Source of the DNA: an uncultured delta proteobacterium
GTDB lineage: Bacteria; Desulfobacterota; RBG-13-43-22
Reading direction: 5' to 3'
Assembly: GCA_963743305.1 (NCBI GenBank)
Contig: CAVUPH010000006.1
Location: 96,001 to 160,000 of the forward strand
DNA length: 64,000 bases
In this document: in pieces, positions 1 to 64,000 of the stretch
How the letters are laid out: each line of letters opens with the position of its first letter
Position numbering within the stretch: position 1 is the first letter of the stretch
Made by a program: the position numbers and the translations under genes
Notes under the pieces: model-generated
Seen by the model: only the letters and a program-made list of their open reading frames with translations
Databases searched by the model: none
Told to the model about the DNA's origin: nothing

Positions 1-529
1 TGAGGCCCTCGGCCCCACAGGCAATCCATTTTTCATAATCGGGCGCAATATGGGCGATCCCCCCACTTTCGTTGATGAAATAGGTACGGGCTGAGAGCTG
101 ATCGACTATAAAACGCAGGGTCCGGGCTGTGGACGGGTAAACCTTGATCCCCAAAAATTTAAATAACCAGAAGGGAACGATCTTGAGAAGTTGCCTAACC
201 TCTTCCCCGGAGATCTGCAGGGGGCTGGTTTTTCTTTTAGAGAAACGCAGGAGGTCCTGCATCACCACCAGGCCGTGCAGCTCGGGATAAATGGAGCCTC
301 CTACCCTTTTGGAAGAAAAATTTCCGACCAGGAGTTCGTCGGGGTAGATCCGGATGGTCTTCTGGAGCAGCACCTCCCGGAGGGCCTCGGCCATCTGGAT
401 GAGCGGGGGTTTTTTCTGGTTTTCCCGGTTCCGAAAATACCGGGTCCAGATCAGGGCCCGTTCAGTGCAGACGCCGGGGCGCGCTTCCTGGACCGCCTGT
501 TTCAAACGCTCTATTCTGCCTGTAGCCAT
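1..529 (-). CDS. Glycyl-radical enzyme (PFL2/GRE family), N-terminal part; runs off the window start
   Basis: Not in the ORF track. Manual translation from ATG at 529 gives MATGRIERLKQAVQEARPGVCTERALIWTRYF...MAEALREVLLQKTIRIYPDELLVGNFSSKRVGGSIYPEL, a typical GRE N-terminus. It lies downstream of a GRE activase. Confidence 0.85.
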   Translation of the reverse strand, partial: MATGRIERLKQAVQEARPGVCTERALIWTRYFRNRENQKKPPLIQMAEALREVLLQKTIRIYPDELLVGNFSSKRVGGSIYPELHGLVVMQDLLRFSKRKTSPLQISGEEVRQLLKIVPFWLFKFLGIKVYPSTARTLRFIVDQLSARTYFINESGGIAHIAPDYEKWIACGAEGL

Positions 530-579
530 GCGGCCCTTTCCATGAGGCCAAGCGTATTCATCAGAGCCCTTCTCCGGTT

Positions 580-764
580 AGACATCCTGAGTCCTTCGCC
601 TGCTGTCATCCGGAGAGAAGCGAAGGATCTCGTCTTTCGGCTCAGGGTAAACTCCGTGAAGGATCAGCTTAGTGTAATGCTTAAGTGCCTATGCCGGAAT
701 TCCCCCAAGGTTGCCTGGGGGATTCTTCAGTCGTCACGCCCGGGCGTGACGACTGAAGAATGAC
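580..764. repeat. REP-like palindromic cluster (GTCATCC..GAAGGATC / GAATGAC type) containing a perfect 40-bp palindrome at 722-761
   Basis: gtcatccggagagaagcgaaggatctc...ctcagggtaaac, and attcttcagtcgtcacgccc|gggcgtgacgactgaagaat. Confidence 0.75.
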
Positions 765-784
765 AACCCTTTTTTCCAGATTCA

Positions 785-1696
785 TCAGCCATCAGAATAT
801 ACCAAAATCCCTTCCTTTTCAAACAACTGCTTCGCCCGCTCCCGGGCTTCTACGGGATCCTCCGTCAGGTTTAACGGCCGGAGGCCGGTTTCAATGCGGG
901 TCAGCTTGGCCTCGCCCAAAGAATGGTAGCGGAGAAGATGGATCCGGTCTTGGTTGTTTTCCTTTAAATACCGAGCGGTGGCTCGGATATTTTGGCTATG
1001 GTCGTTAATGGAAGGAATCACGGGCATCCTGGCTTCCAGACGAGGAAAGGCCCTCGCCAGTCTTTTGAAGTTTTCCAGTATCGGCCCGTTGGGGCTTCCC
1101 GTAACCCGGCGGTGCGACTCGGAGTCCATCAATTTCAGGTCGAAGTAGATTAAATCCAGGTACGGGAGCAGGGACTCCAGGTGCTCCCAATTTCCCAATC
1201 CGCAGGTTTCCAGATTGACCGACACTCCCGCTTCACGAACCCGGGGCAGGAAAGAGGCCAGGAAGCCGGCCTGCAAAACCGGTTCCCCGCCGGAGAGGGT
1301 GATCCCGCCCCCGGAGTCCTCATAGAAGTCCCGGTCCTTCAGGACCTCGGCCAGCAGCAAAGGAATACTCCATTCCACGCCGACCAGTCGCAAAGCCTCC
1401 GGGTAACAGACGGGGGCGCATTTTCCACAGGCGGTGCAACGGCTGCTTTCGATCCGCCCGGCTTCGTCCTCTAGAATGGCCCCCTCCGGGCAGGCCGCCT
1501 GGCAGGCAAAACAACGGATGCACCGTTCCCGGTAAAAGGCCATTTCCGGCTCGATCCTTTGCGATTCCGGGTTCTGGCACCAGAGGCACCGCAGGGGACA
1601 ACCCTTGAGAAAAAGGGTCGTCCGAATCCCTGGTCCGTCATGGATACAATAACGCTGGACATCAAACAGCAGGGCCTTGTCCGGAGACCGATTCAT
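785..1696 (-). CDS. Glycyl-radical enzyme activating protein (radical SAM with ferredoxin insert)
   Basis: HDGPGIRT, GCPLRCLWCQNPES, extra CIRCFACQAAC and CTACGKCAPVC motifs, GGITLSGGEP. Start placed at MNRSPDK, just after the DsrE stop. Confidence 0.95.
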   Translation of the reverse strand: MNRSPDKALLFDVQRYCIHDGPGIRTTLFLKGCPLRCLWCQNPESQRIEPEMAFYRERCIRCFACQAACPEGAILEDEAGRIESSRCTACGKCAPVCYPEALRLVGVEWSIPLLLAEVLKDRDFYEDSGGGITLSGGEPVLQAGFLASFLPRVREAGVSVNLETCGLGNWEHLESLLPYLDLIYFDLKLMDSESHRRVTGSPNGPILENFKRLARAFPRLEARMPVIPSINDHSQNIRATARYLKENNQDRIHLLRYHSLGEAKLTRIETGLRPLNLTEDPVEARERAKQLFEKEGILVYSDG

Positions 1697-1703
1697 GGAT
1701 CCT

Positions 1704-2153
1704 TTAGGGTTTGATATAGGCGTAACCTTCCTGCTGCAATTTGACCAGTTCAGCCACACCGGCCGGGACTACGGTCATGGGGATCACCAAGTCTTTTCCC
1801 GGGTCAAGATTTACTCCCTGCAGGGTATTGCGGCAGATATCAAATTGTACTCCTCGTTCAATCAGGGCCGTCATCTTTTCGATTTGTTGAGGAATCGCTT
1901 TCTTTTTGGCCACCATCTCCCAGGCGGAGGAGTGAACCACAACCACTAGCTTCAGATTTTCCTTACCCACCGCATTAATATGATTTTGGATGTTGGCCAA
2001 ACCGGCGTTATTAATCGAAACGTTATTGGTATTGAAATGGTAGACAGCTTTTTGGGGGCCATAGGTTTCGGCAGCCTCCGCCGTAGAGTTCAATCCCAGG
2101 AGGACGGATAGACCCAATAAACAAGATAGGGCCAATAGGGAAACGTTTTCCAT
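1704..2153 (-). CDS. Secreted DsrE-family protein
   Basis: Signal peptide; KAVYH..NIQNH..VVVH..GVQFDICRNTL..VPAGVAELVKLQQEGYAYIKP is a DsrE-like signature; GGAG precedes ATG 2153. Confidence 0.85.
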   Translation of the reverse strand: MENVSLLALSCLLGLSVLLGLNSTAEAAETYGPQKAVYHFNTNNVSINNAGLANIQNHINAVGKENLKLVVVVHSSAWEMVAKKKAIPQQIEKMTALIERGVQFDICRNTLQGVNLDPGKDLVIPMTVVPAGVAELVKLQQEGYAYIKP

Positions 2154-2462
2154 AAGCCTCTCCTTTATTGAAACAACTTTTTCTTCCTGTTTATTATAAG
2201 TCCAAACAGAAAACAATTTCAATGGTATATTGGGGTGCGCTGTGTCTGCGGCGGTTCCCAGACACCGGAAAGGATGATGGGGTATTGGTTCCGCCAGCAT
2301 CGATGCCGTTAATCGACCTGGATGAGGGGGAAGTTAAACCAGTCCACTCAGCATCTGGATCGACGATCCATCTAAAGGAAACAGGCTATCTAAAGTGGCA
2401 CTGGCGGGTAATTCCTAAAAAAAATGGGTAGGGAGAGTCGATTGGCCCGCGACATCATCGCA

Positions 2463-2867
2463 CTACTGCCAGACTTTTATCTTCCATTCCCCATTGGCCT
2501 TGACCAGCTCCTCTTTCAAAGTGACTGTAACCGGGCCCTTCCTGTTCATCCTGGCGGAAGGACCAAAGGTTAATTGCACCTCGGCTTGGGCCGTGTCGCT
2601 GGTCGGCAACTTGATGGAGTTGATTTGGTAGGATTGCAGTACGGAAGCCTCTTTACGGTGTTTGACGAATTCTTCCTGACTTACTTTGGCCTTATAGGCA
2701 TCGTAATAACAGGTATAGGTGGTGGCATAATCCTGTTTTACGGCCGAGGAAAAAAATTTATCCAAGAGTTCCCGCGGCCCGCTCGTATCGGGTCCGCAAC
2801 CCGCGATTAAAAAAATAATTCCCAGCCCTAAGCACCAGAACCATCTCTTTTGATTTTTCACTGTCAC
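2463..2867 (-). CDS. Lipoprotein, NTF2/DUF4878-like fold
   Basis: Lipobox LIAGC; C-terminal LVKANGEWKI. Confidence 0.7.
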   Translation of the reverse strand: MTVKNQKRWFWCLGLGIIFLIAGCGPDTSGPRELLDKFFSSAVKQDYATTYTCYYDAYKAKVSQEEFVKHRKEASVLQSYQINSIKLPTSDTAQAEVQLTFGPSARMNRKGPVTVTLKEELVKANGEWKIKVWQ

Positions 2868-2944
2868 GATCCCGTTCTTTTCTCAATAATGGCCGCGGAC
2901 ACCACTCGCCTGATACTAAGTTAAACATCCTTTTGAATAATGCA

Positions 2945-3045
2945 ACCCGGAGCGAGGGCTCGCGGCCCTCCCTCCGGGTAAGTGGGGTTTGAGTCAGGTA
3001 TCATGTCGGCGCTCCGTCACCTGGACCGGGCGCCGACATGATTTT
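2945..3045. terminator. Two hairpins downstream of the cytochrome gene
   Basis: acccggag-cgagggc..gccctc-cctccgggt and atcatgtcggcgc...gcgccgacatgat. Confidence 0.45.
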
Positions 3046-3048
3046 TGG

Positions 3049-5434
3049 TTAATCGCTTCCGGGCTTCCGGATACCGGTCCCGGTGCCGCCGGAGGCCGAA
3101 GCATGCATGGGCCGGACGGAAGAACCGCCGTGGCACACAGTACAGTTCCAGATCCAGTACGAATCTCCCTGGAATTTCTTGGGGATAGTCGGGTCGGCGA
3201 CGTTGCCCGTGATAAATTCCCCATGGGGACTGTTGTGGCAGGCCGCACAGAAGATCTGGTTGTTCATATCACCCGCCACCGAGTTCTTCAGCAAGGAATT
3301 GCGGAAGAGGGTGTTGCTGTTTTCGGCATGCGCGGCGTCATGGCAGTCAGCGCATTTCGGCAAATCGACCCAGGGCTGACGACCGTTTTGGATGGAAGTC
3401 GCCACCGTCGCCAAATCGCCGTGACAGTCGGAACAGGTCTTTCCGGCCTGGGCCATGACTCCCCGCAAACACTGGGTCTTGGGGCCCGGGTGGCAGCTAT
3501 AGCAGCCGTTCGTCGAGGCCTGATCGGCGGCACTGAGCTTGTCTTGGTGGAATTCGTGCATGGCCAGCGACAGGCTGGGGATACCCGGCTTGCCCGGGGC
3601 GCCCAGCGCATTATCCGCATGGCACTCCGCACAGGCGTGCACTTTGCCTTGGGAGCGATCGGCCACAAAGGTGGTCCCCATGGCGGCATCATGCTTCTGT
3701 AAGATGTCGAGCTGCGGGTTGCTCGTGCCGTGGCATCGGCTGCACATCATCTCGGTAGAAACCGGGGCGACGACGTTTGCGGTCTGCAAAATCCGGCCTC
3801 CGTTGTCGTTCACGGTAATAACGGCGGTCCCGTAAGGATCCCAGGTTCCGTCATCGTCGTAGGGGGTGATGGGAATGCCAACCGCCTCCCAACTCTTCCC
3901 GTCCGCCGCCGGCTTCATGGTCCCGGCCAGGGGCGTACCGGTGATGCCCACGTTAATCGGCGCGTTGAATCCATACTGCGGCGCGAAGGCCCAGAAATTG
4001 GTATGGAGAGCGGAATTCTTTTTCTTGGGGAAAACATAATTAACGGTTACACCGCTGGTGATCAGATCGGCACCTTCGCTACCGCGGCGAAACACCTGGG
4101 CCTTCAAGGTGTTAAAGGGGGGCAAGACCATGAAATAAGAGTAGTCGTCCTGGTCGCAGTGCATGCCCAAATCATTCCAGGCAAATATCACGTAGTTCAT
4201 CCTGGCGGCCGGAATGGCCTGGTTTCCGTAACTTTTGGTCAGGGCCCAATCCACCTTCTTGGTGCCGGCCGTAACCGTGGCTACCTGTTTGGTAGTGAGG
4301 TATCCGGATTTGGTGATGGTCAGGGTAAAATTCCCGGCGGATTCGCTTAAGGTGTAGGCGCCGGTACTGCCCGTGCTGGTGCTGCGGCTGCCATCACTGA
4401 TCACCGCCCCGGAAATGGCGGCGCCGGTGACTATGTCTTTCACTACCCCGGAGATGCCGGTCGGACCGCTTCCCCCCCCACCTCCGTTGGTGCCGGTGGA
4501 AATCGTCACGCTGGCGCTACGGCTGGCCGAGACATTGCCGCTGGCATCTTTGGCCCAGGCATAGAGTGTTTTGGCGCCTGTGGAGCCGGCGGAGTAAGCC
4601 GTCGGCGCCCCGGCACGTCCACCCCGTGGCATTGGCCAGCGGCTTGGTGGAGCTTTGATTGACCAGGTAGCCGGTTACTCCCACGTTGTCGGAGGCGCTA
4701 AAAGAGGATATAGGAACGGTCAGCGAGGCCGAGGTCGCCGGGACAGTGAAGGAGAGCACAGTGGGTGCGGTGGTGTCCGCGGTCGTCCCGCCGCCCCCGG
4801 TGCTAATCGTCACACTGGCGCTGCGGCTGGCCGAAACATTGTTGGCGGCATCCTTGGCCCAGGCATAGAGTGTTTTGCCTCCTGTAGTGGCGGCGACGTA
4901 CGCCGTCGGCCTAGTGGCACTCCAACCCGCGGCACCGGCCTGCGGCTTGGTGGCGCTTTCATTGACCAGGTAGCCGGTCACCGCCACATTGTCGGTGGCG
5001 GTAAAAGAGGCTATGGATATCGTTAATGAAGCCGAGGTCGCCGGAACGGTGAAGGCGGTCACGATCGGGAGGGTGATGTCCGCGGTAGTCCCACCGCCGG
5101 CGGGTTTACTCGCCGCATCTCCCGGGAAAGTTCGGGCAGTGATCTCGGCGAGGTTGGTGTACGTATCCCCATCGGAATCCCTGGCCTCCAGGGCCGCAGT
5201 AAACGAATCGCCATTGGCTAAAAAATCGTTGCCGTAAGATGTCCGGGTTCCACCGCCGTTCGGATTTACGTGGCAAATGCCGCAGGTGTTGAGCACCGTT
5301 CCGGAAGTCCCGTATTTGGTATTAAACGAGGTCAGGTAAGCGCTCTTAGCCCATACATCGCCCGAGCCGGCTATCCAGGCAATCATCAGAGAGAAAATTG
5401 CGGGAGCGCTGAATACGAAGGATATCCTTTTCAT
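3049..5434 (-). CDS. Secreted multiheme (8 CxxCH) cytochrome c with two Ig-like repeats and a carboxypeptidase-regulatory-like domain; split by a +1 insertion at about 4617
   Basis: ORFs 4517-5434 and 3049-4632 join if TGG-ACGT-GCC is read as TGG-AGT-GCC, as in the first repeat copy (GWSA). Hemes: CGICH, CSRCH, CAECH, CYSCH, CSDCH, CADCH, CAACH, CTVCH. WNDLGMHC motif present. Confidence 0.85.
4494..5080 (-). repeat. Intragenic tandem duplication of a ~95-aa Ig-like module
   Basis: D.T.P.V..FTVPATSASLT..I.SF.A.DNV.VTGYLVN.S.TKP...KTLYAWAKDA..NVSASRSASVTISTG occurs twice. Confidence 0.9.
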
Positions 5435-5628
5435 AAATCACCTCTAAATGTGCCGCCAAAAATCAGGCGGGTTAGTTTGAAAATCTTTGGTTTACATCAA
5501 GACTGATTCCTTTTCCAATGGATCGACTTTCAGTTGTCGTCCGAGGGTCACCTCCTTTAACCTTTTAATAATTTTGTTTGAAATTCAACCAACAGTGTTA
5601 ACTTAGATGTAACTCATTATTCATAAAA

Positions 5629-5645
5629 TGCAATTATCATACCAA
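5629..5645 (-). promoter_or_regulatory. Sigma54 (-24/-12) promoter for the cytochrome gene
   Basis: Minus strand TTGGTATG-ATAA-TTGCA matches TGGYAYR-N4-TTGCW, with an AT-rich tract upstream. Confidence 0.75.
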
Positions 5646-5892
5646 ACGGATTATTTATATAACTATATTAAATTACTATTAAATAATTTTTTCTTTCATC
5701 ATCCTCTAATCAGCATTATGTTAACATTTAACATCATTGACGTTAATCTGTTAACTGTAAGGGATTTTACCGCAATCTCCGATTTTGGCAAAATACCTTG
5801 GGCTCAAATAGTTTCTGAAAAATTTAGCGAAGGGAGAGGAGGGTTAAAAAGAAGTTAATAGGATGCCGCCCAGACGTTGTGTAGAAGACAGA

Positions 5893-5936
5893 GTTCTAAG
5901 AATTTGTCTCTAACTAAAAATGAATGCAAGAATCTA
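5893..5936. repeat. Partial copy of the 58-bp hairpin element
   Basis: gttctaagaatttgtctctaac...gcaagaatcta. Confidence 0.6.
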
Positions 5937-5962
5937 AATATTTCAAATAGTTTTGAATAGAG

Positions 5963-7591
5963 TTAGTATCCGGCAAAGGGGTTTTCGGTAAAAGAGACCG
6001 CCAGTTCAATAACCCGCATTTCCTTTGAGGCCAAAGCCGACCGTAACGCCTGTTCAAGCCCCTGAGGAGTGGAGACCCGCTCGGCCTCGAACCCGAAGGC
6101 AGCAGTCAGGGCCGGCAGGTCGGGATTGACCAGGTCCGTTTCGAAATCGCCCCGGCCGTAGATTTGGCGCTGCAGGAGATCGATCATCCCATAGGCCCCG
6201 TCATTAACCACGACCAAGGGAAAGCCGATGCCGTGTCGGCGGCAGGTAGCTAGTTCCTGTGCCCCGTAAAGGAAACCGCCATCTCCGATCACGGCGACCA
6301 ACGGCCGATCGGGACAAGCGATCTTTAAACCGATGGCCGCGGGAAAGCTGAAGCCGATGATTGAAGACCCCTTGGCGGTCACCAGGCCGCCGGGCATTAA
6401 GGATTGATAGAAATACTCGGCCCAGTATCCGAGCAGGGTATTGTCAACCACCAGGCTGCCGTCACGGGGAATGGCCCGGCGAAGTATATCCAGATACTCG
6501 ATTTCCCGGCAGTCTTGGGCAATGGTTTCCCTTTCTTCCCTGATCTTACCGCTCAGAATAGAAATCCGCTCGCCCCTGTTACCGTTTCCCGAGGTCTTGG
6601 ATCGGACCCCTTCCGAAAGCCGTCGGGCGACGGCTCGGATATCGCCAGTAATGCACATTTCGGCGGGATAATTCTTTCCGATCCAAGTATCGTCCCAGTC
6701 GACATGAATCAGTCGAGGCAGAGACACTCCCCTTCGGCGAAAATCCGCGGCCCGCAGCCGGGTCCCGATGGCCAAGGCGATCGTGCTGGACCTCAGGTAC
6801 TCCCGGGCCACTCCGCGGCGGGCGGCGTTGCCGAAGGCCAGATCCTGATCCTCAGGGACCAGGCCCTTTCCTTCCGCATTGGTGAATAGCGGCGCCTGGA
6901 TCGTCCGGCAAAGAGTCTGGATCGCCTCCCCGATTCCGGCACGAACGGCGCCCGTTCCGGCAAGGACTACGGGACGTTCGGCCTCACAGAGGAGCTTCAC
7001 CGCCCTATCGAGGTCTCCGGACCACTCTTCCGGACCCCGGTTCGGATCGGTAGCAGGCAGAACCTCCCCCTCCCCGGGGAGTTCCAGGTCCCAAAGGTCG
7101 GTGGGGACTTCACAATAGACCGGACCGGGACGAGCGGAAAGGGCCGTTTGAATCGCCGGGGAAACCATCGTCCGCACGTCGTCCCTGGTCCGAAGACAAA
7201 AGCGCTTCTTGGTTATGTTTTTGAAAATGAAATCCTGTTCTTTCAGTTCGTGGAGCGTCCCCGTGCCCTGTCCGATCTGGTTGGTGGGAATATTGGTCGT
7301 GACGGCCAGGACCGGCGACGAGCTCCCCCAGGCCTCGACCAGGGGGGCCACCAGGTAACCGGCGCCGGGGCCCGTGGAGGTAATGACCACCCCCACCCCT
7401 TTCCCGGCCCGGGCATAACCGTCGGCCATGTGGGTGGCGCAGGATTCATGCCGGCAGAGGATGTGTTGAATGGCGGGTTCCCCGCGCAAGGCATCGTAAA
7501 AGCCGATATTGTGAATACTGGGAATGCCGAAGACCCGCTCAACCCCGGCTTTTTTTAGCGCCTCGACAAAAAGTTCTGAAACTCTGGCCAT
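5963..7591 (-). CDS. Thiamine-pyrophosphate-binding protein (acetolactate synthase-like family)
   Basis: RHE..ADGYARA, GPGA, GDGGFLY...VVNDGAYG TPP motif. Confidence 0.92.
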   Translation of the reverse strand: MARVSELFVEALKKAGVERVFGIPSIHNIGFYDALRGEPAIQHILCRHESCATHMADGYARAGKGVGVVITSTGPGAGYLVAPLVEAWGSSSPVLAVTTNIPTNQIGQGTGTLHELKEQDFIFKNITKKRFCLRTRDDVRTMVSPAIQTALSARPGPVYCEVPTDLWDLELPGEGEVLPATDPNRGPEEWSGDLDRAVKLLCEAERPVVLAGTGAVRAGIGEAIQTLCRTIQAPLFTNAEGKGLVPEDQDLAFGNAARRGVAREYLRSSTIALAIGTRLRAADFRRRGVSLPRLIHVDWDDTWIGKNYPAEMCITGDIRAVARRLSEGVRSKTSGNGNRGERISILSGKIREERETIAQDCREIEYLDILRRAIPRDGSLVVDNTLLGYWAEYFYQSLMPGGLVTAKGSSIIGFSFPAAIGLKIACPDRPLVAVIGDGGFLYGAQELATCRRHGIGFPLVVVNDGAYGMIDLLQRQIYGRGDFETDLVNPDLPALTAAFGFEAERVSTPQGLEQALRSALASKEMRVIELAVSFTENPFAGY

Positions 7592-7618
7592 CTAAGGGTT
7601 ACCCGCCAAAATCGAGAA

Positions 7619-8473
7619 CTAATTATTTGGCCCGATACACCACATGAATGATTGGATATCGATCATATCTCTCGGTTTGAAATCCTTCAACTCGGACCGG
7701 AAGTATTCGGAAAAATCCAAAACGGATTGATAGGTTTTCCAATTTAAATCCGGACGGTAGTTTATCTCGAAGGCGGACATTGCCGCAGCCAGTTGGGTGA
7801 CGATCGGCTTTATAAAAATAAATTTGTCGGGGAAGACAATGAAAAGGAAATAGGACAGGGTGGTCCACTTGGCCGCCTTGATCCCCGCCAGGGTCCGGGC
7901 AAACGAGATAAATCGCTCCGCCAGGTCCTCTTTCCCATACAACAGTTGATAAAGTTTTTCGGAAAACAACTCCATGTTTTTTGAATCTTTCAGGCCATTC
8001 CTTAACGCCAATTTTTCGTTGGGGAAAATCAGGTTGGTGGCGTTGACCACTTTCAGTGCCCGCTTGCATATTTCCTCATAATCCTGTTGACCCAACAAGG
8101 TCTCCAATGGCCCGGGGCCTATTAAATTCAGGGCCAGTTCATGGGCCGCCACCTTATAATTTCTTTCGCCCTTCAAGTAGGCGGGGTCATAAAATCCTTC
8201 GGGATAATCCTTTAAGAACATTTCTTTTGATATTTGCAGGTTTTGGTACTTGCTGCCCCCGTCTTCCTTAAGGCACAAATGATCCAATACCGGGTTCCTG
8301 GCTTCCTCCCCGGAAATTTTTACCGGCTCAACGTGTTTTAACGAGAGGGTCTTTCGGCCATCCCCGGTAAAGAATACGCTAACCTTGTGATCCCGACTGT
8401 CCTCCAATACTTTCCCTAGTCCCCATTCCGGCATGCCGGGGTGTTTTACCCTTTCGCCCTTTTTGTAGTCCAT
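7619..8473 (-). CDS. DUF3553 domain-containing protein
   Basis: N-terminal GERVKHPGMPEWGLGKV (SH3-like DUF3553); helical C-terminus ending KPRDMIDIQSFMW. Confidence 0.8.
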   Translation of the reverse strand: MDYKKGERVKHPGMPEWGLGKVLEDSRDHKVSVFFTGDGRKTLSLKHVEPVKISGEEARNPVLDHLCLKEDGGSKYQNLQISKEMFLKDYPEGFYDPAYLKGERNYKVAAHELALNLIGPGPLETLLGQQDYEEICKRALKVVNATNLIFPNEKLALRNGLKDSKNMELFSEKLYQLLYGKEDLAERFISFARTLAGIKAAKWTTLSYFLFIVFPDKFIFIKPIVTQLAAAMSAFEINYRPDLNWKTYQSVLDFSEYFRSELKDFKPRDMIDIQSFMWCIGPNN

Positions 8474-8808
8474 TTTTTTACCTCATCCTTCTTAAATGAT
8501 TGACGGGTCTGCTTTCTTATATGAAATTTCGGATTTGCGGATTCAAAGCAATCACCTTCCAAAAGAAAACCCTCCAGTCCGAATACGAACGGGAGGGTTG
8601 AATAGAAATTATCGCATCCTGCTTGGAACGCCAATTCTGACGTATTTATACTATACAATATAGGCCTTTAATTCGCGAAGTCAAAAGATATTTACTCCAG
8701 GGAGTCTCCCTCCCGGCCACCCAGAGGGAATAATGGAGTAAACTAATTGAATTTATTGTAATTATTATTTTCCTCTCCCAAGACGCCCGAAGGGTCTGGA
8801 ACAACGAA

Positions 8809-8902
8809 TTCACGGACGGTTTCCGCGGCGTATCGCAAAGCCTCCTTGATCTCCTCAGGCTCTAAGTGCGGCCTTTTCCTGGGATATTATCCCCATTTCA
8901 TA
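8809..8902 (-). pseudogene. Chimeric remnant: UPF0175 antitoxin fragment fused to a DUF433 antitoxin C-terminus
   Basis: YEMGIISQEKAA (8867-8902) overlaps by 5 nt with PHLEPEEIKEALRYAAETVRE (8809-8871) in another frame. Confidence 0.6.
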
Positions 8903-8970
8903 ATTTCTCTGCCCATGCTTGTGGTAGGAGGCTGCATCACGAATGGATTGGATGATGGATGTGAGGATGG

Positions 8971-10134
8971 TCATGCTGGGAACTCACTCGGTTTCAGTTG
9001 AAGCAGGAACTCCTCGCAGGGCACACACAGGATACCGTCACGCAAAAGTCGCTCCCTCCCACGATACAGCAGCCAGCGACGGCTTTCCGGAAAGTCTTCG
9101 CTGAAGTTTTTAAGTCCGCGCAGATCCTCCGGCCGCACCTGGGCGGAGTTTTTCACTTCCAGCGCGTGCAAGCCGCCCTCTCCATAGACCACAAAATCCA
9201 CCTCCACTTTCGACCGTGTTTGCCAGTAATGCAATTGGTGATTACCACCCGAATAGTCACACCACGCCCGAAGATGTTGAGCAACGAGACTCTCCAGCGC
9301 AGCGCCCTCGATCTCCGAAGGAGCATCCAGGGGACCGGACGGCCGGTTGGCGCGGAAGACGCCGGCATCAAAAAAGAAAAACTTTGGATGTGTCGCCAGT
9401 TCGCGCTGCGCCCGCCGGGTGAAAACCGGCACTCGAAAAGCCAGTAAAAGATCCTCCAATATTTCCAGATAGCCCTCCACCGTCTTGCGGTTTACGTGGC
9501 ACTCCCGGGCAACATTGGCCAGGTTGAGAACGGCCGCCTGCGAAAAGCTGATGGCTTCGAGGAAGCGGGAAAAGTTTCCGATATTGCGCACCAACCCTTC
9601 CATCTGCACTTCTTCCCGCAAATAGAGGCCGTTGTAAGCGCGCAGGATTTCCTCGGGCACCTTGCCCGCCCGCACGATGGGCAGCATGCCGAGGCGCAAT
9701 GCCTCCTCCAGGTTGAATTGTGGGCCGAGTTCGGCGGCCATGAAGGGATACAACGATTTTTGTATCGCCCGTCCGCCTAAAAGATTCACACCGCCGCGCC
9801 GAAGCTTGCGGGCGCTTGAGCCAGTGAATATAAACTGCACCCCCTGCTTATCCTCGATCAGCAGATGGACGACTTCCAGCAACTCCGGCAGCTTTTGTAC
9901 TTCGTCGATGACCACCTGCAGGACTCCAGGCCTGGCCCCTATCAACTCCCGCAGACGCTCGGGTCGCGCAGATAGCGAACGTAAGGTTTCCGGCTCCAGC
10001 AGATCTACCCGAAGCGCCTGTGGAAAAAGCCTCTGGGTCAACCAGGTCTTGCCCGTGCCGCGCGGACCCAGCAGGAAGAAGTGATCAGCAGGAGGTATGA
10101 AATATCGTGGTATTGATTCCATTTTGCGTCCCAT
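8971..10134 (-). CDS. AAA_14 ATPase with DUF4143 (PD-(D/E)xK) domain
   Basis: GPRGTGKT, IDEVQK, TGSS, PKFFFFDAG, EVDFV..LEVK. Confidence 0.92.
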   Translation of the reverse strand: MGRKMESIPRYFIPPADHFFLLGPRGTGKTWLTQRLFPQALRVDLLEPETLRSLSARPERLRELIGARPGVLQVVIDEVQKLPELLEVVHLLIEDKQGVQFIFTGSSARKLRRGGVNLLGGRAIQKSLYPFMAAELGPQFNLEEALRLGMLPIVRAGKVPEEILRAYNGLYLREEVQMEGLVRNIGNFSRFLEAISFSQAAVLNLANVARECHVNRKTVEGYLEILEDLLLAFRVPVFTRRAQRELATHPKFFFFDAGVFRANRPSGPLDAPSEIEGAALESLVAQHLRAWCDYSGGNHQLHYWQTRSKVEVDFVVYGEGGLHALEVKNSAQVRPEDLRGLKNFSEDFPESRRWLLYRGRERLLRDGILCVPCEEFLLQLKPSEFPA

Positions 10135-10243
10135 AATAGAATAAACGATGCTATTTTATAAGCTATATTTCCAAAGTTGACAATTAAAAATAGGGACGGC
10201 CATAAAATTTTATCCTTCGATCTCGTAGAAAGCGCGTCCCGCC

Positions 10244-10552
10244 TTACTGGACATCAATGACTCCTACCCATCTGGTTATTTCCCGGGGTCCCATATGGAC
10301 CTGAACGGACCCGCCGACCGCCTTGGCCAGACGCACCATGGTTTCAACCGTAAAATTAATATCACCCCGGAGGACTTTGGTTATATACGCCGGGGAAGCT
10401 CCCAACCGTTTGGCCAATTCCACACTGGAGATCTTATTCTCCTGCATCAGGCCGTATAATCCTTCGGTAAAATCCAGTATGATTTTAGCGGATAGAAAAG
10501 TGTCTCTTTGTCTGGCTTTATCGAAAAGATCCTGAAAAGATTTTCTCTTCAT
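10244..10552 (-). CDS. XRE/HTH antitoxin (HigA-like)
   Basis: ELAKRLGASPAYITKVLRGDINFTVETMVRLA; directly downstream of a RelE-like toxin. Confidence 0.85.
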   Translation of the reverse strand: MKRKSFQDLFDKARQRDTFLSAKIILDFTEGLYGLMQENKISSVELAKRLGASPAYITKVLRGDINFTVETMVRLAKAVGGSVQVHMGPREITRWVGVIDVQ

Positions 10553-10556
10553 GGCA

Positions 10557-10769
10557 TCACCTTCTTTTTTTTTCAATGATCATCAATGGTCTCTTGGCTT
10601 TGGTCTCCAGGTAGCTTTTGCGTAACCGTTCCGCCCGGGAAATTTCCCGGTCAGGCGTTTCTCGGCTTCTCTTAAGAAAGCCGTGGGTACAGAGGATTAC
10701 TTTCCCCTCTTCATAGAACCACAAAACCCTCAATTGCCCTTGAATAAACTCAAAGGAAATAAGGAACAA
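10557..10769 (-). pseudogene. RelE/ParE (Gp49-like) toxin, 5'-truncated
   Basis: FEF..GQLRVLWFY..ILCTHGFLKRSRETPDREISRAE; the N-terminal half is replaced by the IS110 fragment. Confidence 0.75.
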
Positions 10770-10783
10770 TTCGGAACCACCTC

Positions 10784-11296
10784 TTAGCGCAGTATTTCCC
10801 CGAATTGGATCGTTTCAGTGGGCGACCGGAAGTCGAGCCGATTGTCCGCTGGTGCCTGGATACTTACGAACTGGCCGGTTTGGAGTTCGCTCAATTCGTC
10901 CAGCGGGTAGTGCCCGGACGCCAGACCCTGGCTCAGCATCAGCGTTTGCAGACCATCCAGCAACTGGCCATCGGCTCCATCGGTTGCCAGATGGGGGAAG
11001 GTGCCCACTTTGAGGCCCGGGTGATGGTGGACGGACTGCGGCAACTTCGGGAGACCATTAAGACGACCGACGAACGGATCCGGGGGACTTGCCGGCAGTT
11101 TCCGGAGTATGGGTATCTGCTCACCATCCCCGGCTTTGGACCGGACGTTTCGGCCAAGGTGATCGGCGCGATCGGCAATCCCTTCCGCTTTCAAAACCGG
11201 AAGCAGGTGCTCAAGATGGCCGGATTGGATCTGGGCGCCGACCGGAGCGGAAAAACCTCGGAGGCGGCCACCCCGGTTATTTCCAAAACTGGATAA
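10784..11296 (+). mobile_element. IS110-family transposase internal fragment
   Basis: LAQYFPELD...LLTIPGFGP..VIGAIGNPFRF...LKMAGLDL..RSGK...ISK; both ends are missing. Confidence 0.85.
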
Positions 11297-11578
11297 GGGA
11301 TGCTGGGTGCCCGTCTCGGGCGGGATGCCGGATACTGATTTAGTTTACCCTGAGCCCGTCGAAGGGCTGGGGTTTAAAGTTCGCGGTGGGCAGCATGTCC
11401 AGCCGCAGGCAGGATGGGCACTGGGGAAACCAAATGAATCCCGTCTGTCCGTCAGGCGTCTAGGGAAGGTGCGCTCAAAAAATGGTCCAATTCCTATCCC
11501 ATCAAAATCGTTGTCTTTCTCAAAATGAATTATTTCCTCTTGACAGGATGACTATAGGATGTCCCCTATCATAAAATT

Positions 11579-11725
11579 CTATCCTTTGGGGTGGTGGCTT
11601 ATTCGAATACGCCCCGGTTGCACAACAACAAAGCAACCGATTAGACGCTCGCCCTGTTCTTTGACCAATTGCACCAGATCCCTGGAAACTTGCTTTCGGG
11701 CTGATGTGGGAAACCTTAATAGCAC
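11579..11725 (-). pseudogene. C-terminal remnant of a DUF5615/PIN-like toxin
   Basis: VLLRFPTSARKQVSRDLVQLVKEQGERLIGCFVVVQPGRIRISHHPKG* directly after DUF433; no N-terminal PIN motif. Confidence 0.6.
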
Positions 11726-11728
11726 GAA

Positions 11729-11980
11729 TTATCCCCGGGCTATTCGTCGGGGCTTTTCCATGAATATTATTTCTTCATGGGCCAACGTATCGGCGGCATA
11801 ACGAATGGCGGTTTGAATATCCCCTGGCTTTAGCTTTGGGTAGGCCTCTAAGAGTTCCGCTTCCTTGGCCCCTTCACTTAGCTTTCGGAGGATAAGTTCC
11901 AGGGTGATCCGGGTTCCACGGATGACCGGTTTGCCCATCATAATTCTTGGATTGATTTCAATTCGGTCCGTAATGGTCAT
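11729..11980 (-). CDS. DUF433 antitoxin (VapB45-like)
   Basis: RIEINPRIMMGKPVIRGTRITLELIL...YPKL..DIQTAIRYAA; AGGAGG RBS. Confidence 0.9.
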   Translation of the reverse strand: MTITDRIEINPRIMMGKPVIRGTRITLELILRKLSEGAKEAELLEAYPKLKPGDIQTAIRYAADTLAHEEIIFMEKPRRIARG

Positions 11981-12093
11981 GCCAAACCTCCTGCTGTCCT
12001 TATCTCGGTATTGCCGGAAACGGGCTTTCCCAAATCTTTTTTCGGATTCTTCTTGAGGATATAAGGCTGAGAGTAGTTTGACAAGGCAAAAAT

Positions 12094-12617
12094 TCAATGG
12101 CTGAAACCGGCAGGCTCCAGGTCCTCGGCCAGCAGCGCCCTCTCCAAGGCGATAACCTGTGGGAGTCCTCGGTCCAGGTAGTCTTTTCGGGAGATGTGGG
12201 GAAACACCACCATCCGGCCCACCGGGATTTTCAACTGCCCTCCATGGGGTCCGGTGCTCTGGTGGAATTCCTGATGCTTCCGAAGCTGGTCCATGAGTTC
12301 GTTTGCGTACCCCTTGGCCTGCCGGTCCGGGTTGGTCCGGTTTCTTCCTTGTCGCCTGTCCAGAATTTAAACGTGTGGGGAGTGATTTCACCGATCTGGT
12401 CGATCTCCCAGTCTTTGACTTCCAGTACCAGGAGCCCAAGGGAGGCGCCATATAGAATGAAGTCCGGCTCCGCGCCAGAGCTGCCTATGGTGGGCTCGTA
12501 CAAGGCGATGAAGTCCCTTTCCGGACGGGCCGCGTCATGGAGGAACCGAAAGACCTTCTTTTCGCCGGCCGTTGGTTTTTCCAGGACTTCGATGTCTTCG
12601 GGTTGCATCCGAGCCAT
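12094..12617 (-). pseudogene. NERD nuclease domain (probably the N-terminus of a NERD-helicase), frameshifted and truncated
   Basis: TAGEKKVFRFL..EPDFIL..LVLEVKDW; a -1 shift near 12340 restores RTNPDRQAKGY; ends early. Confidence 0.8.
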
Positions 12618-12836
12618 AGAATATCAATTCAATCGGTTGCAGAATGCCAGGTGACAGCGTCGTCGAGCTCCTGTTGGGCGAATACAAAAGCCGGGGGGCG
12701 CAGATCCGCTGCGACTATTCTCCAAATCTGCGGCAGACCTGATCCCTGAAGTCTGAAGACAACCATAATCCAACGGCCATCAGCTTTTCCAGACTTTCGC
12801 GAATCGAGGGGATTAACTTTCGCCTCTTGGCCAAGA

Positions 12837-13037
12837 CTAACACTCAACCCGTTTCAGCCAATCGGTGGAAGGCAATCCCTGAGCCGCAAAATCTCTTTTC
12901 CCTTGAGCCAAAATTTCATGGCACACCTCTTCCGGGACGATAACTTCCGTAAATAGGGCCGGGAGCAGATTGGCTAACCCGCTTTGAAAAAGGCAGATAA
13001 GGGGGGAGGCATTGACCACGACCCGGTTAATGGGCAT
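12837..13037 (-). pseudogene. DUF3368 PIN-domain toxin, N-terminal third only
   Basis: VVVNASPLICL...LLPALFTEVIVPEEVCHEI. Confidence 0.75.
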
Positions 13038-13084
13038 CTCTAAGCTCTTTTTCTATCTCATCGGCCGTGTACTGAAAAGGTCAT
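13027..13084 (-). pseudogene. UPF0175 antitoxin with internal deletion (RBS+ATG joined to its last 17 codons)
   Basis: GAGGAGG..ATG followed out of frame by PFQYTADEIEKELRDAH*, overlapping the DUF3368 ATG. Confidence 0.6.
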
Positions 13085-13176
13085 AAATCGCCTCCTCATA
13101 CTTGAATATTTTGATTATACCAGAAAGCCGAGAGTATTTCTGGGTAATTATACCCCGGGGGCAACCGGTCAGGCCA

Positions 13177-14142
13177 TTATTCCGCCCGGGCGGCGCGCAC
13201 CACCGCCGAGGTGGTCACCCCGAGGAACCGGGCCACGGCCGTCGCCGGAAACCCCAACTCGCCCACTGAGGCCCGACAAAACCCTCTTCGGGCTTCCGAG
13301 ACCTTCCGCATCCGGCTCCCGGAGCGGAGCTCCGTTTCGGTGATTCCCCGGTCCGCGGCGATTTCCCGGGCCAGGATTTCCAAATCTACGCCCGGACCTT
13401 TTCTTCTCAGAGTTTCCTTTTCCATCTCCGCGGACTCCGACCAGATCTGCTCTACAAAGTCCCCATCGCCCAGAACGCGATCATCGGCAGCCATCCGCAG
13501 GCCTTTCCTCCGCAGCGAAAGCACCTGGGACCAGCCCCCCAGGCTACGGATCAACCCGCCGCCGACCAGCTCCGGCCGCCGGCCTTGGTCCACTCCTTCG
13601 GCCACAAAAGCCTCATACCGCCGAACCGCCTCCTTGGACCTTCCGGCAAAATAGGCCAGGATCGTGCCGGTATTCTGCCAGTCCCGCTCCACCTGGCCCG
13701 TCAGTGCCGAGTGGCCGGACCAGGGAAATCGGCCCAAGGCCTCCAGGTCCGGGACCAGCCCGGCCCGGAGGGGATTCAAATGGATATAGCGGGTCAGTTC
13801 CAGCAGATAGAGGTCCTCCTGGCAGACGATCGACTTGTAGCGGTTCTGAAAGAGGTGGCCGCGCCGTTTGTGCCGCAGGTTGAAGTTGATGGCGTAGCCG
13901 GTCATCAGGCGCCGCATGCTCCGGGCCAGGGGCTCTTTTTCAGTTCGCACCAGCAGGTGAAAATGGTTGGGCATCAATGCCCAGGCGAATACGGACCATC
14001 TACCCGAACGGCACAACTCCGCCATCCGGTCGATGAAGTCCTCCCGGTCTCCTTTGGTCCTAAATATCTTACTGGTCTCGATCCCCCGGCCCATGACGTG
14101 ATGCAGGGTCCCGGGGGCATCCAGCCGCGGTTGCCTGGGCCT
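13177..14142 (-). mobile_element. REP-associated tyrosine (HUH/Y1) transposase, RAYT-like, with C-terminal HTH
   Basis: (R)PRQPRLDAPGTLHHVMGRG, LMPNHFHLL (HUH), GHLFQNRYKS, RYIHLNP, PWSGH. The expected ATG reads AGG at 14140-14142. Confidence 0.88.
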
Positions 14143-14179
14143 GTTTCTCTCGATAGCGCTTTTAGAAACTCTTGTCAGG

Positions 14180-14544
14180 TTATTCAGAAACTACGTTATT
14201 CTCTGCCCTTGGAATAATAAATATTTTTTGGCCTTTCGCGTCCATCTTTGCAAGATTCTTCAACCGGCGTTTGTGGTCCCGTTTCTTCTGTTTTCGCTTG
14301 TTGTTTGTACATAGGAGAGGTGACGCGCCCGATAGGTTTTCCAGTAGGAGGGGTGGTGCTACAGCCAATGCTTTTGGGCATTCCGATGGTCGGCCCAGTA
14401 GTCCGGATCTCGGCGCATCTTTTCCCGTTGCCAGAGGGCCTTCTTGGCTCGTTGGCATTCAGGGCGGCTACAGTACTCCTGGTTCTTGACCCGGGGGTCT
14501 GGAAGAAAAATGGCGTGGCAATGCCGACATCGTTTCCGGTCCAT
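14180..14544 (-). pseudogene. Degraded zinc-finger basic protein of a kind seen on mobile elements
   Basis: CRHC..PDPRVKNQEYCSRPECQ..DPDY, then TAG and two frameshifts; pieces SYWKTYRARH and KQKKRDHKRRLKNLAKMDA follow. Confidence 0.6.
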
Positions 14545-14887
14545 GGCTTTCCTCCCGGGGAAACAATAAATCGGACCGGGATTCTCGGAAACGGGAGAAT
14601 ATTAAAAAAATGGGGATAGCCAGGGAAGAAAATAGATCCCTGGCCGGGTTTTACGCCGATGCCCTGGACTACTTCTTAACCGAAAAAAATGGTAGACTTA
14701 CTGAGCGGTGATATCAATCGTTTTTAGAAGACTTGAAAATTCCCTGTAATGCCTTCATGGCCGCCATAAACAGAATGGACAAATAGTCATAATATAATCA
14801 AATCAAAAGGAGAAAGAGATAGGGGGGTCAGCTTTCATGTCTCCAAAACGCTCGCACTCGATTCGAAAGGAGGGCGGTAAACATGGT

Positions 14888-16900
14888 TCAGGGCAGTGCA
14901 GTAATTCCCAGATCGGTAAGATAGTCAAAAGTTGAATCGTAAATCTCGGGTGACCGCGTCGGATCATCCGAGTCACCTGGCGGGACAAAAATCACCATTC
15001 CTTGCCTCGCTCGAGTGAGTAGGACTCGGTATGAGTTCCTGAGGTAACGCTGGTTGTCTGAATTTACGATATTGCACCACCGGTCGCCTCGGAAGTCGTG
15101 GAAGCTCCATCCTGAGTCGGTGAAACGCAGATCCCCATCCCACGTCACACACGCCCAGTCAAGCTCCAAACCCTGCACCTGAAACTCCGTAGCGGCGTCT
15201 TCGAGATAATAGCTCGAACGCGTGTCTCCCTTACCATTAAGAAACCAATGAACTGGATCGACGTTTACGCGGATATCTATCGCATGAGGTTTAAGTCGCT
15301 GGGCTTTCGATGAGGCCACCAATCCAAATCGCTCTGTTCCTCTAGCACGATTGCGAATCCACTGCTTTGCTAGTTTCAAGTTGCGGGTAACGGCGACCGG
15401 ATACCGGTCGGCAAACCCGTCAAAAGCCTCTCGTGCATGGTATTTGTCACAATCAAGGAGTGCTTTGACAAAGGCTGAAACGTTCTCAGCCCGGAACGAT
15501 CTCATGGAGACGGCCAGATGCAGGCAATCGTCGAAGGTAGTATTCTGTCGTTCGCGCACGGCTTCCAGAGCCTTACCTGCAGCATATTCACTGTCGATGA
15601 GACGCGATGAAATGTACATGTGCCAGTGCGGAAATCTCGATTCCACAGCATCAAGCCAAGCATCAATTCCGGCTTCTCCCGTATTGATCTCCTGCCCGCC
15701 ACCGACTAGGCAAACAATCACAGCCCAATCCCTATGGCGATCCATGTATGAAATCAAAAACTCAGGCTCTGATTGAGAGAACCCGAAACGATTCTTTTTC
15801 CGACGCATGAAACTCGCAGTCTGCCGCAAGTTCCACGCACGTTGCGCCTCGTCAAAAATGACGACATGATCAATTGGCGGGCCGGGATGGATTAACGCTT
15901 CATCCCGGAAATGGTGAATATTCTGGATGAATGCTTTGACACTTTCGGCAACTTTCCCCTTCCGCATGTTCTCGCCTTCATTTTTTCTACGGGTGACCTC
16001 GTCACGCGTAAGGGCTTCGCGGAGCACGGCGACGAGCGGACCGTTTCCGGAAAGAAAGACGGCATGCGTTGGTTGATCTTTTTCTCGTCGCCGAGTGGCG
16101 AGGTTCAACCCAACGAGTGTCTTGCCCGCTCCGGGCACTCCTGTGACAAAGCAGATAAGTTTAGACCCTTTTCCCTTTGCTTCATCGACCATTTCTTCAA
16201 TCCGCCGTGAAGTAATTCGGAGATTCTGTGCTCCGGCATCGTGACGTGCAATGGCCTCGACCGAATGCTGAGAATAAAGAGCCCGTGCGGCTTCCACGAT
16301 GGTGGGGGTAGGATGATATGGAGCGCGCGACCATCGTTGCTCATCAAGCACCTCGCCTATTACGGTTCGTAGAACCAAGTCGATCGCTTCGCGTACCCCG
16401 GTGGGGTGCAAATGAATTGGACGATAAACCTGGTCTTCGTCGACGATTAGTTTTAACGGTTCCGATGCCGTGGCTCCAGTGGCGATCAGAACTGGAACGA
16501 TCGAAACAGAATGACTGGCTTCGTGGAAATTTTTCAGGTCCAAAGCATAATCCCAAACTTGTTCCACTGCTGAGCGCTCAAAAATGCTTTCGCCGACTTT
16601 GAACTCGATCACAAACACCACAGAGCCGATCAATAGCACCGCATCAACCCTTCGACCCATACGAGGGATGTTGAACTCCATAAACAACGAACCAGTTAAA
16701 CCAACAAGGCAGTCTTGCAGCACGCGAATCTGTTCCAGCCAAGCATCCTTCTGTGTTGGAATGAGCGCGAAGTCAGTGTTTCTTGCAAGCCGTCCGATAA
16801 CTTTATCGGGATCAGTTAGCAGGAATTCAGCAATGAAGTCCCAATACCAGGCTCGGGAAGATGGCCCTGAGGCGCAAGCTGTTGCAGGCAGTGTTTCCAT
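14888..16900 (-). CDS. DUF2075 (Schlafen group 3-like) P-loop helicase with N-terminal nuclease-like domain
   Basis: EFNIPRMGRRVDAVL..VIEFK; GVPGAGKT; IFDEAQRAW; QGLELD; YRVLLTRARQG. Start at METLP is a judgement; the ORF track extends to 17077. Confidence 0.9.
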   Translation of the reverse strand: METLPATACASGPSSRAWYWDFIAEFLLTDPDKVIGRLARNTDFALIPTQKDAWLEQIRVLQDCLVGLTGSLFMEFNIPRMGRRVDAVLLIGSVVFVIEFKVGESIFERSAVEQVWDYALDLKNFHEASHSVSIVPVLIATGATASEPLKLIVDEDQVYRPIHLHPTGVREAIDLVLRTVIGEVLDEQRWSRAPYHPTPTIVEAARALYSQHSVEAIARHDAGAQNLRITSRRIEEMVDEAKGKGSKLICFVTGVPGAGKTLVGLNLATRRREKDQPTHAVFLSGNGPLVAVLREALTRDEVTRRKNEGENMRKGKVAESVKAFIQNIHHFRDEALIHPGPPIDHVVIFDEAQRAWNLRQTASFMRRKKNRFGFSQSEPEFLISYMDRHRDWAVIVCLVGGGQEINTGEAGIDAWLDAVESRFPHWHMYISSRLIDSEYAAGKALEAVRERQNTTFDDCLHLAVSMRSFRAENVSAFVKALLDCDKYHAREAFDGFADRYPVAVTRNLKLAKQWIRNRARGTERFGLVASSKAQRLKPHAIDIRVNVDPVHWFLNGKGDTRSSYYLEDAATEFQVQGLELDWACVTWDGDLRFTDSGWSFHDFRGDRWCNIVNSDNQRYLRNSYRVLLTRARQGMVIFVPPGDSDDPTRSPEIYDSTFDYLTDLGITALP

Positions 16901-17308
16901 TAAGGGAGTAATTCCAGTTAGCTTCGTCCACTTGAAGGATAGGTTGTTGCACTCGCCACAAAAAAAATCCTGCGTCTTAATTAGGAGGCAGGGCCTTTTA
17001 GGTTCAATCATCCTCCCTAAGCTTAGGTTAGGTGGAAAAATAAATGGAAAATTAAATGGATAGCCCGGAAATAACACAATTCTCCAGGGCTGTCAATCGT
17101 TGAAACCAACAGGCATTGGCTAAATTCTACAAATTGGGCATTTCCTCAGCATACAAGAGGTTTCATTGGCAGCCTTACCCTTTCAGTCTAGTAATATAGA
17201 AGTTTTCCGGTGACACCGGGGTGCCATGGGCCGGTTGGAATCCAAAAACCTTCTCCGGATTTCCGAGTCCCTCTTCCCCAGTATTTTTCCTGTTTGGTGG
17301 CGGTTGTT

Positions 17309-17434
17309 TTACTCCCTGTTCCTCCGTCGGTTCGAAAAACTCCCCATCCGGGAGGACCGTTGGCCTTCCTCCTCATTCTTGGGCCGGCCAAACACCGACA
17401 GGTGGACCACCTGGCCGTCCAGGGCCAGGGCAAA
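17309..17434 (-). pseudogene. C-terminal remnant resembling ARPP-1/DUF6569 proteins
   Basis: FALALDGQVVHLSVFGRPKNEEEGQRSSRMGSFSNRRRNRE* with no start codon. Confidence 0.5.
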
Positions 17435-17463
17435 CGATAAAAATTTTTTGGGAAAAAATTTTA

Positions 17464-17600
17464 TGAGAGGATGGAATGCTCCCAGCCTATGGTGCTGATC
17501 AAAAGCAGGTTGTTTTCAGGGATAGATCCCTCTCTGCCCTCCTTCGGTCCTGACGGTTAGCTCCGCCTAATATAACAAAGTGGCGGACCTGCCGGACTCA
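17464..17600 (-). ncRNA. Structured leader resembling the radC RNA motif
   Basis: GUCCGGCAGGUCCGCC...GGCGGAGCUAACCGUCAGGAC, then a second stem GAGAGGGA...UCCUCUC. Confidence 0.4.
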
Positions 17601-17667
17601 GAAAATTTTCTAGGTTTCGCCAAAATGTGTTGACTGTCCGGCTCCCTGGAGCTGTATGGGGAGCCCT

Positions 17668-17835
17668 TAGGATCTGTAAACAAATAACCTTGACAAAGCG
17701 ACCCTACACCGTTCGCCCTGAGCTGCGAGCCTGTCGAGCAGTCGAAGGGTGAACGATACGGCCATGCTTCGACAGGCTCAGCATGAACGGAGCTATTCGC
17801 GGCATTGTACAGCTTATTTCTTGACGGGTTCTTAA
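17668..17835. repeat. REP pair (CCGTTCGCCCTGAG..GTCGAAGGG / CTTCGACAGGCTCAGCATGAACGG) inside an imperfect outer inverted repeat
   Basis: Direct reading of the inverted arms. Confidence 0.75.
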
Positions 17836-17861
17836 AGCCCGGATGGATTCAAAGAGGGTGT

Positions 17862-18716
17862 TTAGGCAGATTCGGGGAGACTGGAAATGAACTGTTGCAG
17901 AGCCTCCTGCCAGAAAAGCGGCCGAAAGCCGACGGCTGCGATCAACTGAGAGGTGTCCAATACGGAAAAGGCCGGCCGGATCGCCGGCCGTTTAAATTCC
18001 CGGGCGCTGATGGGCCGGATTTCCAGGTTTGACCCGACCATCCTTAGAATCTCCCGGGCGAACTCATACCAGCTTACTCCCCCATCGGTCCGGTCCGTCA
18101 GATGATAGGTCCCGTATCTCTCGGATTCGGTTAAAACCAGGATCCCTCGGGCGAGGTTCACGGACCAGGTGGGGGACATGATCTGATCCGTCACCACGGA
18201 AATCGGATTTCCCTCCCGGGCCTTCTGCAAGATGGTGCGCACGAAATTGGGACCGTTCTTCCCGTATAAGGAACTGGTGCGGACAATAAAGTATTTTTTT
18301 AGCAACCCGGTCACCAGGCCTTCCCCCTCCCATTTGGTTTGCCCGTAGGCATTGAGGGGTCGCGGGGGATCTTCGGGCCGGTAGGGGACGCCGGATTGTC
18401 CATCGAAAACATAATCCGTGCTGATATGCAGCAAAGGGATATCCAGTTCTTGGCAGGCCAAGGCCAGGTGTCCAACCCCCAGGGCATTGACCCGGCGGGC
18501 CTCTTCCGAATGGGTTTCCGCTCCATCCACGTTGGTATATCCGGCACAGTTGATGACCAGATCAGGAAGGTGACGAGGGATGGTCTTAAAAACGGATTCC
18601 CGGTCGGTGATATCCAGATCCGGGAGAGAACAGGGGACCACTTCATGGCGGGTCCGAAGGATGGGGATCAGGTCAGCGGAGAGTAAACCGGGTACGCCGG
18701 TCACCAGGATCCTCAT
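17862..18716 (-). CDS. rfbD: dTDP-4-dehydrorhamnose reductase
   Basis: HISTDYVFDG, YGQTK, RPAFSVLD. Confidence 0.95.
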   Translation of the reverse strand: MRILVTGVPGLLSADLIPILRTRHEVVPCSLPDLDITDRESVFKTIPRHLPDLVINCAGYTNVDGAETHSEEARRVNALGVGHLALACQELDIPLLHISTDYVFDGQSGVPYRPEDPPRPLNAYGQTKWEGEGLVTGLLKKYFIVRTSSLYGKNGPNFVRTILQKAREGNPISVVTDQIMSPTWSVNLARGILVLTESERYGTYHLTDRTDGGVSWYEFAREILRMVGSNLEIRPISAREFKRPAIRPAFSVLDTSQLIAAVGFRPLFWQEALQQFISSLPESA

Positions 18717-19750
18717 TACTTACTCCAAAACCCTTTGCTTTCCTGGGCCAGCTTCTTCTTGAGCGGCTGCCACCATTCGGGGTGTTCCTGATACCATTGA
18801 ACGGTTTGCGCCAGCCCTGCTGAAAATTCCATCGTGGGGCGCCAGCCGATCTCCCGCCGGATCTTCTCGTTGCTCAAGGCGTAGCGCAGGTCATGCCCCG
18901 GTCGATCGGTCACATAGCGCAGCCATTCCTCTCCCCGGCCCAGGGTCTTCAAGACTTCCCGGGCCACTTCCATGTTCTTTCGCTCCGACTCTCCGCCCAC
19001 GTTGTAGGCCTCGCCGATCCGGCCGGCCGAAAGAATCCGATCGATGGCCCGGCAGGCGTCTTCCACGAACAGCCAATCCCGCACATTCTCGCCCCGGCCA
19101 TAAACCGGCACCGGTTGCCCCTCCAGAAGATTGGTGACCATCAAGGGAATGAATTTTTCCGGAAACTGGTAAGGGCCGTAATTATTGGATGGTCGAACGA
19201 TCAAGACCGGAAAGTGGAAGGTTTCAAAGTAGGCCCGGGCTAAGAGATCTCCGGAGGCCTTACTGGCCGAGTAGGGTGAGTTGGGCCGGAAAGGCGTTTC
19301 CTCGGTAAATATACCCTCGGCGCCCAGGGCACCGTAAACCTCATCGGTGGAGACGTGCAGGAAACGGAAACCGTCTGCCTTATCCAGTTTTTCCTCCCAA
19401 TAGCGTTTAAAAACCTCCAGCAGGGTATGGGTCCCCAGGACGTTGGTTTGAATGAATTCTTTCGATCCCCGGATGGATCGGTCCACGTGCGATTCGGCGG
19501 CGAAATGGACAACCGTTTGGACCGGGACCCGCTGTAACAGTTGGTTCAGCAGGGCTTCGTCCAGGATATCCCCTTCCACGAATTGGTACCAGGGTTCGGA
19601 GGCTAAGTCCCGAAGGTTCTCCGGATTGGCGGAATAGGTCAACTTATCCAGATTGACCAGCCGGTCCTCCGGGTGCGCCTGGTGGTACAGACGAATAAAA
19701 TTGGACCCGATAAACCCCAGGCCGCCGGTTACCAGTATGGTTTTGTTCAT
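18716..19750 (-). CDS. rfbB: dTDP-glucose 4,6-dehydratase
   Basis: GGLGFIGSNF, FAAESHVDRSI, STDEVYG, YSASK. Confidence 0.97.
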   Translation of the reverse strand: MNKTILVTGGLGFIGSNFIRLYHQAHPEDRLVNLDKLTYSANPENLRDLASEPWYQFVEGDILDEALLNQLLQRVPVQTVVHFAAESHVDRSIRGSKEFIQTNVLGTHTLLEVFKRYWEEKLDKADGFRFLHVSTDEVYGALGAEGIFTEETPFRPNSPYSASKASGDLLARAYFETFHFPVLIVRPSNNYGPYQFPEKFIPLMVTNLLEGQPVPVYGRGENVRDWLFVEDACRAIDRILSAGRIGEAYNVGGESERKNMEVAREVLKTLGRGEEWLRYVTDRPGHDLRYALSNEKIRREIGWRPTMEFSAGLAQTVQWYQEHPEWWQPLKKKLAQESKGFWSK

Positions 19751-19767
19751 AGCAAGCCTTTCCTCTC

Positions 19768-19806
19768 CTGGATTCCGGATCTCGTTTCACTCGTCCGGAA
19801 TGACGG
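19768..19806. repeat. REP-like hairpin between rfbA and rfbB
   Basis: ctggattccgga-tctcgtttcactcg-tccggaatgacgg. Confidence 0.65.
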
Positions 19807-19853
19807 CTATTGCCTTTATCGCTCCGCGCTCTGCGCCAGGCGCCCTGCGTTCT

Positions 19854-20921
19854 TTAGACTTCCACCACCGCATTGTCTCCCACCATCAGCCTCAGGGCCT
19901 GGGACCGGTTTTTACCCTGGGTAATCCGGCTTTCCCGGCCTATGAGGCTGTCCTCCAGTCGGGGGATATTCTCGATGTGGCAGTCATTCAAAACAACCGA
20001 ATGCTCCACTACGGAATGGATGATCCGGGTGCGGTGACCGATGGTGGTGTAGGGCCCGATAAAGGAATCGCTGATCTCCGCCCCTTCGCCGATCACCGCC
20101 GGACCGCGGATAATGCTGTTCACTACCCGGGCCTTGGTTCCCAGACGGACCCGACCGGTCACCTGGCTTTGAGCATCACATTCGCCGCAGAGGTCCCGTT
20201 TCACGTAATCATCCAGGACCGTGGTGTTGGCCGCCAGAAAATCATCCTTTTTGCCGGTGTCCAGCCACCAGCCCTCCAGTTTGTGCCCCTTGACCAGGCC
20301 TTTCATATTCATCAATTCCTGGATGGCATCGGTGATTTCCAACTCCCCGCGGGCCGAGGGCTTAATCCGGGCGATGGCCTCGTGGATCCGGGGCGAAAAA
20401 AAATAAATCCCCACCAGGGCCAGATTGGAAGGCGGTTTCTTCGGTTTCTCGATCAGGCGGGTGATACGCCCTTTTTTATCCAGAACCGCCACTCCGAAGG
20501 CGCTGGGATTGTCCACTTCCTTCAAGAAGAGGAAGGCGTCCAACTTTTCTTCCAGAAACCGCTCCCGGTAGCCTTTGATTCCCTCGGCCAAGAGATTATC
20601 CCCCAGGTACATGACAAAAGGGGATTGGCCCAGGAACGGCTGCCCGGTTTTGACCGCATGGGCCAGACCCAGGGGCTGATCCTGGAGGATGTAGGTAATG
20701 CGCAGTTCCCAGCGACGGCCGTCCCCCAAAAATCGACGGACATCCTCCTGGGTTTCCGGAGCTACGATCACCCCCACTTCCTTGATGCCGGCATCCATCA
20801 AGTGCTGAAAAACATACCCCAGGATCGGTTCGTTGGCCACCGGAACCAGTTGCTTGGCCAGGGTATGGGTGATGGGACGCAAACGGGTCCCTTTGCCGCC
20901 GGAGAGCACTAAGGCCTTCAT
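19854..20921 (-). CDS. rfbA: Glucose-1-phosphate thymidylyltransferase, long form
   Basis: LSGGKGTRLRPIT..KQLVPVAN, RGELEITDA, C-terminal beta-helix. Confidence 0.95.
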   Translation of the reverse strand: MKALVLSGGKGTRLRPITHTLAKQLVPVANEPILGYVFQHLMDAGIKEVGVIVAPETQEDVRRFLGDGRRWELRITYILQDQPLGLAHAVKTGQPFLGQSPFVMYLGDNLLAEGIKGYRERFLEEKLDAFLFLKEVDNPSAFGVAVLDKKGRITRLIEKPKKPPSNLALVGIYFFSPRIHEAIARIKPSARGELEITDAIQELMNMKGLVKGHKLEGWWLDTGKKDDFLAANTTVLDDYVKRDLCGECDAQSQVTGRVRLGTKARVVNSIIRGPAVIGEGAEISDSFIGPYTTIGHRTRIIHSVVEHSVVLNDCHIENIPRLEDSLIGRESRITQGKNRSQALRLMVGDNAVVEV

Positions 20922-21131
20922 AGGCCTCCTTTCTGACCAGAAATAATAAAAGGCTGAATGCCCATCTAACCCAAGTTGCGGCTAAAAGTCAAGAGTCGGC
21001 AGGAATACGCTTCTTTTTAGTCCTTGTTAATTTAAAGTAAATGGTTTAATAAATACGAGTCGGTCAGGGGAGAGGTTCCGGTTCCCGCCCCGGATGGGGG
21101 ATAACGCTTCTTTTTAGAGAAAGGTGCGCTG

Positions 21132-21560
21132 ATGTTCAAAGATGCCGTTAAACTGGTTCATTGCCTGGTGACTAAAGCCGATCCCGGTCCCTCCGGGCCG
21201 GAAGTCCGGTTTATCCCCCAAGCGGAGTATGATCTCTGGAAATATATGGTCGCCAGCCAGTACCATTTTACCGTGTCCGACGAAAAAATTTACCTCTATA
21301 TTTCCCGCCGGGAATACGAGGCCCATGAGGCCTTGTGCTCGCGCTTGCCCCAGGTGGAAATCAATAAGATCACTTTGTATTTTTTTCTCAAAGCGGATCA
21401 GGTACTGGTACCGGTGATCCGCTATTTTCCCAAAGAACGATACCCCGCGATTAAGCCGTTATTTTTGAATCACTTTAGGGACTTTGAAGATCGAAACCAC
21501 GCCACCAAGGTCCTGAAAGAAATCGTCGAAGAAGAAGGTCTGGGTCTGCGAAATCTTTAA
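21132..21560 (+). CDS. Hypothetical protein
   Basis: Clean ORF with RBS-like AAGG, convergent with the PilB-like gene; no motif recognised. Confidence 0.65.
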   Translation: MFKDAVKLVHCLVTKADPGPSGPEVRFIPQAEYDLWKYMVASQYHFTVSDEKIYLYISRREYEAHEALCSRLPQVEINKITLYFFLKADQVLVPVIRYFPKERYPAIKPLFLNHFRDFEDRNHATKVLKEIVEEEGLGLRNL

Positions 21561-22948
21561 ACCGCCTCCCCGCCGCAATAGGGACACACCCGCCAGTTTT
21601 TCCGTAACCGTTTTCCGCACCCCCGGCACCGCTGAACCAGGGGCCGGGCGCATTGCGGGCAATAAAGATAATAATGCTCCAGCGGGTATAAACAATGGGG
21701 ACAGCAGCGCGCCCCCAGATCATAAGGGACCACCCGCAGCAACTCTTCCAGGGAGATCAAGCCCTTTCGGGCCTTTTGCAGGGCCGTGGCCAGCAAAGGT
21801 TCCACCTCTTCCTGAGCGGTCAGATAACGGAGATCGTTTTCCGAAGTCCGGGAGAGCAAGGCTTCCCTGATGGCCGGGGTGACGGTCAACAGTTCAAACA
21901 CCCCCTCCCGGCCGGTGACGCCCTGCCCTTGGCATTCCTGACACCCCTGACCGCGGTAAAAGGTCTGATCCGCCGAACCGGACAAGTGAAACCGTTCCAG
22001 AAATTCCGGATCCGGTCGGTAAGGGGTCAAGCACTGAGGACAGTTCCTCCGGACCAGGCGCTGCGCTAAGATTCCCAACAGTGAAGAAGAAATCAGGTAC
22101 GGGGGCAGGCCCAAATCGGTTAATCGGGTAATGGTGGATACGGTGTCATTGGTATGGAGGGTACTCAAAACCAGGTGCCCGGTCATGGCCGCCCGAAAGG
22201 CAATCTGGGCGGTCTCTTCATCCCGGATTTCCCCGACCATAATGACGTCGGGGTCCTGGCGTAAAACCGACCGGAGCACCGAGGCAAAGGTCAGTCCAAT
22301 TTTTTCATTCACCTGAATCTGATTAATCCCCTCCAGGAGGTACTCCACCGGATCTTCGATCGTGACAATATTTATTCTGGGACGGTGGAGGGAACGCAGC
22401 AGGGAGTACAGGGTGGTGGATTTCCCGCTCCCGGTCGGACCGACCACCAGTAGCATACCCTGGGACCGTTCCACCATGGCCTTTACCCGTTGAAGCGACC
22501 GGGAAGGGATCCCCAGATGGTCGGGCCCCGGGAACCCCCGGGAATCGCCCAGAAGCCGAACGACCACCTTCTCCCCCCAAAGGGTCGGCAGGCAGGAGAC
22601 CCGCAGGTCCAGCGTTTTTCCTTGAACCACCCGGTGAAAGCTGCCATCCTGGGGATTGCGTTTCTCGCTGATGTTGAGGTTGCAGGTGATTTTAAATCGC
22701 GAAACCAGGGGTTCCTGAAGGGACTTGGGGAGCACCGGACCGGACACCAGCAGGCCATCCACCCGAAATCGAACCTGAACCGCTTGAGGTAATGGTTCCA
22801 GGTGGACGTCGCTGGCTCCCCGATCGACGGCCTCCGCCAATAGTTCATTCTGCAGACGCACCGCCGGGGCTGTTTCCTCCGAAAAAAGGGCTTTTTCATT
22901 CCGGAATTCCCTCGGGCTTAGAATCGCTTCCCTTCTGGCCGTTTGCAT
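21557..22948 (-). CDS. GspE/PilB-family secretion ATPase with C-terminal double zinc ribbon and no N-terminal domain
   Basis: ASDVHLEP, GPTGSGKS, TIEDPVE, LRQDPDVIMVGEIRD, GHLVLSTLHT; C-terminal CPHC-CPQC-CRGC-CPYC. Confidence 0.92.
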   Translation of the reverse strand: MQTARREAILSPREFRNEKALFSEETAPAVRLQNELLAEAVDRGASDVHLEPLPQAVQVRFRVDGLLVSGPVLPKSLQEPLVSRFKITCNLNISEKRNPQDGSFHRVVQGKTLDLRVSCLPTLWGEKVVVRLLGDSRGFPGPDHLGIPSRSLQRVKAMVERSQGMLLVVGPTGSGKSTTLYSLLRSLHRPRINIVTIEDPVEYLLEGINQIQVNEKIGLTFASVLRSVLRQDPDVIMVGEIRDEETAQIAFRAAMTGHLVLSTLHTNDTVSTITRLTDLGLPPYLISSSLLGILAQRLVRRNCPQCLTPYRPDPEFLERFHLSGSADQTFYRGQGCQECQGQGVTGREGVFELLTVTPAIREALLSRTSENDLRYLTAQEEVEPLLATALQKARKGLISLEELLRVVPYDLGARCCPHCLYPLEHYYLYCPQCARPLVQRCRGCGKRLRKNWRVCPYCGGEAV

Positions 22949-23076
22949 GGGCTGCCTCCCTCTAAAAGAGTATCTTTTGCACAGACAAAGCTACCATCAT
23001 ATTATATTCTGGACATCCACCCCAAAGACTGAACAACCTCAAATAACTGCAATGGTTATGCCAGGGAAGTGGTGCT

Positions 23077-23814
23077 TCAGGCGGGAAGGAGAGAAAAACA
23101 TTCCAGCAGCCAGCGGACCATTTGCCTTCGTCTATCTAGAAATCGAGGATCTCTGAAGCCGTGCCGCCAGGTAGCGCCGGAGAGCTCATCGGAAACCATC
23201 AGCAGGGCCGCGGTTTTAATTCCGCGAAAGGCCCCCACCGTATAAAAAGCCGAAGTCTCCATGTCGACCCCCCAGAGGCCTCTGGACTGACAGGCCCGGA
23301 TCTTGGCCCAGGTTTCCCGATAGGGAGCATCGGTCGTCCAGACCGGGCCCACGCGGTAAGACAGGCCCGAGTGGTCCAGCGCCCTTCCCAGGTCCGCCGA
23401 AAATTGGGGATGGGCTCGGGGATGGGGTTCGGGGGTGTAATGCCGGGAAGTGCCCTCATCGCTTTCGGCCCAGTCCGGGAGGAGGAGATCTCCCGGCAAC
23501 AAATCCGATTTCAGACTGCCGGTCCAGCCGAAGAGCAGCACGCTCCGGGCCCCGAGGGCAATCAATTTCTCCAGCACCATGACCGCCTGCGGAGATCCCA
23601 GAACCGGTCCGGCCAAGGCCAGGGTCCGGGACGGGTGCGGCAAATGATAGAGTCGCAGCCAGGAATTTTTGAAACGGAGTTCCCCCGGAGGCCGGATCGT
23701 CTGGCTCAGCATTTTCAAGTCCCCGGGAACCGCCACCAGTATGGCCAATGGGCCGATGGCCGGTTCCCGACCGGATTTCTTGGGATTAATAGCGCAGTCG
23801 GAGGGTAAAGCCAT
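23077..23814 (-). CDS. Nucleoside phosphorylase (PNP/UDP family)
   Basis: GSPQA..LEKLIALGA, DEGTS, VWTTDAPYRET, VDMET; ATG overlaps the recN stop (TGATG). Confidence 0.9.
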   Translation of the reverse strand: MALPSDCAINPKKSGREPAIGPLAILVAVPGDLKMLSQTIRPPGELRFKNSWLRLYHLPHPSRTLALAGPVLGSPQAVMVLEKLIALGARSVLLFGWTGSLKSDLLPGDLLLPDWAESDEGTSRHYTPEPHPRAHPQFSADLGRALDHSGLSYRVGPVWTTDAPYRETWAKIRACQSRGLWGVDMETSAFYTVGAFRGIKTAALLMVSDELSGATWRHGFRDPRFLDRRRQMVRWLLECFSLLPA

Positions 23815-25532
23815 CAATACCCGGTCGGTTCCTGGGACCTGTTCAACAATTCCCTGGCCAGGATTTTGGTAGATTCCGAGGGGGCGGCCCCGGACAACAT
23901 CCGGGCCAATTCCAGCAACCGCTCTTCTTCGTTTAAAACTTTTATCTCGGTGTAGGTGCGTTTGGCTTTTACTTTCTTGATGACCTGATAGTGGCTGTCG
24001 GCGAAGGCGGCGATTTGCGGCAGATGGGTGATGCATAAAACCTGATGAATCCGGGCCAAGGCTTTCAGTTTGCGTCCGACCTTTTCTCCCAGGCTGCCCC
24101 CGATACCGGCATCCACTTCGTCAAAAATCAGGGTTTCGGTCACTCCGCGTTGGGAAAGCAATCCTTTAAGCACCAGAAGGATCCTGGACAATTCGCCCCC
24201 CGAAGCGATGCGGGCCAACGGACGTAGCCCTTCCCCGGGATTAGGGGCCAGCAGGAATTCCCCCTTTTCCAGGCCCTCCGGAGTCAGCAGTCGGCCCCCA
24301 TAGGAAAATACCGCTTCGGTTTTGGGATCAAATGACGGTGAGGTAAACTGGATTTCAAAGCGACAGCCGGCAAGGCCCAATTCCTTAAATTCCTCTTCCA
24401 CCAGGCGAATCAAGCGCCGGGCGCTTTCGCGACGCCGGGTGGAGAGGACTTCGGAAACCTCGAATACGGTCCGGCGTTGGTTTTCCACGGCCTGCTCCAA
24501 GGCGCTTTGGCGCTGGCCGCTGTCCTCCTGTTCTTTTAACTGCCCTTCCAGAGTGGCCGAATAATCCAAAATCGCTTCGGCCGTTGGACCGTATTTGACC
24601 GCTAACCGCTGGAACTGCTGGAGCCGGTCCTCTACCTCCTCCAGGGTCCGGGGATCGAAAATTAACCCTTGGCCGTACTGGCGAAGCACAATCCCGATTT
24701 CCGACAGTTCCACTCCCAGGCGGTCCAGGGTCTCTCGGCTGGCTTCCAGGGTGGGATCGATGACGGCTACCGATCGCACCAGCTCCTTTACCCGCCCCAG
24801 TAAATTGGAGAGGGAATGGTCCGAACCGTCCAAGATTTCCTGGGCCTGATGGATCTTTTCCCAGATCTTCTCAGCCTGACGCATGACCTCCTTGCGCCGG
24901 CGCAATTCCTGTTCCTCCCCGGGTTTGAGTTGGGCCTGGCGAATCTCCTGAAGCTGAAAATTCCAGAGTTCCACCAAGTCATTTCGTTGCCGAGCCACCT
25001 CCTTGAGCCTTTCCAGCAGACGAATCTGCCTTTCCAATTCCTCATAGCCTGCCCTGACTTCCTGGCGGAGATCTTCCAGATCGGCAAAACGGTCCAGAAA
25101 AGAAAGATGCTGATTCGGATTTAATAGGGTTTGATATTCATGCTGGTTGGAAATGCTGATCAGGGTTCGGGTGTGCTGGGCCAATTGGCTCAAACCGGCG
25201 ACTTGGCCGTTAATCCAAGCCCGGCTTTTACCGGCGCCCTGAATGCTCCGACGAAACAGCCATTGGGGATCCCCTGAACAATCGGGGCAGGACGGCCCGA
25301 CCTTCCGGCCGTCACCCGCTTCCAGCACAAACAGGGCCGAAACGTTGGCTTCCGTCGTCCCCTGACGGATTACCTCCGCCGTCGCTTTATTCCCCAAAAG
25401 AAGGTTCACGGCCTTGATGATAATCGATTTCCCGGCCCCGGTTTCCCCGGAAAGTACGTTCAGCCCCGGCCCGAAGACAATATCCAGGTTTTCGATGAGG
25501 GCAAGATTTTGGATTTGCAGCAGCTCCAGCAT
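23814..25532 (-). CDS. recN: DNA repair protein RecN
   Basis: GETGAGKS, ASGGELSR, IFDEVDAG, ITHLPQIA. Confidence 0.97.
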   Translation of the reverse strand: MLELLQIQNLALIENLDIVFGPGLNVLSGETGAGKSIIIKAVNLLLGNKATAEVIRQGTTEANVSALFVLEAGDGRKVGPSCPDCSGDPQWLFRRSIQGAGKSRAWINGQVAGLSQLAQHTRTLISISNQHEYQTLLNPNQHLSFLDRFADLEDLRQEVRAGYEELERQIRLLERLKEVARQRNDLVELWNFQLQEIRQAQLKPGEEQELRRRKEVMRQAEKIWEKIHQAQEILDGSDHSLSNLLGRVKELVRSVAVIDPTLEASRETLDRLGVELSEIGIVLRQYGQGLIFDPRTLEEVEDRLQQFQRLAVKYGPTAEAILDYSATLEGQLKEQEDSGQRQSALEQAVENQRRTVFEVSEVLSTRRRESARRLIRLVEEEFKELGLAGCRFEIQFTSPSFDPKTEAVFSYGGRLLTPEGLEKGEFLLAPNPGEGLRPLARIASGGELSRILLVLKGLLSQRGVTETLIFDEVDAGIGGSLGEKVGRKLKALARIHQVLCITHLPQIAAFADSHYQVIKKVKAKRTYTEIKVLNEEERLLELARMLSGAAPSESTKILARELLNRSQEPTGY

Positions 25533-25600
25533 CGGACCGCGTTCCCTGAAAAAGGGTTTTTGGCTTCTTAACCGCCAAGGTTGATTCGAACCCCAGGAAT

Positions 25601-25640
25601 AAAAAAAGGCCCTCCAAAAGACGATGCCATTTGAGGGCCT
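25601..25640 (-). terminator. Rho-independent terminator after csp
   Basis: AGGCCCTC/GAGGGCCT stem followed by a U-tract on the minus strand. Confidence 0.7.
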
Positions 25641-25666
25641 GGTGTTTTTAGATTTTCAGCGGATGG

Positions 25667-25870
25667 TCAAACCTTCATGACATTCGCGGCCTGCAACCCT
25701 TTATCCCCATCCTTGATTTCAAACTCCACATCCTGACCTTGTTTAAGCGTCTTAAACCCATCACTCTGGATAGCGGTGTAGTGAACAAAGACGTCGGATC
25801 CGCCCTCCCTTTCAATGAATCCAAACCCCTTGGCATCGTTAAACCACTTGACCTTCCCTCGACTCATCAT
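25667..25870 (-). CDS. csp: Cold-shock protein
   Basis: [21 protein letters not shown]. Confidence 0.97.
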
Positions 25871-26066
25871 GGTACCCCCTCCTTAAAAATAGGCTACACG
25901 GATGAAAGCTCCGTTACTGCAGGCCGGACAAAAAAAGGTAAAAAAGCGACGTCACCTTTTTACCTTGCTGGGAATTCGGACATTCATATAAAAATCAAAA
26001 ACCTCGATAAGGGGCTATTTAACTTGGATTATAAAGCATGTCAAGATCTTTTTTAATCTCCGGCGG

Positions 26067-27197
26067 CTAAAGTTGCATCCAGCCCTTTAGTCTAAATTCC
26101 CCTATCAGCGGTGGATGAGGCAAGTAGGGATTATCTACCCGGTCGGAGCGCCGGAAAATCAAAGGGCCCGAGGAGTGAATGGATCCTCGGCTGACGATCA
26201 GGCCCTCCAGTCTGCCGTTGACCGGTGGAATAAACGCCCCTCCCGACCAGAATACCGCCGCTGCCTCCGTGGCCGCTTCCACGAGGATATCTCCGCCGGC
26301 CAGGAAGGCCACATTCAGTTTCTGGGCTCCGTTAAGCCGGGCCGTGCCCTTGAAGGTGATTTTTCCGGTACTGACCAGGGTTATCCCGCTCAATTCCTCC
26401 CCCTCAAGCGTTACCTCCCCATCCACGAATATCAGGTTTCCTTGTTGATCTCCGGACAACCTCAGGGTCTGGGGACCGACAAAGTAATGGTTTCCCTCCT
26501 CTTGGGCCTGTCCCCGCAGCCGGTCAAAATCGGCCGGTTGAAGTACGGGTACTTCCCAGGCCTCCCGATAGTCGCCGCGGAGGGGATCCGCGGATTGACT
26601 GACGGTGAATTGCTGCTGCCTCAGACCATCGACCAGTGTGGGGTCAAGATCGAACCCCTGATTGGCATGAATATGGGTCTGCATTTGGATGGGCCCTCCC
26701 AGGTGCAGGCTCCCGGCGGTTAACAGCCCGATTCGAAAGGGAGCGGTGGCATCCTGGGCCCCGCCGCTGAAGCCCCCCAGGATGGTGGCCTTGAGTCGAG
26801 CCGTTGTTTGATTAAGAGGATCGACCGCCTGAACAACGAATTCAGCAAAACCCGGAACCGCTCCGGGATCGTAGCGCAAAGACTCCACCCAAAGCCGATA
26901 CTGTTTCCAATTGGCTTGCGCCGGCTCATGAAACGGCAGCGCTATTTCCGAACCGCTTTTTTTCAGGAGGAAGAATTCGGGATGGGCGCGAAAACCGGCC
27001 AGGAGGGTCTGAACCCCGGCCTCGGCCGCGTAGAGGACCTGTTGGCTATCCCGGTAATGGGCCATGATCTTCAAGTCCGCCCCGGACATCAAAAAGGCGG
27101 TGGTTCCGATGATGGTTACCCCCAGCATGGCCAGTAAAACCATGATCAGGGCCGCGCCCTTTTCCTGCTTACGGCTTTCCTTTTTAGGTCGCTTCAA
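26067..27197 (-). CDS. pilX: Type IV minor pilin PilX-like
   Basis: G|AALIMVLL without E5; YAAEAG. Confidence 0.8.
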   Translation of the reverse strand: MKRPKKESRKQEKGAALIMVLLAMLGVTIIGTTAFLMSGADLKIMAHYRDSQQVLYAAEAGVQTLLAGFRAHPEFFLLKKSGSEIALPFHEPAQANWKQYRLWVESLRYDPGAVPGFAEFVVQAVDPLNQTTARLKATILGGFSGGAQDATAPFRIGLLTAGSLHLGGPIQMQTHIHANQGFDLDPTLVDGLRQQQFTVSQSADPLRGDYREAWEVPVLQPADFDRLRGQAQEEGNHYFVGPQTLRLSGDQQGNLIFVDGEVTLEGEELSGITLVSTGKITFKGTARLNGAQKLNVAFLAGGDILVEAATEAAAVFWSGGAFIPPVNGRLEGLIVSRGSIHSSGPLIFRRSDRVDNPYLPHPPLIGEFRLKGWMQL

Positions 27198-28114
27198 TTC
27201 CGTCTCCTCACCTGTGAGGTTAAAAGCAAAGGTTGTCCTTCCCTTTCAGCGGCTGTAGCCCTTCCTGGTTCCAGAAGTGCTCCGATTTCCAGGTCAAATG
27301 AACCGTTCGGCCCTGGTTTAATCTTTAGATGAACGATATCTTCCGCCACCGGTTCAAATCCGCCGGCGTTGATTTTTCGTTTCAACACCGGTCTCCCGGC
27401 TTCGTGGAAATGCCCGGCCGAATCATTCTGGTCGGTAAAGACGGCGTAACTGACCAGGCTCACTTCACCCACCTCTGTTCCAGAAGGCTGGGTCTGTTCT
27501 AAGCCCTGCCACCCTGGATCCCTGGGGTCGGCATCAAGGGTCAGGCTCCGGCCGTTGATCGCTCTGACCAGAGCGAATTGAGGAGGTTTCCCGAGATAGA
27601 GAACATCCCCTACCCGATACTGGTCGCTGACCTCGGAAGCGGATAACGACAGGGTTAAAATATTTCCTCCGGCCGGGACCTCCGAGGCCAGGACGGCCGG
27701 GTTGTTTTCATTCGGCAAGACGGTCACGATGGAAATAACATCCGGGTGAACTCCACCGGAGACTACGGTCACCGCTTCCTGGAGGTTTACGGCCAGTGGG
27801 TATTTAGGGAGATACGCCTCCGGGATCCCCAGGCCGGTGATCAGTCGCTGCGACTCATCCCCATCGGGATAGGCGGCCAGCCGGAGGTCGCGGCTGATCA
27901 TTTCCAGGGAGGCCCGGAGAACCTGTTGGCGATTCACTTTTCGACCCTGTTGTCTGAAGGCATCGGCTTGATGAATATACAGCTCGTAGGTTACCCCCAG
28001 AATCGAGACGATCAGCCCCAGGGCCACCAGCAGTTCCAGAAGCTGAAAGCCGGTGGCGTCTTTGATCCGATAGCGAACCGAGTCTTGAACAGCATCCCCC
28101 GAAATCCGGACCAT
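27194..28114 (-). CDS. pilW: Type IV minor pilin PilW-like
   Basis: G|FQLLELLVAL; ISRDLRLAAY; EPVAEDI. Start at MVRISG follows AAGGAGGT. Confidence 0.8.
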   Translation of the reverse strand: MVRISGDAVQDSVRYRIKDATGFQLLELLVALGLIVSILGVTYELYIHQADAFRQQGRKVNRQQVLRASLEMISRDLRLAAYPDGDESQRLITGLGIPEAYLPKYPLAVNLQEAVTVVSGGVHPDVISIVTVLPNENNPAVLASEVPAGGNILTLSLSASEVSDQYRVGDVLYLGKPPQFALVRAINGRSLTLDADPRDPGWQGLEQTQPSGTEVGEVSLVSYAVFTDQNDSAGHFHEAGRPVLKRKINAGGFEPVAEDIVHLKIKPGPNGSFDLEIGALLEPGRATAAEREGQPLLLTSQVRRRN

Positions 28115-28130
28115 TTCTTTACCTCCTTTT

Positions 28131-28442
28131 TTTTGGGTGGACGGCCACAATATATGGTAGCTTAGTCTGAAAGCGGTGCTCCGTGGCCGCCGGGTCTCGG
28201 CGAAAGGGTTTTCTCCCGCCTCAGGGACTTTTCAGGTTCTAACCCGGTCCCCATCTTGTCAATTCTTCGGGGAGGCAGGGCCGGCCTGATAGGCATCAGA
28301 GGTCTCTGAATTTGGGCCTGCTTTAAATAAAATTAGCATCCTAGGCCCGGATTCGAAGTCCGGAGTACCTATGGAAAACCCTTTCGCCGAGACCCGACGG
28401 CCATACCAGCCATGATGGGTACCCACCCAAAAGGGCGAAGCG
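28131..28442. repeat. Nested inverted-repeat element, copy A
   Basis: Inner arms GCCGGGTCTCGGCGAAAGGGTTTTC / GAAAACCCTTTCGCCGAGACCCG; outer arms TTTTGGGTGG / CCCACCCAAAAGGGCGAAGCG. Confidence 0.9.
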
Positions 28443-28447
28443 ACGAT

Positions 28448-28918
28448 TTATTGCACTCTTACCCTTCCTTGCGATGAAACAGTAATCAATTTCTGTCGTT
28501 CTCCGCTCTTCAGGAGAATGGAGGCACCGGCCGCCGTCCCCCGCGGGGAAAAAACCGGGTTGAAACTGCTGCTCAATAAGTCCACCCCCGGGTGATAGTA
28601 GGGATTTTCCGGGTTATTGAATTCTCGAGAGATTCCTGCCGGGACTCCTGTCCACTGGATGCCAGCGGAGGCGGAGGCCTTCTCGATCTGATAGGATTCC
28701 CGGCCCGGGGAAAAAACTATTCGGCAGGGGCGGTTTTGAGCAATGGCCATCATCCGAGTCGTCTGGATATCCAGGACGATATCCTTTACGGCTCCCTGCA
28801 GATGGAGGGATGGGTAGAGATCCCGGAAACCAAAACCGACCAGGGCCGCCGTCAGACCGACCAATCCCAGGGTGACGACGATCTCCAGGAGAGTCATTCC
28901 CTTAGACGAGTTCCACAT
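28448..28918 (-). CDS. fimT: FimT/GspH-like minor pilin
   Basis: G|MTLLEIVV; FSPRGT; ITVSSQGRVR. Confidence 0.85.
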   Translation of the reverse strand: MWNSSKGMTLLEIVVTLGLVGLTAALVGFGFRDLYPSLHLQGAVKDIVLDIQTTRMMAIAQNRPCRIVFSPGRESYQIEKASASAGIQWTGVPAGISREFNNPENPYYHPGVDLLSSSFNPVFSPRGTAAGASILLKSGERQKLITVSSQGRVRVQ

Positions 28919-29132
28919 CCCTTCCTCTCCTAAGCGTTATGTTGATTTATAAACATTCAAAGCCACATTTATGCCGCATAGGGGTGTTTAAAAAGATGAA
29001 CGTCCAACATCTTTTCAGTAAACTTACCGCAGTCCATCCGTCGCCTGAAAGGCCTGGCGCTTATGGCTTTCCCTCCAGGGTCAAAAGGCCTCTCCGAAGG
29101 AACGGCAACAATTTTTCGAGTGATTTTTGGAG

Positions 29133-29939
29133 TTACCTGGGGGGGGTAAGGGAAGAAAAATTCAGATACCAGGCGATGAGCTCGGGTCCCAGGAAAAGAT
29201 GGACCAGAGCGCCCAAAGCGAGGAAGGGTCCGAAAGGCAGGGCGTGGGTTCGCCCTTTTTTCCAGAACAGGATCAGGGCGATTCCCAGGATGCTGCCGAT
29301 CAGTGAGGAGATGATTATGGTAACCAGGACACCGGTCCAGCCCAAAAAAGCGCCGATCATGGCTAATAATTTGATATCTCCCCCGCCCATACCTTCTCTT
29401 TTCGCCAATAGTTCGTAGCCGGTGGCCAGCAGGTAGAGGAGACCGCCTCCAACCAGTAATCCTATCAGGGAGGATTTCCATCCGGGTTCTCCCGTCAGCC
29501 AGGATAATCCCAGGCCCACGACCAACCCCGGCAACGAAATAACGTCCGGGATGATTTGGTGCTCCCAGTCGATAAAAGTGACCACCACCAGGGCGCCGGC
29601 CAAAACGGCGCCCTGAAGGAAGAGCCAGGAAATTCCAAAACGCCAAACCAGGGCGACCATCAGGAAAGCCGTAAGGAGTTCGATCAGCGGATAGCGATAA
29701 GCGATGGGTTGTCGACAGTAGCGGCATGCCCCTCTTAATAGCAAGAAACTTACCAAAGGGATATTCTCCCAGGGGGACAGGCCGTGCCCACAGCGGGGAC
29801 AGTGCGAGCCCGGCCAAACGATGGACTCTTCCCGGGGCAGCCGATAAATACAGACATTGAAAAAACTGCCCAATACCAGACCCAACAGGCCAACCAGCCC
29901 ATAAACCATTATCGGCAAACCGTTCCCCAGAGTTGTCAT
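29133..29939 (-). CDS. pilD: Prepilin peptidase/N-methyltransferase
   Basis: GSFFNVCIYRLP, CPRC/CRYC, FIDWEHQIIPD, GMGGGDIKL, PFGPFL. Confidence 0.96.
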   Translation of the reverse strand: MTTLGNGLPIMVYGLVGLLGLVLGSFFNVCIYRLPREESIVWPGSHCPRCGHGLSPWENIPLVSFLLLRGACRYCRQPIAYRYPLIELLTAFLMVALVWRFGISWLFLQGAVLAGALVVVTFIDWEHQIIPDVISLPGLVVGLGLSWLTGEPGWKSSLIGLLVGGGLLYLLATGYELLAKREGMGGGDIKLLAMIGAFLGWTGVLVTIIISSLIGSILGIALILFWKKGRTHALPFGPFLALGALVHLFLGPELIAWYLNFSSLTPPR

Positions 29940-30101
29940 GGATTTAACCTTTCCTTCGGCCTACTATTCCGATAGTCTAATGAATTTGACAATTGTCCCG
30001 GTTCTCGGTACTATTACCATAAAGGGAAGAAACTTTACAGTCTTTGTGAACCGTTTACCTAATCGAATCCGCCGCCCGGACGCCGAGAAAGGGGCAGGTC
30101 T

Positions 30102-30710
30102 ATGATCTACCGCATCAACCCGCAAAATCCGCAAAAAAGACTGATTTCCAAAGCGGTGGACATCTTAAGGACCGGAGGGGTGATCGCCTACCCGACCGAC
30201 ACCATTTACGGTTTTGGTTGCGACATCCTGAACAAAAAAGCGATCCAGCGGATTTATCAGATCAAAAAACGGGACCGCTCCAAACCCTTCAGTTTTATCT
30301 GTTCCAACCTGAAAAATATCAGCGAATACGCCCAGGTGACCGACTATGCCTATAAGACCATGAAGCGCTTACTGCCCGGCCCTTATACCTTCATCCTGCC
30401 GGGAAGCAAACTGGTGCCCAAGATCATGCTGACCAAAAGGAAAACGGTGGGCATCCGGGTTCCCAATAATAACATTTGTTTGGCTATTGTCGAAGCTTTA
30501 GGGCATCCGATCATCAGCACCAGCGTCGGTTGGTCTGGCCGGGAGGTCTTAAGCGACCCGCAGCAGATCGAAGAAACCTTCGGCTCCCAGATAGAACTCA
30601 CGATTGACGGTGGAATCCTGCCCAACCAGCCCTCCAGCATCGTCTCGTTGTTGGACGACCTGCCGGAAGTCATTCGGGCCGGCCAGGGTGAGGTGAGTCA
30701 GTTTCTGTAA
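30102..30710 (+). CDS. tsaC: Sua5/YciO/YrdC-family threonylcarbamoyl-AMP synthase-like protein
   Basis: IAYPTDTIYG, LPGPYTFIL, VGIRVP; could be the YciO paralogue. Confidence 0.85.
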   Translation: MIYRINPQNPQKRLISKAVDILRTGGVIAYPTDTIYGFGCDILNKKAIQRIYQIKKRDRSKPFSFICSNLKNISEYAQVTDYAYKTMKRLLPGPYTFILPGSKLVPKIMLTKRKTVGIRVPNNNICLAIVEALGHPIISTSVGWSGREVLSDPQQIEETFGSQIELTIDGGILPNQPSSIVSLLDDLPEVIRAGQGEVSQFL

Positions 30711-30901
30711 AAAGCGGGGGAAATCCATAACAAGTCGAAAACGAATGTCGGTGTTTGGCATTAGACCATGGAAGAAGGATGGGAGAGACTTTTTTCGATC
30801 TCCCCAGTAGAAAACCTGCAGAAAGATGAGGCCTCCCCCTAGACGGGTCTAGATAGCCCTCCAGGGGGGGGTCGGGTTAGAGACGAAGGTTGGTTCCCGG
30901 T

Positions 30902-32758
30902 TCAGTCGGTATTTTCCTGGGGATCGAGAGAGGTCTTGGTTTTATTTTCCAATCCTTCCCGCAACAAATCCCCCAGGTTGGAACTGGCTTCCCGGGAAGT
31001 ATTGACATATTCCTTCACGTATTGTTGATCTTCTTCTTTTTTGGCCCGCCGAATAGACAATCCGATGCGCCGGTCCTTTTTATTGACATTGATGACTTTG
31101 GCGCTGATCAGGTCACCCACTTTAAATAGACCGACCGGGGTCTTGATTTTTTCCTTGCTCACCTCGGAAACATGCACCAGACCCTCGATCCCCTCTTCCA
31201 ACTCCACGAAGATACCGAAATCGGTCACATTGGTGATAATTCCGGTAACCATTGTCCCGGGGGCGTATTTTCGGGGGATATCCTCCCAGGGATCGATCTC
31301 CAACTGTTTGATGCCCAAAGAAAAACGTTCCTGATCCTTATCGATATGCAGGACCTTGGCCTGAATCTCCTGACCTTTTTTGTACAACTCGGCCGGGTGC
31401 TTGATGCGCTTGATCCAGGAAATATCTGAAATATGAACCAGCCCGTCAATGCCTTCATCGATGCCGATAAACAAGCCGAAGTCGGTAATATTCTTAATTT
31501 TTCCTTCAATAACCGTCCCCTCCGGATATTTTTCGGCAATCACATCCCAGGGATTCGGCTCTATCTGTTTCATGCCCAACGAGATGCGTTTCTTATCGGG
31601 GTCCACGGAAATGACCACGGCTTCCACCTGATCCCCCACCGAAACAACTTTCGATGGATGACGGATCTTCTGCGTCCAGGACATTTCCGAAACGTGAATC
31701 AGCCCTTCCACCCCGGTCTCCAGTTCCACAAAGGCCCCGTATTCGGTTAAGTTCACCACTTTTCCCTGAACCCGGGAACCGATTTGGTATTTTTCCGTTA
31801 CTACCGTCCAGGGATCGGCCAGAAGCTGTTTAAGTCCCAGAGAAACCCGCTGCCTTTCCCGGTCGAAATTCAAGACTACCACCCGTAGTGTTTCGCCCAC
31901 CTGGCAGATATCGGAAGGGTGACTGGCCCGACCCCAGGAAATATCGGTCACGTGCAACAGTCCGTCAATACCGCCTAAATCGATAAAGATCCCATAATCG
32001 GTGATATTCTTCACCACTCCTTCCAGAATCTGCCCCTTTTCCAGGGTATCCAATATCTGGTTTCGCTGACTTTCCCTTTCTTTTTCCAATATGGATCGCC
32101 GGGACAGAACGACATTGTTCCGCTTCTTATTGTATTTCAATATCTTAAAAAAGAGGGTTTGGCCGATGAGATGATCCATATCCCGAACCGGTTGAAGATC
32201 CACTTGCGATCCGGGCAAAAAGGCCGGCAGGCCGATATCGACAGACAGGCCGCCCTTCACTTTCCCGACTACCCGGCCTTCAATGACCCCGTCATCCCGG
32301 TAGATCCGGCTGATTTCATCCCAGATTAAAATCTTCGCCGCCCGTTCCTTGGAAAGACGGATATCGCCGTCATCTTCGTCTTCCCGCTTTTCAATGAGCA
32401 CATCGATCCAATCGCCGACCTTGGCGGTTATTTCCCCGCCAACCGAACTCATAAATTCATCGATCGGGATCCGTCCCTCGGACTTATATCCGATATCGAC
32501 CATGACAAATTCTTTCTCAATGCTCACGATCTTACCCCGAACGACTTCCCCCTCCTGGTAGGTTTTCAAGCTTTCTTCATATAAAGTCTGGAATTCCTGT
32601 TCCCCCTGGACGGTTACCACGGATTCCTGGGTGGACGGTTCCTCCAAAGTCTGGAGATCCTCTTCCCCCCTGTCGGTTACCACGGATTCCTGGACGGACG
32701 GTTCCTCAGTGTTGGTTTCTTGTTCAGGTTTACCCATTTCCTCGTTGTTTTTTTCCAT
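30902..32758 (-). CDS. rpsA: 30S ribosomal protein S1
   Basis: Six S1 domains (DIGYKSEG, FLPGSQVD, GLLHVTDISW and others). Confidence 0.98.
   Translation of the reverse strand: MEKNNEEMGKPEQETNTEEPSVQESVVTDRGEEDLQTLEEPSTQESVVTVQGEQEFQTLYEESLKTYQEGEVVRGKIVSIEKEFVMVDIGYKSEGRIPIDEFMSSVGGEITAKVGDWIDVLIEKREDEDDGDIRLSKERAAKILIWDEISRIYRDDGVIEGRVVGKVKGGLSVDIGLPAFLPGSQVDLQPVRDMDHLIGQTLFFKILKYNKKRNNVVLSRRSILEKERESQRNQILDTLEKGQILEGVVKNITDYGIFIDLGGIDGLLHVTDISWGRASHPSDICQVGETLRVVVLNFDRERQRVSLGLKQLLADPWTVVTEKYQIGSRVQGKVVNLTEYGAFVELETGVEGLIHVSEMSWTQKIRHPSKVVSVGDQVEAVVISVDPDKKRISLGMKQIEPNPWDVIAEKYPEGTVIEGKIKNITDFGLFIGIDEGIDGLVHISDISWIKRIKHPAELYKKGQEIQAKVLHIDKDQERFSLGIKQLEIDPWEDIPRKYAPGTMVTGIITNVTDFGIFVELEEGIEGLVHVSEVSKEKIKTPVGLFKVGDLISAKVINVNKKDRRIGLSIRRAKKEEDQQYVKEYVNTSREASSNLGDLLREGLENKTKTSLDPQENTD
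32582..32707 (-). repeat. 63-bp (21-aa) tandem duplication in the rpsA N-terminus
   Basis: EEPSVQESVVTDRGEEDLQTL / EEPSTQESVVTVQGEQEFQTL. Confidence 0.9.
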
Positions 32759-32945
32759 TTAATTGTTTATCCCCCTCAAAATCCTGGTTTATTATCCCGA
32801 CCGCCTCTCCCTGACGGACAGGTGACCTTCAAAATCGAAATCAGCGTACAGACCAACCTCACTAAATCCGTATTAAAACTTTTCATTTATATCAAAAATA
32901 AATAAAAAATCAAGTTTTTTCGTCAGCTTCGAAAAATAATAGGTT

Positions 32946-33200
32946 GTTCGCCCTTTTGGGTGGGTGGCCACAATAAAATGCAGCTTAGGGGGTCGCCGGG
33001 TCTCGGCGAAAGGGTTTTCCACATTGTCTTTTGGGTTCTAACCCGGCCCCGGTGTCTTCAAATCTTCCGGGAGGCAGGGCCAGCCTGGGAGGCATCAAAA
33101 GACTCGGAGTATGGGCCTGCTTTAAAAAAAGTTAGTCACTTTGGCCCGGGATCAAAGTCCGAAGTACCTTGGAAAAACCTTTCGCCGAGACCCGGCGACC
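32946..33200. repeat. Nested inverted-repeat element, copy B
   Basis: GTTCGCCCTTTTGGGTGGG; GGTCGCCGGGTCTCGGCGAAAGGGTTTTCC ... GGAAAAACCTTTCGCCGAGACCCGGCGACC. Confidence 0.9.
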
Positions 33201-33257
33201 GTACCCGATAGGCGGGGAGCATCAAATAATTACCATATTCCCCGGTAGACTCCCGGC

Positions 33258-33935
33258 TCAGACCGCCGGAGGGGACAGGCTGATTTTGGCCAACATTTTT
33301 TGCAATACCTCGTCAATCGAACAGCCGGAAGTATCAAGGACCAAGGCGTCGCTGGCCGGACGCAAAGGGGCTAAGGCCCGCTGTTGATCTCGAAGATCCC
33401 GCTGAGCCATTTCGGCCAGCACTTCGTCCAGACTCGGCGAGGGATACCCCGACTGGACCAATTCCCTTAATCGTCGCCGGGCCCGAACCTCCAGGGAGGC
33501 CTCCAAAAAAAACTTGATGGGAGCTTCGGGAAAAACCACGGTCCCCATATCCCGTCCCTCGGCGATCAAGCCCCCCAAAGACCCTATCCGCCTTTGTTTT
33601 TCGGTCAGAATTTCCCTGACCTCAGGCCGGGACGAAAAAATTGAGGCCCATTGACTGATTTCCGATTGTCGAATTTTCCGGGTGACTTCCACCCCTCCTA
33701 CTTGAACCGTTTGCCGGTCCCCCACCCCCTTTATTTCCACTTCAAGGGAAAGGATAAAGGCTTTTAATGGTTCTCCGCTTAAATGGCCTGCCCCCTTCTC
33801 TCGCAGAGCCCAGGCCACCGCCCGGTACATGGCCCCGGTATCCAGACATTCGAATCCCAGCCGATCGGCCAGCAGCCGGCATAAGGTGCTTTTCCCGCTG
33901 CCGGCCGGTCCGTCAATGGTGATGATGGGGAGCAT
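33258..33935 (-). CDS. cmk: Cytidylate kinase
   Basis: IDGPAGSGKST, LDTGAMYRA, EGRDMGTVVFP. Confidence 0.97.
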   Translation of the reverse strand: MLPIITIDGPAGSGKSTLCRLLADRLGFECLDTGAMYRAVAWALREKGAGHLSGEPLKAFILSLEVEIKGVGDRQTVQVGGVEVTRKIRQSEISQWASIFSSRPEVREILTEKQRRIGSLGGLIAEGRDMGTVVFPEAPIKFFLEASLEVRARRRLRELVQSGYPSPSLDEVLAEMAQRDLRDQQRALAPLRPASDALVLDTSGCSIDEVLQKMLAKISLSPPAV

Positions 33936-35040
33936 ACCCTGTTTTTCCTAACGAAAGGCGGAGGGCACTTAAAAACTTGGAGTTTTCCGAAGGAAGGCCG
34001 ACATTGACCCGTATGAACCGATCCAAACCGAAGCTTTTCATGGAGCGAATGATTACCCCCTGGCGGAGCATGTTCTCGTACAATATCTGGGCTTCCAGGG
34101 GGACTTCAATCAAAATAAAGTTGGTTTGCGAAGGGACTACCCTCAACCCCAGACGTTCAAGCTCCACTTCCAGCTTTTTCCTGCCCCTCAGGATCAGGCG
34201 GCGGGTCTTTTGATAGAAAGAATCGTCTTCCAGTGCCCCCAACGCTCCGGCTAAGGCCAGTGAATTCACATTGAAGGGTTGTCGGACCCGATTCAGGTAG
34301 TCCGCCAGTTCCGGGCTGGTCAACCCGTAACCTATTCGTAACCCGGCGAGACCGTAGGCCTTGGAAAAAGTGCGAACCACCAACAGATTCTTGTACTTGG
34401 CCAAATAATCCGTCCCCACAGGGCAGTTAGGATCCTCCACAAAATCGATATAAGCCTCATCCAGAAGTATCAATACTCCGGACGGCACTCGTTTTATAAA
34501 ATATTCCCAGTCCTTGCGGGACACAACGGTTCCGGTCGGATTGTTGGGATTGTTAACGATCACTATTCTGGTCCGCGGACCAATCCCTTTAAGCAGCCCT
34601 TTCAAGTCCACCGTAAATCCTGCTAAAGGGATCAATCGGTTTCGCCCGTTCAAGGCCTGAACGGCCTTGGTGTACATCAAAAAAGAGGGAAAAGGGGAAA
34701 GGACTTCGTCTCCCGGAGTCATGAAGGTTTTCAGGGCCAACTCAATGATCTCGTTGGATCCGTTGCCCAAAAATATCCGGCTCGCCTCCACCCTTAACCG
34801 TTCACTTAAGGCCTGCTTCAGATAATAGCCGCTTCCATCCGGGTAGCGGTGCAACTGGGCCAGCTCCCGTTGAATCGCCAAAACCGCTTTAGGGGAAGGT
34901 CCCAGCGGATTTTCATTGGAGGCCAGTTTAACTACTTCTCGGATCCCATATTCCCGGGTTAACTCGTCAATGGGTTTTCCGGGAGGATAGGGTACCAAGT
35001 CCTGGATGGTTTTCTTTACCGAGGGTAATCGCTTTTCCAT
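33913..35040 (-). CDS. hisC: Histidinol-phosphate aminotransferase
   Basis: KLASNENPLG, RYPD, NNPNNPTG, RTFSKAYGLAGLRIG. Confidence 0.95.
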   Translation of the reverse strand: MEKRLPSVKKTIQDLVPYPPGKPIDELTREYGIREVVKLASNENPLGPSPKAVLAIQRELAQLHRYPDGSGYYLKQALSERLRVEASRIFLGNGSNEIIELALKTFMTPGDEVLSPFPSFLMYTKAVQALNGRNRLIPLAGFTVDLKGLLKGIGPRTRIVIVNNPNNPTGTVVSRKDWEYFIKRVPSGVLILLDEAYIDFVEDPNCPVGTDYLAKYKNLLVVRTFSKAYGLAGLRIGYGLTSPELADYLNRVRQPFNVNSLALAGALGALEDDSFYQKTRRLILRGRKKLEVELERLGLRVVPSQTNFILIEVPLEAQILYENMLRQGVIIRSMKSFGLDRFIRVNVGLPSENSKFLSALRLSLGKTGYAPHHHH

Positions 35041-35199
35041 AGAGCCCTTATATCATCCTACTTTGAAAAATCAACTGCTAATTTTTTCTGTTCAGAGGTG
35101 ATCTTTTTCCTTGCATTTTTAAATAATATCAGTATCCTTTGCTATCAAGGTCTCTAAAAAGCGTTAAGTTTTCCCAAATTAAAAAGGAGAATTGGGGTT

Positions 35200-35478
35200 A
35201 TGAATAAATCGCAATTGATTGAAGCCTTGGCCAAAATGCAGGGTTTGACCATTAAAAATGCCGAATTCGTGGTCACCAATTTTTTTGATAGTATTGAGTT
35301 GGCTTTAGTACACCGGGAGCGTGTGGAAATTCGGGGGTTCGGAAGTTTTAAGGTTAAGAACTACCAGGGTTACCAGGGAAGAAACCCCAAAACCGGCTCG
35401 GTGATCAATGTCAACCAAAAAAAGCTTCCTTTTTTTAAAGTCGGCAAAGAATTGAAAGAAATGGTCGATATCTTATAG
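35200..35478 (+). CDS. ihfB: Integration host factor beta / HU-family protein
   Basis: MNKSQLI, RVEIRGFGSF, GRNPKTG, PFFKVGKELKE. Confidence 0.9.
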   Translation: MNKSQLIEALAKMQGLTIKNAEFVVTNFFDSIELALVHRERVEIRGFGSFKVKNYQGYQGRNPKTGSVINVNQKKLPFFKVGKELKEMVDIL

Positions 35479-35488
35479 AGTTATGCAG

Positions 35489-35758
35489 CTTGGTCGTGCT
35501 AGGCGGGGAGTTAGCGGTGCCCTGTACCCGAAATCCGCTTATGCGGGGCTGAATATCCTCTTGAGGACTTGAAATAGCCATGGTGATTACCTCTCTTGAA
35601 ATTGGGATTGGACGTTACGCAACAAACGATTATGAACCCCGTCAGGTCCGGGAGGAAGCAGCGGTAAATAATGCGGTTTGTGTCGTAACTGCCTCTAGTC
35701 TTTTGTTTCAGGCAGGGGACACCCTGGCTGTTGGTTCGAGAGAGGATGCACGGCCAAG
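35489..35758 (+). ncRNA. ffs: Signal recognition particle RNA, large bacterial type with Alu domain
   Basis: S-domain AACCCCGTCAGGTCCGGGAGGAAGCAGCGG; 5' CTTGGTCGTGC pairs with 3' GCACGGCCAAG; Alu-like GGCGGGGAG..CCCTGTACCCG. Confidence 0.92.
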
Positions 35759-35936
35759 AATAGGTTTAAATCCTTAAAGGACGCGAGGGGATGCCTTTCA
35801 GCTTTTTGTTTCCTGATGTCAAACCCTTGACCCTAATTTCCTTTTTTGTCACGAAAACAAGACAGTACGAGATGGCTCCGGGCGATATTTATGTTTAATT
35901 ATTTGAAATTATTTAATATTTTTATTTTACTGGTTT

Positions 35937-35952
35937 TGGCATATGAATTGCT
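35937..35952 (+). promoter_or_regulatory. Sigma54 promoter of pilMNOPQ
   Basis: TGGCATA-TGAA-TTGCT; IHF-like TTTCAAATAATTA on the minus strand near 35896-35908. Confidence 0.78.
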
Positions 35953-36021
35953 TTAATTCCGACGAAATGTTTATATTTTAGATTGAGGATAAACGAATTT
36001 CCAAAGAGACGCTGAACCGAA

Positions 36022-37080
36022 TTGATGCGCTTTTCCAAACCCACTAAACTCATCGGGGTCGATATAGGTTCACAAGCCATTAAGGTTTGCCAAGTTGATC
36101 AATCGTCCGCTGGAATTGCCCTCGAACATTACGGACAGACCGACCTCCCTCCCCACTCCATTCAAGACGGCAGCATAAAAGATCACCAGGTCATTGCCAG
36201 AAGCTTAGCCACCTTATTGGAGCACTTAGAAATCTCGACCAAGGAGGCGGCCTTTGCCATTTCCGGTTATTCGGTCATAATCAAGAAAATCACCCTGCCC
36301 TTGTTGACCGAAAAGGAGTTGTCCGAGACTATCCATCTGGAAGCCGAACAACATATCCCTTTTGATGTCCGGGAAGTGAATCTGGACTTCCAAATACTTG
36401 GGCCGTTAAAAGATGAACCGGATACCATGGCCGTTTTACTGGTAGCCGGAAAAAAAGATATTTTAGAGACCTATCAGCAGATACTTCAGACGGCTGGATT
36501 AGAGGTCAAGATTGCCGATGTGACCGCCTTTTCTCTCCAGAATGCCTACGAAGTCAATTACCCCTTGAGCGGGAACCCGATTGCCGTTCTGGATCTGGGA
36601 TCGGACCTCATTACCGTTAATGTGTTTAATTCTTCGGGGCCTCTTTTCATCCGGGATTTGCCTTTGGGCGGCCGGCAGATAACTGAACAGATTCAAACCC
36701 AGGGCAAGCTGTCCTTTAATGAGGCCGAAGAGTCCAAGTTAAAATGGGACCCCTCCGTTCGGTCACTGGAGTCCATCGGTCCGGCCGTTTTGAATACCCT
36801 CGCCTCCTGGGCTGAGGAAATTAAAAGGGCCTTTGATTTCCTGGCCGCCTCCGATCCCGAAAGCCGCCCGACCAAGGTCGTTCTTTCCGGGGGATCAGCC
36901 TTGATCCCCGGACTGGCCCCGTTCTTTTCCCGGGAATTGAAGCTTCCGGTGGAACTGTTCAACCCCTTTACTCAGGTTAAAGTGAATCCCGACGTCTTTG
37001 ATCGAGAGTCACTCAACCGGGTGGCCCCCCAGGCAGTGACCGCTCTGGGGTTGGCCTTACGCCGGAGAGGCGATCGATGA
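36022..37080 (+). CDS. pilM: Type IV pilus assembly protein PilM
   Basis: IGVDIGS, EAEQHIPF, LSGGSA; actin-like fold motifs. Confidence 0.95.
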   Translation: MMRFSKPTKLIGVDIGSQAIKVCQVDQSSAGIALEHYGQTDLPPHSIQDGSIKDHQVIARSLATLLEHLEISTKEAAFAISGYSVIIKKITLPLLTEKELSETIHLEAEQHIPFDVREVNLDFQILGPLKDEPDTMAVLLVAGKKDILETYQQILQTAGLEVKIADVTAFSLQNAYEVNYPLSGNPIAVLDLGSDLITVNVFNSSGPLFIRDLPLGGRQITEQIQTQGKLSFNEAEESKLKWDPSVRSLESIGPAVLNTLASWAEEIKRAFDFLAASDPESRPTKVVLSGGSALIPGLAPFFSRELKLPVELFNPFTQVKVNPDVFDRESLNRVAPQAVTALGLALRRRGDR

Positions 37081-37685
37081 TCCGGATCAATCTGTTATCC
37101 AGGGAGGAACCGCGGGGAACGGATAAGTCCTCGTGGATCCGGAATATTTTTATACTCTCCCTGGGAGCGATCCTGGCTTTCGTCATCATCGGGTACTGGA
37201 TATTAGGCGCGCAGATTCAGCGTTTGGAGACAGAGCGCTTAAGCCTGGAAAAACAGGCCCAGGGTTTTTCGACCCTGCAACGGGAAATCAAGGTCTTGAA
37301 AGACAAGAAGGAATTGGCCCAGAACCGTCTGGTCCTGCTGACCCGACTGGAAAAAGAAAGACACGGCCCGGTGCGATTATTGGAGCAACTCGCCGTGGCC
37401 CTGCCGGTTAATCAGCTTTGGATCACCGCCCTAAAGGAAACGGACTCGGAGATCCGCTTGGACGGGATGAGCTTAAGCAATCAAGTCCTGGCCGATTACA
37501 TGAAACGATTGGATACCCTGGAACCCATTTCGCGGGTCGATTTAATCCAATCCAGCCAGGTAACCTACCCGACAGCGACCAAGGGACAACCCCCTCCTAC
37601 TTGGGAGATCAAAATCAACCAATTCACGATCACCGCCCTCAAAAAAGGGTCGGTGAGGCCTCCGGCGCCGGTGGAGAAAAAATAA
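37077..37685 (+). CDS. pilN: PilN
   Basis: MIRINLL, TM helix, coiled coil, LWIT. Confidence 0.93.
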   Translation: MIRINLLSREEPRGTDKSSWIRNIFILSLGAILAFVIIGYWILGAQIQRLETERLSLEKQAQGFSTLQREIKVLKDKKELAQNRLVLLTRLEKERHGPVRLLEQLAVALPVNQLWITALKETDSEIRLDGMSLSNQVLADYMKRLDTLEPISRVDLIQSSQVTYPTATKGQPPPTWEIKINQFTITALKKGSVRPPAPVEKK

Positions 37686-37689
37686 AGCC

Positions 37690-38343
37690 ATGGCCTTTTA
37701 CACCCCGCTGGTCGATCAATGGATCATGCTCAGTCCGGCCAAAAAAATAGCCGCCGGGGCTTGCGGCCTGGTTTTGTTGGCCCTGGCCCTGAGTCTCTTC
37801 ATTCTTAAGCCGAAATGGGATAAACGGGTGGAGCTTCAGGAAGATGTCCTTCGGGGTCGGGAACGGTTGGCCCAAATACAAAAAACGTTGGCTCAAATCA
37901 AACAATTTCAGAACGATCTGGTCCAGATTGATCTTCAACTCAAAGAAGTGACCGCTGTACTTCCCGCAGACAAGGAGATTCCGGAACTCTTAAAATCCGT
38001 TTCCTCTGTCGGTCAACAGAACGGCTTGGAATTTTTGCTTTTTAAGCCGGAACCGGAAATCGCCCGCGATTTTATTACTGAAGTCCCTGTTAGCGTTCAA
38101 CTGAGGGGCCATTACCACCAGATGGGTATTTTCTTTGATCAGATCCGTCGTCTCCCCCGCTTGATTAACGTCCATAACCTGGAAATGGGGGCCTATGACG
38201 AAAAATCAGGCCAGATAACCGCCCGATGTCAATTGGTAACCTACAAGCTTTTGTCAACCCCGGTTCCGACACCGGGACAGCCCCCCCAAAGCCCCTCGGC
38301 CTCGGGGACCAAACCCGTTCCCCCGGAGAGCAAAGTAAAATGA
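37690..38343 (+). CDS. pilO: PilO
   Basis: LPADKEIPELL, EVPVSVQLRGHYH..FFD..LPRLIN. Confidence 0.93.
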   Translation: MAFYTPLVDQWIMLSPAKKIAAGACGLVLLALALSLFILKPKWDKRVELQEDVLRGRERLAQIQKTLAQIKQFQNDLVQIDLQLKEVTAVLPADKEIPELLKSVSSVGQQNGLEFLLFKPEPEIARDFITEVPVSVQLRGHYHQMGIFFDQIRRLPRLINVHNLEMGAYDEKSGQITARCQLVTYKLLSTPVPTPGQPPQSPSASGTKPVPPESKVK

Positions 38344-38855
38344 TCCAAAAATTCAAATATTTTTGGATAGGTATTTGTATCCTGGCCGCCTACGGGTGCG
38401 GTCCTTCCGGGGAAAGGCCGATCGCTCAAAAGCTAACACCCCTGACCTTGGGAAAAACCTTAACCCCTCAAATGGCCCTGCCGCCGTCGGCCGGTCCCTC
38501 GACTTTGCCGCCTAAAACTGAACCGTACTACGACCCCAGCGGAAAGCCGGATCCTTTCCAGCCACCGGTGCTGGAGCAGCCCCAACAGACCAAACAACAA
38601 CTTCCGCTGCAAAAGTTTGAAGTAAGTGAATTTCAGTTGGTTTCAACTGTCACCGGTCCGGGTGAAAAAAAGGCTATGGTCCAGGATCCCTTTGGAAAAG
38701 GGTACCTTATCAAGGTGGGGACTCCCATCGGCAAAAACCAGGGGCGGGTGGTGGCTATTGCGAATCGGGAAATTTTGATAAAAGAAACAATTAAAGACTA
38801 TTTGGGCCGGGAAAAGCCCCGAACCGTACTTTTAAAAATGCCCCTGGCCCCTTAG
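38340..38855 (+). CDS. pilP: PilP lipoprotein
   Basis: Lipobox AAYGC, YDPSGKPDPF, PLQKF, GYLIKVGT.IG; ATG overlaps the pilO stop. Confidence 0.92.
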   Translation: MIQKFKYFWIGICILAAYGCGPSGERPIAQKLTPLTLGKTLTPQMALPPSAGPSTLPPKTEPYYDPSGKPDPFQPPVLEQPQQTKQQLPLQKFEVSEFQLVSTVTGPGEKKAMVQDPFGKGYLIKVGTPIGKNQGRVVAIANREILIKETIKDYLGREKPRTVLLKMPLAP

Positions 38856-38921
38856 GTGCTTACATAACTTGCTAACCTATTTTCTATTTGAACGGAACTC
38901 CAATCATTCGGTGAGGAGCCA

Positions 38922-40877
38922 ATGACACCTAAATTAAGATCGAAAACCGGGATACTGGTCTGGATGGGTTTAATCCTGATGACCCTGGGGTCTTTCAGCC
39001 CTTCTTCCTGGGCCAAGGAGGGGAATAAACCCCAGGCCAATTTAGTGAATATTCAGTCCAACCGAACTGCCGATCAATTACGGCTGCAATTAACGGTCAC
39101 CCAACCGATTAAAATCCGGACCGTCTTTATTCTGGAAGAACCCCAAAGGTTGGTGCTGTATTTATCTCCCTGCCGCCTGGGTCTTAAACAGCCGCCGACT
39201 ATTTCGGATGACCCGCTGGTTTCGGACTTACGCGTCTCCCAATTCAATCCCTCTACCACCCGGATCGTATTGATCGTCCCCCAACGGCCTTCTTTTAAGG
39301 TATATCCCTCCAAGGACTCTCCTTTGATCTGGCATGTGGATCTGGCGACGGCTTCCAAAAAGAAAACCGCTCCGGAGTTGGTTGGTGGCGGGCCTCCGCC
39401 CCGGACCAAAGAAGTCCTCAATTTGAACGAATTCAAACGGGAGCAGGAAACGGCGCTGATACCTCGCACGCCCGTCTCTCCCCCGCGGGTCACCTTTGAT
39501 TTCTACAACGCCGACTTACACAACGTCCTCCGCCTGCTGGGGGAAGTGGGGCAGGTCAATATCATCGTCGGTGAAGAAGTGAAGGGCAAAGTGACCGTCA
39601 GTCTAAAAGGCGTCCCCTGGGATCAGGCGTTAGACATGATCTTGAATTCCAACCGGCTGATAAAAATAACCGACGGGAAAAACATCCGGATTTCCACTCT
39701 GAAGGATTATGTAGAGGTCGAAACCATCCGGCGGAAAGAAAGCCAGAGCGTGGTCAAGGAACAGCAGGACCTACTAAAAACCGAGCAGGAACTGCTAAAA
39801 ACCGAAGACGCGCTCCAGAAAGTCCAGGAGGGCCGACTTCCCCTGCTGACCAAAACGATAAAGCTGAATTATATTGCAGCGGAGGAAATGAAAAAAATAA
39901 TAGATGCCATCTGGGGCGGGGGGAAAGGACCGGACAGTCCGGGGATGAACGATGCCTCCGGTCCATCAACCACGGGTGCGACTAAATTGGGAAAAGGCAT
40001 CTGTGCGGCCCTGAAACAAACGAACTCCATTTTTATCCGGTCCAACAGAATAGATATCGACCACATCGAAAAATTGATAAGGGCCAATGACCAGCCTACC
40101 CCGCAGGTAATGATCGAAGCCAGGGTTGTCGAAGCCAATTCCAGCTTTGCCCGGGACTTTGGACTGCAATGGGGGGGCGGCGCCAGTTATTCAAATCCGT
40201 ATGGTCCGCTGGCGGGAACGCTGAGAGGATTCAGTTCCGATACCGGGAATGACGCCGTAAATCTTCCGATAGGATCCGGGTCTTCCCTCAATCCTTTTTC
40301 AGGGATGGCGGGGATCGGATTGACGATTGCTTCCGCCAATCTGAATATCGATGTCCGCTTGCGAGCCTTCGAACAACAGGGCGATGTTAAAATTATATCC
40401 TCACCAAAAATTTTAACCCTGGACAATAAAAAGGCAACGATCAAACAAGGCTTAAAACTACCGGTAACCACTCGCGACCAAAATAACGCTTTTACAACGG
40501 TGTATATAGATGCCAATCTAAGATTGGAGGTTACCCCCCATATAGCCAGAAACGGCAAGAAAATAACCATGAGCGTGAAACTTAACAACGACCGGATAGA
40601 GGATAGAATTCAAGATATCAACCTAAACCGGGCTATCAATACCCAGGAAGCCGAACTGGAATTGGCGATTAATGATGGAGAAACGCTGGTAATCGGGGGA
40701 ATAAAAAGCCGAACGGAAAGCAACACGGATCGGGGGGTCCCCGGATTGAAAGATGTTCCCATCTTGGGTTGGCTGTTTAAATCCAAGGAAAAGAGCACGG
40801 ACGATTCGGAATTATTGTTATTCATCACGCCCAAAATCATTTTGCCGCTGCAGGAAAAATTTGCTTCTGAAAATTAA
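38922..40877 (+). CDS. pilQ: Type IV pilus secretin PilQ with AMIN domain
   Basis: VSQF..TRIV (AMIN), VPWDQALD, QVMIEARVVE, GETLVIGGI, VPGLKDVPILGWLF. Confidence 0.96.
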   Translation: MTPKLRSKTGILVWMGLILMTLGSFSPSSWAKEGNKPQANLVNIQSNRTADQLRLQLTVTQPIKIRTVFILEEPQRLVLYLSPCRLGLKQPPTISDDPLVSDLRVSQFNPSTTRIVLIVPQRPSFKVYPSKDSPLIWHVDLATASKKKTAPELVGGGPPPRTKEVLNLNEFKREQETALIPRTPVSPPRVTFDFYNADLHNVLRLLGEVGQVNIIVGEEVKGKVTVSLKGVPWDQALDMILNSNRLIKITDGKNIRISTLKDYVEVETIRRKESQSVVKEQQDLLKTEQELLKTEDALQKVQEGRLPLLTKTIKLNYIAAEEMKKIIDAIWGGGKGPDSPGMNDASGPSTTGATKLGKGICAALKQTNSIFIRSNRIDIDHIEKLIRANDQPTPQVMIEARVVEANSSFARDFGLQWGGGASYSNPYGPLAGTLRGFSSDTGNDAVNLPIGSGSSLNPFSGMAGIGLTIASANLNIDVRLRAFEQQGDVKIISSPKILTLDNKKATIKQGLKLPVTTRDQNNAFTTVYIDANLRLEVTPHIARNGKKITMSVKLNNDRIEDRIQDINLNRAINTQEAELELAINDGETLVIGGIKSRTESNTDRGVPGLKDVPILGWLFKSKEKSTDDSELLLFITPKIILPLQEKFASEN

Positions 40878-40895
40878 TTTTTTAAAGGGGAAAAT

Positions 40896-41300
40896 ATGAG
40901 CAGGTATAGGCATTGGATTCATATTCTTTATCCGCTTTTATTTAGTTTAATCTTTACCTGTGCGGGCCAGGCCGAAAACAGCAAAAAGGAAGTATTGCCC
41001 GCTTCCGCCATGTCCGGAATAATTAAGGGAACCTTTGAACCGGGGAAACTTTTACTATCTTCCAATGACAAGATCGTTATCGATTTGGAAAAAGTGTCTG
41101 GGACTAAACCCGGGGATTATGTGGAAATTTATCAACCCCTGGATATTGAAAAGAAAAAGGATGGCGAGGCGTTATATCGAAAAATCGGACTGGGAATACT
41201 TATTGAAAAGATTGACGAAAAGAAAGCCATTTGCATTATTGATTCCAGTGTAAAAGAAATATCCGTCGGGGATTTGGTCCGGGTGATTAATCCCCGGTAG
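40896..41300 (+). CDS. Secreted hypothetical protein (FlgT-C/TsaP-C-like beta domain)
   Basis: Signal peptide; IVIDL..GDYVEIY..KIG..EISVGDLV; 18 bp after pilQ. Confidence 0.65.
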   Translation: MSRYRHWIHILYPLLFSLIFTCAGQAENSKKEVLPASAMSGIIKGTFEPGKLLLSSNDKIVIDLEKVSGTKPGDYVEIYQPLDIEKKKDGEALYRKIGLGILIEKIDEKKAICIIDSSVKEISVGDLVRVINPR

Positions 41301-41335
41301 GGGCTACTCGGTTTCAATTTTTTCGGAGACCCTTC

Positions 41336-42481
41336 ATGCAAAAATTTATTAAGGTTCTACTTATTTTTTCAATCGGAATTTCCATGACCGCTGCCGGATT
41401 CAAAACGGGCTTCGCCTCGGATTCATCGGCCGGCGCCTTCGCATCACCCGCTTTCAAGGACCTGGAACCTTTCTATCAGGACATCTTGGGGCAGGTGGCT
41501 GAAAAATCCGCGGACTTGGTTTATAATTATGATACGAGGCCGTTGATCCGGACAGTGATCATGGATTTCCTTGATCCAGCCGGGCGGGAAATTGCCGTGG
41601 GGAATGAATTGTCCGCTTATTTACGATCAGCATTGGATCGGGAAAATCAGTTTTATGTATACGGGCGGGAGCAAATACACCGTTCCTTGGGGCACTTTTT
41701 TCAAGTAAATCGCGAGATGAAGCCTTATCTGGTGAGCCGACTGCAAGAGCTGGTGCCGGTAGCCTTTAAGAAACCGATCCATCTTATCGTGGCCGGTGAA
41801 ATTCGAAAGACCGATGAAAATAGACTCCAGGTCAACGTCACGCTTATCCCATTTTATCAACAATTGAATCCGGTTGAAATAGAAGCGGAAAGCCTGCCTT
41901 TCCCCCAGCTTTCCTTTTTGAGTTCCAAGCTGACCGATGAAGAAATAAAACAGGCCTTGACCAAACCTAAAGGCGAGAAAAGGTTGGCCATAAATCCCGG
42001 CTATGGCCGCCTCATCATTCTGTCCAATTATCTTTTAGAAAAACCTCGAGAACAGGAACGCCGTTATTTGGGGACCTTGGAGGCCACCCGGCCCTCCAAT
42101 GAAAAAGAGCAAGGGAGTACCCTCAGACAATTAAATCTGGGTGACCCCCAGGATTTGATCGGTTGGCTGGACAAACAGGAGCTGTATATCTATGAAGATA
42201 GGCAGATCGCCACTTTTAGAGATTACTATTATAATATATTGAGCGGGTTCGGAGCCGATCAGATCTGGTTTGATGCCGAGGTCAAGGGGGGGGATCATCA
42301 ACTGGCCTTTAGCGTTTTCCCGGTCAACACCCTCAATAAAAAGGCGGTCTCCTACCCTTTCAAGCTGACCCCGGGGTCTACGACCTATCTCGTGGTCACG
42401 GTAGTATCCCAACCTCAAAGAGACCCGGATGTTTCGATAAAAATGGTAGTCGATCCGGATAATCGGTCCTATCCCTTTTAG
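41336..42481 (+). CDS. Secreted hypothetical protein with FlgO/CsgG-like domain
   Basis: Signal peptide; VIMDFLD..G..VGNELSAYLRSAL..F.VY.R..LIVAGEI..VNVTLI. Confidence 0.65.
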   Translation: MQKFIKVLLIFSIGISMTAAGFKTGFASDSSAGAFASPAFKDLEPFYQDILGQVAEKSADLVYNYDTRPLIRTVIMDFLDPAGREIAVGNELSAYLRSALDRENQFYVYGREQIHRSLGHFFQVNREMKPYLVSRLQELVPVAFKKPIHLIVAGEIRKTDENRLQVNVTLIPFYQQLNPVEIEAESLPFPQLSFLSSKLTDEEIKQALTKPKGEKRLAINPGYGRLIILSNYLLEKPREQERRYLGTLEATRPSNEKEQGSTLRQLNLGDPQDLIGWLDKQELYIYEDRQIATFRDYYYNILSGFGADQIWFDAEVKGGDHQLAFSVFPVNTLNKKAVSYPFKLTPGSTTYLVVTVVSQPQRDPDVSIKMVVDPDNRSYPF

Positions 42482-42506
42482 TCCAAACCCGAATTACGGT
42501 AACCTG

Positions 42507-42597
42507 CGCCCCCCCATGCCCGGAGCGGGTACCTGCGAAGCATGAAAATCCATGTTTAGATATTAAACCCTCATGCCACAGAGGGCGCCCTGAAGCG
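42507..42597. repeat. CCCC..TGCC..GCACC..AAGCATGAAAA repeat family (also about 56879-56917 reversed and 63710-63745)
   Basis: cccccatgcccggagcgggtacctgcgaagcatgaaaa vs cccctgcccgacggggcgcccgcaaagcataaaaa vs reverse ttttcatgcttcgcgagtgc. Confidence 0.65.
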
Positions 42598-42599
42598 GG

Positions 42600-43136
42600 T
42601 TACTTTAGAGCCGCGTTCCTCCTCGAGAAATAGCTTCTATTCATACTCTGGTATTCCCATTCCGGTGTGTTCTTCCAGGCCTGCAACTTTTTTTTCCTCG
42701 ATCGAACTTTCTTTGAATTAGCCAAATCAGGAACAGGTCTTAGGTCATTAGTAACGGAGCCACGCTTTCCCCCCGTTTTCCGTCTGTGAGTTTTTTCTCC
42801 GGACGGAGCCTTCCACGGATTAAAGTCCCCTCGCTGTAAAGAAGGTCTTCCCTTTCTGTGAACCTCGGTGTCAGGGGTATTCCTCAAAGAGCGAGCCTCG
42901 GCTTCGACCGCACGCCAGTACTCGATTTCGGCTTGTTCACGCGCCCGTTCCAGCTCAGCCGAAACGGGTTTTGAATTTTCTGATAGACCCCGGCTTGGAA
43001 AATTACCCGCTGTAAGGGAATTGGAAAAACAGGGCACCCCGTTTTTATCGGTGTATCGGTGAATCGTTTCCGGATAACCCTGGGTCCAGCAACATAAGGC
43101 ACCTAAAAGACAGCAACCAACCATTCGCGGTTTCAT
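42600..43136 (-). CDS. DUF4124-domain secreted protein
   Basis: Signal peptide then IHRYTDKNGVPCFSN; a sigma54-like TGGCATC-TTTC-TTGTA lies at 43196-43211. Confidence 0.7.
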   Translation of the reverse strand: MKPRMVGCCLLGALCCWTQGYPETIHRYTDKNGVPCFSNSLTAGNFPSRGLSENSKPVSAELERAREQAEIEYWRAVEAEARSLRNTPDTEVHRKGRPSLQRGDFNPWKAPSGEKTHRRKTGGKRGSVTNDLRPVPDLANSKKVRSRKKKLQAWKNTPEWEYQSMNRSYFSRRNAALK

Positions 43137-43329
43137 TTTTCCTCCTCGTCTTCACTCCCCGTTTAAATTTTTGAATAATCCCGGGGAATAGAAAATACAA
43201 GAAAGATGCCATGACTGGGATCCGTATGACCCTGCCGGGCGCACAAATAAAAAATCCTCCCTAACACGAGAGGATTTTTATCCTTGCTTTTGTCGGTCCC
43301 TATTTCCTGTTGGTGAGTCCTCAAACGAA

Positions 43330-43612
43330 TAGGGACACAGACGAGGGCGTCTGTGCTACATTAGATACATTGGCCGGCATAAGCTTGGAATATTTTAAGG
43401 GGAACTTTAAGGGCTGGGGCTGTTTCCTATGGCTCCCTCTCCCCCACGCGGGAGATGGTGTGGGGGATAACCGTAGTAAAAGTAGGGGCGGCGGGGTCGC
43501 CGCCCCTACTGCAGAATGACAGTTGCTCAGGGCCATGAGCTTTGTCGAATGGTCGGAATCCAGGTCTTTTAAGCTCGAGGTTCCTGGATGGCGGACCAGG
43601 TCCGACATGACG
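43330..43612. repeat. Mixed REP cluster (two GTAG-type hairpins, a CCCTCTCCC type, a GTCATG..GGAC type)
   Basis: cacagacgagggcgtctgtgctac; gtaggggcggcggggtcgccgcccctac; ctggatggcggaccaggtccgacatgac. Confidence 0.8.
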
Positions 43613-43656
43613 ACAAAAAAAACTACATCAGACGGTGGTCGAGTCTTTTTACCCTA

Positions 43657-44316
43657 TTAACCGCTGGAGCAGCCTCGCTCTTCCATCCATTCCTTCAAAA
43701 CCCGGAACGAGGCCACATGCAGGTCCGCTTTCAGGCAAGGATTCTTATAGGCAACCAAGGGAATTCCGGCCCTTTGTGCGGCCTCGGCATCGACCACCGA
43801 ATCTCCGATGTAAACGGCATCTTCGGGCCGGAGTTGAAAGTGGGCGAGGATTTTAATCAGCGATTCCGGGTGGGGTTTAGGACAGGATACATCCAGGGCG
43901 CTGATCACCAGGTCGAAACATTCGCTCAGTCCATGGAAGGAAAGGACCTGCCTGATGGTGGTGGTGCGGTTGGTAGAAATGGCGGTCTTGACCGCCGGCC
44001 TTAAAAAGGTCAGGAACTCCTTAACCCCCGGTTCTTCCACCATGAGCCGGATGAAGGGTTCCGGGTCGAGATCCTGTCGATAGGCATGGGCGGCCAAACT
44101 TTCCTCTTCCGCCGGGAAAAGGAAATCGACGGCTTCAAACACCGTGTGCATATGCACGTAATTTAAGGCTTCTTCCGATAAGGGGGGGTTCCCGAAACGG
44201 GTCAACAGGAGATTATAAAACGCCCGGTTGGCTTCCCGAGAATCGAATAATACTCCGTCACAATCAAAGATTACAAGGCGGGGCCAGGGAAGACCGGAAG
44301 GGGGAGGAAAAGCCAT
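43657..44316 (-). CDS. HAD-superfamily hydrolase (phosphoglycolate phosphatase-like)
   Basis: IFDCDGVL, STNR, KPHPE, YIGDS..D. Confidence 0.92.
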   Translation of the reverse strand: MAFPPPSGLPWPRLVIFDCDGVLFDSREANRAFYNLLLTRFGNPPLSEEALNYVHMHTVFEAVDFLFPAEEESLAAHAYRQDLDPEPFIRLMVEEPGVKEFLTFLRPAVKTAISTNRTTTIRQVLSFHGLSECFDLVISALDVSCPKPHPESLIKILAHFQLRPEDAVYIGDSVVDAEAAQRAGIPLVAYKNPCLKADLHVASFRVLKEWMEERGCSSG

Positions 44317-44698
44317 ACACTTTGATGAGGACTTCAGGACGTCGGGGGTCGTTACTGAGGACTCTGAAATATCGATCGAACTTGCCGTCCAGTTTCTCCG
44401 TTTCCAAGGCTATGACGATTTCTCCCTGCCCGCCGGGCTGGATCTGCGGATCGAACCGCACCACCTTCATGCTTCAGGTGTATTTGATTTTCGTAATGGA
44501 AAGCAGGGAATCTCCGGTATTAAGTACCTGGAACACTTTATAAACTGTGGAAGGGGCTCTGGTCAAATCCCCGGCATTATAGTCATCCGGCGAAATGGAA
44601 ATCGAAGGACCGGAAGAAGAATAACTCCGCCCTCCCGGCCCTCCGAAGGGAAGAACCAGGCTCAGTCCGACCGCCAAAAGAAATATAAGCCGCTTCAT
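44264..44698 (-). CDS. DUF1573-like secreted Ig-fold protein with in-frame UGA (candidate selenoprotein)
   Basis: ORFs 44474-44698 and 44264-44470 are in one frame, separated only by TGA-AGC. Joined: ..VFQVLNTGDSLLSITKIKYT-U-SMKVVRFDPQIQPGGQGEI..SNDP.. Confidence 0.75.
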
Positions 44699-44756
44699 TG
44701 AGGGATATTTTCAGACTTTCCCGTCCCACTGTCAAGGGAATAATCACTTCTCTTCC

Positions 44757-44797
44757 AAAAAGAAACGGGGGCTGGAAAACCATCCCCCGTTTCTTTC
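44757..44797 (-). terminator. Terminator after qrcD
   Basis: AAGAAACGGGG..CCCCGTTTCTT stem with flanking A/T tract. Confidence 0.75.
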
Positions 44798-44812
44798 AAG
44801 AAGCCTAAACGG

Positions 44813-46051
44813 TCAGTTCAATTCTTTTTCCTGGGGAAAAATCGGCAAATAGCGGTACGACAAAGAAATCAGCAGGCCTCCGTAGGCCAGGATAGCAAAG
44901 GTGGGCGCCCATTCCTGCCAACTGGGCCAGTAGGTGACGAACCGGTCGAAAGGCATAACCGGGATGGCCAAGGTGACGATGGTCATAATAAACCGGTTAA
45001 AGACAATCCCGGCGCAGTCCAGGAGACAGGCAAAGACCAGCCAGCCGTAACTGTTTCGTCGTTTGGACAGGAGGATCCAGGCCGGAAGGATGCCCAGGAC
45101 CCCGATTTCCATCACCATCAGCCAGATCCCGTAAGGACCCTGGAACTGACTCCCGAAGGTGATCCCCCGATTGGGCAGAATGGAAAAGGCCCAGCCGAGG
45201 GTATCCAAAATCTTGAGGATCAAGTAGACCGCCAGCAGGCTGCCGGCGATCTTGCCCATCAGAGAAAGCACCTCCAGTTTGACCAGTTTCCGGCCGGTTA
45301 CCTTTTGGACAATAGCCGTGATCAGCACCGTGAAGGCCGGGCCGGAGGCGATGGCCGAGGAGATGAAGAGGAAGAAAGTCCAGGGCCAGATAAAAATCCC
45401 TTCCCGGAAGGCAAAAGGCCGGGCAAACATGACTCCGTACATTCCGCCCAAAGAACCCTGGTGGAAAAAGGAAAGAAAGGTACCGGTCCCGGCAAAAATA
45501 AACATCAGGTGGTGAAGGTTGTGGGCGAAGTAATGGGCCCCGGGGTTTTTATTGATACCCCGGTTCTCCAGAATCAAGGGCAGGTATTCGATGGCCAGGA
45601 CCCCTAGATACAGGGTGATGCAGAACATCACTTCGGTCAACATGGAATGGACGTTGGGGTGCCAGAAACCGTACCAGGATCGTAAGGGCTGGCCCACGTC
45701 CAGGGTGAGTATCAGGATGGCCCCGCTATAACAGATAAAGCCGATGATCACGGCGAAATTGATAATGGCCTTCAGTTCTTTTTTACCGATGATATAGGTC
45801 AAAAACCCGGTAAAGAAGGCCCCGGCACCTAAGGCGATTATCGCCAGGTCAAAGGTGATCCAGAGGGCGAACCCGAAATAGTCGTTCATGTTGGTCTGGT
45901 TCAACCCGAAGATCAAAACCAGAATGCCTCCAACCAACCCCCAGCCTACGACCAGGAGAAGAAAAAAGATCCAGGTCAGAAATTTTGGCAGGGAACCCCG
46001 TTCCACCCCCTCCGGGAATAAGGCATGATCAACAGGCAAGGTCTTCTCCAT
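44813..46051 (-). CDS. qrcD: Quinone reductase complex membrane subunit (NrfD family)
   Basis: About 10 TM helices; GFALWITFDL, DVGQPLR, FFHQGSLGG. Confidence 0.93.
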   Translation of the reverse strand: MEKTLPVDHALFPEGVERGSLPKFLTWIFFLLLVVGWGLVGGILVLIFGLNQTNMNDYFGFALWITFDLAIIALGAGAFFTGFLTYIIGKKELKAIINFAVIIGFICYSGAILILTLDVGQPLRSWYGFWHPNVHSMLTEVMFCITLYLGVLAIEYLPLILENRGINKNPGAHYFAHNLHHLMFIFAGTGTFLSFFHQGSLGGMYGVMFARPFAFREGIFIWPWTFFLFISSAIASGPAFTVLITAIVQKVTGRKLVKLEVLSLMGKIAGSLLAVYLILKILDTLGWAFSILPNRGITFGSQFQGPYGIWLMVMEIGVLGILPAWILLSKRRNSYGWLVFACLLDCAGIVFNRFIMTIVTLAIPVMPFDRFVTYWPSWQEWAPTFAILAYGGLLISLSYRYLPIFPQEKELN

Positions 46052-46098
46052 TATGTTACCCCTTTTAATAGAATATCCTTAAGAAGCAATCGATTCGG

Positions 46099-46878
46099 TT
46101 ATTTATGCCCGGACGAGACCCTTTTGAGGGTCTCCCCCTCCAAATAATTGTCAATTTGCCGCTGAATCCACTCCTGAGAGGTCAGATAATACACTTTGGG
46201 TTGGCTTCCCAGTTTTTCCAGCAGGCGAAAGGCCCGGGGACTTTTGCTCAGCCTGGCCACCGCACTTTCGGGGTTTTGCAGGTTCCCGAAGGTTATGGCC
46301 TGGGTAGGGCAGGCCTCGGCGCAGGCCGTGTTATATTCACCCTCTTTCAGGTCCCGGCGCTCTTCCATAAAGGCCCGGTCTTTCGCCCGCTGATAGCGAT
46401 GATGGCAGAAAGTGCATTTATGGACCACTCCGCGCATGGCCACGGAAACGTCCGGATTCAGGTAGTTTTCCAGACCCTGAGGGAACACCGGGTCCCACCA
46501 GTGAAACAACCGGGCATGGTAGGGGCAGGCGGCCACACAGTACCGGCAACCGATGCAGCGGGGATAGATCTGGCTGACCACCCCTTGTTCATCAATCTTA
46601 GTGGCGTTGACCGGGCAGACCGAAACGCAGGGCGTATGGTTCTGGCAGTGCATACAGGGACGGGGGAAATAGGCTACCTTGGTCTTGGGAAAGGGCTTTC
46701 CGTTGTTCAAACGGTACAGCCGCATCCAGGTGCCCGTTCGCAGCTTGTCGGTCTCATCCGTTCGATAGGCGATATTATTTTCAGCCGAACAGGCGACGCC
46801 ACAAGCCCCACATCCGGTGCATCGGTCTAAGTCGATCACCATGCCATAGAGTTCTTTGCCGAGAGGAATTTCTTTCAT
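46099..46878 (-). CDS. qrcC: Quinone reductase complex iron-sulfur subunit
   Basis: CTGCGAC, CMHC..PCVSVCP, CIGCRYC..CP, KCTFC..ACAEACP. Confidence 0.93.
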   Translation of the reverse strand: MKEIPLGKELYGMVIDLDRCTGCGACGVACSAENNIAYRTDETDKLRTGTWMRLYRLNNGKPFPKTKVAYFPRPCMHCQNHTPCVSVCPVNATKIDEQGVVSQIYPRCIGCRYCVAACPYHARLFHWWDPVFPQGLENYLNPDVSVAMRGVVHKCTFCHHRYQRAKDRAFMEERRDLKEGEYNTACAEACPTQAITFGNLQNPESAVARLSKSPRAFRLLEKLGSQPKVYYLTSQEWIQRQIDNYLEGETLKRVSSGHK

Positions 46879-46888
46879 GGCTACCCTC

Positions 46889-46946
46889 TAGATTTTTACA
46901 TCCATTGTTCCGAGAATTTGTCTTTAACCATGGACGTAAAAATCTA
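46889..46946. repeat. 58-bp hairpin element, copy 1 (between qrcB and qrcC)
   Basis: TAGATTTTTACATCCATTGTT-ccgagaatttgtcttt-AACCATGGACGTAAAAATCTA. Confidence 0.9.
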
Positions 46947-46978
46947 AATTAAAAGAAGTTATTTTGAAATATTTTTGG

Positions 46979-49294
46979 CTAAATTTTTCTAATTTTCACT
47001 TTGGTGACCCAGGAGATCGGTAACCCGCTTGCCGGGTCAATAATATTATCCAGCAGCGGATAGGGATTCGCCCCACGATTTTTCAAAGTCGGATCAAAGG
47101 CCTCGTGCCCCATTCCCAGGGGAACGAAAATGACCTGAGGCATGGCCCCTTCAAACAATTGGACCCCCACCTTAATGCTCCCTCCCGCCGATTCCAGTGT
47201 CACTCGGTCTCCCTGCTTCAACCCGAACTTCTTGGCGGTAGTCGGGTGAAACTGGGCCATCAGGTCATTGGCTTTTAGAATTTCTTCGCCCAGGTACTTG
47301 GTCATGAAAGGGGGATTGGGGAAGTATCCGTTTTGGAGCAACATCAAGGACAGCGGCACCATCAAAAGCGGGCTCTCCCCTCCGGGATAATAAGAGAAGC
47401 TCAGATCAATTTTTTCCGGTTCCTGGCGGAGGGCGGCAGGATAGAGGTCGATCTTTCCCTGTCCCCCGACCCCGGCGCCTTCCAGATGATACCAGGTCCC
47501 TTCCCGGACCAGCCCTTCCCAGAATTTATCAAAAGATTCAAAAGAGGCGGAGCCGGACTTGCCGGCTTCCGACGGCGGGCTATCGCTCAGGCGGCCCTTC
47601 TTGGTCTCGAAAACGGTTTTGGCGCTCTGCTTAACCACGGCTTCCATATTTTCGAAGCTTAAGGCCTCCTGAACCGCTCCGCCCAGACCTTTGGCCAAGG
47701 CGATCAGTACCTCGCCCGGATTTCGGTTTCCGTGAAGGGGGGGCAATACCGGCTTGGCCAGGCCATAAACCGGAAAGGGCACCCCCGGGACGCCATAGGC
47801 GTCATCCCAGCGCTCCAGGAAGGTCGGAGCCGGCAGGATCAAGTCCGCTAATTGGGTGGTTTCATCATAGAAAGAGGAAAAACTGACAATATATGGGATG
47901 CGGGCCACGGCGGCTTTGATCGCCTCATCCCCCAACCTAAAGGCCGGGTTGGCCTCGTGAAGCATCAGGAGGTTGATCGGATAAGGTTTCTGTTGGGCCG
48001 CATTGCTGAAAAATTGGATATAGTTGGGTTGGCCCGCCGGAAACTTGGAACTCCCGATGCTGTCCAGCCGAGGTTGGGCCAGCCCTTTCTCAGCTATGCC
48101 GTCCAGCGACGCCTTAGGCCAAGCGGCGGTCAGTCCACCCTCGGACTTTAAGAAAACCCCGCCGCTGCGATTCAACGCCCCGATCAGAACGTTCAAGGTA
48201 AGGATGGCCGCACCCTCAGAAAAAGGAATGGCCAGGTCCCCTTTCCCTCTCCCCATCAGGGCGACCGCTTGTTTGGCCGAGGCGAATTCCTTGGCCAGTT
48301 TTTCAATCTCCTCGGGAGGCAAGCCGGTAATCTTGGCCACCTTGTCCGGAGTATATTTTTTATCCAGCACTTCTTTCAAACCTTCCAAACCTGAAGTCCC
48401 CGCCTGGATAGCCTCCCGGTTAACCCAGCCTTTGGAAATCATGATTTGGGCCAAGCCCCAGGCCAAAGACCCCTCGGTCCCTGGTTTTACCGCCACCCAT
48501 TCATCCGCCAGGGAGGCTGTCGTGGAGGCTAAGGGTTCCACCTGGACTAATTTGGCCCTTCCCGCCGGGGGATCTTTTCTCCATTCCCGGTAAGCCTGGC
48601 TCACCCAGGTCGGAGTTCCCCAACCGTCCAACAATCCCGCGCCGAAGCTGAGGATATATTTGGCCTGGGGCAGGTCATAGGCCCAGGAGGAACGGGCCCC
48701 CTGAAGGGAGGCCGTCACCATCTCTTCCATATCTCCCAGTCGCGGGGTTCGAATATAATTAGGGGAACCGTAGCTTCTCATGAATCGGGTCATCAACAGG
48801 GAAAGGCTTCCTTGTCCGCCGCGACCATCCAGAAGGGCCGCCGTGTGGGTCTGGTTATTCTGACGTAATTCCTTTAACCATTTGGTCAAATCACCATAGG
48901 CCTCTTCCCAGGAGACCGGCAACCAATCCCCTTTCCCCCGAGGACCGAAACGCTTCATCGGACCCTTCACGCGGATCTCTTCCTGGTACAGGTACTGCAA
49001 CCCGGACAAGCCCAACGGACATAGCCCGCCTTGATTTACCGGATGGTTCGGCTGGCCTTCGATTTTAACGGCCCGCTTACTTTCGATCAGCCGGACTTTG
49101 ATGCCGCAGGCCCCCGGACAAAGGAGGCAGATAGAATTCAGATAAGAGGATTCGCCGCTCTCGGGAATGGGGGCCCAACGCTGGCTCCATTTGGCCACTT
49201 CATCCATGGGCACCCAGGGCAGGGGTGAAACAATGGTCCCCACCGCGCCCCCGACGATAAACTTCAGGAAATCTCTGCGATCAATGGTTGGCAT
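46979..49294 (-). CDS. qrcB: Quinone reductase complex molybdopterin-oxidoreductase-like subunit
   Basis: Tat motif DRRDFLK; CX2CX3CX28C; ADLILPAPTFLERWDD. Confidence 0.92.
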   Translation of the reverse strand: MPTIDRRDFLKFIVGGAVGTIVSPLPWVPMDEVAKWSQRWAPIPESGESSYLNSICLLCPGACGIKVRLIESKRAVKIEGQPNHPVNQGGLCPLGLSGLQYLYQEEIRVKGPMKRFGPRGKGDWLPVSWEEAYGDLTKWLKELRQNNQTHTAALLDGRGGQGSLSLLMTRFMRSYGSPNYIRTPRLGDMEEMVTASLQGARSSWAYDLPQAKYILSFGAGLLDGWGTPTWVSQAYREWRKDPPAGRAKLVQVEPLASTTASLADEWVAVKPGTEGSLAWGLAQIMISKGWVNREAIQAGTSGLEGLKEVLDKKYTPDKVAKITGLPPEEIEKLAKEFASAKQAVALMGRGKGDLAIPFSEGAAILTLNVLIGALNRSGGVFLKSEGGLTAAWPKASLDGIAEKGLAQPRLDSIGSSKFPAGQPNYIQFFSNAAQQKPYPINLLMLHEANPAFRLGDEAIKAAVARIPYIVSFSSFYDETTQLADLILPAPTFLERWDDAYGVPGVPFPVYGLAKPVLPPLHGNRNPGEVLIALAKGLGGAVQEALSFENMEAVVKQSAKTVFETKKGRLSDSPPSEAGKSGSASFESFDKFWEGLVREGTWYHLEGAGVGGQGKIDLYPAALRQEPEKIDLSFSYYPGGESPLLMVPLSLMLLQNGYFPNPPFMTKYLGEEILKANDLMAQFHPTTAKKFGLKQGDRVTLESAGGSIKVGVQLFEGAMPQVIFVPLGMGHEAFDPTLKNRGANPYPLLDNIIDPASGLPISWVTKVKIRKI

Positions 49295-49344
49295 TTTCCT
49301 ATTCCTCGTGTTTTACCTGAGTTAGGGTCTGTTCAGGTTCCAAT

Positions 49345-49926
49345 TTATTTATGACATACAAAACAGGCGTTGCTTTTGCCTTTCTTTTGGTGACAGGCTT
49401 CACAGGTTTCCATCATCATCACTTCAGGAGCGTAGCCTGAAATCCACTTGTATTTATATACCGGGTTTTTATCGGTTTTGCCGCCCACCATCTTGTGGCA
49501 ATCCGTGCAGTTTTGTTTGGCCATTTTGACATGAGCCACGTGGGAGAAAAAAACGTTGTCGGGCTGCTGAGAGTAGATCAACCAGGAAATATTTCTATTC
49601 TCTTTCTTCAGTTGCTCCGCCAATTTAATAAAATCGGCCTCCTCCTTGGAACTGCCCTGAGCCGACTCGTGGCATTCCAGACATTTGGCCAGAGGCGGAA
49701 TACCGGCGAAGGTGCCATCCTTCCGGAAGGAATGGCAATCCTCACACTGCGCCCCGGCACCTCCCTCCCCATGCTTGAGATGGCTGAAATGCACGGGTTG
49801 GACCTTCTTGCTCTGGATAAGTCCCGGGAAGATCAGCCAGCCTAAAATCAAGGATGCCACGACCCCGACCCAGAAAAACATCCAGGTGCCCTTGGATTTT
49901 CCCTCTTTTTCCATCTCTTTTTCCAT
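49345..49926 (-). CDS. qrcA: Quinone reductase complex membrane-anchored multiheme cytochrome c (5 CxxCH)
   Basis: TM anchor; QPVHFSH; CEDCH, CLECH, CTDCH, CEACH, CFVCH; QPDNVFFSH. Confidence 0.93.
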   Translation of the reverse strand: MEKEMEKEGKSKGTWMFFWVGVVASLILGWLIFPGLIQSKKVQPVHFSHLKHGEGGAGAQCEDCHSFRKDGTFAGIPPLAKCLECHESAQGSSKEEADFIKLAEQLKKENRNISWLIYSQQPDNVFFSHVAHVKMAKQNCTDCHKMVGGKTDKNPVYKYKWISGYAPEVMMMETCEACHQKKGKSNACFVCHK

Positions 49927-50103
49927 ATTCCCTGTCCTAATTTTGTTATTTTATAAAAAAACCCGATCCGGTCTATAGCAATCCATAGTCCAGGTCGGGC
50001 CGATACGATATACGATAATGGATAACCCCCAGGGTTTCAATCGCAGGCATCTTTTATTGGCTATTTCGATTTGTTGGGAATTATAAAGAGTAAAAGTACT
50101 TCG

Positions 50104-50413
50104 TTAATACTTCCCCAACCCTTTTTTGTCAAGAAAAAATTCTTTTTTCAGGTCAAAGGCTTTGCGAATAATCGGGCCGGTTCCCGGAGTTAGCGCCAGG
50201 CGCTCAATACCCCCTAAAGGATAGAAAGCGGCTTCCAGGGCATCGCTTCCCCCCTTTAGCCGGCCAGCCACCACCCGGCAAAGGTAATCGATCAGCACAT
50301 AATGATAAAGGACGCGATCCTGTTCATCGACGAATTAATAAAACCCGGTCCTCCTCAAAAACAATGGCCCCGACCCCGATAAAGGGCCGTTCGGGGTAAC
50401 GACGGTCATCCAT
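50104..50413 (-). pseudogene. NUDIX hydrolase with internal deletion of the Nudix box
   Basis: MDDRRYPERPFIGVGAIVFEEDRVLLIRR* is joined out of frame to FVDEQDRVLYHYVLIDYLC..GSDALEA at TTCGTCG (50328-50334). Confidence 0.85.
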
Positions 50414-50431
50414 ATTTATTAACGGTTAACC

Positions 50432-51109
50432 TCATGGCCGGCATAGGCGGCAGGGGCTGAAGCCCTGGAGATAGGCGTCTTTCTTGTGCTTGAAAAGGAC
50501 CAGGTTCCTTACCGTTATCTTTTGTCCGACGAGGCAATTCCTTCGATGAAATTTCCTGGTGATCCGCTGACCAGTGTATTCCGATTCGGTTTCTTCCAGG
50601 GCCTTGCTCCAGATACCCCGCCGCTCGTCTATGGCTACCCGCTGCCACTTCAACAGGGCTTCGAACTTCTTCGTATTGGGCGCCTGGTAGAGCACCTGGG
50701 CCAAGCCTTTTTTGACCATCTCCCCGTTCACCCAAAGGCCGTTCTTCAAATACACGTGGGCCAACAGCCGCTGGTAGCGGTCCAGAAGCTCCACCTCATA
50801 TTCCAGCCGGATGTCCTGACCCCGAACCAGTTGACGATTGAAACGATGGGCCTCTTCGGCCAAGGGTTCGCCTTTCCCCGGCCCTCCCCGCTCCGGGGAA
50901 TCAATCCCCAGGTAGCGGACCCGCCGACCTTTATCCAGCGTAATCGAATCCCCATCCTCCACGCTGACCACCCGGCGCCACTCCGCCGGGGATTCGGACC
51001 AAGTCAAGCCGGCCAAAAAGAAAAAAACGGAGGGCAGAGAAATAATAAAGACCAGAAGACGGAGCGGGGCGATCGTTCGGTTAGACGAAAAATTCAGACC
51101 AGACGGCAT
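50432..51109 (-). CDS. Thermonuclease (SNase-like) with C-terminal Ada-like metal-binding domain
   Basis: VEDGDSI, VRYLGIDSPE, DRYQRLLA, GIW, FHRRNC..GFSPCRLCRP. Confidence 0.92.
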   Translation of the reverse strand: MPSGLNFSSNRTIAPLRLLVFIISLPSVFFFLAGLTWSESPAEWRRVVSVEDGDSITLDKGRRVRYLGIDSPERGGPGKGEPLAEEAHRFNRQLVRGQDIRLEYEVELLDRYQRLLAHVYLKNGLWVNGEMVKKGLAQVLYQAPNTKKFEALLKWQRVAIDERRGIWSKALEETESEYTGQRITRKFHRRNCLVGQKITVRNLVLFKHKKDAYLQGFSPCRLCRP

Positions 51110-51113
51110 TGGT

Positions 51114-52055
51114 TTAATTGTTTTGTTGGACTGCCTGGCGAAGGTATTCGATGGTCAGAACCAGGCCCTCTTCCAGCTCCACTTCCGGAAACCAGTCCAA
51201 ACGCTCCTGGGCTAAAGCAATATCCGGTTTCCGCTGAATGGGATCGTCCTGGGGCAGGGGTTTGAAAATAATCGGGGCCGATGAACCGGTCATGGCTTTC
51301 ACTTTTTCGGCCAGGGACAGTATGGTGAATTCCCGGGGGTTGCCCAGGTTGACCGGGCCGGGAAAGGCCTCCTGCTCCATCATGCCCTTCAGCCCCCGCA
51401 CCATATCGGAGATGTAACAAAAAGAACGGGTCTGCCGCCCATCGCCATACACTGTCAACGGTTCACCGCGCAGGGCCTGGATGATGAGATTGCTGACCAC
51501 CCGGCCGTCGTCCAGGGCCATCCTCGGGCCATAGGTATTGAAAATCCGTACAATTCGGATATCCACCCGGTGCTGGCGGTGATAATCCATCATTAAGGTC
51601 TCGGCGACCCGCTTTCCTTCGTCGTAACAGGCCCGTGGTCCGATGCAGTGGACGTTGCCCCAATAGGTTTCTTTCTGGGGATGCACGGCCGGGTCCCCAT
51701 AGACCTCCGAAGTGGAGGCCTGCAGGATTCGGGCCTTGACCCGTTTGGCCAATCCGAGCATGTTCAGAGTGCCCATGACGTTCGTTTTGACGGTTTTAAC
51801 CGGATTGAACTGGTAGTGGATGGGCGATGCCGGACAGGCCAGATTATAGATTTGATCCACCTCCAGGACGATGGGGTTGATAATATCATGTCGCAGCAAC
51901 TCAAAATGAGGATTATCCCGCAGATGAAGGATATTCTCCTTCGATCCGGTATAATAGTTATCCAGGCAAACTACATCATTTCCATCCTGGAGCAAAACTT
52001 CGCAGAGGTGACTGCCGATAAAGCCGGCCCCCCCCGTCACGAGAATTTTTTTCAT
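51114..52055 (-). CDS. uxs: UDP-glucuronate decarboxylase (UDP-xylose synthase)
   Basis: [42 protein letters not shown]. Confidence 0.95.
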
Positions 52056-52066
52056 GCCTTCCCCTT

Positions 52067-52123
52067 TAGGTGCTTATTCCATTGTTCTGAGAATTGGTCG
52101 CTAACAACGGAGGTAAGAATCTA
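52067..52123. repeat. 58-bp hairpin element, copy 2 (upstream of uxs)
   Basis: TAGGTGCTTATTCCATTGTT-ctgagaattggtcgct-AACAACGGAGGTAAGAATCTA. Confidence 0.85.
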
Positions 52124-52342
52124 CTATAAAAAACGTTCTTTAAAATCCTTTTTAGAGGTTTTTTATTACAGCCAAAAAAACTCGATTTTTTTTGGCTAGT
52201 CCGAAGATGATAGCAGTATTGGCATGAGTCACCCGATTTGTCAAGTCCGTCAACCATCCCAACTCATTGAAAGAAATAAAATTAGTCCTTTACCCCTTTC
52301 CAAATATATGCTACCGTTTGAGTTTCAAGAACAGATTCGAAT

Positions 52343-52657
52343 GATCAAGTTTGACGGACTCGCAAGAAGTCCGTCAGCAGCCCGAGCGCGATTAAGCGCC
52401 GGGCTGGGGTAGGGGTGGAACCATTTGAATTCACTTCAAATGGCGGGGGAGGGGAAGCCCTCCCCCGCCGAGCAGAAAGTCGTTTTTTGACTTTTTGCGA
52501 GGTCATCAAGTTTGATGGTTTGGCAAAAAGTCCCCTGGGCTCTCATTGCGAGGAGTGAAGCGACGAAGCAATCTCGTATTGTAGGCTAGTTACCAAAGAC
52601 GAGATTGCTTCGCTTCGCTCGCAATGACGGGTTCTTGGCCTTTTTGCGAGAGGCTCT
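52343..52657. repeat. Tandem MITE-like units (TTTGAYGG..GCAARAAGTC / GACTTTTTGCGAG) enclosing REP hairpins (CATTGCGAG..GAAGCAATCTC / GAGATTGCTTC..CGCAATGAC)
   Basis: Direct reading; the same REP pair recurs at 63761-63866. Confidence 0.85.
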
Positions 52658-52670
52658 GAGGAGGGACGTT

Positions 52671-53012
52671 TTGGCTGATAAAATACTCTACCCGGAAATG
52701 ATCGAACAATTGCCGGATATCGATATTCCCATCCCGGGGGTCCGGGGTAAACTCTTTCAGGGCGAGGGCCGGCAGGCCGTGTTCTTTTCCGTGGAGACCA
52801 CAGGGGAAATCCCTCCCCATCAGCACCAGGCCCAATGGGGGGTGGTGCTGGAAGGGGAGATGCAGATGACCATCGGCGGGGTTACTCAAAGGTACGAAAA
52901 GGGGGATTCCTATTTTATTCCCGCCGGCGTCACCCATTCGATTCAAATCCTTTCTCCCCTGAAGGCTCTGGATTTTTTTGATGAACCGGCCCGCTACCGG
53001 CCCAAACCCTAG
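52671..53012 (+). CDS. Cupin-domain protein
   Basis: IPPHQH..QWGVVLEG, GDSYFIPAGVTH; TTG start after GAGGAGG. Confidence 0.88.
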   Translation: MADKILYPEMIEQLPDIDIPIPGVRGKLFQGEGRQAVFFSVETTGEIPPHQHQAQWGVVLEGEMQMTIGGVTQRYEKGDSYFIPAGVTHSIQILSPLKALDFFDEPARYRPKP

Positions 53013-53044
53013 CCAAAAATATTTGAAAATTTTCTTTTTATCTT

Positions 53045-53102
53045 TAAATGTTTACCTCCATTGTTCTGAGAATTTGTCTCTAACAATAGAGGTAAACATT
53101 TA
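53045..53102. repeat. 58-bp hairpin element, copy 3 (upstream of the aminotransferase)
   Basis: TAAATGTTTACCTCCATTGTT-ctgagaatttgtctct-AACAATAGAGGTAAACATTTA. Confidence 0.9.
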
Positions 53103-53118
53103 GAGGAGGAGACCACCG

Positions 53119-54300
53119 ATGGCCATAGCTCAAAAAATAAAAAACTCCATGGAGCAGTCCTCCTGGATCCGAAAGATGTTTGAACAGGGGGCACTGCTCA
53201 AGGCCCAATACGGAGCCGATCAGGTCTGTGATTTCAGCCTGGGCAACCCGAACCTGGAACCGCCGCTGGTGGTCCATCAGGCCCTCATTAAAATCCTTCA
53301 GGAATCCCCGGCCGCCCTGCACGCCTACATGCCCAACGCCGGGTACCCGGAGACCCGGACCGCCGTGGCCGATTTTCTTTCCCGGGAGCACGGATTGCCG
53401 TTCACCCTCAAAGACATCATCATGACCTGCGGCGCTGCCGGGGCCATCAACGCCGTTTTAAAGGCGCTAATCAACCCTGGCGACGAAGTCATTATTTTAG
53501 CCCCCTATTTTGTCGAATACCTTTTCTATGTGGACAATTTCCAGGGCCAGCCCAAAATCGTTTCCACGAGGCCCGATTTCTTACCGGACCTTAAGGCTAT
53601 CCAGGAGGCCATTACCCCCCGGACCAAGGCGATCTTGATCAACTCTCCCAATAACCCTACCGGACGAGTCTATGGCCAAACGATTATCCGCGGTCTGGGA
53701 GATTTGCTGGCCGATTATTCACGAAAGGGGCAGGTGATCTATCTGCTGGCCGATGAACCCTACCGAAAAATCGTTTATGACGGCGTCCAGGTTCCAAGTG
53801 CCTTCCAGGCTTATAACGAAAGCATCGTGGTCACCTCTTATTCCAAAGATCTTTCCCTGCCGGGGGAGCGGATCGGTTTTCTAGCCGTGCACCCGCAAGC
53901 CCCTGATCGGGACGAATTGATTAATGCCCTGACCCTCACCAATCGCATACTGGGTTTTGTCAATGCCCCCGCTCTGATGCAGCGGGTGTTAGTCGATCTG
54001 CAGGGACAAACCGTGGACATTAACCTCTATCAAAGAAAACGCGACCTTTTCTGTGACGGACTCTCCCAGGCCGGCTATCAGTTCGATCGGCCCGAGGGGG
54101 CCTTTTATCTCTTCCCCCGCTCCCCCATTCCCGATGAGGTGGCCTTCGTCCAGGCCTTGCAGGAAGAGCGGATCCTGACCGTCCCTGGAAGGGGCTTTGG
54201 AGCCCCCGGCTATTTTCGGATCGCCTACTGTGTGGCCGACGAGGTGATCGAACGTTCCCTGCCGGGCTTTACCAGGGTCATGAAAAAATTCACCCCTTAG
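53119..54300 (+). CDS. PLP-dependent class I aminotransferase (aspartate aminotransferase-like)
   Basis: DFSLGNP, NSPNNPTG, ADEPY, SYSKDLSLPGERIG. Confidence 0.93.
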   Translation: MAIAQKIKNSMEQSSWIRKMFEQGALLKAQYGADQVCDFSLGNPNLEPPLVVHQALIKILQESPAALHAYMPNAGYPETRTAVADFLSREHGLPFTLKDIIMTCGAAGAINAVLKALINPGDEVIILAPYFVEYLFYVDNFQGQPKIVSTRPDFLPDLKAIQEAITPRTKAILINSPNNPTGRVYGQTIIRGLGDLLADYSRKGQVIYLLADEPYRKIVYDGVQVPSAFQAYNESIVVTSYSKDLSLPGERIGFLAVHPQAPDRDELINALTLTNRILGFVNAPALMQRVLVDLQGQTVDINLYQRKRDLFCDGLSQAGYQFDRPEGAFYLFPRSPIPDEVAFVQALQEERILTVPGRGFGAPGYFRIAYCVADEVIERSLPGFTRVMKKFTP

Positions 54301-54322
54301 CCCCCCTGAGTCTGTCGATGGT

Positions 54323-55369
54323 ATGAAATTAGCGGCCATCGCCCTGAGCGGCGGTGTGGACAGCGCCACGGCGGCCTGGCTGCTCCAGGAACAGGGTTTT
54401 GAGGTCCTGGGTCTGCATGCCGACTTGGGATTGACCGATCCGGCCAAGACCGCCCTCCTGCGGGAAGTGGCTGGCTTTCTCCGTATCCGTCTGGAAATCA
54501 TCCCCTTGCAGGAGGCCTTTCGGAAGCAGGTCATGGATTACCTGCTGGCGGAATACCAAAGGGCCCGGACCCCCAACCCCTGCGTGGTCTGCAACCAAAC
54601 CGTCAAATTCGAACATCTCTTCCGCGCCGCCCGGGAATCGGGGGCTGAAAAATTCGCCACCGGTCATTATGCCCGGACTGTCCTCTGCCCCTGGGGCCAG
54701 GGGTTTACTATCGGTCGGGGGGCTGACCCCGCTAAAGACCAATCCTATTTTTTGCACCGCCTTAACCGGGAAGTCCTCCCGCACCTTCTGTTTCCCTTGG
54801 GTGACCGGACTAAAACCGAAGTAAAAACCCTGGCCCGGGAATTAAGGCTTCCTGTTTTCGGGGGGGAAGAAAGCCAGGATGCCTGCTTTCTCCCGCCGGG
54901 CGGGTACCGGGAATTCTTGATCCGGGAAGCGGGGCCTACCTGGATACGGCGAGGAAATATGGTGGACCTACAGGGCCGAAAGCTGGGGGAGCACCAGGGA
55001 TTATACGCCTACACCATCGGTCAACGCCGGGGCCTGGGGCTGCCCGGGAAAGAACCCTACTATGTGGTCCGGATGGATCCCCAAAAAAATGAGCTGGTTA
55101 TTGGATCTAAAAGGGACTTGGAACAGATTAGTTGCCGGCTGGGGAAGGTCCACTGGCTTTGCCGTCCCCCGCAAATCGACGGGCTGAGGGTCCAAGTGCA
55201 GATCCGCTACCGCCACCCTCCGGCTTCAGCCAACCTCTCTCTGAAATCGGATCAAAACCTCTGGGTTCACTTTGACCACCCCGAGAAAGCCGTCACTCCC
55301 GGCCAGGCCGCTGTAATCTATTTGGACGGCACGGTGCTGGGCGGCGGCTGGATTGAATCCAATCTTTAA
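54323..55369 (+). CDS. mnmA: tRNA 2-thiouridylase
   Basis: LSGGVDS, TPNPCVVCN, ATGHY, KDQSYFL, ESQDACF, TPGQAAV. Confidence 0.96.
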   Translation: MKLAAIALSGGVDSATAAWLLQEQGFEVLGLHADLGLTDPAKTALLREVAGFLRIRLEIIPLQEAFRKQVMDYLLAEYQRARTPNPCVVCNQTVKFEHLFRAARESGAEKFATGHYARTVLCPWGQGFTIGRGADPAKDQSYFLHRLNREVLPHLLFPLGDRTKTEVKTLARELRLPVFGGEESQDACFLPPGGYREFLIREAGPTWIRRGNMVDLQGRKLGEHQGLYAYTIGQRRGLGLPGKEPYYVVRMDPQKNELVIGSKRDLEQISCRLGKVHWLCRPPQIDGLRVQVQIRYRHPPASANLSLKSDQNLWVHFDHPEKAVTPGQAAVIYLDGTVLGGGWIESNL

Positions 55370-55379
55370 AAAAGTGAAA

Positions 55380-56687
55380 ATGAAAAAAGTCGCCATTCAG
55401 ACCTTTGGCTGCAAAGTCAACCAGTTCGAATCCGAGGCCCTGATTCGGGCCTTTCAGGAACGGGGCTGGAATCCGGTGCCTTTCCAGGAAGCCGCCGACC
55501 TCTATCTGATCAATACCTGCGCCGTGACCGCCGAGGCCCAGCGCCAGTCGGCCCAAGCCGTGCGCGGGGCCATCCGTCGCTCTCCGGAGGCCCTGATTGC
55601 CGCCGCCGGGTGCGCCGCTCAACTCTTCCCGGACTATTTCAGCCAGATAGCCGGATTGGACTACCTCTTCGGGACCGGGAATAAATTGCGGTTCCCTTCC
55701 AGCGATGATTTTTCCCGAAAACCCGCTTCTCTTCAGATCCGGCTTGAACCGGTTTCTTCCTTTCCGCCCTTATCCCTGGAATGCCCGAATCCCTTATTTC
55801 GTACCCGGGCGGTTTTCCGCATCCAGGAAGGCTGCGACGCCCACTGCAGCTACTGTGTCGTCCCGCAGGCCCGCGGACCTTCCCGTAGCCTGTCACCCGA
55901 GCAGGTCCGAGAGGGCCTCTTCCGTTTAGAAGCCTCGGGGATCCTGGAGATAATTCTGACCGGTATTCATTTGGGTCAATACGGACGGGACCTCCAGCCC
56001 CCCTGGAGTTTGACCGAATTACTGCGAGAGGTACTGAAAACTCCCGGACGACCTTTTCTACGCTTGAGTTCCCTGGAAATGCATGAGATCACGCCGGACC
56101 TGATTTCTCTGTTTCAAAAAGAACCGCGGCTGTGTTCACACCTGCATATCCCGCTGCAAAGCGGCGACGGACGTATTCTTACTCGAATGAGCCGACCCTA
56201 CTCGACTGTTGAATACGCAGACCTCCTCCACCGACTCCACGCCGAACTTCCTTTAGCGTCTTTGGGGGCGGACGTCATCGTGGGTTTTCCCGGGGAAGAT
56301 GAAGACGCTTTTCAACGAACCCATGATTTGATTGCCACTCTGCCTTTGGCCTATCTCCACGTCTTCCCCTATTCCCCTCGGCCCGGCACGTCGGCCGCCC
56401 TTTTTACCGGACAGGTCCCGGCCGGGGAGAAGAAAGAGCGCGCCCGGCGGCTCCGGGCCTTGGATCGAGACAAGCGATCTGAGTTTTACGGGCGATGTGT
56501 CGGGCAAGAGTTCTCGGCCTTGGTGCTCCGTACAACCGACCCGGATGGCTGGTGTGAAGGAGTGACCGACAATTATTTGCCCATTCGATTCCAGGGGCTT
56601 TTCCACCCGAACACCCGTCTCCGGGTCCGAATCACCGGACGAGACGGAAAAGGGATATTGGCTGAACCTTTGAATGAATGGATTTGA
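55380..56687 (+). CDS. mtaB: Threonylcarbamoyladenosine tRNA methylthiotransferase
   Basis: TFGCKVNQFES, NTCAVT, QEGCDAHCSYC, DVIVGFPGE, HVFPYSPRPGT. Confidence 0.93.
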   Translation: MKKVAIQTFGCKVNQFESEALIRAFQERGWNPVPFQEAADLYLINTCAVTAEAQRQSAQAVRGAIRRSPEALIAAAGCAAQLFPDYFSQIAGLDYLFGTGNKLRFPSSDDFSRKPASLQIRLEPVSSFPPLSLECPNPLFRTRAVFRIQEGCDAHCSYCVVPQARGPSRSLSPEQVREGLFRLEASGILEIILTGIHLGQYGRDLQPPWSLTELLREVLKTPGRPFLRLSSLEMHEITPDLISLFQKEPRLCSHLHIPLQSGDGRILTRMSRPYSTVEYADLLHRLHAELPLASLGADVIVGFPGEDEDAFQRTHDLIATLPLAYLHVFPYSPRPGTSAALFTGQVPAGEKKERARRLRALDRDKRSEFYGRCVGQEFSALVLRTTDPDGWCEGVTDNYLPIRFQGLFHPNTRLRVRITGRDGKGILAEPLNEWI

Positions 56688-56962
56688 AAATCCGGATTAT
56701 TCATGGTATTAGTATAAAAACAGCTTTTACCCGCGGGGCTCCCCCACACCTCCACCCGCGTGGGGGGGGGAAAGAGGGAGCTTAAGAAACGATCCGAGTC
56801 CTCTAGCTTCCCTCCCCGCTGGGGGAGGGGACTTCGACATGAGCTCAGTCGAACGATTGAGTAGAAGGATAACTCGGGATTTTCATGCTTCGCGAGTGCT
56901 TCCCCAGGGCGGGGGAGTAAAATACCAAACCAGAGGGTTATCCCGGAAAGAGGAGCCAACCG

Positions 56963-57601
56963 ATGAAAGTCAAAAATAGAATGACCACCGATGTCACCAC
57001 CCTGACCCCGGATACGACCATGCTTCGAGCCATGACCATCATTCAGCAGAAGGGAATCCGCCATTTGCCGGTTATCCAGGGAAAACAGGTCGTAGGTATG
57101 GTTACCGAACGGGATATCCGGCGGATGAGCGCCTCGGATTCCTCTACGCTGTCGATCTATGAGCTGAACTACCTGCTGGATAAGATTAAGGTCTCCCAGT
57201 TTATGACCAAGAAAGTTTTTACCGTGGATCCCGATGAACCCATCGAAGTGGCGGCCAAGCAGATTTATGACCACAAGATCGGTTCCCTGCCGGTGGTAAA
57301 AAACGGCGAACTGGTGGGGTTGATCACCAGTTCGGATATTTTGGAAACATTCATCGAGGTCCTGGGCATCAATGAGCCCAGTGTCCGCATCGAATTAGAA
57401 CTGGAGAACCGCACCGGTTCCTTGGCCGACGCGGCCAAGATCATCAAGGACTTGGGGCTCTATCTGGTCAGCGCGGTCACCCTGCCCAAAACCGAAGGTC
57501 TAACTCGAGCCACGGTTTTCCGCGTTCAGCCCACGGATTTGAAAAAACTAAAGGAGCAACTCAGCGCCGCCGGTCCTCCCATCGTGTCCGTCCACGACTA
57601 A
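56963..57601 (+). CDS. CBS-pair plus ACT-domain protein (AcuB-like)
   Basis: IRHLPV..VGMVTERDI, IGSLPVV..VGLIT; ACT-like NRTGSLAD. Confidence 0.9.
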   Translation: MKVKNRMTTDVTTLTPDTTMLRAMTIIQQKGIRHLPVIQGKQVVGMVTERDIRRMSASDSSTLSIYELNYLLDKIKVSQFMTKKVFTVDPDEPIEVAAKQIYDHKIGSLPVVKNGELVGLITSSDILETFIEVLGINEPSVRIELELENRTGSLADAAKIIKDLGLYLVSAVTLPKTEGLTRATVFRVQPTDLKKLKEQLSAAGPPIVSVHD

Positions 57602-57616
57602 GCCGTTTTCTTTATC

Positions 57617-57813
57617 GGCGCTTCGCCCTTTTGGGTGGGTACCCTCCCAAAAGGGCGAAGCGCCAAATGATCTAAAAGCAGGCCCAAGCCTAGAGACCTT
57701 TAACGCCTTTCCACCCGGCCCTGCTTCCAAGACGATTTGAAGCCTCCGGGGCCGGGTTAGAACTGAAGAAAGAAGTGTGGAAAACCCTTTCCCCGAGACC
57801 CAGACGGCCACGG
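57617..57813 (-). repeat. Nested inverted-repeat element, copy C (reversed, partial)
   Basis: Hairpin GGCGCTTCGCCCTTTTGGG..CCCAAAAGGGCGAAGCGCC plus the reverse complement of the core and one inner arm. Confidence 0.88.
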
Positions 57814-57830
57814 GAGCTTGGATCCGGGTT

Positions 57831-58904
57831 TTAATCGTCCGCGCCGAGACAGAGATCATCCGTATTCAAGTAAACCACGCCGTATTCCCTGTTTTTGCCT
57901 CCCAGCAGGATCAGCGTCTTATCTTCCACGCTTTCAATTTTTCGCATTTCCGGATGATCGAAGACCTTGACCCGGTCCCATTTAATCCCATCGACCGTCC
58001 GATATAGGGCGGAAGTCCCCTGACGGCTTTCCCAACCGGAGTCGGCCAGTGCGAATAAATATCGACCGCAGGCGGCCAGACTCGTCACCCCGTTCATATG
58101 AATATCGGCCAGTACTTCCACCCGCTTCAACCCATCATAACGGTAGATTCCGGCCGTGTTAGGGGCCTGTCGATTGTTGCTCCACCCGCCGGTCCCCAGA
58201 TAAAGAGTTCCATTCCAGGAAAAGGCGCATTGATATTCAGCCCCCCCTTCCAAGGAAGGAACAGGGTCATAACGACGTCCATCCCCGGTCCTGAACGCCG
58301 TGGCCTTCCCCTGGGAATAAGGGGTCCCCTGGTGCCCTAATAGATAAAGCGATCCCTGGAAAACGACGGGAACCCAAGCCCAGTCGCCCAGGGCGACGAC
58401 TTCCTCGAACCTTTTCCCATCCGCAGACCGCAACACCTTTATCCCTTTTTTGAAACTACCGGTCAGGTAGAGTTGATTTTGAAAAACCTGCGCGAAAAAA
58501 ATCCCCTCCGAGGGCGGAATGGGCACCGGATCCCAGTTACCGGTCTCCCGATTCCAGCGGCGAATTTCTGAGGGACTTTTTTCAACCAAGGCATAAAGGG
58601 CATTTCGGAAAACGATAAAATCCAGTACGGCTTCCGCCGGATCATCCGGATGGGGAAGGATGCTCCCTTTCATCCCTGAACCCAACTGATCGAATTTTGC
58701 GGAATAAACCGCGCCCGGGCTGTGGGTCCCGGCGAAAATCAACCCTTCAAAAAATTTTCCGGATACAAACCGCGAAGCCTGTTTGTCCTTAAAGAAAAAG
58801 GCCTTCCATCCTTTTTCCCCGGAAAGGGCGGGAGGCACTATCGACAAAAGATAAGGGAGAAAAAGGGCTAAGAAAAAAATTAAACGGAAAAGGAGTCGGA
58901 ACAT
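57831..58904 (-). CDS. Secreted hypothetical protein, probably a beta-propeller
   Basis: Signal peptide; repeated VF.g.LY...RS/T.DG..W/F units. Confidence 0.75.
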   Translation of the reverse strand: MFRLLFRLIFFLALFLPYLLSIVPPALSGEKGWKAFFFKDKQASRFVSGKFFEGLIFAGTHSPGAVYSAKFDQLGSGMKGSILPHPDDPAEAVLDFIVFRNALYALVEKSPSEIRRWNRETGNWDPVPIPPSEGIFFAQVFQNQLYLTGSFKKGIKVLRSADGKRFEEVVALGDWAWVPVVFQGSLYLLGHQGTPYSQGKATAFRTGDGRRYDPVPSLEGGAEYQCAFSWNGTLYLGTGGWSNNRQAPNTAGIYRYDGLKRVEVLADIHMNGVTSLAACGRYLFALADSGWESRQGTSALYRTVDGIKWDRVKVFDHPEMRKIESVEDKTLILLGGKNREYGVVYLNTDDLCLGADD

Positions 58905-58930
58905 GGAATGATATAGTTAACTATTTTATA

Positions 58931-61360
58931 TTATGTTGGCAAACACCCAGGGTCTCCCTGATCCAGGATCTCCCGAATTTTTACGGAAACCTCTTTCAGA
59001 TCGAAAGGTTTCTGGATAAATCCCTGGCATCCCTGGCCCAGGATCTCTCTGGCTAGGCCGTTGATGCTGTAGCCGCTGGAAAGAAGCACTTTAACCTCAG
59101 GATTCAGCTTTTTCAGGATTTGGAAAGTTTCCCCGCCGCCCATGCCCGGCATGACCAGGTCCAGGATCACCAGATCGATTTCCCCCGCTTTTTGGGAGTA
59201 GAGATCCAGGGCCTCTCGGCCGTTATGGGCCACGAATACCGTATACCCCAATTTTTCCAATAATTGGGCTGCCACTTGGAGGATGATCTCCTCGTCGTCC
59301 ACCAGCAGGATCCCTTCCTGGCCCGTCATGAGGGTGGCCTGCTCTTTCTTTTCTTCTTCGACCGACTTGGCGGAGGCGGGAATATAGAAATTAAAGGTGG
59401 TCCCCCGGTCCGGCTCGCTGTAGACCGTGATGAATCCCTCGTGTCCCTTAATGATCCCGTAAACGGTCGCCAGTCCCAGGCCGGTCCCCCGCCCTCGCTC
59501 CTTGGTGGTAAAAAAAGGCTCGAAGATCCTTTGTTTGGTTTCCTCATCCATCCCGATCCCGGTGTCGGTCACCGAGGTCTTCACATAATTTCCCAATTTG
59601 ACCTCAAAAGGCTGGACATAATGCTCATCTAAGAAAACGTTTTGGGTTTCCAAGTAGAGATCCCCTCCCTGGGGCATGGCTTGCCAGGCATTGACCAGCA
59701 GATTAAGGAGGACCTGTTCCATCTGCCCCCGATCGACTTCCACCGTCCACACCCCCCGGGCAAATTTTTTGTGAATCCTCAGGCCCTTTTGGGTCCGCCC
59801 AAACAGGGCGGAAGCCTTGTCGATCAAGTCGTTGAGATCGGTGGCTTTGACCTGGTATTTCCCCCTTCGGGCAAACCCCAGCAATTGTTTGGTCAGGTCC
59901 GCCCCGCTGCGCACGCAGCCTTCGATATGCTGCAAGCGCTCCCGGTCCGGGTGAGGGGAAGGCAGGTCCATGAGCATCAGGGAAACATTCCCTTGGATAG
60001 CCATCAGCAGGTTGTTAAAGTCATGGGCGATCCCCCCGGCCAGGGTCCCCACCGCCTCCATCTTCTGGGCCTGAATAAGCTGAATCTCCAGTTTCTTTCG
60101 ATCGGTGATGTCTTCGTAAATGACTAATTGGTCCCCGGTTTCCATGGACACCGGGCTGAAATGAATGACCTTTTCCTCCCCGTCTTTACAGATCACCTTA
60201 AAAGTCCTCGGACGGGACTCGCCGCTGGGAAAATCCCGCAGGTCTTGCAACCACTGGGCTACGACTTCGTGCCGATAAGCCACATCCGGATAGGCTTTCC
60301 GGAACCATTCCCGTCCGTCCGGGATATCTTCCAGCGTATAACCGAAAATGGCAGTAAATTTGGGGTTGAGGTATTTGCAGCGGCCCTCCGGCCCCATCAA
60401 GGAGACGCCCAAAGGAGAGGCATCGATCAGGATCTGAAATCTTTCTTTCTCCCTTTTTAAATTCTCCTCCACTCTTTTCAGTTCGGTGATGTCCAACCCA
60501 TATACATTGACATACCCTTCCTCGGATACCGCGGCCACGGTAAAAGAGAAAGTACGGTCATGTATCCGGTCTTCCCATTGCCGGGACGTTCCCGAAGACA
60601 AGACCTCTTTGATGACCTTATCCAGCTCCGTTGGGACTTGGCTGCCGGTTTCCTTTTTCCAGTGTCGCAACAGGGCTTCACTGGCCAGATTGTAATATAA
60701 TAGGGTCCCGTCCATCTGGATCCGTAATACGGGATTGGGGTTCTCACCGGGGAACTTGGCCAATTTTCTGATCTCATCCTGGGCTCGTTTCTTTTCAGTG
60801 ATATCTTCAAAGATCGAATAAACCTGAAAAGGCTGATCTTCTCCCGGCCGGAACTGAGGTACGGCATGGATATTGATCCAGGCATAATCTTTGCTTGCGG
60901 GATGATAGACCCCCATGATTACATTTTTCACTTCCTGGCCCGTCTCCAGGGCCTTTATGGCCGGGTGGGTTTCCCCGGGAAAATCGGATCCGTCCTCATG
61001 AAGGGCCCGCCAGAGGGGATCCACGGAGGTGCGTCCCAGCAGTTGATCGTGGGTCAGTCCCAGGATCCGTTCGGCCGCCGGGTTGGCGCGGAGGATTTCC
61101 CCGTGGCGGTCCTGATAAACCACCCCCAAAGGCAGAGTTTCAAATAAAACTTGAAAGCGCTCCTCACTGGCACGGAGCGCTTCTTCGCTTTTTTTTTGCT
61201 GCGCCATACGGGCCTCCAGTTGAGCGATCCGCCGGCGCAATTCCTCGGCTTCCTCTTTCATTTCGCTGCTCGTCTGCTCCTGATCTTCCCTGTTTTCCTT
61301 AGTCCAATGATTCACCAATAGCTCGAGGACTTCAGGCAATTTGCCCCGTTCCAAGGTCAC
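58931..61360 (-). CDS. Hybrid PAS sensor histidine kinase-response regulator
   Basis: Three PAS-like segments; [34 protein letters not shown]; receiver VDDE..DLVMP..KPF. Confidence 0.95.
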
Positions 61361-61446
61361 CCCATCTAAAAATCACTATTTCAAATTGAACTTCAATGAA
61401 TCTTATTGTATTTTATGGAAAGAGTCAAATACGGAGGAGGACCCTA

Positions 61447-62476
61447 ATGGAAACGACCGAATGGAATCCGGGAAAGCTATTGGAAGTCTCGGGAAGCTAT
61501 TGGAAGGCCTGCACCCTGCACGCCGGCGTCAAGCTCGAAATTTTTTCCCTGATCGGGGACCGGTCCCGCACGGCCCGGGATATCGCCGATGACCTGAAAG
61601 GCGATCTCAGGGGAGTGACCATGCTGCTGAACGCCCTCTCCGCCCTGGGACTGTTGTCCAAAAAGGAAAACGCCTATGCCAACAGGGACATCAGTAAAAC
61701 CTTTCTGAAGAAGGATTCGCCGCAGTATCTCGGCTATATGGTCATGCACCATCACCACCTGGTGGAGTCCTGGAGCAAACTGGACCAAGGGGTCATCACC
61801 GGCAAGGCGACCCGGTCCCGGTCCGGCTTCGAAGAAGCGGTGGTGCGGGAAAGTTTTCTCATGGGCATGTTCAATATGGCCATGAACCTGGCCCCCCGGA
61901 TCGTTCCGCAGATAGACCTCTCCGGCCGCAAACACCTGCTGGATCTGGGGGGAGGTCCGGGTACCTACGCCATCCATTTCTGCCTGAAGAACCCCGGGTT
62001 GAAGGCCACGGTCTATGACCTGCCCACCACCCGGTCCTTTGCCGAAAAAACCATCGCTCGTTTCGGGTTGTCCGATCGCATTGAATTCCAGGAAGGCGAT
62101 TACCTGGAGGGATCGATTCAGGGGACCTTTGATGTGGTCTGGCTGTCCCATATTCTCCATGGGGAAGGACCGGAGGATTGTCAGCGAATGATCCGGAAAG
62201 CCGTTTCCAGCTTAGCGCCCGGCGGATTGATTTTGATCCACGAATTTATCTTGAACGACGAAATGGACGGCCCGGTCTTCCCGGCCCTTTTTTCCCTGAA
62301 TATGCTCTTGGGAACGGAAAACGGCCAGTCCTATTCCGATCGTCAGACTCCGGGAGATGCTGGTCCAGGCCGGGGTCCGGGAACTCCGGCGAATCCCCGT
62401 TCAGACGCCGAATGATTCCGGAATCATTCAGGGAAGGATCGAGGGTACCGAGACGGACCGAAGAAACCATGATTAA
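61447..62476 (+). CDS. SAM-dependent O-methyltransferase with a +1 frameshift near 62347
   Basis: Dimerisation domain and LLDLGGGPG; removing one base gives ..DRQ-I/L-REMLVQAGVRELRRIPVQTPNDSGIIQG..*. Confidence 0.88.
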
Positions 62477-62688
62477 GAAAACCTTCGCCGGCTCCACCCA
62501 ACCGTTCTGTCCCGTCTTTCGTAGGGTCGGCGACCCCGCCGAACACCTCGGACTTGGGGTTCACCACCTTTTTGGGCTAATCGTTCTATTCCCACTGCAA
62601 GCACCCATTCTCCTTACCATCCAGGCCGGCGGGGTCGCCGGCCCTACTTTTCCTTGTTGAACCCGACCGGATATGATAATGGAAAAGC

Positions 62689-63663
62689 ATGCTCAGGATA
62701 TTGTCCCTTCCTCTACTTATTATACTGGTATTTTCTGTTTTCCCGGCCCCTCTATCGTCCGCCGCCCTCGAAGGCCCTTTCAGGGTTAAAAATCAATTCC
62801 CTCTTTTCCTCCATCTGAATTCACCCATCCTGGAAAAGGCCGCTCAGGAGGATTCGCTCGTCTTGAGCCTGCATTATTCCAGCGCCTTTATGAAAAGAGG
62901 GTCCTCCGACTGGCTGGTTGACCTCGATTTGGAGTCGGCGGAATTTGATTTCGTCTTTAAAAGAAATCTACCCGGGTGGATCGAACTGGGACTGGAGATC
63001 CCTTTACTGGCCTTCAGCTCCGGGGTCCTGGATCAGCCGCTGGAGAGCTATCACAGCGCCTTTGGCTTCCCCGACTACGGCCGCAGCCGGTACCCGAAAA
63101 ACGAGTTTCACTACCGGCTGTTTCGAAAAGGAAAACTCCTGGTCGAGGGGGAAAGCGGCAAGGTCGGGCTGGGTGACCTGCGACTGACCGGAAAAAAGGA
63201 GTTTTCTTTCGGAGAAACGCTCTGGGCCGTCAAGGCGGATCTGGAATTGCCGACCGGGGACCCCAATACCGGTTTCGGGAACGGCAGCCTGGATTGGGGG
63301 CTGGCGCTCCTGGGGGAACGAAAACTGGGCCAAACGTTCAAGCTGACCGGCGCCTTGGGTCTGGTGCTGCCCGGGGACTTAAGGGCCAGGGAAACCATAG
63401 GCCTGCAACCCTATTATTATCTCGGCGCGGTCGTGGAGTGGGCCTGGTGGAAAAATTTTGAAGTCCTGGGCCAGTGTCTGGCCCAGACCTCCCCCTTCCC
63501 GGAAACCGGGATATCCGCTATCGATCAGACCGGCGTTATCCTGACCTTGGGAGGCCGGTACATCTTCGGCCTGAATTCTCTGGAATTGTCCTTTACTGAA
63601 GACCTGAACACTACCGGGGCCCCGGATTTCACGTTTCAGCTTGGCCTTAAACATAAGTTCTAA
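62689..63663 (+). CDS. DUF3187-like outer-membrane protein
   Basis: Signal peptide; GPFRVKNQFP; GLGDL; LELPTGD..G.G; terminal Phe. Confidence 0.8.
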   Translation: MLRILSLPLLIILVFSVFPAPLSSAALEGPFRVKNQFPLFLHLNSPILEKAAQEDSLVLSLHYSSAFMKRGSSDWLVDLDLESAEFDFVFKRNLPGWIELGLEIPLLAFSSGVLDQPLESYHSAFGFPDYGRSRYPKNEFHYRLFRKGKLLVEGESGKVGLGDLRLTGKKEFSFGETLWAVKADLELPTGDPNTGFGNGSLDWGLALLGERKLGQTFKLTGALGLVLPGDLRARETIGLQPYYYLGAVVEWAWWKNFEVLGQCLAQTSPFPETGISAIDQTGVILTLGGRYIFGLNSLELSFTEDLNTTGAPDFTFQLGLKHKF

Positions 63664-63760
63664 TAGCTATTATCTGGTTGGTTGGATTACGAAAAATTCT
63701 GTCTTAACATCCCCTGCCCGACGGGGCGCCCGCAAAGCATAAAAAGGACAGTTACCCTGG

Positions 63761-63866
63761 TCATTGCGAGGAGTGGAGCGACGAAGCAATCCCCCGGGTG
63801 GCTTATAGCATTTTCCAAGCTCGACTTGGAGATTGCTTCCCCCGGATCAGTCCGGGGTCGCCATGA
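63761..63866. repeat. REP pair GTCATTGCGAGGAG..GAAGCAATC / GAGATTGCTTC
   Basis: Same family as 52543-52628. Confidence 0.8.
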
Positions 63867-63903
63867 GAGAGGTTTTCAATTTTATTTTCGGGTTAAAAGG
63901 AGG

Positions 63904-64000
63904 ATGAAAATGAAATGGATTGATGCGGTCACGGACGATTCGGTCCGAATTCTGAAACTTAACCATGGCGTCACCAACGCCCTCAATGGGGAACTCTTAA
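63904..64000 (+). CDS. Probable enoyl-CoA hydratase/isomerase, 5' end only
   Basis: AGGAGG RBS; VRILKLNHGVTNALNGEL matches the crotonase N-terminal pattern. Confidence 0.65.
   Translation, partial: MKMKWIDAVTDDSVRILKLNHGVTNALNGELL

Follow-up and report, generated by a model that had tools for sequence, protein, structure and literature searches.

A TA-bounded hairpin beside Shine-Dalgarno sequences as part of a probable MITE-like repeat in an uncultured delta proteobacterium

The window analysed here (64,000 nucleotides of contig CAVUPH010000006.1, positions 96,001 to 160,000) carries a short hairpin three times, each time with its terminal TA against the Shine-Dalgarno (SD) sequence of a gene, which leads one to ask whether the hairpin is a regulatory device or a mobile repeat. 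The original prediction combined both, describing a 58-bp TA-targeting element co-opted by the neighbouring genes. Its three hairpins and one partial copy are recovered in full: copy 1 at 46889-46946 (58 nt, 21-nt arms with two mismatches), copy 2 at 52067-52123 (57 nt), copy 3 at 53045-53102 (58 nt, loop flipped relative to its own tail), and a decayed copy at about 5890-5936, between convergent genes, which covers model positions 16-58, namely the loop and a degenerate right arm. The loop motif, allowing up to three mismatches, occurs four times in the window against 0.03 expected, and none of 100 shuffles reaches four. The hairpins were predicted to lie in either orientation; this is correct for the elements to which they belong, which are oppositely oriented, but not for the loop motifs, all four of which are on the plus strand. 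The predicted RNA folds of copy 1 (-22.6 kcal/mol, z -7.4) and copy 3 (-26.4 kcal/mol, z -8.2) are strong. Copy 2 folds weakly on the sense strand (-11.1 kcal/mol, z -2.4, or -0.58 in context), with a degraded left arm: the variant TAGGTGCTTATTCC stands here, whereas the arm is canonical at this site in the genome G002.

The contact between terminal TA and SD is confirmed in all three copies. The left TA of copy 1 is followed directly by the GAGGG of qrcC (minus strand, start codon 46876-46878), while at the other end of the element the terminal CTA at 46979-46981 is the minus-strand TAG stop codon of qrcB; the 93-bp element fills the qrcB-qrcC gap except for the 10 bases holding the SD. Copy 2 abuts the SD (TA followed by AAGGGG) of a minus-strand SDR sugar dehydratase gene starting at 52053-52055. 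The name uxs proposed for this gene is not retained, as it matches only generic SDR nucleotide-sugar dehydratase models, with scores below the cut-offs. A promoter-like site (52244-52215, minus strand) lies just outside the copy 2 element, so that the whole element would be part of the 5' UTR. For copy 3, the terminal TA directly precedes GAGGAGG, with the aminotransferase start codon at 53119, and an upstream 113-aa ORF (52671-53012) terminates at the TAG in 53010-53012.

What moves is not the 58-bp hairpin alone, as had been supposed, but a composite unit, about 135 bp long, that includes a second palindrome. An anchored print of 40 copies places the hairpin (H1) as the left module of a mosaic element of 132-137 bp, followed by an AT-rich spacer (about 45 nt) and then by an AT-rich palindrome (H2). 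H1 (58 bp) and H2 (29 bp) are both AT-rich and each is palindromic internally. The elements in the window span 46889-46981, 52067-52198 and 53010-53102. Copy 2 retains the full spacer and H2 (52124-52198; H2 palindrome 52170-52197, terminal TA 52197-52198). Copy 1 keeps a shortened spacer and the right half of H2 (46947-46981), with an internal deletion of about 40 bp relative to G002, and copy 3, in which the element is reversed, has a shortened H2 and spacer at 53010-53044. Decayed copies, shaped by internal deletions, are of H1-only, tail-only or fused form. Of the 19 copies in the sister-genus lineage, 17 are full composites of uniform structure, and the similarity between copies ends right after the terminal TA. 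A search for terminal inverted repeats in the composite found none: the left end (TA-GATTCTTAC...) has only TA-G in common with the right end read as its reverse complement (TA-GCCAAAAAT...), so that TA-G is read at both termini. Each of the six frames contains at least two stop codons, and the full element is predicted to fold into two hairpins on either strand (about -50 kcal/mol, z about -9). An intrinsic terminator, with a GC-rich stem and a T run behind it, was considered and rejected; the stems are AT-rich, and neither H1 nor H2 falls at any of the 10 terminator-like sites of 46700-53300.

Mobility is evident from the comparison with a congener, G003, which has the same three genes without the element and a clean empty site, with a single TA, at each of the three window positions. 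The qrc site is also empty in G005 and G007. The single TA in each G003 site indicates that the composite is a TA-duplicating insertion, inserted as one unit, as the prediction of a small TA-targeting element required; the duplicated unit is TA, possibly TAG. Since the SD sequences are already present in the empty sites, they are supplied by the host and not by the element. Nine copies in G002 or G003 face a shorter site in the genome that holds the window (G000); two of these sites are clean TA empty sites, one is approximately clean and one is not clean, the remainder being three deletion derivatives and two complex cases. Target-site duplication is therefore seen at all three window sites and at two further clean sites, while at locus L096 the filled/empty comparison lacks 10 nt and gives no clean TA.

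Very probably, then, the hairpin forms the left part of a mobile element, non-coding, non-autonomous and about 132-137 bp long, which is an ordinary bacterial MITE-like repeat, and the family is a new one among such repeats. It is small (below 200 bp), non-coding and present at 61 loci, and fold prediction gives its transcript long stem-loops, as in a MITE; the terminal inverted repeats of a MITE are absent. Because both termini read TA-G, an element landing at the TA within a TAA or TAG stop codon would rebuild an in-frame TAG in either orientation. Only the few bases of non-coding DNA between genes would tolerate insertions, so that many copies would come to lie on stop codons or directly 5' of pre-existing SDs. 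In transcripts, the copies would be tolerated passengers, with no dedicated regulatory role, and they probably alter qrcB/qrcC coupling or 5' UTR structure. Counted against the MITE-like reading are the composite without terminal inverted repeats, the lack of a partner and the unclean L096, together with three results given below, the asymmetric flank on the H2 side, the G·U bias (14/16) and the start-codon enrichment (14/61).

The genome-wide distribution is consistent with this placement. In G000 (4.9 Mb), 40 matches to the loop motif are found, and nhmmer detects 44 H1 and 35 tail matches that merge into 61 loci, none within a called gene; 39 lie between co-directional, 12 between divergent and 10 between convergent genes. 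An element end falls in a stop codon at 20 of the 61 loci, compared with 6.2% of the 43,056 TA sites that are intergenic or in stops (p 4e-10) and with 12% for sites in TTAG/CTAA context. Ends within 20 nt of a start codon occur at 14 of 61 loci against 9.3%, a 2.5-fold enrichment (p 0.001) whose null is inflated by a crude gene caller (82% coding). SD adjacency is not a property of the family: of 35 outer ends of H1, only 4 are found 22 nt or less from a start codon, and 11 coincide at least in part with a stop codon. The copies are randomly oriented with respect to transcription (loop 16:11, tail 11:11). Taken together with the pre-existing SDs, the 14 of 61 loci near starts, the convergent loci and the random orientation leave a dedicated ribosome-binding-site role unsupported.

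These data bear directly on the proposal that the copies were co-opted as RNA elements, acting as mRNA processing sites, stabilisers or translation tuners that set, for example, the QrcB:QrcC ratio, with pairing kept by RNA selection. We consider this improbable. The strong predicted hairpins of copies 1 and 3 directly 5' of an SD, the two-hairpin fold of the full element, the covariation of 12 of 25 arm pairs and the G·U bias in G000 (both described below) and the enrichment of ends at 20-30 nt or less from start codons all speak for it, and Correia elements have been proposed as RNase III targets in the description given in PMC2229807. On the other hand, the random orientation, the convergent loci, the 4 of 35 H1 ends near starts, the barely structured copy 2 and the existence of the same three genes in G003 without the element count against such a role. 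No Rfam family matches either: with Rfam 15, SRP RNA is the sole window match at the gathering score, and at E up to 1 the hairpin is matched only by miRNA-precursor models far below their cut-offs.

The compensatory arm changes that were predicted are real. Across 42 distinct full 58-mers, representing 58 copies from G000 and its relatives, 92.6% of cells are Watson-Crick paired, and double changes occur in 12 of 25 pairs (44 cells), whereas none of 1000 partner shuffles attains any of these figures and slid pairings lower the paired share to 24-32%. H2 is likewise compensated between lineages (AGCC..GGCT vs AACC..GGTT). Read on the sense strand, the transition mismatches in the G000 arms favour G·U over A·C by 14:2 (p 0.004), which points to some RNA-level selection; the relatives, at 7:6, do not reproduce this bias. 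Furthermore, the 16-nt loop is inverted between orthologous copies in 4 of 12 pairs (3 of 11 distinct loci), including copy 1 relative to G002. Such free flipping argues against the RNA-element proposal, and where the loop of a hairpin inverts between orthologous copies, compensated arm changes are not necessarily a sign of selection on RNA. Loop inversion and arm covariation together fit hairpin template switching: switching between inverted repeats reportedly homogenises arms and inverts spacers (PMC8604942, PMC8794818), and the loop inversion and paired arm changes of H1 agree with these outcomes. Those accounts deal with yeast and other genomes rather than with mobile repeats of bacteria, and for H1 the mechanism is a putative one. 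On this basis, arm complementarity would be kept mainly by hairpin-templated correction, that is, replication template switching between the arms, with the loop inverted likewise, and selection for a compact, self-contained mRNA fold may contribute.

The same arm changes weigh on the suggestion of a protein-bound palindrome or cruciform, an operator or nucleoid-protein site upstream of genes that controls their transcription, since they would alter the sequence a protein recognises. Long, near-perfect palindromes in AT-rich intergenic DNA would suit such a site, as would the copies in divergent promoter regions (12/61); copies that lie within operons, overlap stop codons or separate convergent genes would not, and neither would presence or absence between congeners with TA-bounded junctions. 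With no regulator linked to the copies, we regard it as scarcely credible.

Returning to the MITE-like element, the default guess for the enzyme that mobilises it is a DDE transposase that duplicates TA and acts in trans. A partner transposase was looked for without success. The hairpin had been suspected of being merely the end pair of a known IS630-type element, and this candidate was rejected: the IS630-type element of G000, present in two identical copies, has ends unrelated to those of the H1/H2 element. Compared with an IS630/Tc1-mariner MITE, the TA duplication is present and ends matching IS630-family repeats are not. Neither H1 nor the tail module occurs at the five DDE_3 loci of G000, G002 and G003, the two DDE_Tnp_1 loci show no similar ends, and DDE_3 has no match in G001, G004 or G007, all incomplete MAGs; among these, G007 (93% complete, 400 contigs) carries 35 copies, the most uniform of any genome. 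Beside H2 the flanking sequence is asymmetric and departs from random, position +1 being G in 30 of 32 and position +5 being T in 28 of 32, and these bases are also found in the empty sites; C-TA precedes H2 on the other strand, and H1 ends in TCTA. Such asymmetry is unusual for TA-targeting DDE elements.

An enzyme of another kind is conceivable, though rather unlikely: an HUH Y1 transposase (IS200/IS605-derived or REP/RAYT-like), or else a site-specific recombinase, of the serine or another type, with TA as its core, would recognise folded single-stranded hairpins or a short crossover core, and the flanking TA would in that case represent a common site of cleavage or crossover instead of a duplication. 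The two terminal palindromes without terminal inverted repeats and the asymmetric, orientation-specific flank motif, including the C-TA and TCTA contexts, are compatible with this, as are 10 Y1_Tnp matches in G000 against one IS630 type with unrelated ends, and 35 copies in G007 beside no DDE_3 match. However, the hairpins include the termini instead of being subterminal, with TA on both sides, and no H1 or tail match (E up to 1) is found in eight Y1_Tnp loci, so that none of these eight is a partner Y1 gene flanked by the same hairpins, as is typical of IS200/IS605 or REP/RAYT systems. Y1_Tnp is present in 12 of 12 family genomes with or without the element, the canonical IS200-like gene is absent from three carriers of the element (G003, G004 and G007), and in 21 genomes compared, Y1 genes and the element do not co-occur. 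Insertion of IS200/IS605 elements is biased with respect to the replication strand; orientation here has no link to GC skew (tail 9/8/7/6; loop 13/10/9/9, Fisher p 0.54), the skew of MAG contigs being a rough proxy for the replication strand.

A bolder version, to which we assign little likelihood, would make the family a distinct mobile repeat with two hairpins and without terminal inverted repeats, inserted by a hairpin- or core-recognising HUH enzyme or site-specific recombinase, and not by a DDE transposase, at an asymmetric T-TA-G-N3-TT target in fixed orientation, with TAG-rebuilding ends and H1 loop inversion, and with some copies, such as that in qrcABCD, selected as mRNA structures. 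If so, H1 would be frequently loop-inverted and arm-corrected, and the qrcABCD copy would set downstream translation.

Among 41 genomes, matches to the family occur in seven, and the reversed control pattern gives none in any; the seven comprise all four genomes of the own genus (G000 included), both of the sister genus and one of 14 of a third genus, with one copy, so that outside G000 only six related genomes carry the repeat. What appeared to be an RBS-associated regulatory hairpin becomes a documented insertion polymorphism, with the same three genes with and without the element in congeners. The 93-bp structured insert between qrcB and qrcC offers a natural experiment on the effect of such an insert on the coupling of the menaquinone reductase operon in an uncultured sulfate reducer. 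Small mobile repeats may gather on stop codons and SD-proximal TAs because these are the sole tolerated targets. For annotation, the 61 loci together with two other repeat families account for much of the AT-rich intergenic sequence of these MAGs.

REP units are GC-rich 20-40-mers. REP, BIME and REPIN repeats resemble the present family as mosaic palindromic intergenic repeats with several module combinations, and Y1 transposase genes exist in G000; here, however, no module adjoins a Y1_Tnp gene, and a fixed 135-bp TA-bounded insertion is not REP-like. RUP of Streptococcus pneumoniae, mobilised by IS630-Spn1, has terminal repeats that match its IS630 partner, whereas the ends of the sole IS630-type element here are unrelated and the search for a partner found none. 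In Neisseria, the Correia (NEMIS) elements, as described in PMC2229807, are non-coding, about 107-155 bp long and present in many copies, with terminal TA and TA duplication; the likeness extends to size, TA ends, transcript stem-loops, location near genes and size variants by internal deletion. Compared by features and not by sequence, they differ in the 24-bp terminal inverted repeats that pair their ends, while the ends here are unrelated and each forms its own palindrome. The CIR of Caulobacter and Brucella, according to the same source, share two long stem-loops with a linker, the lack of terminal inverted repeats, TA ends, a strictly intergenic location and stop codons in all frames, a likeness that carries no evidence of common ancestry. 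CIR have GANTC methylation sites in a loop and their mobility is unproven there (PMC2229807), whereas the empty sites reported here demonstrate mobility.

The three full 58-bp hairpins (H1) predicted originally lie at 46889-46946, 52067-52123 and 53045-53102, and the partial copy placed near 5893 occupies about 5890-5936. With up to three mismatches allowed, the window contains the loop motif four times, where 0.03 occurrences would be expected and none of 100 shuffles reaches four, and the motif has 40 matches across the assembly holding the window (4.91 Mb in 43 contigs, 54.6% G+C). Anchoring of these 40 copies on the loop gives a usual order of H1, a conserved spacer (AT-rich, ~45 nt) and a second palindrome, H2 (AGCC-A5-TATTT-C-AAATA-T5-GGCT, with the terminus TA-G); H1 is one module of a larger composite element. 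Short variants comprise H1 with a truncated tail (spacer plus H2), the left arm and loop fused to the spacer end, and the tail alone. In the window, copy 1 (46889-46981) consists of H1 and a shortened tail, copy 2 (52067-52198) is a full unit, and copy 3 (53010-53102) is shortened and reversed in orientation. Genome-wide, nhmmer profiles of H1 and of the tail (E <= 0.01) return 44 and 35 matches, respectively, which merge into 61 loci. A full copy is predicted to form two separate hairpins on both strands (~-50 kcal/mol, z ~-9), and it contains at least two stop codons in all six frames. No Rfam family matches the H1/H2 element; the sole Rfam match over gathering score in the window is a bacterial large SRP RNA at 35494-35753 (RF01854, 160 bits).

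The mobility of a TA-bounded element is readily apparent from the comparison of filled and empty sites. The same-genus genome G003 is empty at all three window positions, with one TA at each. At the qrcB/qrcC junction it reads ...CCCTC-TA-AATTTT..., vs ...CCCTC-TA-[element]-TA-AATTTT... in the genome of the window; this junction is also empty in two further compared genomes (G005 and G007), and the same-genus genome G002 holds the full-length form there. In the reverse comparison, the flanks of 32 copies from G002 and seven from G003 were placed on the window's genome, and for 30 of these 39 copies both flanks map to a single contig. The nine copies with a shorter site there were compared one by one: two sites are clean TA empty sites (L083, L092) and one is near-clean (L077), L096 is not clean, as the window's genome is without 10 nt, three are deletion derivatives (L074, L093, L102) and two are complex (L106, L111). 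The original prediction of a mobile unit thus holds with respect to mobility and TA boundaries but not to the unit itself, because every clean comparison involves the composite rather than H1 alone. Of 19 copies from the sister-genus lineage, 17 are full composites of uniform structure, and the similarity from copy to copy stops directly after the terminal TA. The duplicated target is TA, or possibly TAG, since a G follows each TA in most copies.

Both composite termini read TA|G, and consequently an element that lands in the TA of a TAA or TAG stop restores TAG whichever strand carries the gene. At the qrc site, the qrcB stop is formed by TA and the first G of the element, and in the empty site of G003 by TA and the G of the Shine-Dalgarno sequence. 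The stop-codon TA at the site of copy 3 has served as a landing site repeatedly. In place of the element seen here, the orthologous G002 locus (contig C28, L031/L036) carries a TA-bounded, 28-bp H2-like mini-palindrome together with ~200 bp of other repeat sequence.

Placement was evaluated with genes from our own crude codon-usage caller (4,790 genes, 82% coding), and no called gene contains any of the 61 loci. The null comprised all 43,056 intergenic or stop-codon TA sites, and a subset in TTAG/CTAA context. An element end falls in a stop codon at 20 of 61 loci (p 4e-10), against 6.2% of all TA sites and 12% of the subset. As to distance from start codons, 14 of 61 loci (p 0.001) have an end no more than 20 nt from a start, vs 9.3% of all TA sites and 10% of the subset, and 22 of 61 within 30 nt, vs 14.2% and 15.6%; the null is too dilute because the crude caller misses genes. 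The proposed setting against Shine-Dalgarno sequences is not general in the family: of the 35 H1 outer ends that are intact, only four are 22 nt or less from a start codon. Under proper annotation, the start-codon enrichment may largely disappear, and the stop-codon enrichment probably holds. Eleven of these 35 H1 ends are on a stop codon; for the 32 intact H2 ends, six are on a stop codon and five within 17 nt of a start.

In all three window copies the terminal TA directly precedes the Shine-Dalgarno sequence of the next gene, as had been claimed. These Shine-Dalgarno sequences are already there in the empty sites of G003 and are the host genes' own; the window copies are the tightest cases of a family that survives where neighboring genes leave a minimum of non-coding sequence. 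The adjoining genes include QrcA-D and a PLP aminotransferase, each over its NCBIfam cut-off. The gene called uxs matches SDR nucleotide-sugar dehydratase models of a generic kind only, with scores under their cut-offs. A sigma-70 scan of the three window copies found no internal promoter-like site, and a sigma-54 promoter in the H2-flank motif was rejected, as the spacing, compared by eye, did not fit.

The predicted compensatory changes in the stem are evident in 42 distinct 58-mers, where Watson-Crick pairs make up 92.6% of cells and double changes are seen in 12 of 25 pairs (for example, pair 7-52 is C-G in 26 and T-A in 11, and pair 13-46 is T-A in 25 and G-C in 10). None of 1000 shuffles reaches these values, in a set of copies that are related by descent, so that the cells are not independent events. 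This clearly maintained pairing of H1, together with compensation in H2 between lineages, is what would be expected of a dedicated RNA element under selection at the RNA level. The same reading is favored by transition mismatches on the sense strand, which in 14 copies of this genome with co-directional neighbors are G·U in 14 cases and A·C in two (p 0.004); the bias is not reproduced in the relatives' copies (7:6, with cruder strand calls). As RNA, window copies 1 and 3 are predicted to form strong hairpins (-22.6 kcal/mol, z -7.4, and -26.4 kcal/mol, z -8.2), and copy 2, with a degraded left arm, is weak on the sense strand (-11.1 kcal/mol, z -2.4; z -0.58 in context). Against an RNA role, 12 divergent and 10 convergent contexts accompany the 39 co-directional ones among the 61 loci, the loop runs with transcription at 16 loci and against it at 11, the tail is balanced at 11:11, and the same genes function without the element in G003. 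Among public sequencing runs, the best one contains 0.24 of the sampled words; contigs from four runs (one of DNA and three metatranscriptomes) match in short pieces only, with no joint among them and, in the RNA runs, no contig that spans the element. A bias of loop orientation by contig (C6 6+/1-, C14 0/4, C20 0/4) was considered and shows no association with GC skew or transcription. Selection at the RNA level may therefore be involved.

A mutational source of the covariation is offered by the behavior of the loop. At the qrc site, the orthologues in the window's genome and G002 have identical arms and a 16-nt loop in opposite directions. Among the 12 orthologous pairs in which both members carry H1, four differ in loop direction; 11 distinct loci are represented, and the difference concerns three of them (C20:21902, C6:74338 and C6:142889). 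This inversion is fast, because the flanks of the orthologous pairs are 91-98% identical. Within the window's genome, the loop keeps its usual direction relative to the tail at 18 loci of composite or fused form, by our own tally, and has the opposite one at two, including window copy 3. Template switching between inverted repeats is reported to homogenize arms and invert the spacer (PMC8604942), and also to create and maintain hairpins in RNA by way of substitutions that look compensatory (PMC8794818). Such switching would provide a route to arm covariation without selection on structure. Furthermore, a left-arm variant (TAGGTGCTTAT...) is shared by C6:148067 (window 52067), C6:182168, C33:104403 and C43:29904, and at the site of copy 2 the arm is canonical in G002 and variant here; the recurrence points to a sub-family or to exchange among copies rather than to independent mutation.

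The family is narrowly distributed. A 32-nt H1 core (up to three mismatches) is present in seven of 41 genomes, with 23 copies in the window's genome, 12, 32 and 7 in the same-genus genomes G001, G002 and G003, 4 and 35 in the sister-genus genomes G004 and G007, and one in G013, the sole match among 14 genomes of a third genus. The remaining 34 genomes, of which 13 belong to the third genus, one to a fourth genus of the same family and 20 to other families, have none, and a reversed-pattern control gave no match in any genome searched. An exact-match scan of a species-representative collection returned 29 stretches, and these come exclusively from four MAG assemblies of uncultured or unclassified Deltaproteobacteria. 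In a limited search of the literature on MITEs and intergenic repeats of sulfate-reducing bacteria no such element was found, which does not make the family unpublished.

With regard to the mobilizing enzyme, the TA on both sides suggests, by analogy, an IS630/Tc1-mariner-type transposase, as has been proposed for RUP (PMC2229807). The composite has no terminal inverted repeats, and it is not simply the end pair of the IS630-type element of this genome, whose two identical copies have unrelated ends. Among genomes that are all incomplete MAGs, where insertion sequences assemble poorly, eight Y1_Tnp and five DDE_3 loci contain no H1 or tail module, two DDE_Tnp_1 loci have ends unlike those of the element, PF13586 and PF13359 have no match in the window's genome (90% complete), and DDE_3 has none in G007, the genome with the most uniform copies. 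The idea that partial copies mark the ends of full-length insertion sequences was likewise rejected: no transposase-like ORF lies beside eight of them, and ribosome-binding sites and host genes come directly after them.

The target itself is asymmetric. On the H1 side, a T precedes the TA in 23 of 35 copies here and, by our own reading of the flanks, in 16 of 17 copies of the sister lineage. On the H2 side, position +1 after the TA is G in 30 of 32 intact ends and position +5 is T in 28 of 32; the corresponding flanks in the window are 52199-52204 and 53004-53009. These bases belong to the target, since they are already there in empty sites, and they represent an asymmetric target preference. 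Insertion in one fixed orientation relative to such a target is more typical of enzymes that are hairpin-guided or site-specific, and mobilization by one of these is conceivable, if rather unlikely. All 12 of 12 genomes of the family have Y1_Tnp genes, whether the element is present or not. The window has a 337-aa open frame with Y1_Tnp (PF01797) at 13780-14100 on the minus strand; the genome has 10 such matches in all, and proteins of this type with 320-350 aa are found in all 12 other same-family genomes searched.

Two other repeats were noted. An unrelated repeat of ~158 bp with terminal inverted repeats, the classical MITE shape, is located at 52351-52510, between copy 2 and a 113-aa ORF; BLAST finds 47 matches to it in this genome, and G001-G003 have dozens of copies with 80-97% identity. 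The other is a GC-rich palindrome (core ...TTGCTTCG..GCTTC... and its complement) with ~50 matches per strand pattern in this genome, often close to H1/H2 copies, as in the flanks of C32:15641 and C33:133518 and at loci L082, L094, L104 and L111. It is REP-like in look and could be a substrate of Y1 transposases.

For specialists, the interest of the element lies in loop flipping, stop-rebuilding ends and target asymmetry. It lacks the terminal inverted repeats of bacterial MITEs, and no parent element was found among the genomes searched; by behavior, it is a bacterial MITE-like repeat. It resembles repeats of the Correia, RUP and ERIC kind in its small size, non-coding nature, TA flanks, intergenic location, stem-loops (predicted here) and deletion variants. 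Nearest in architecture are the CIR elements as described in PMC2229807, with two arms and a linker.
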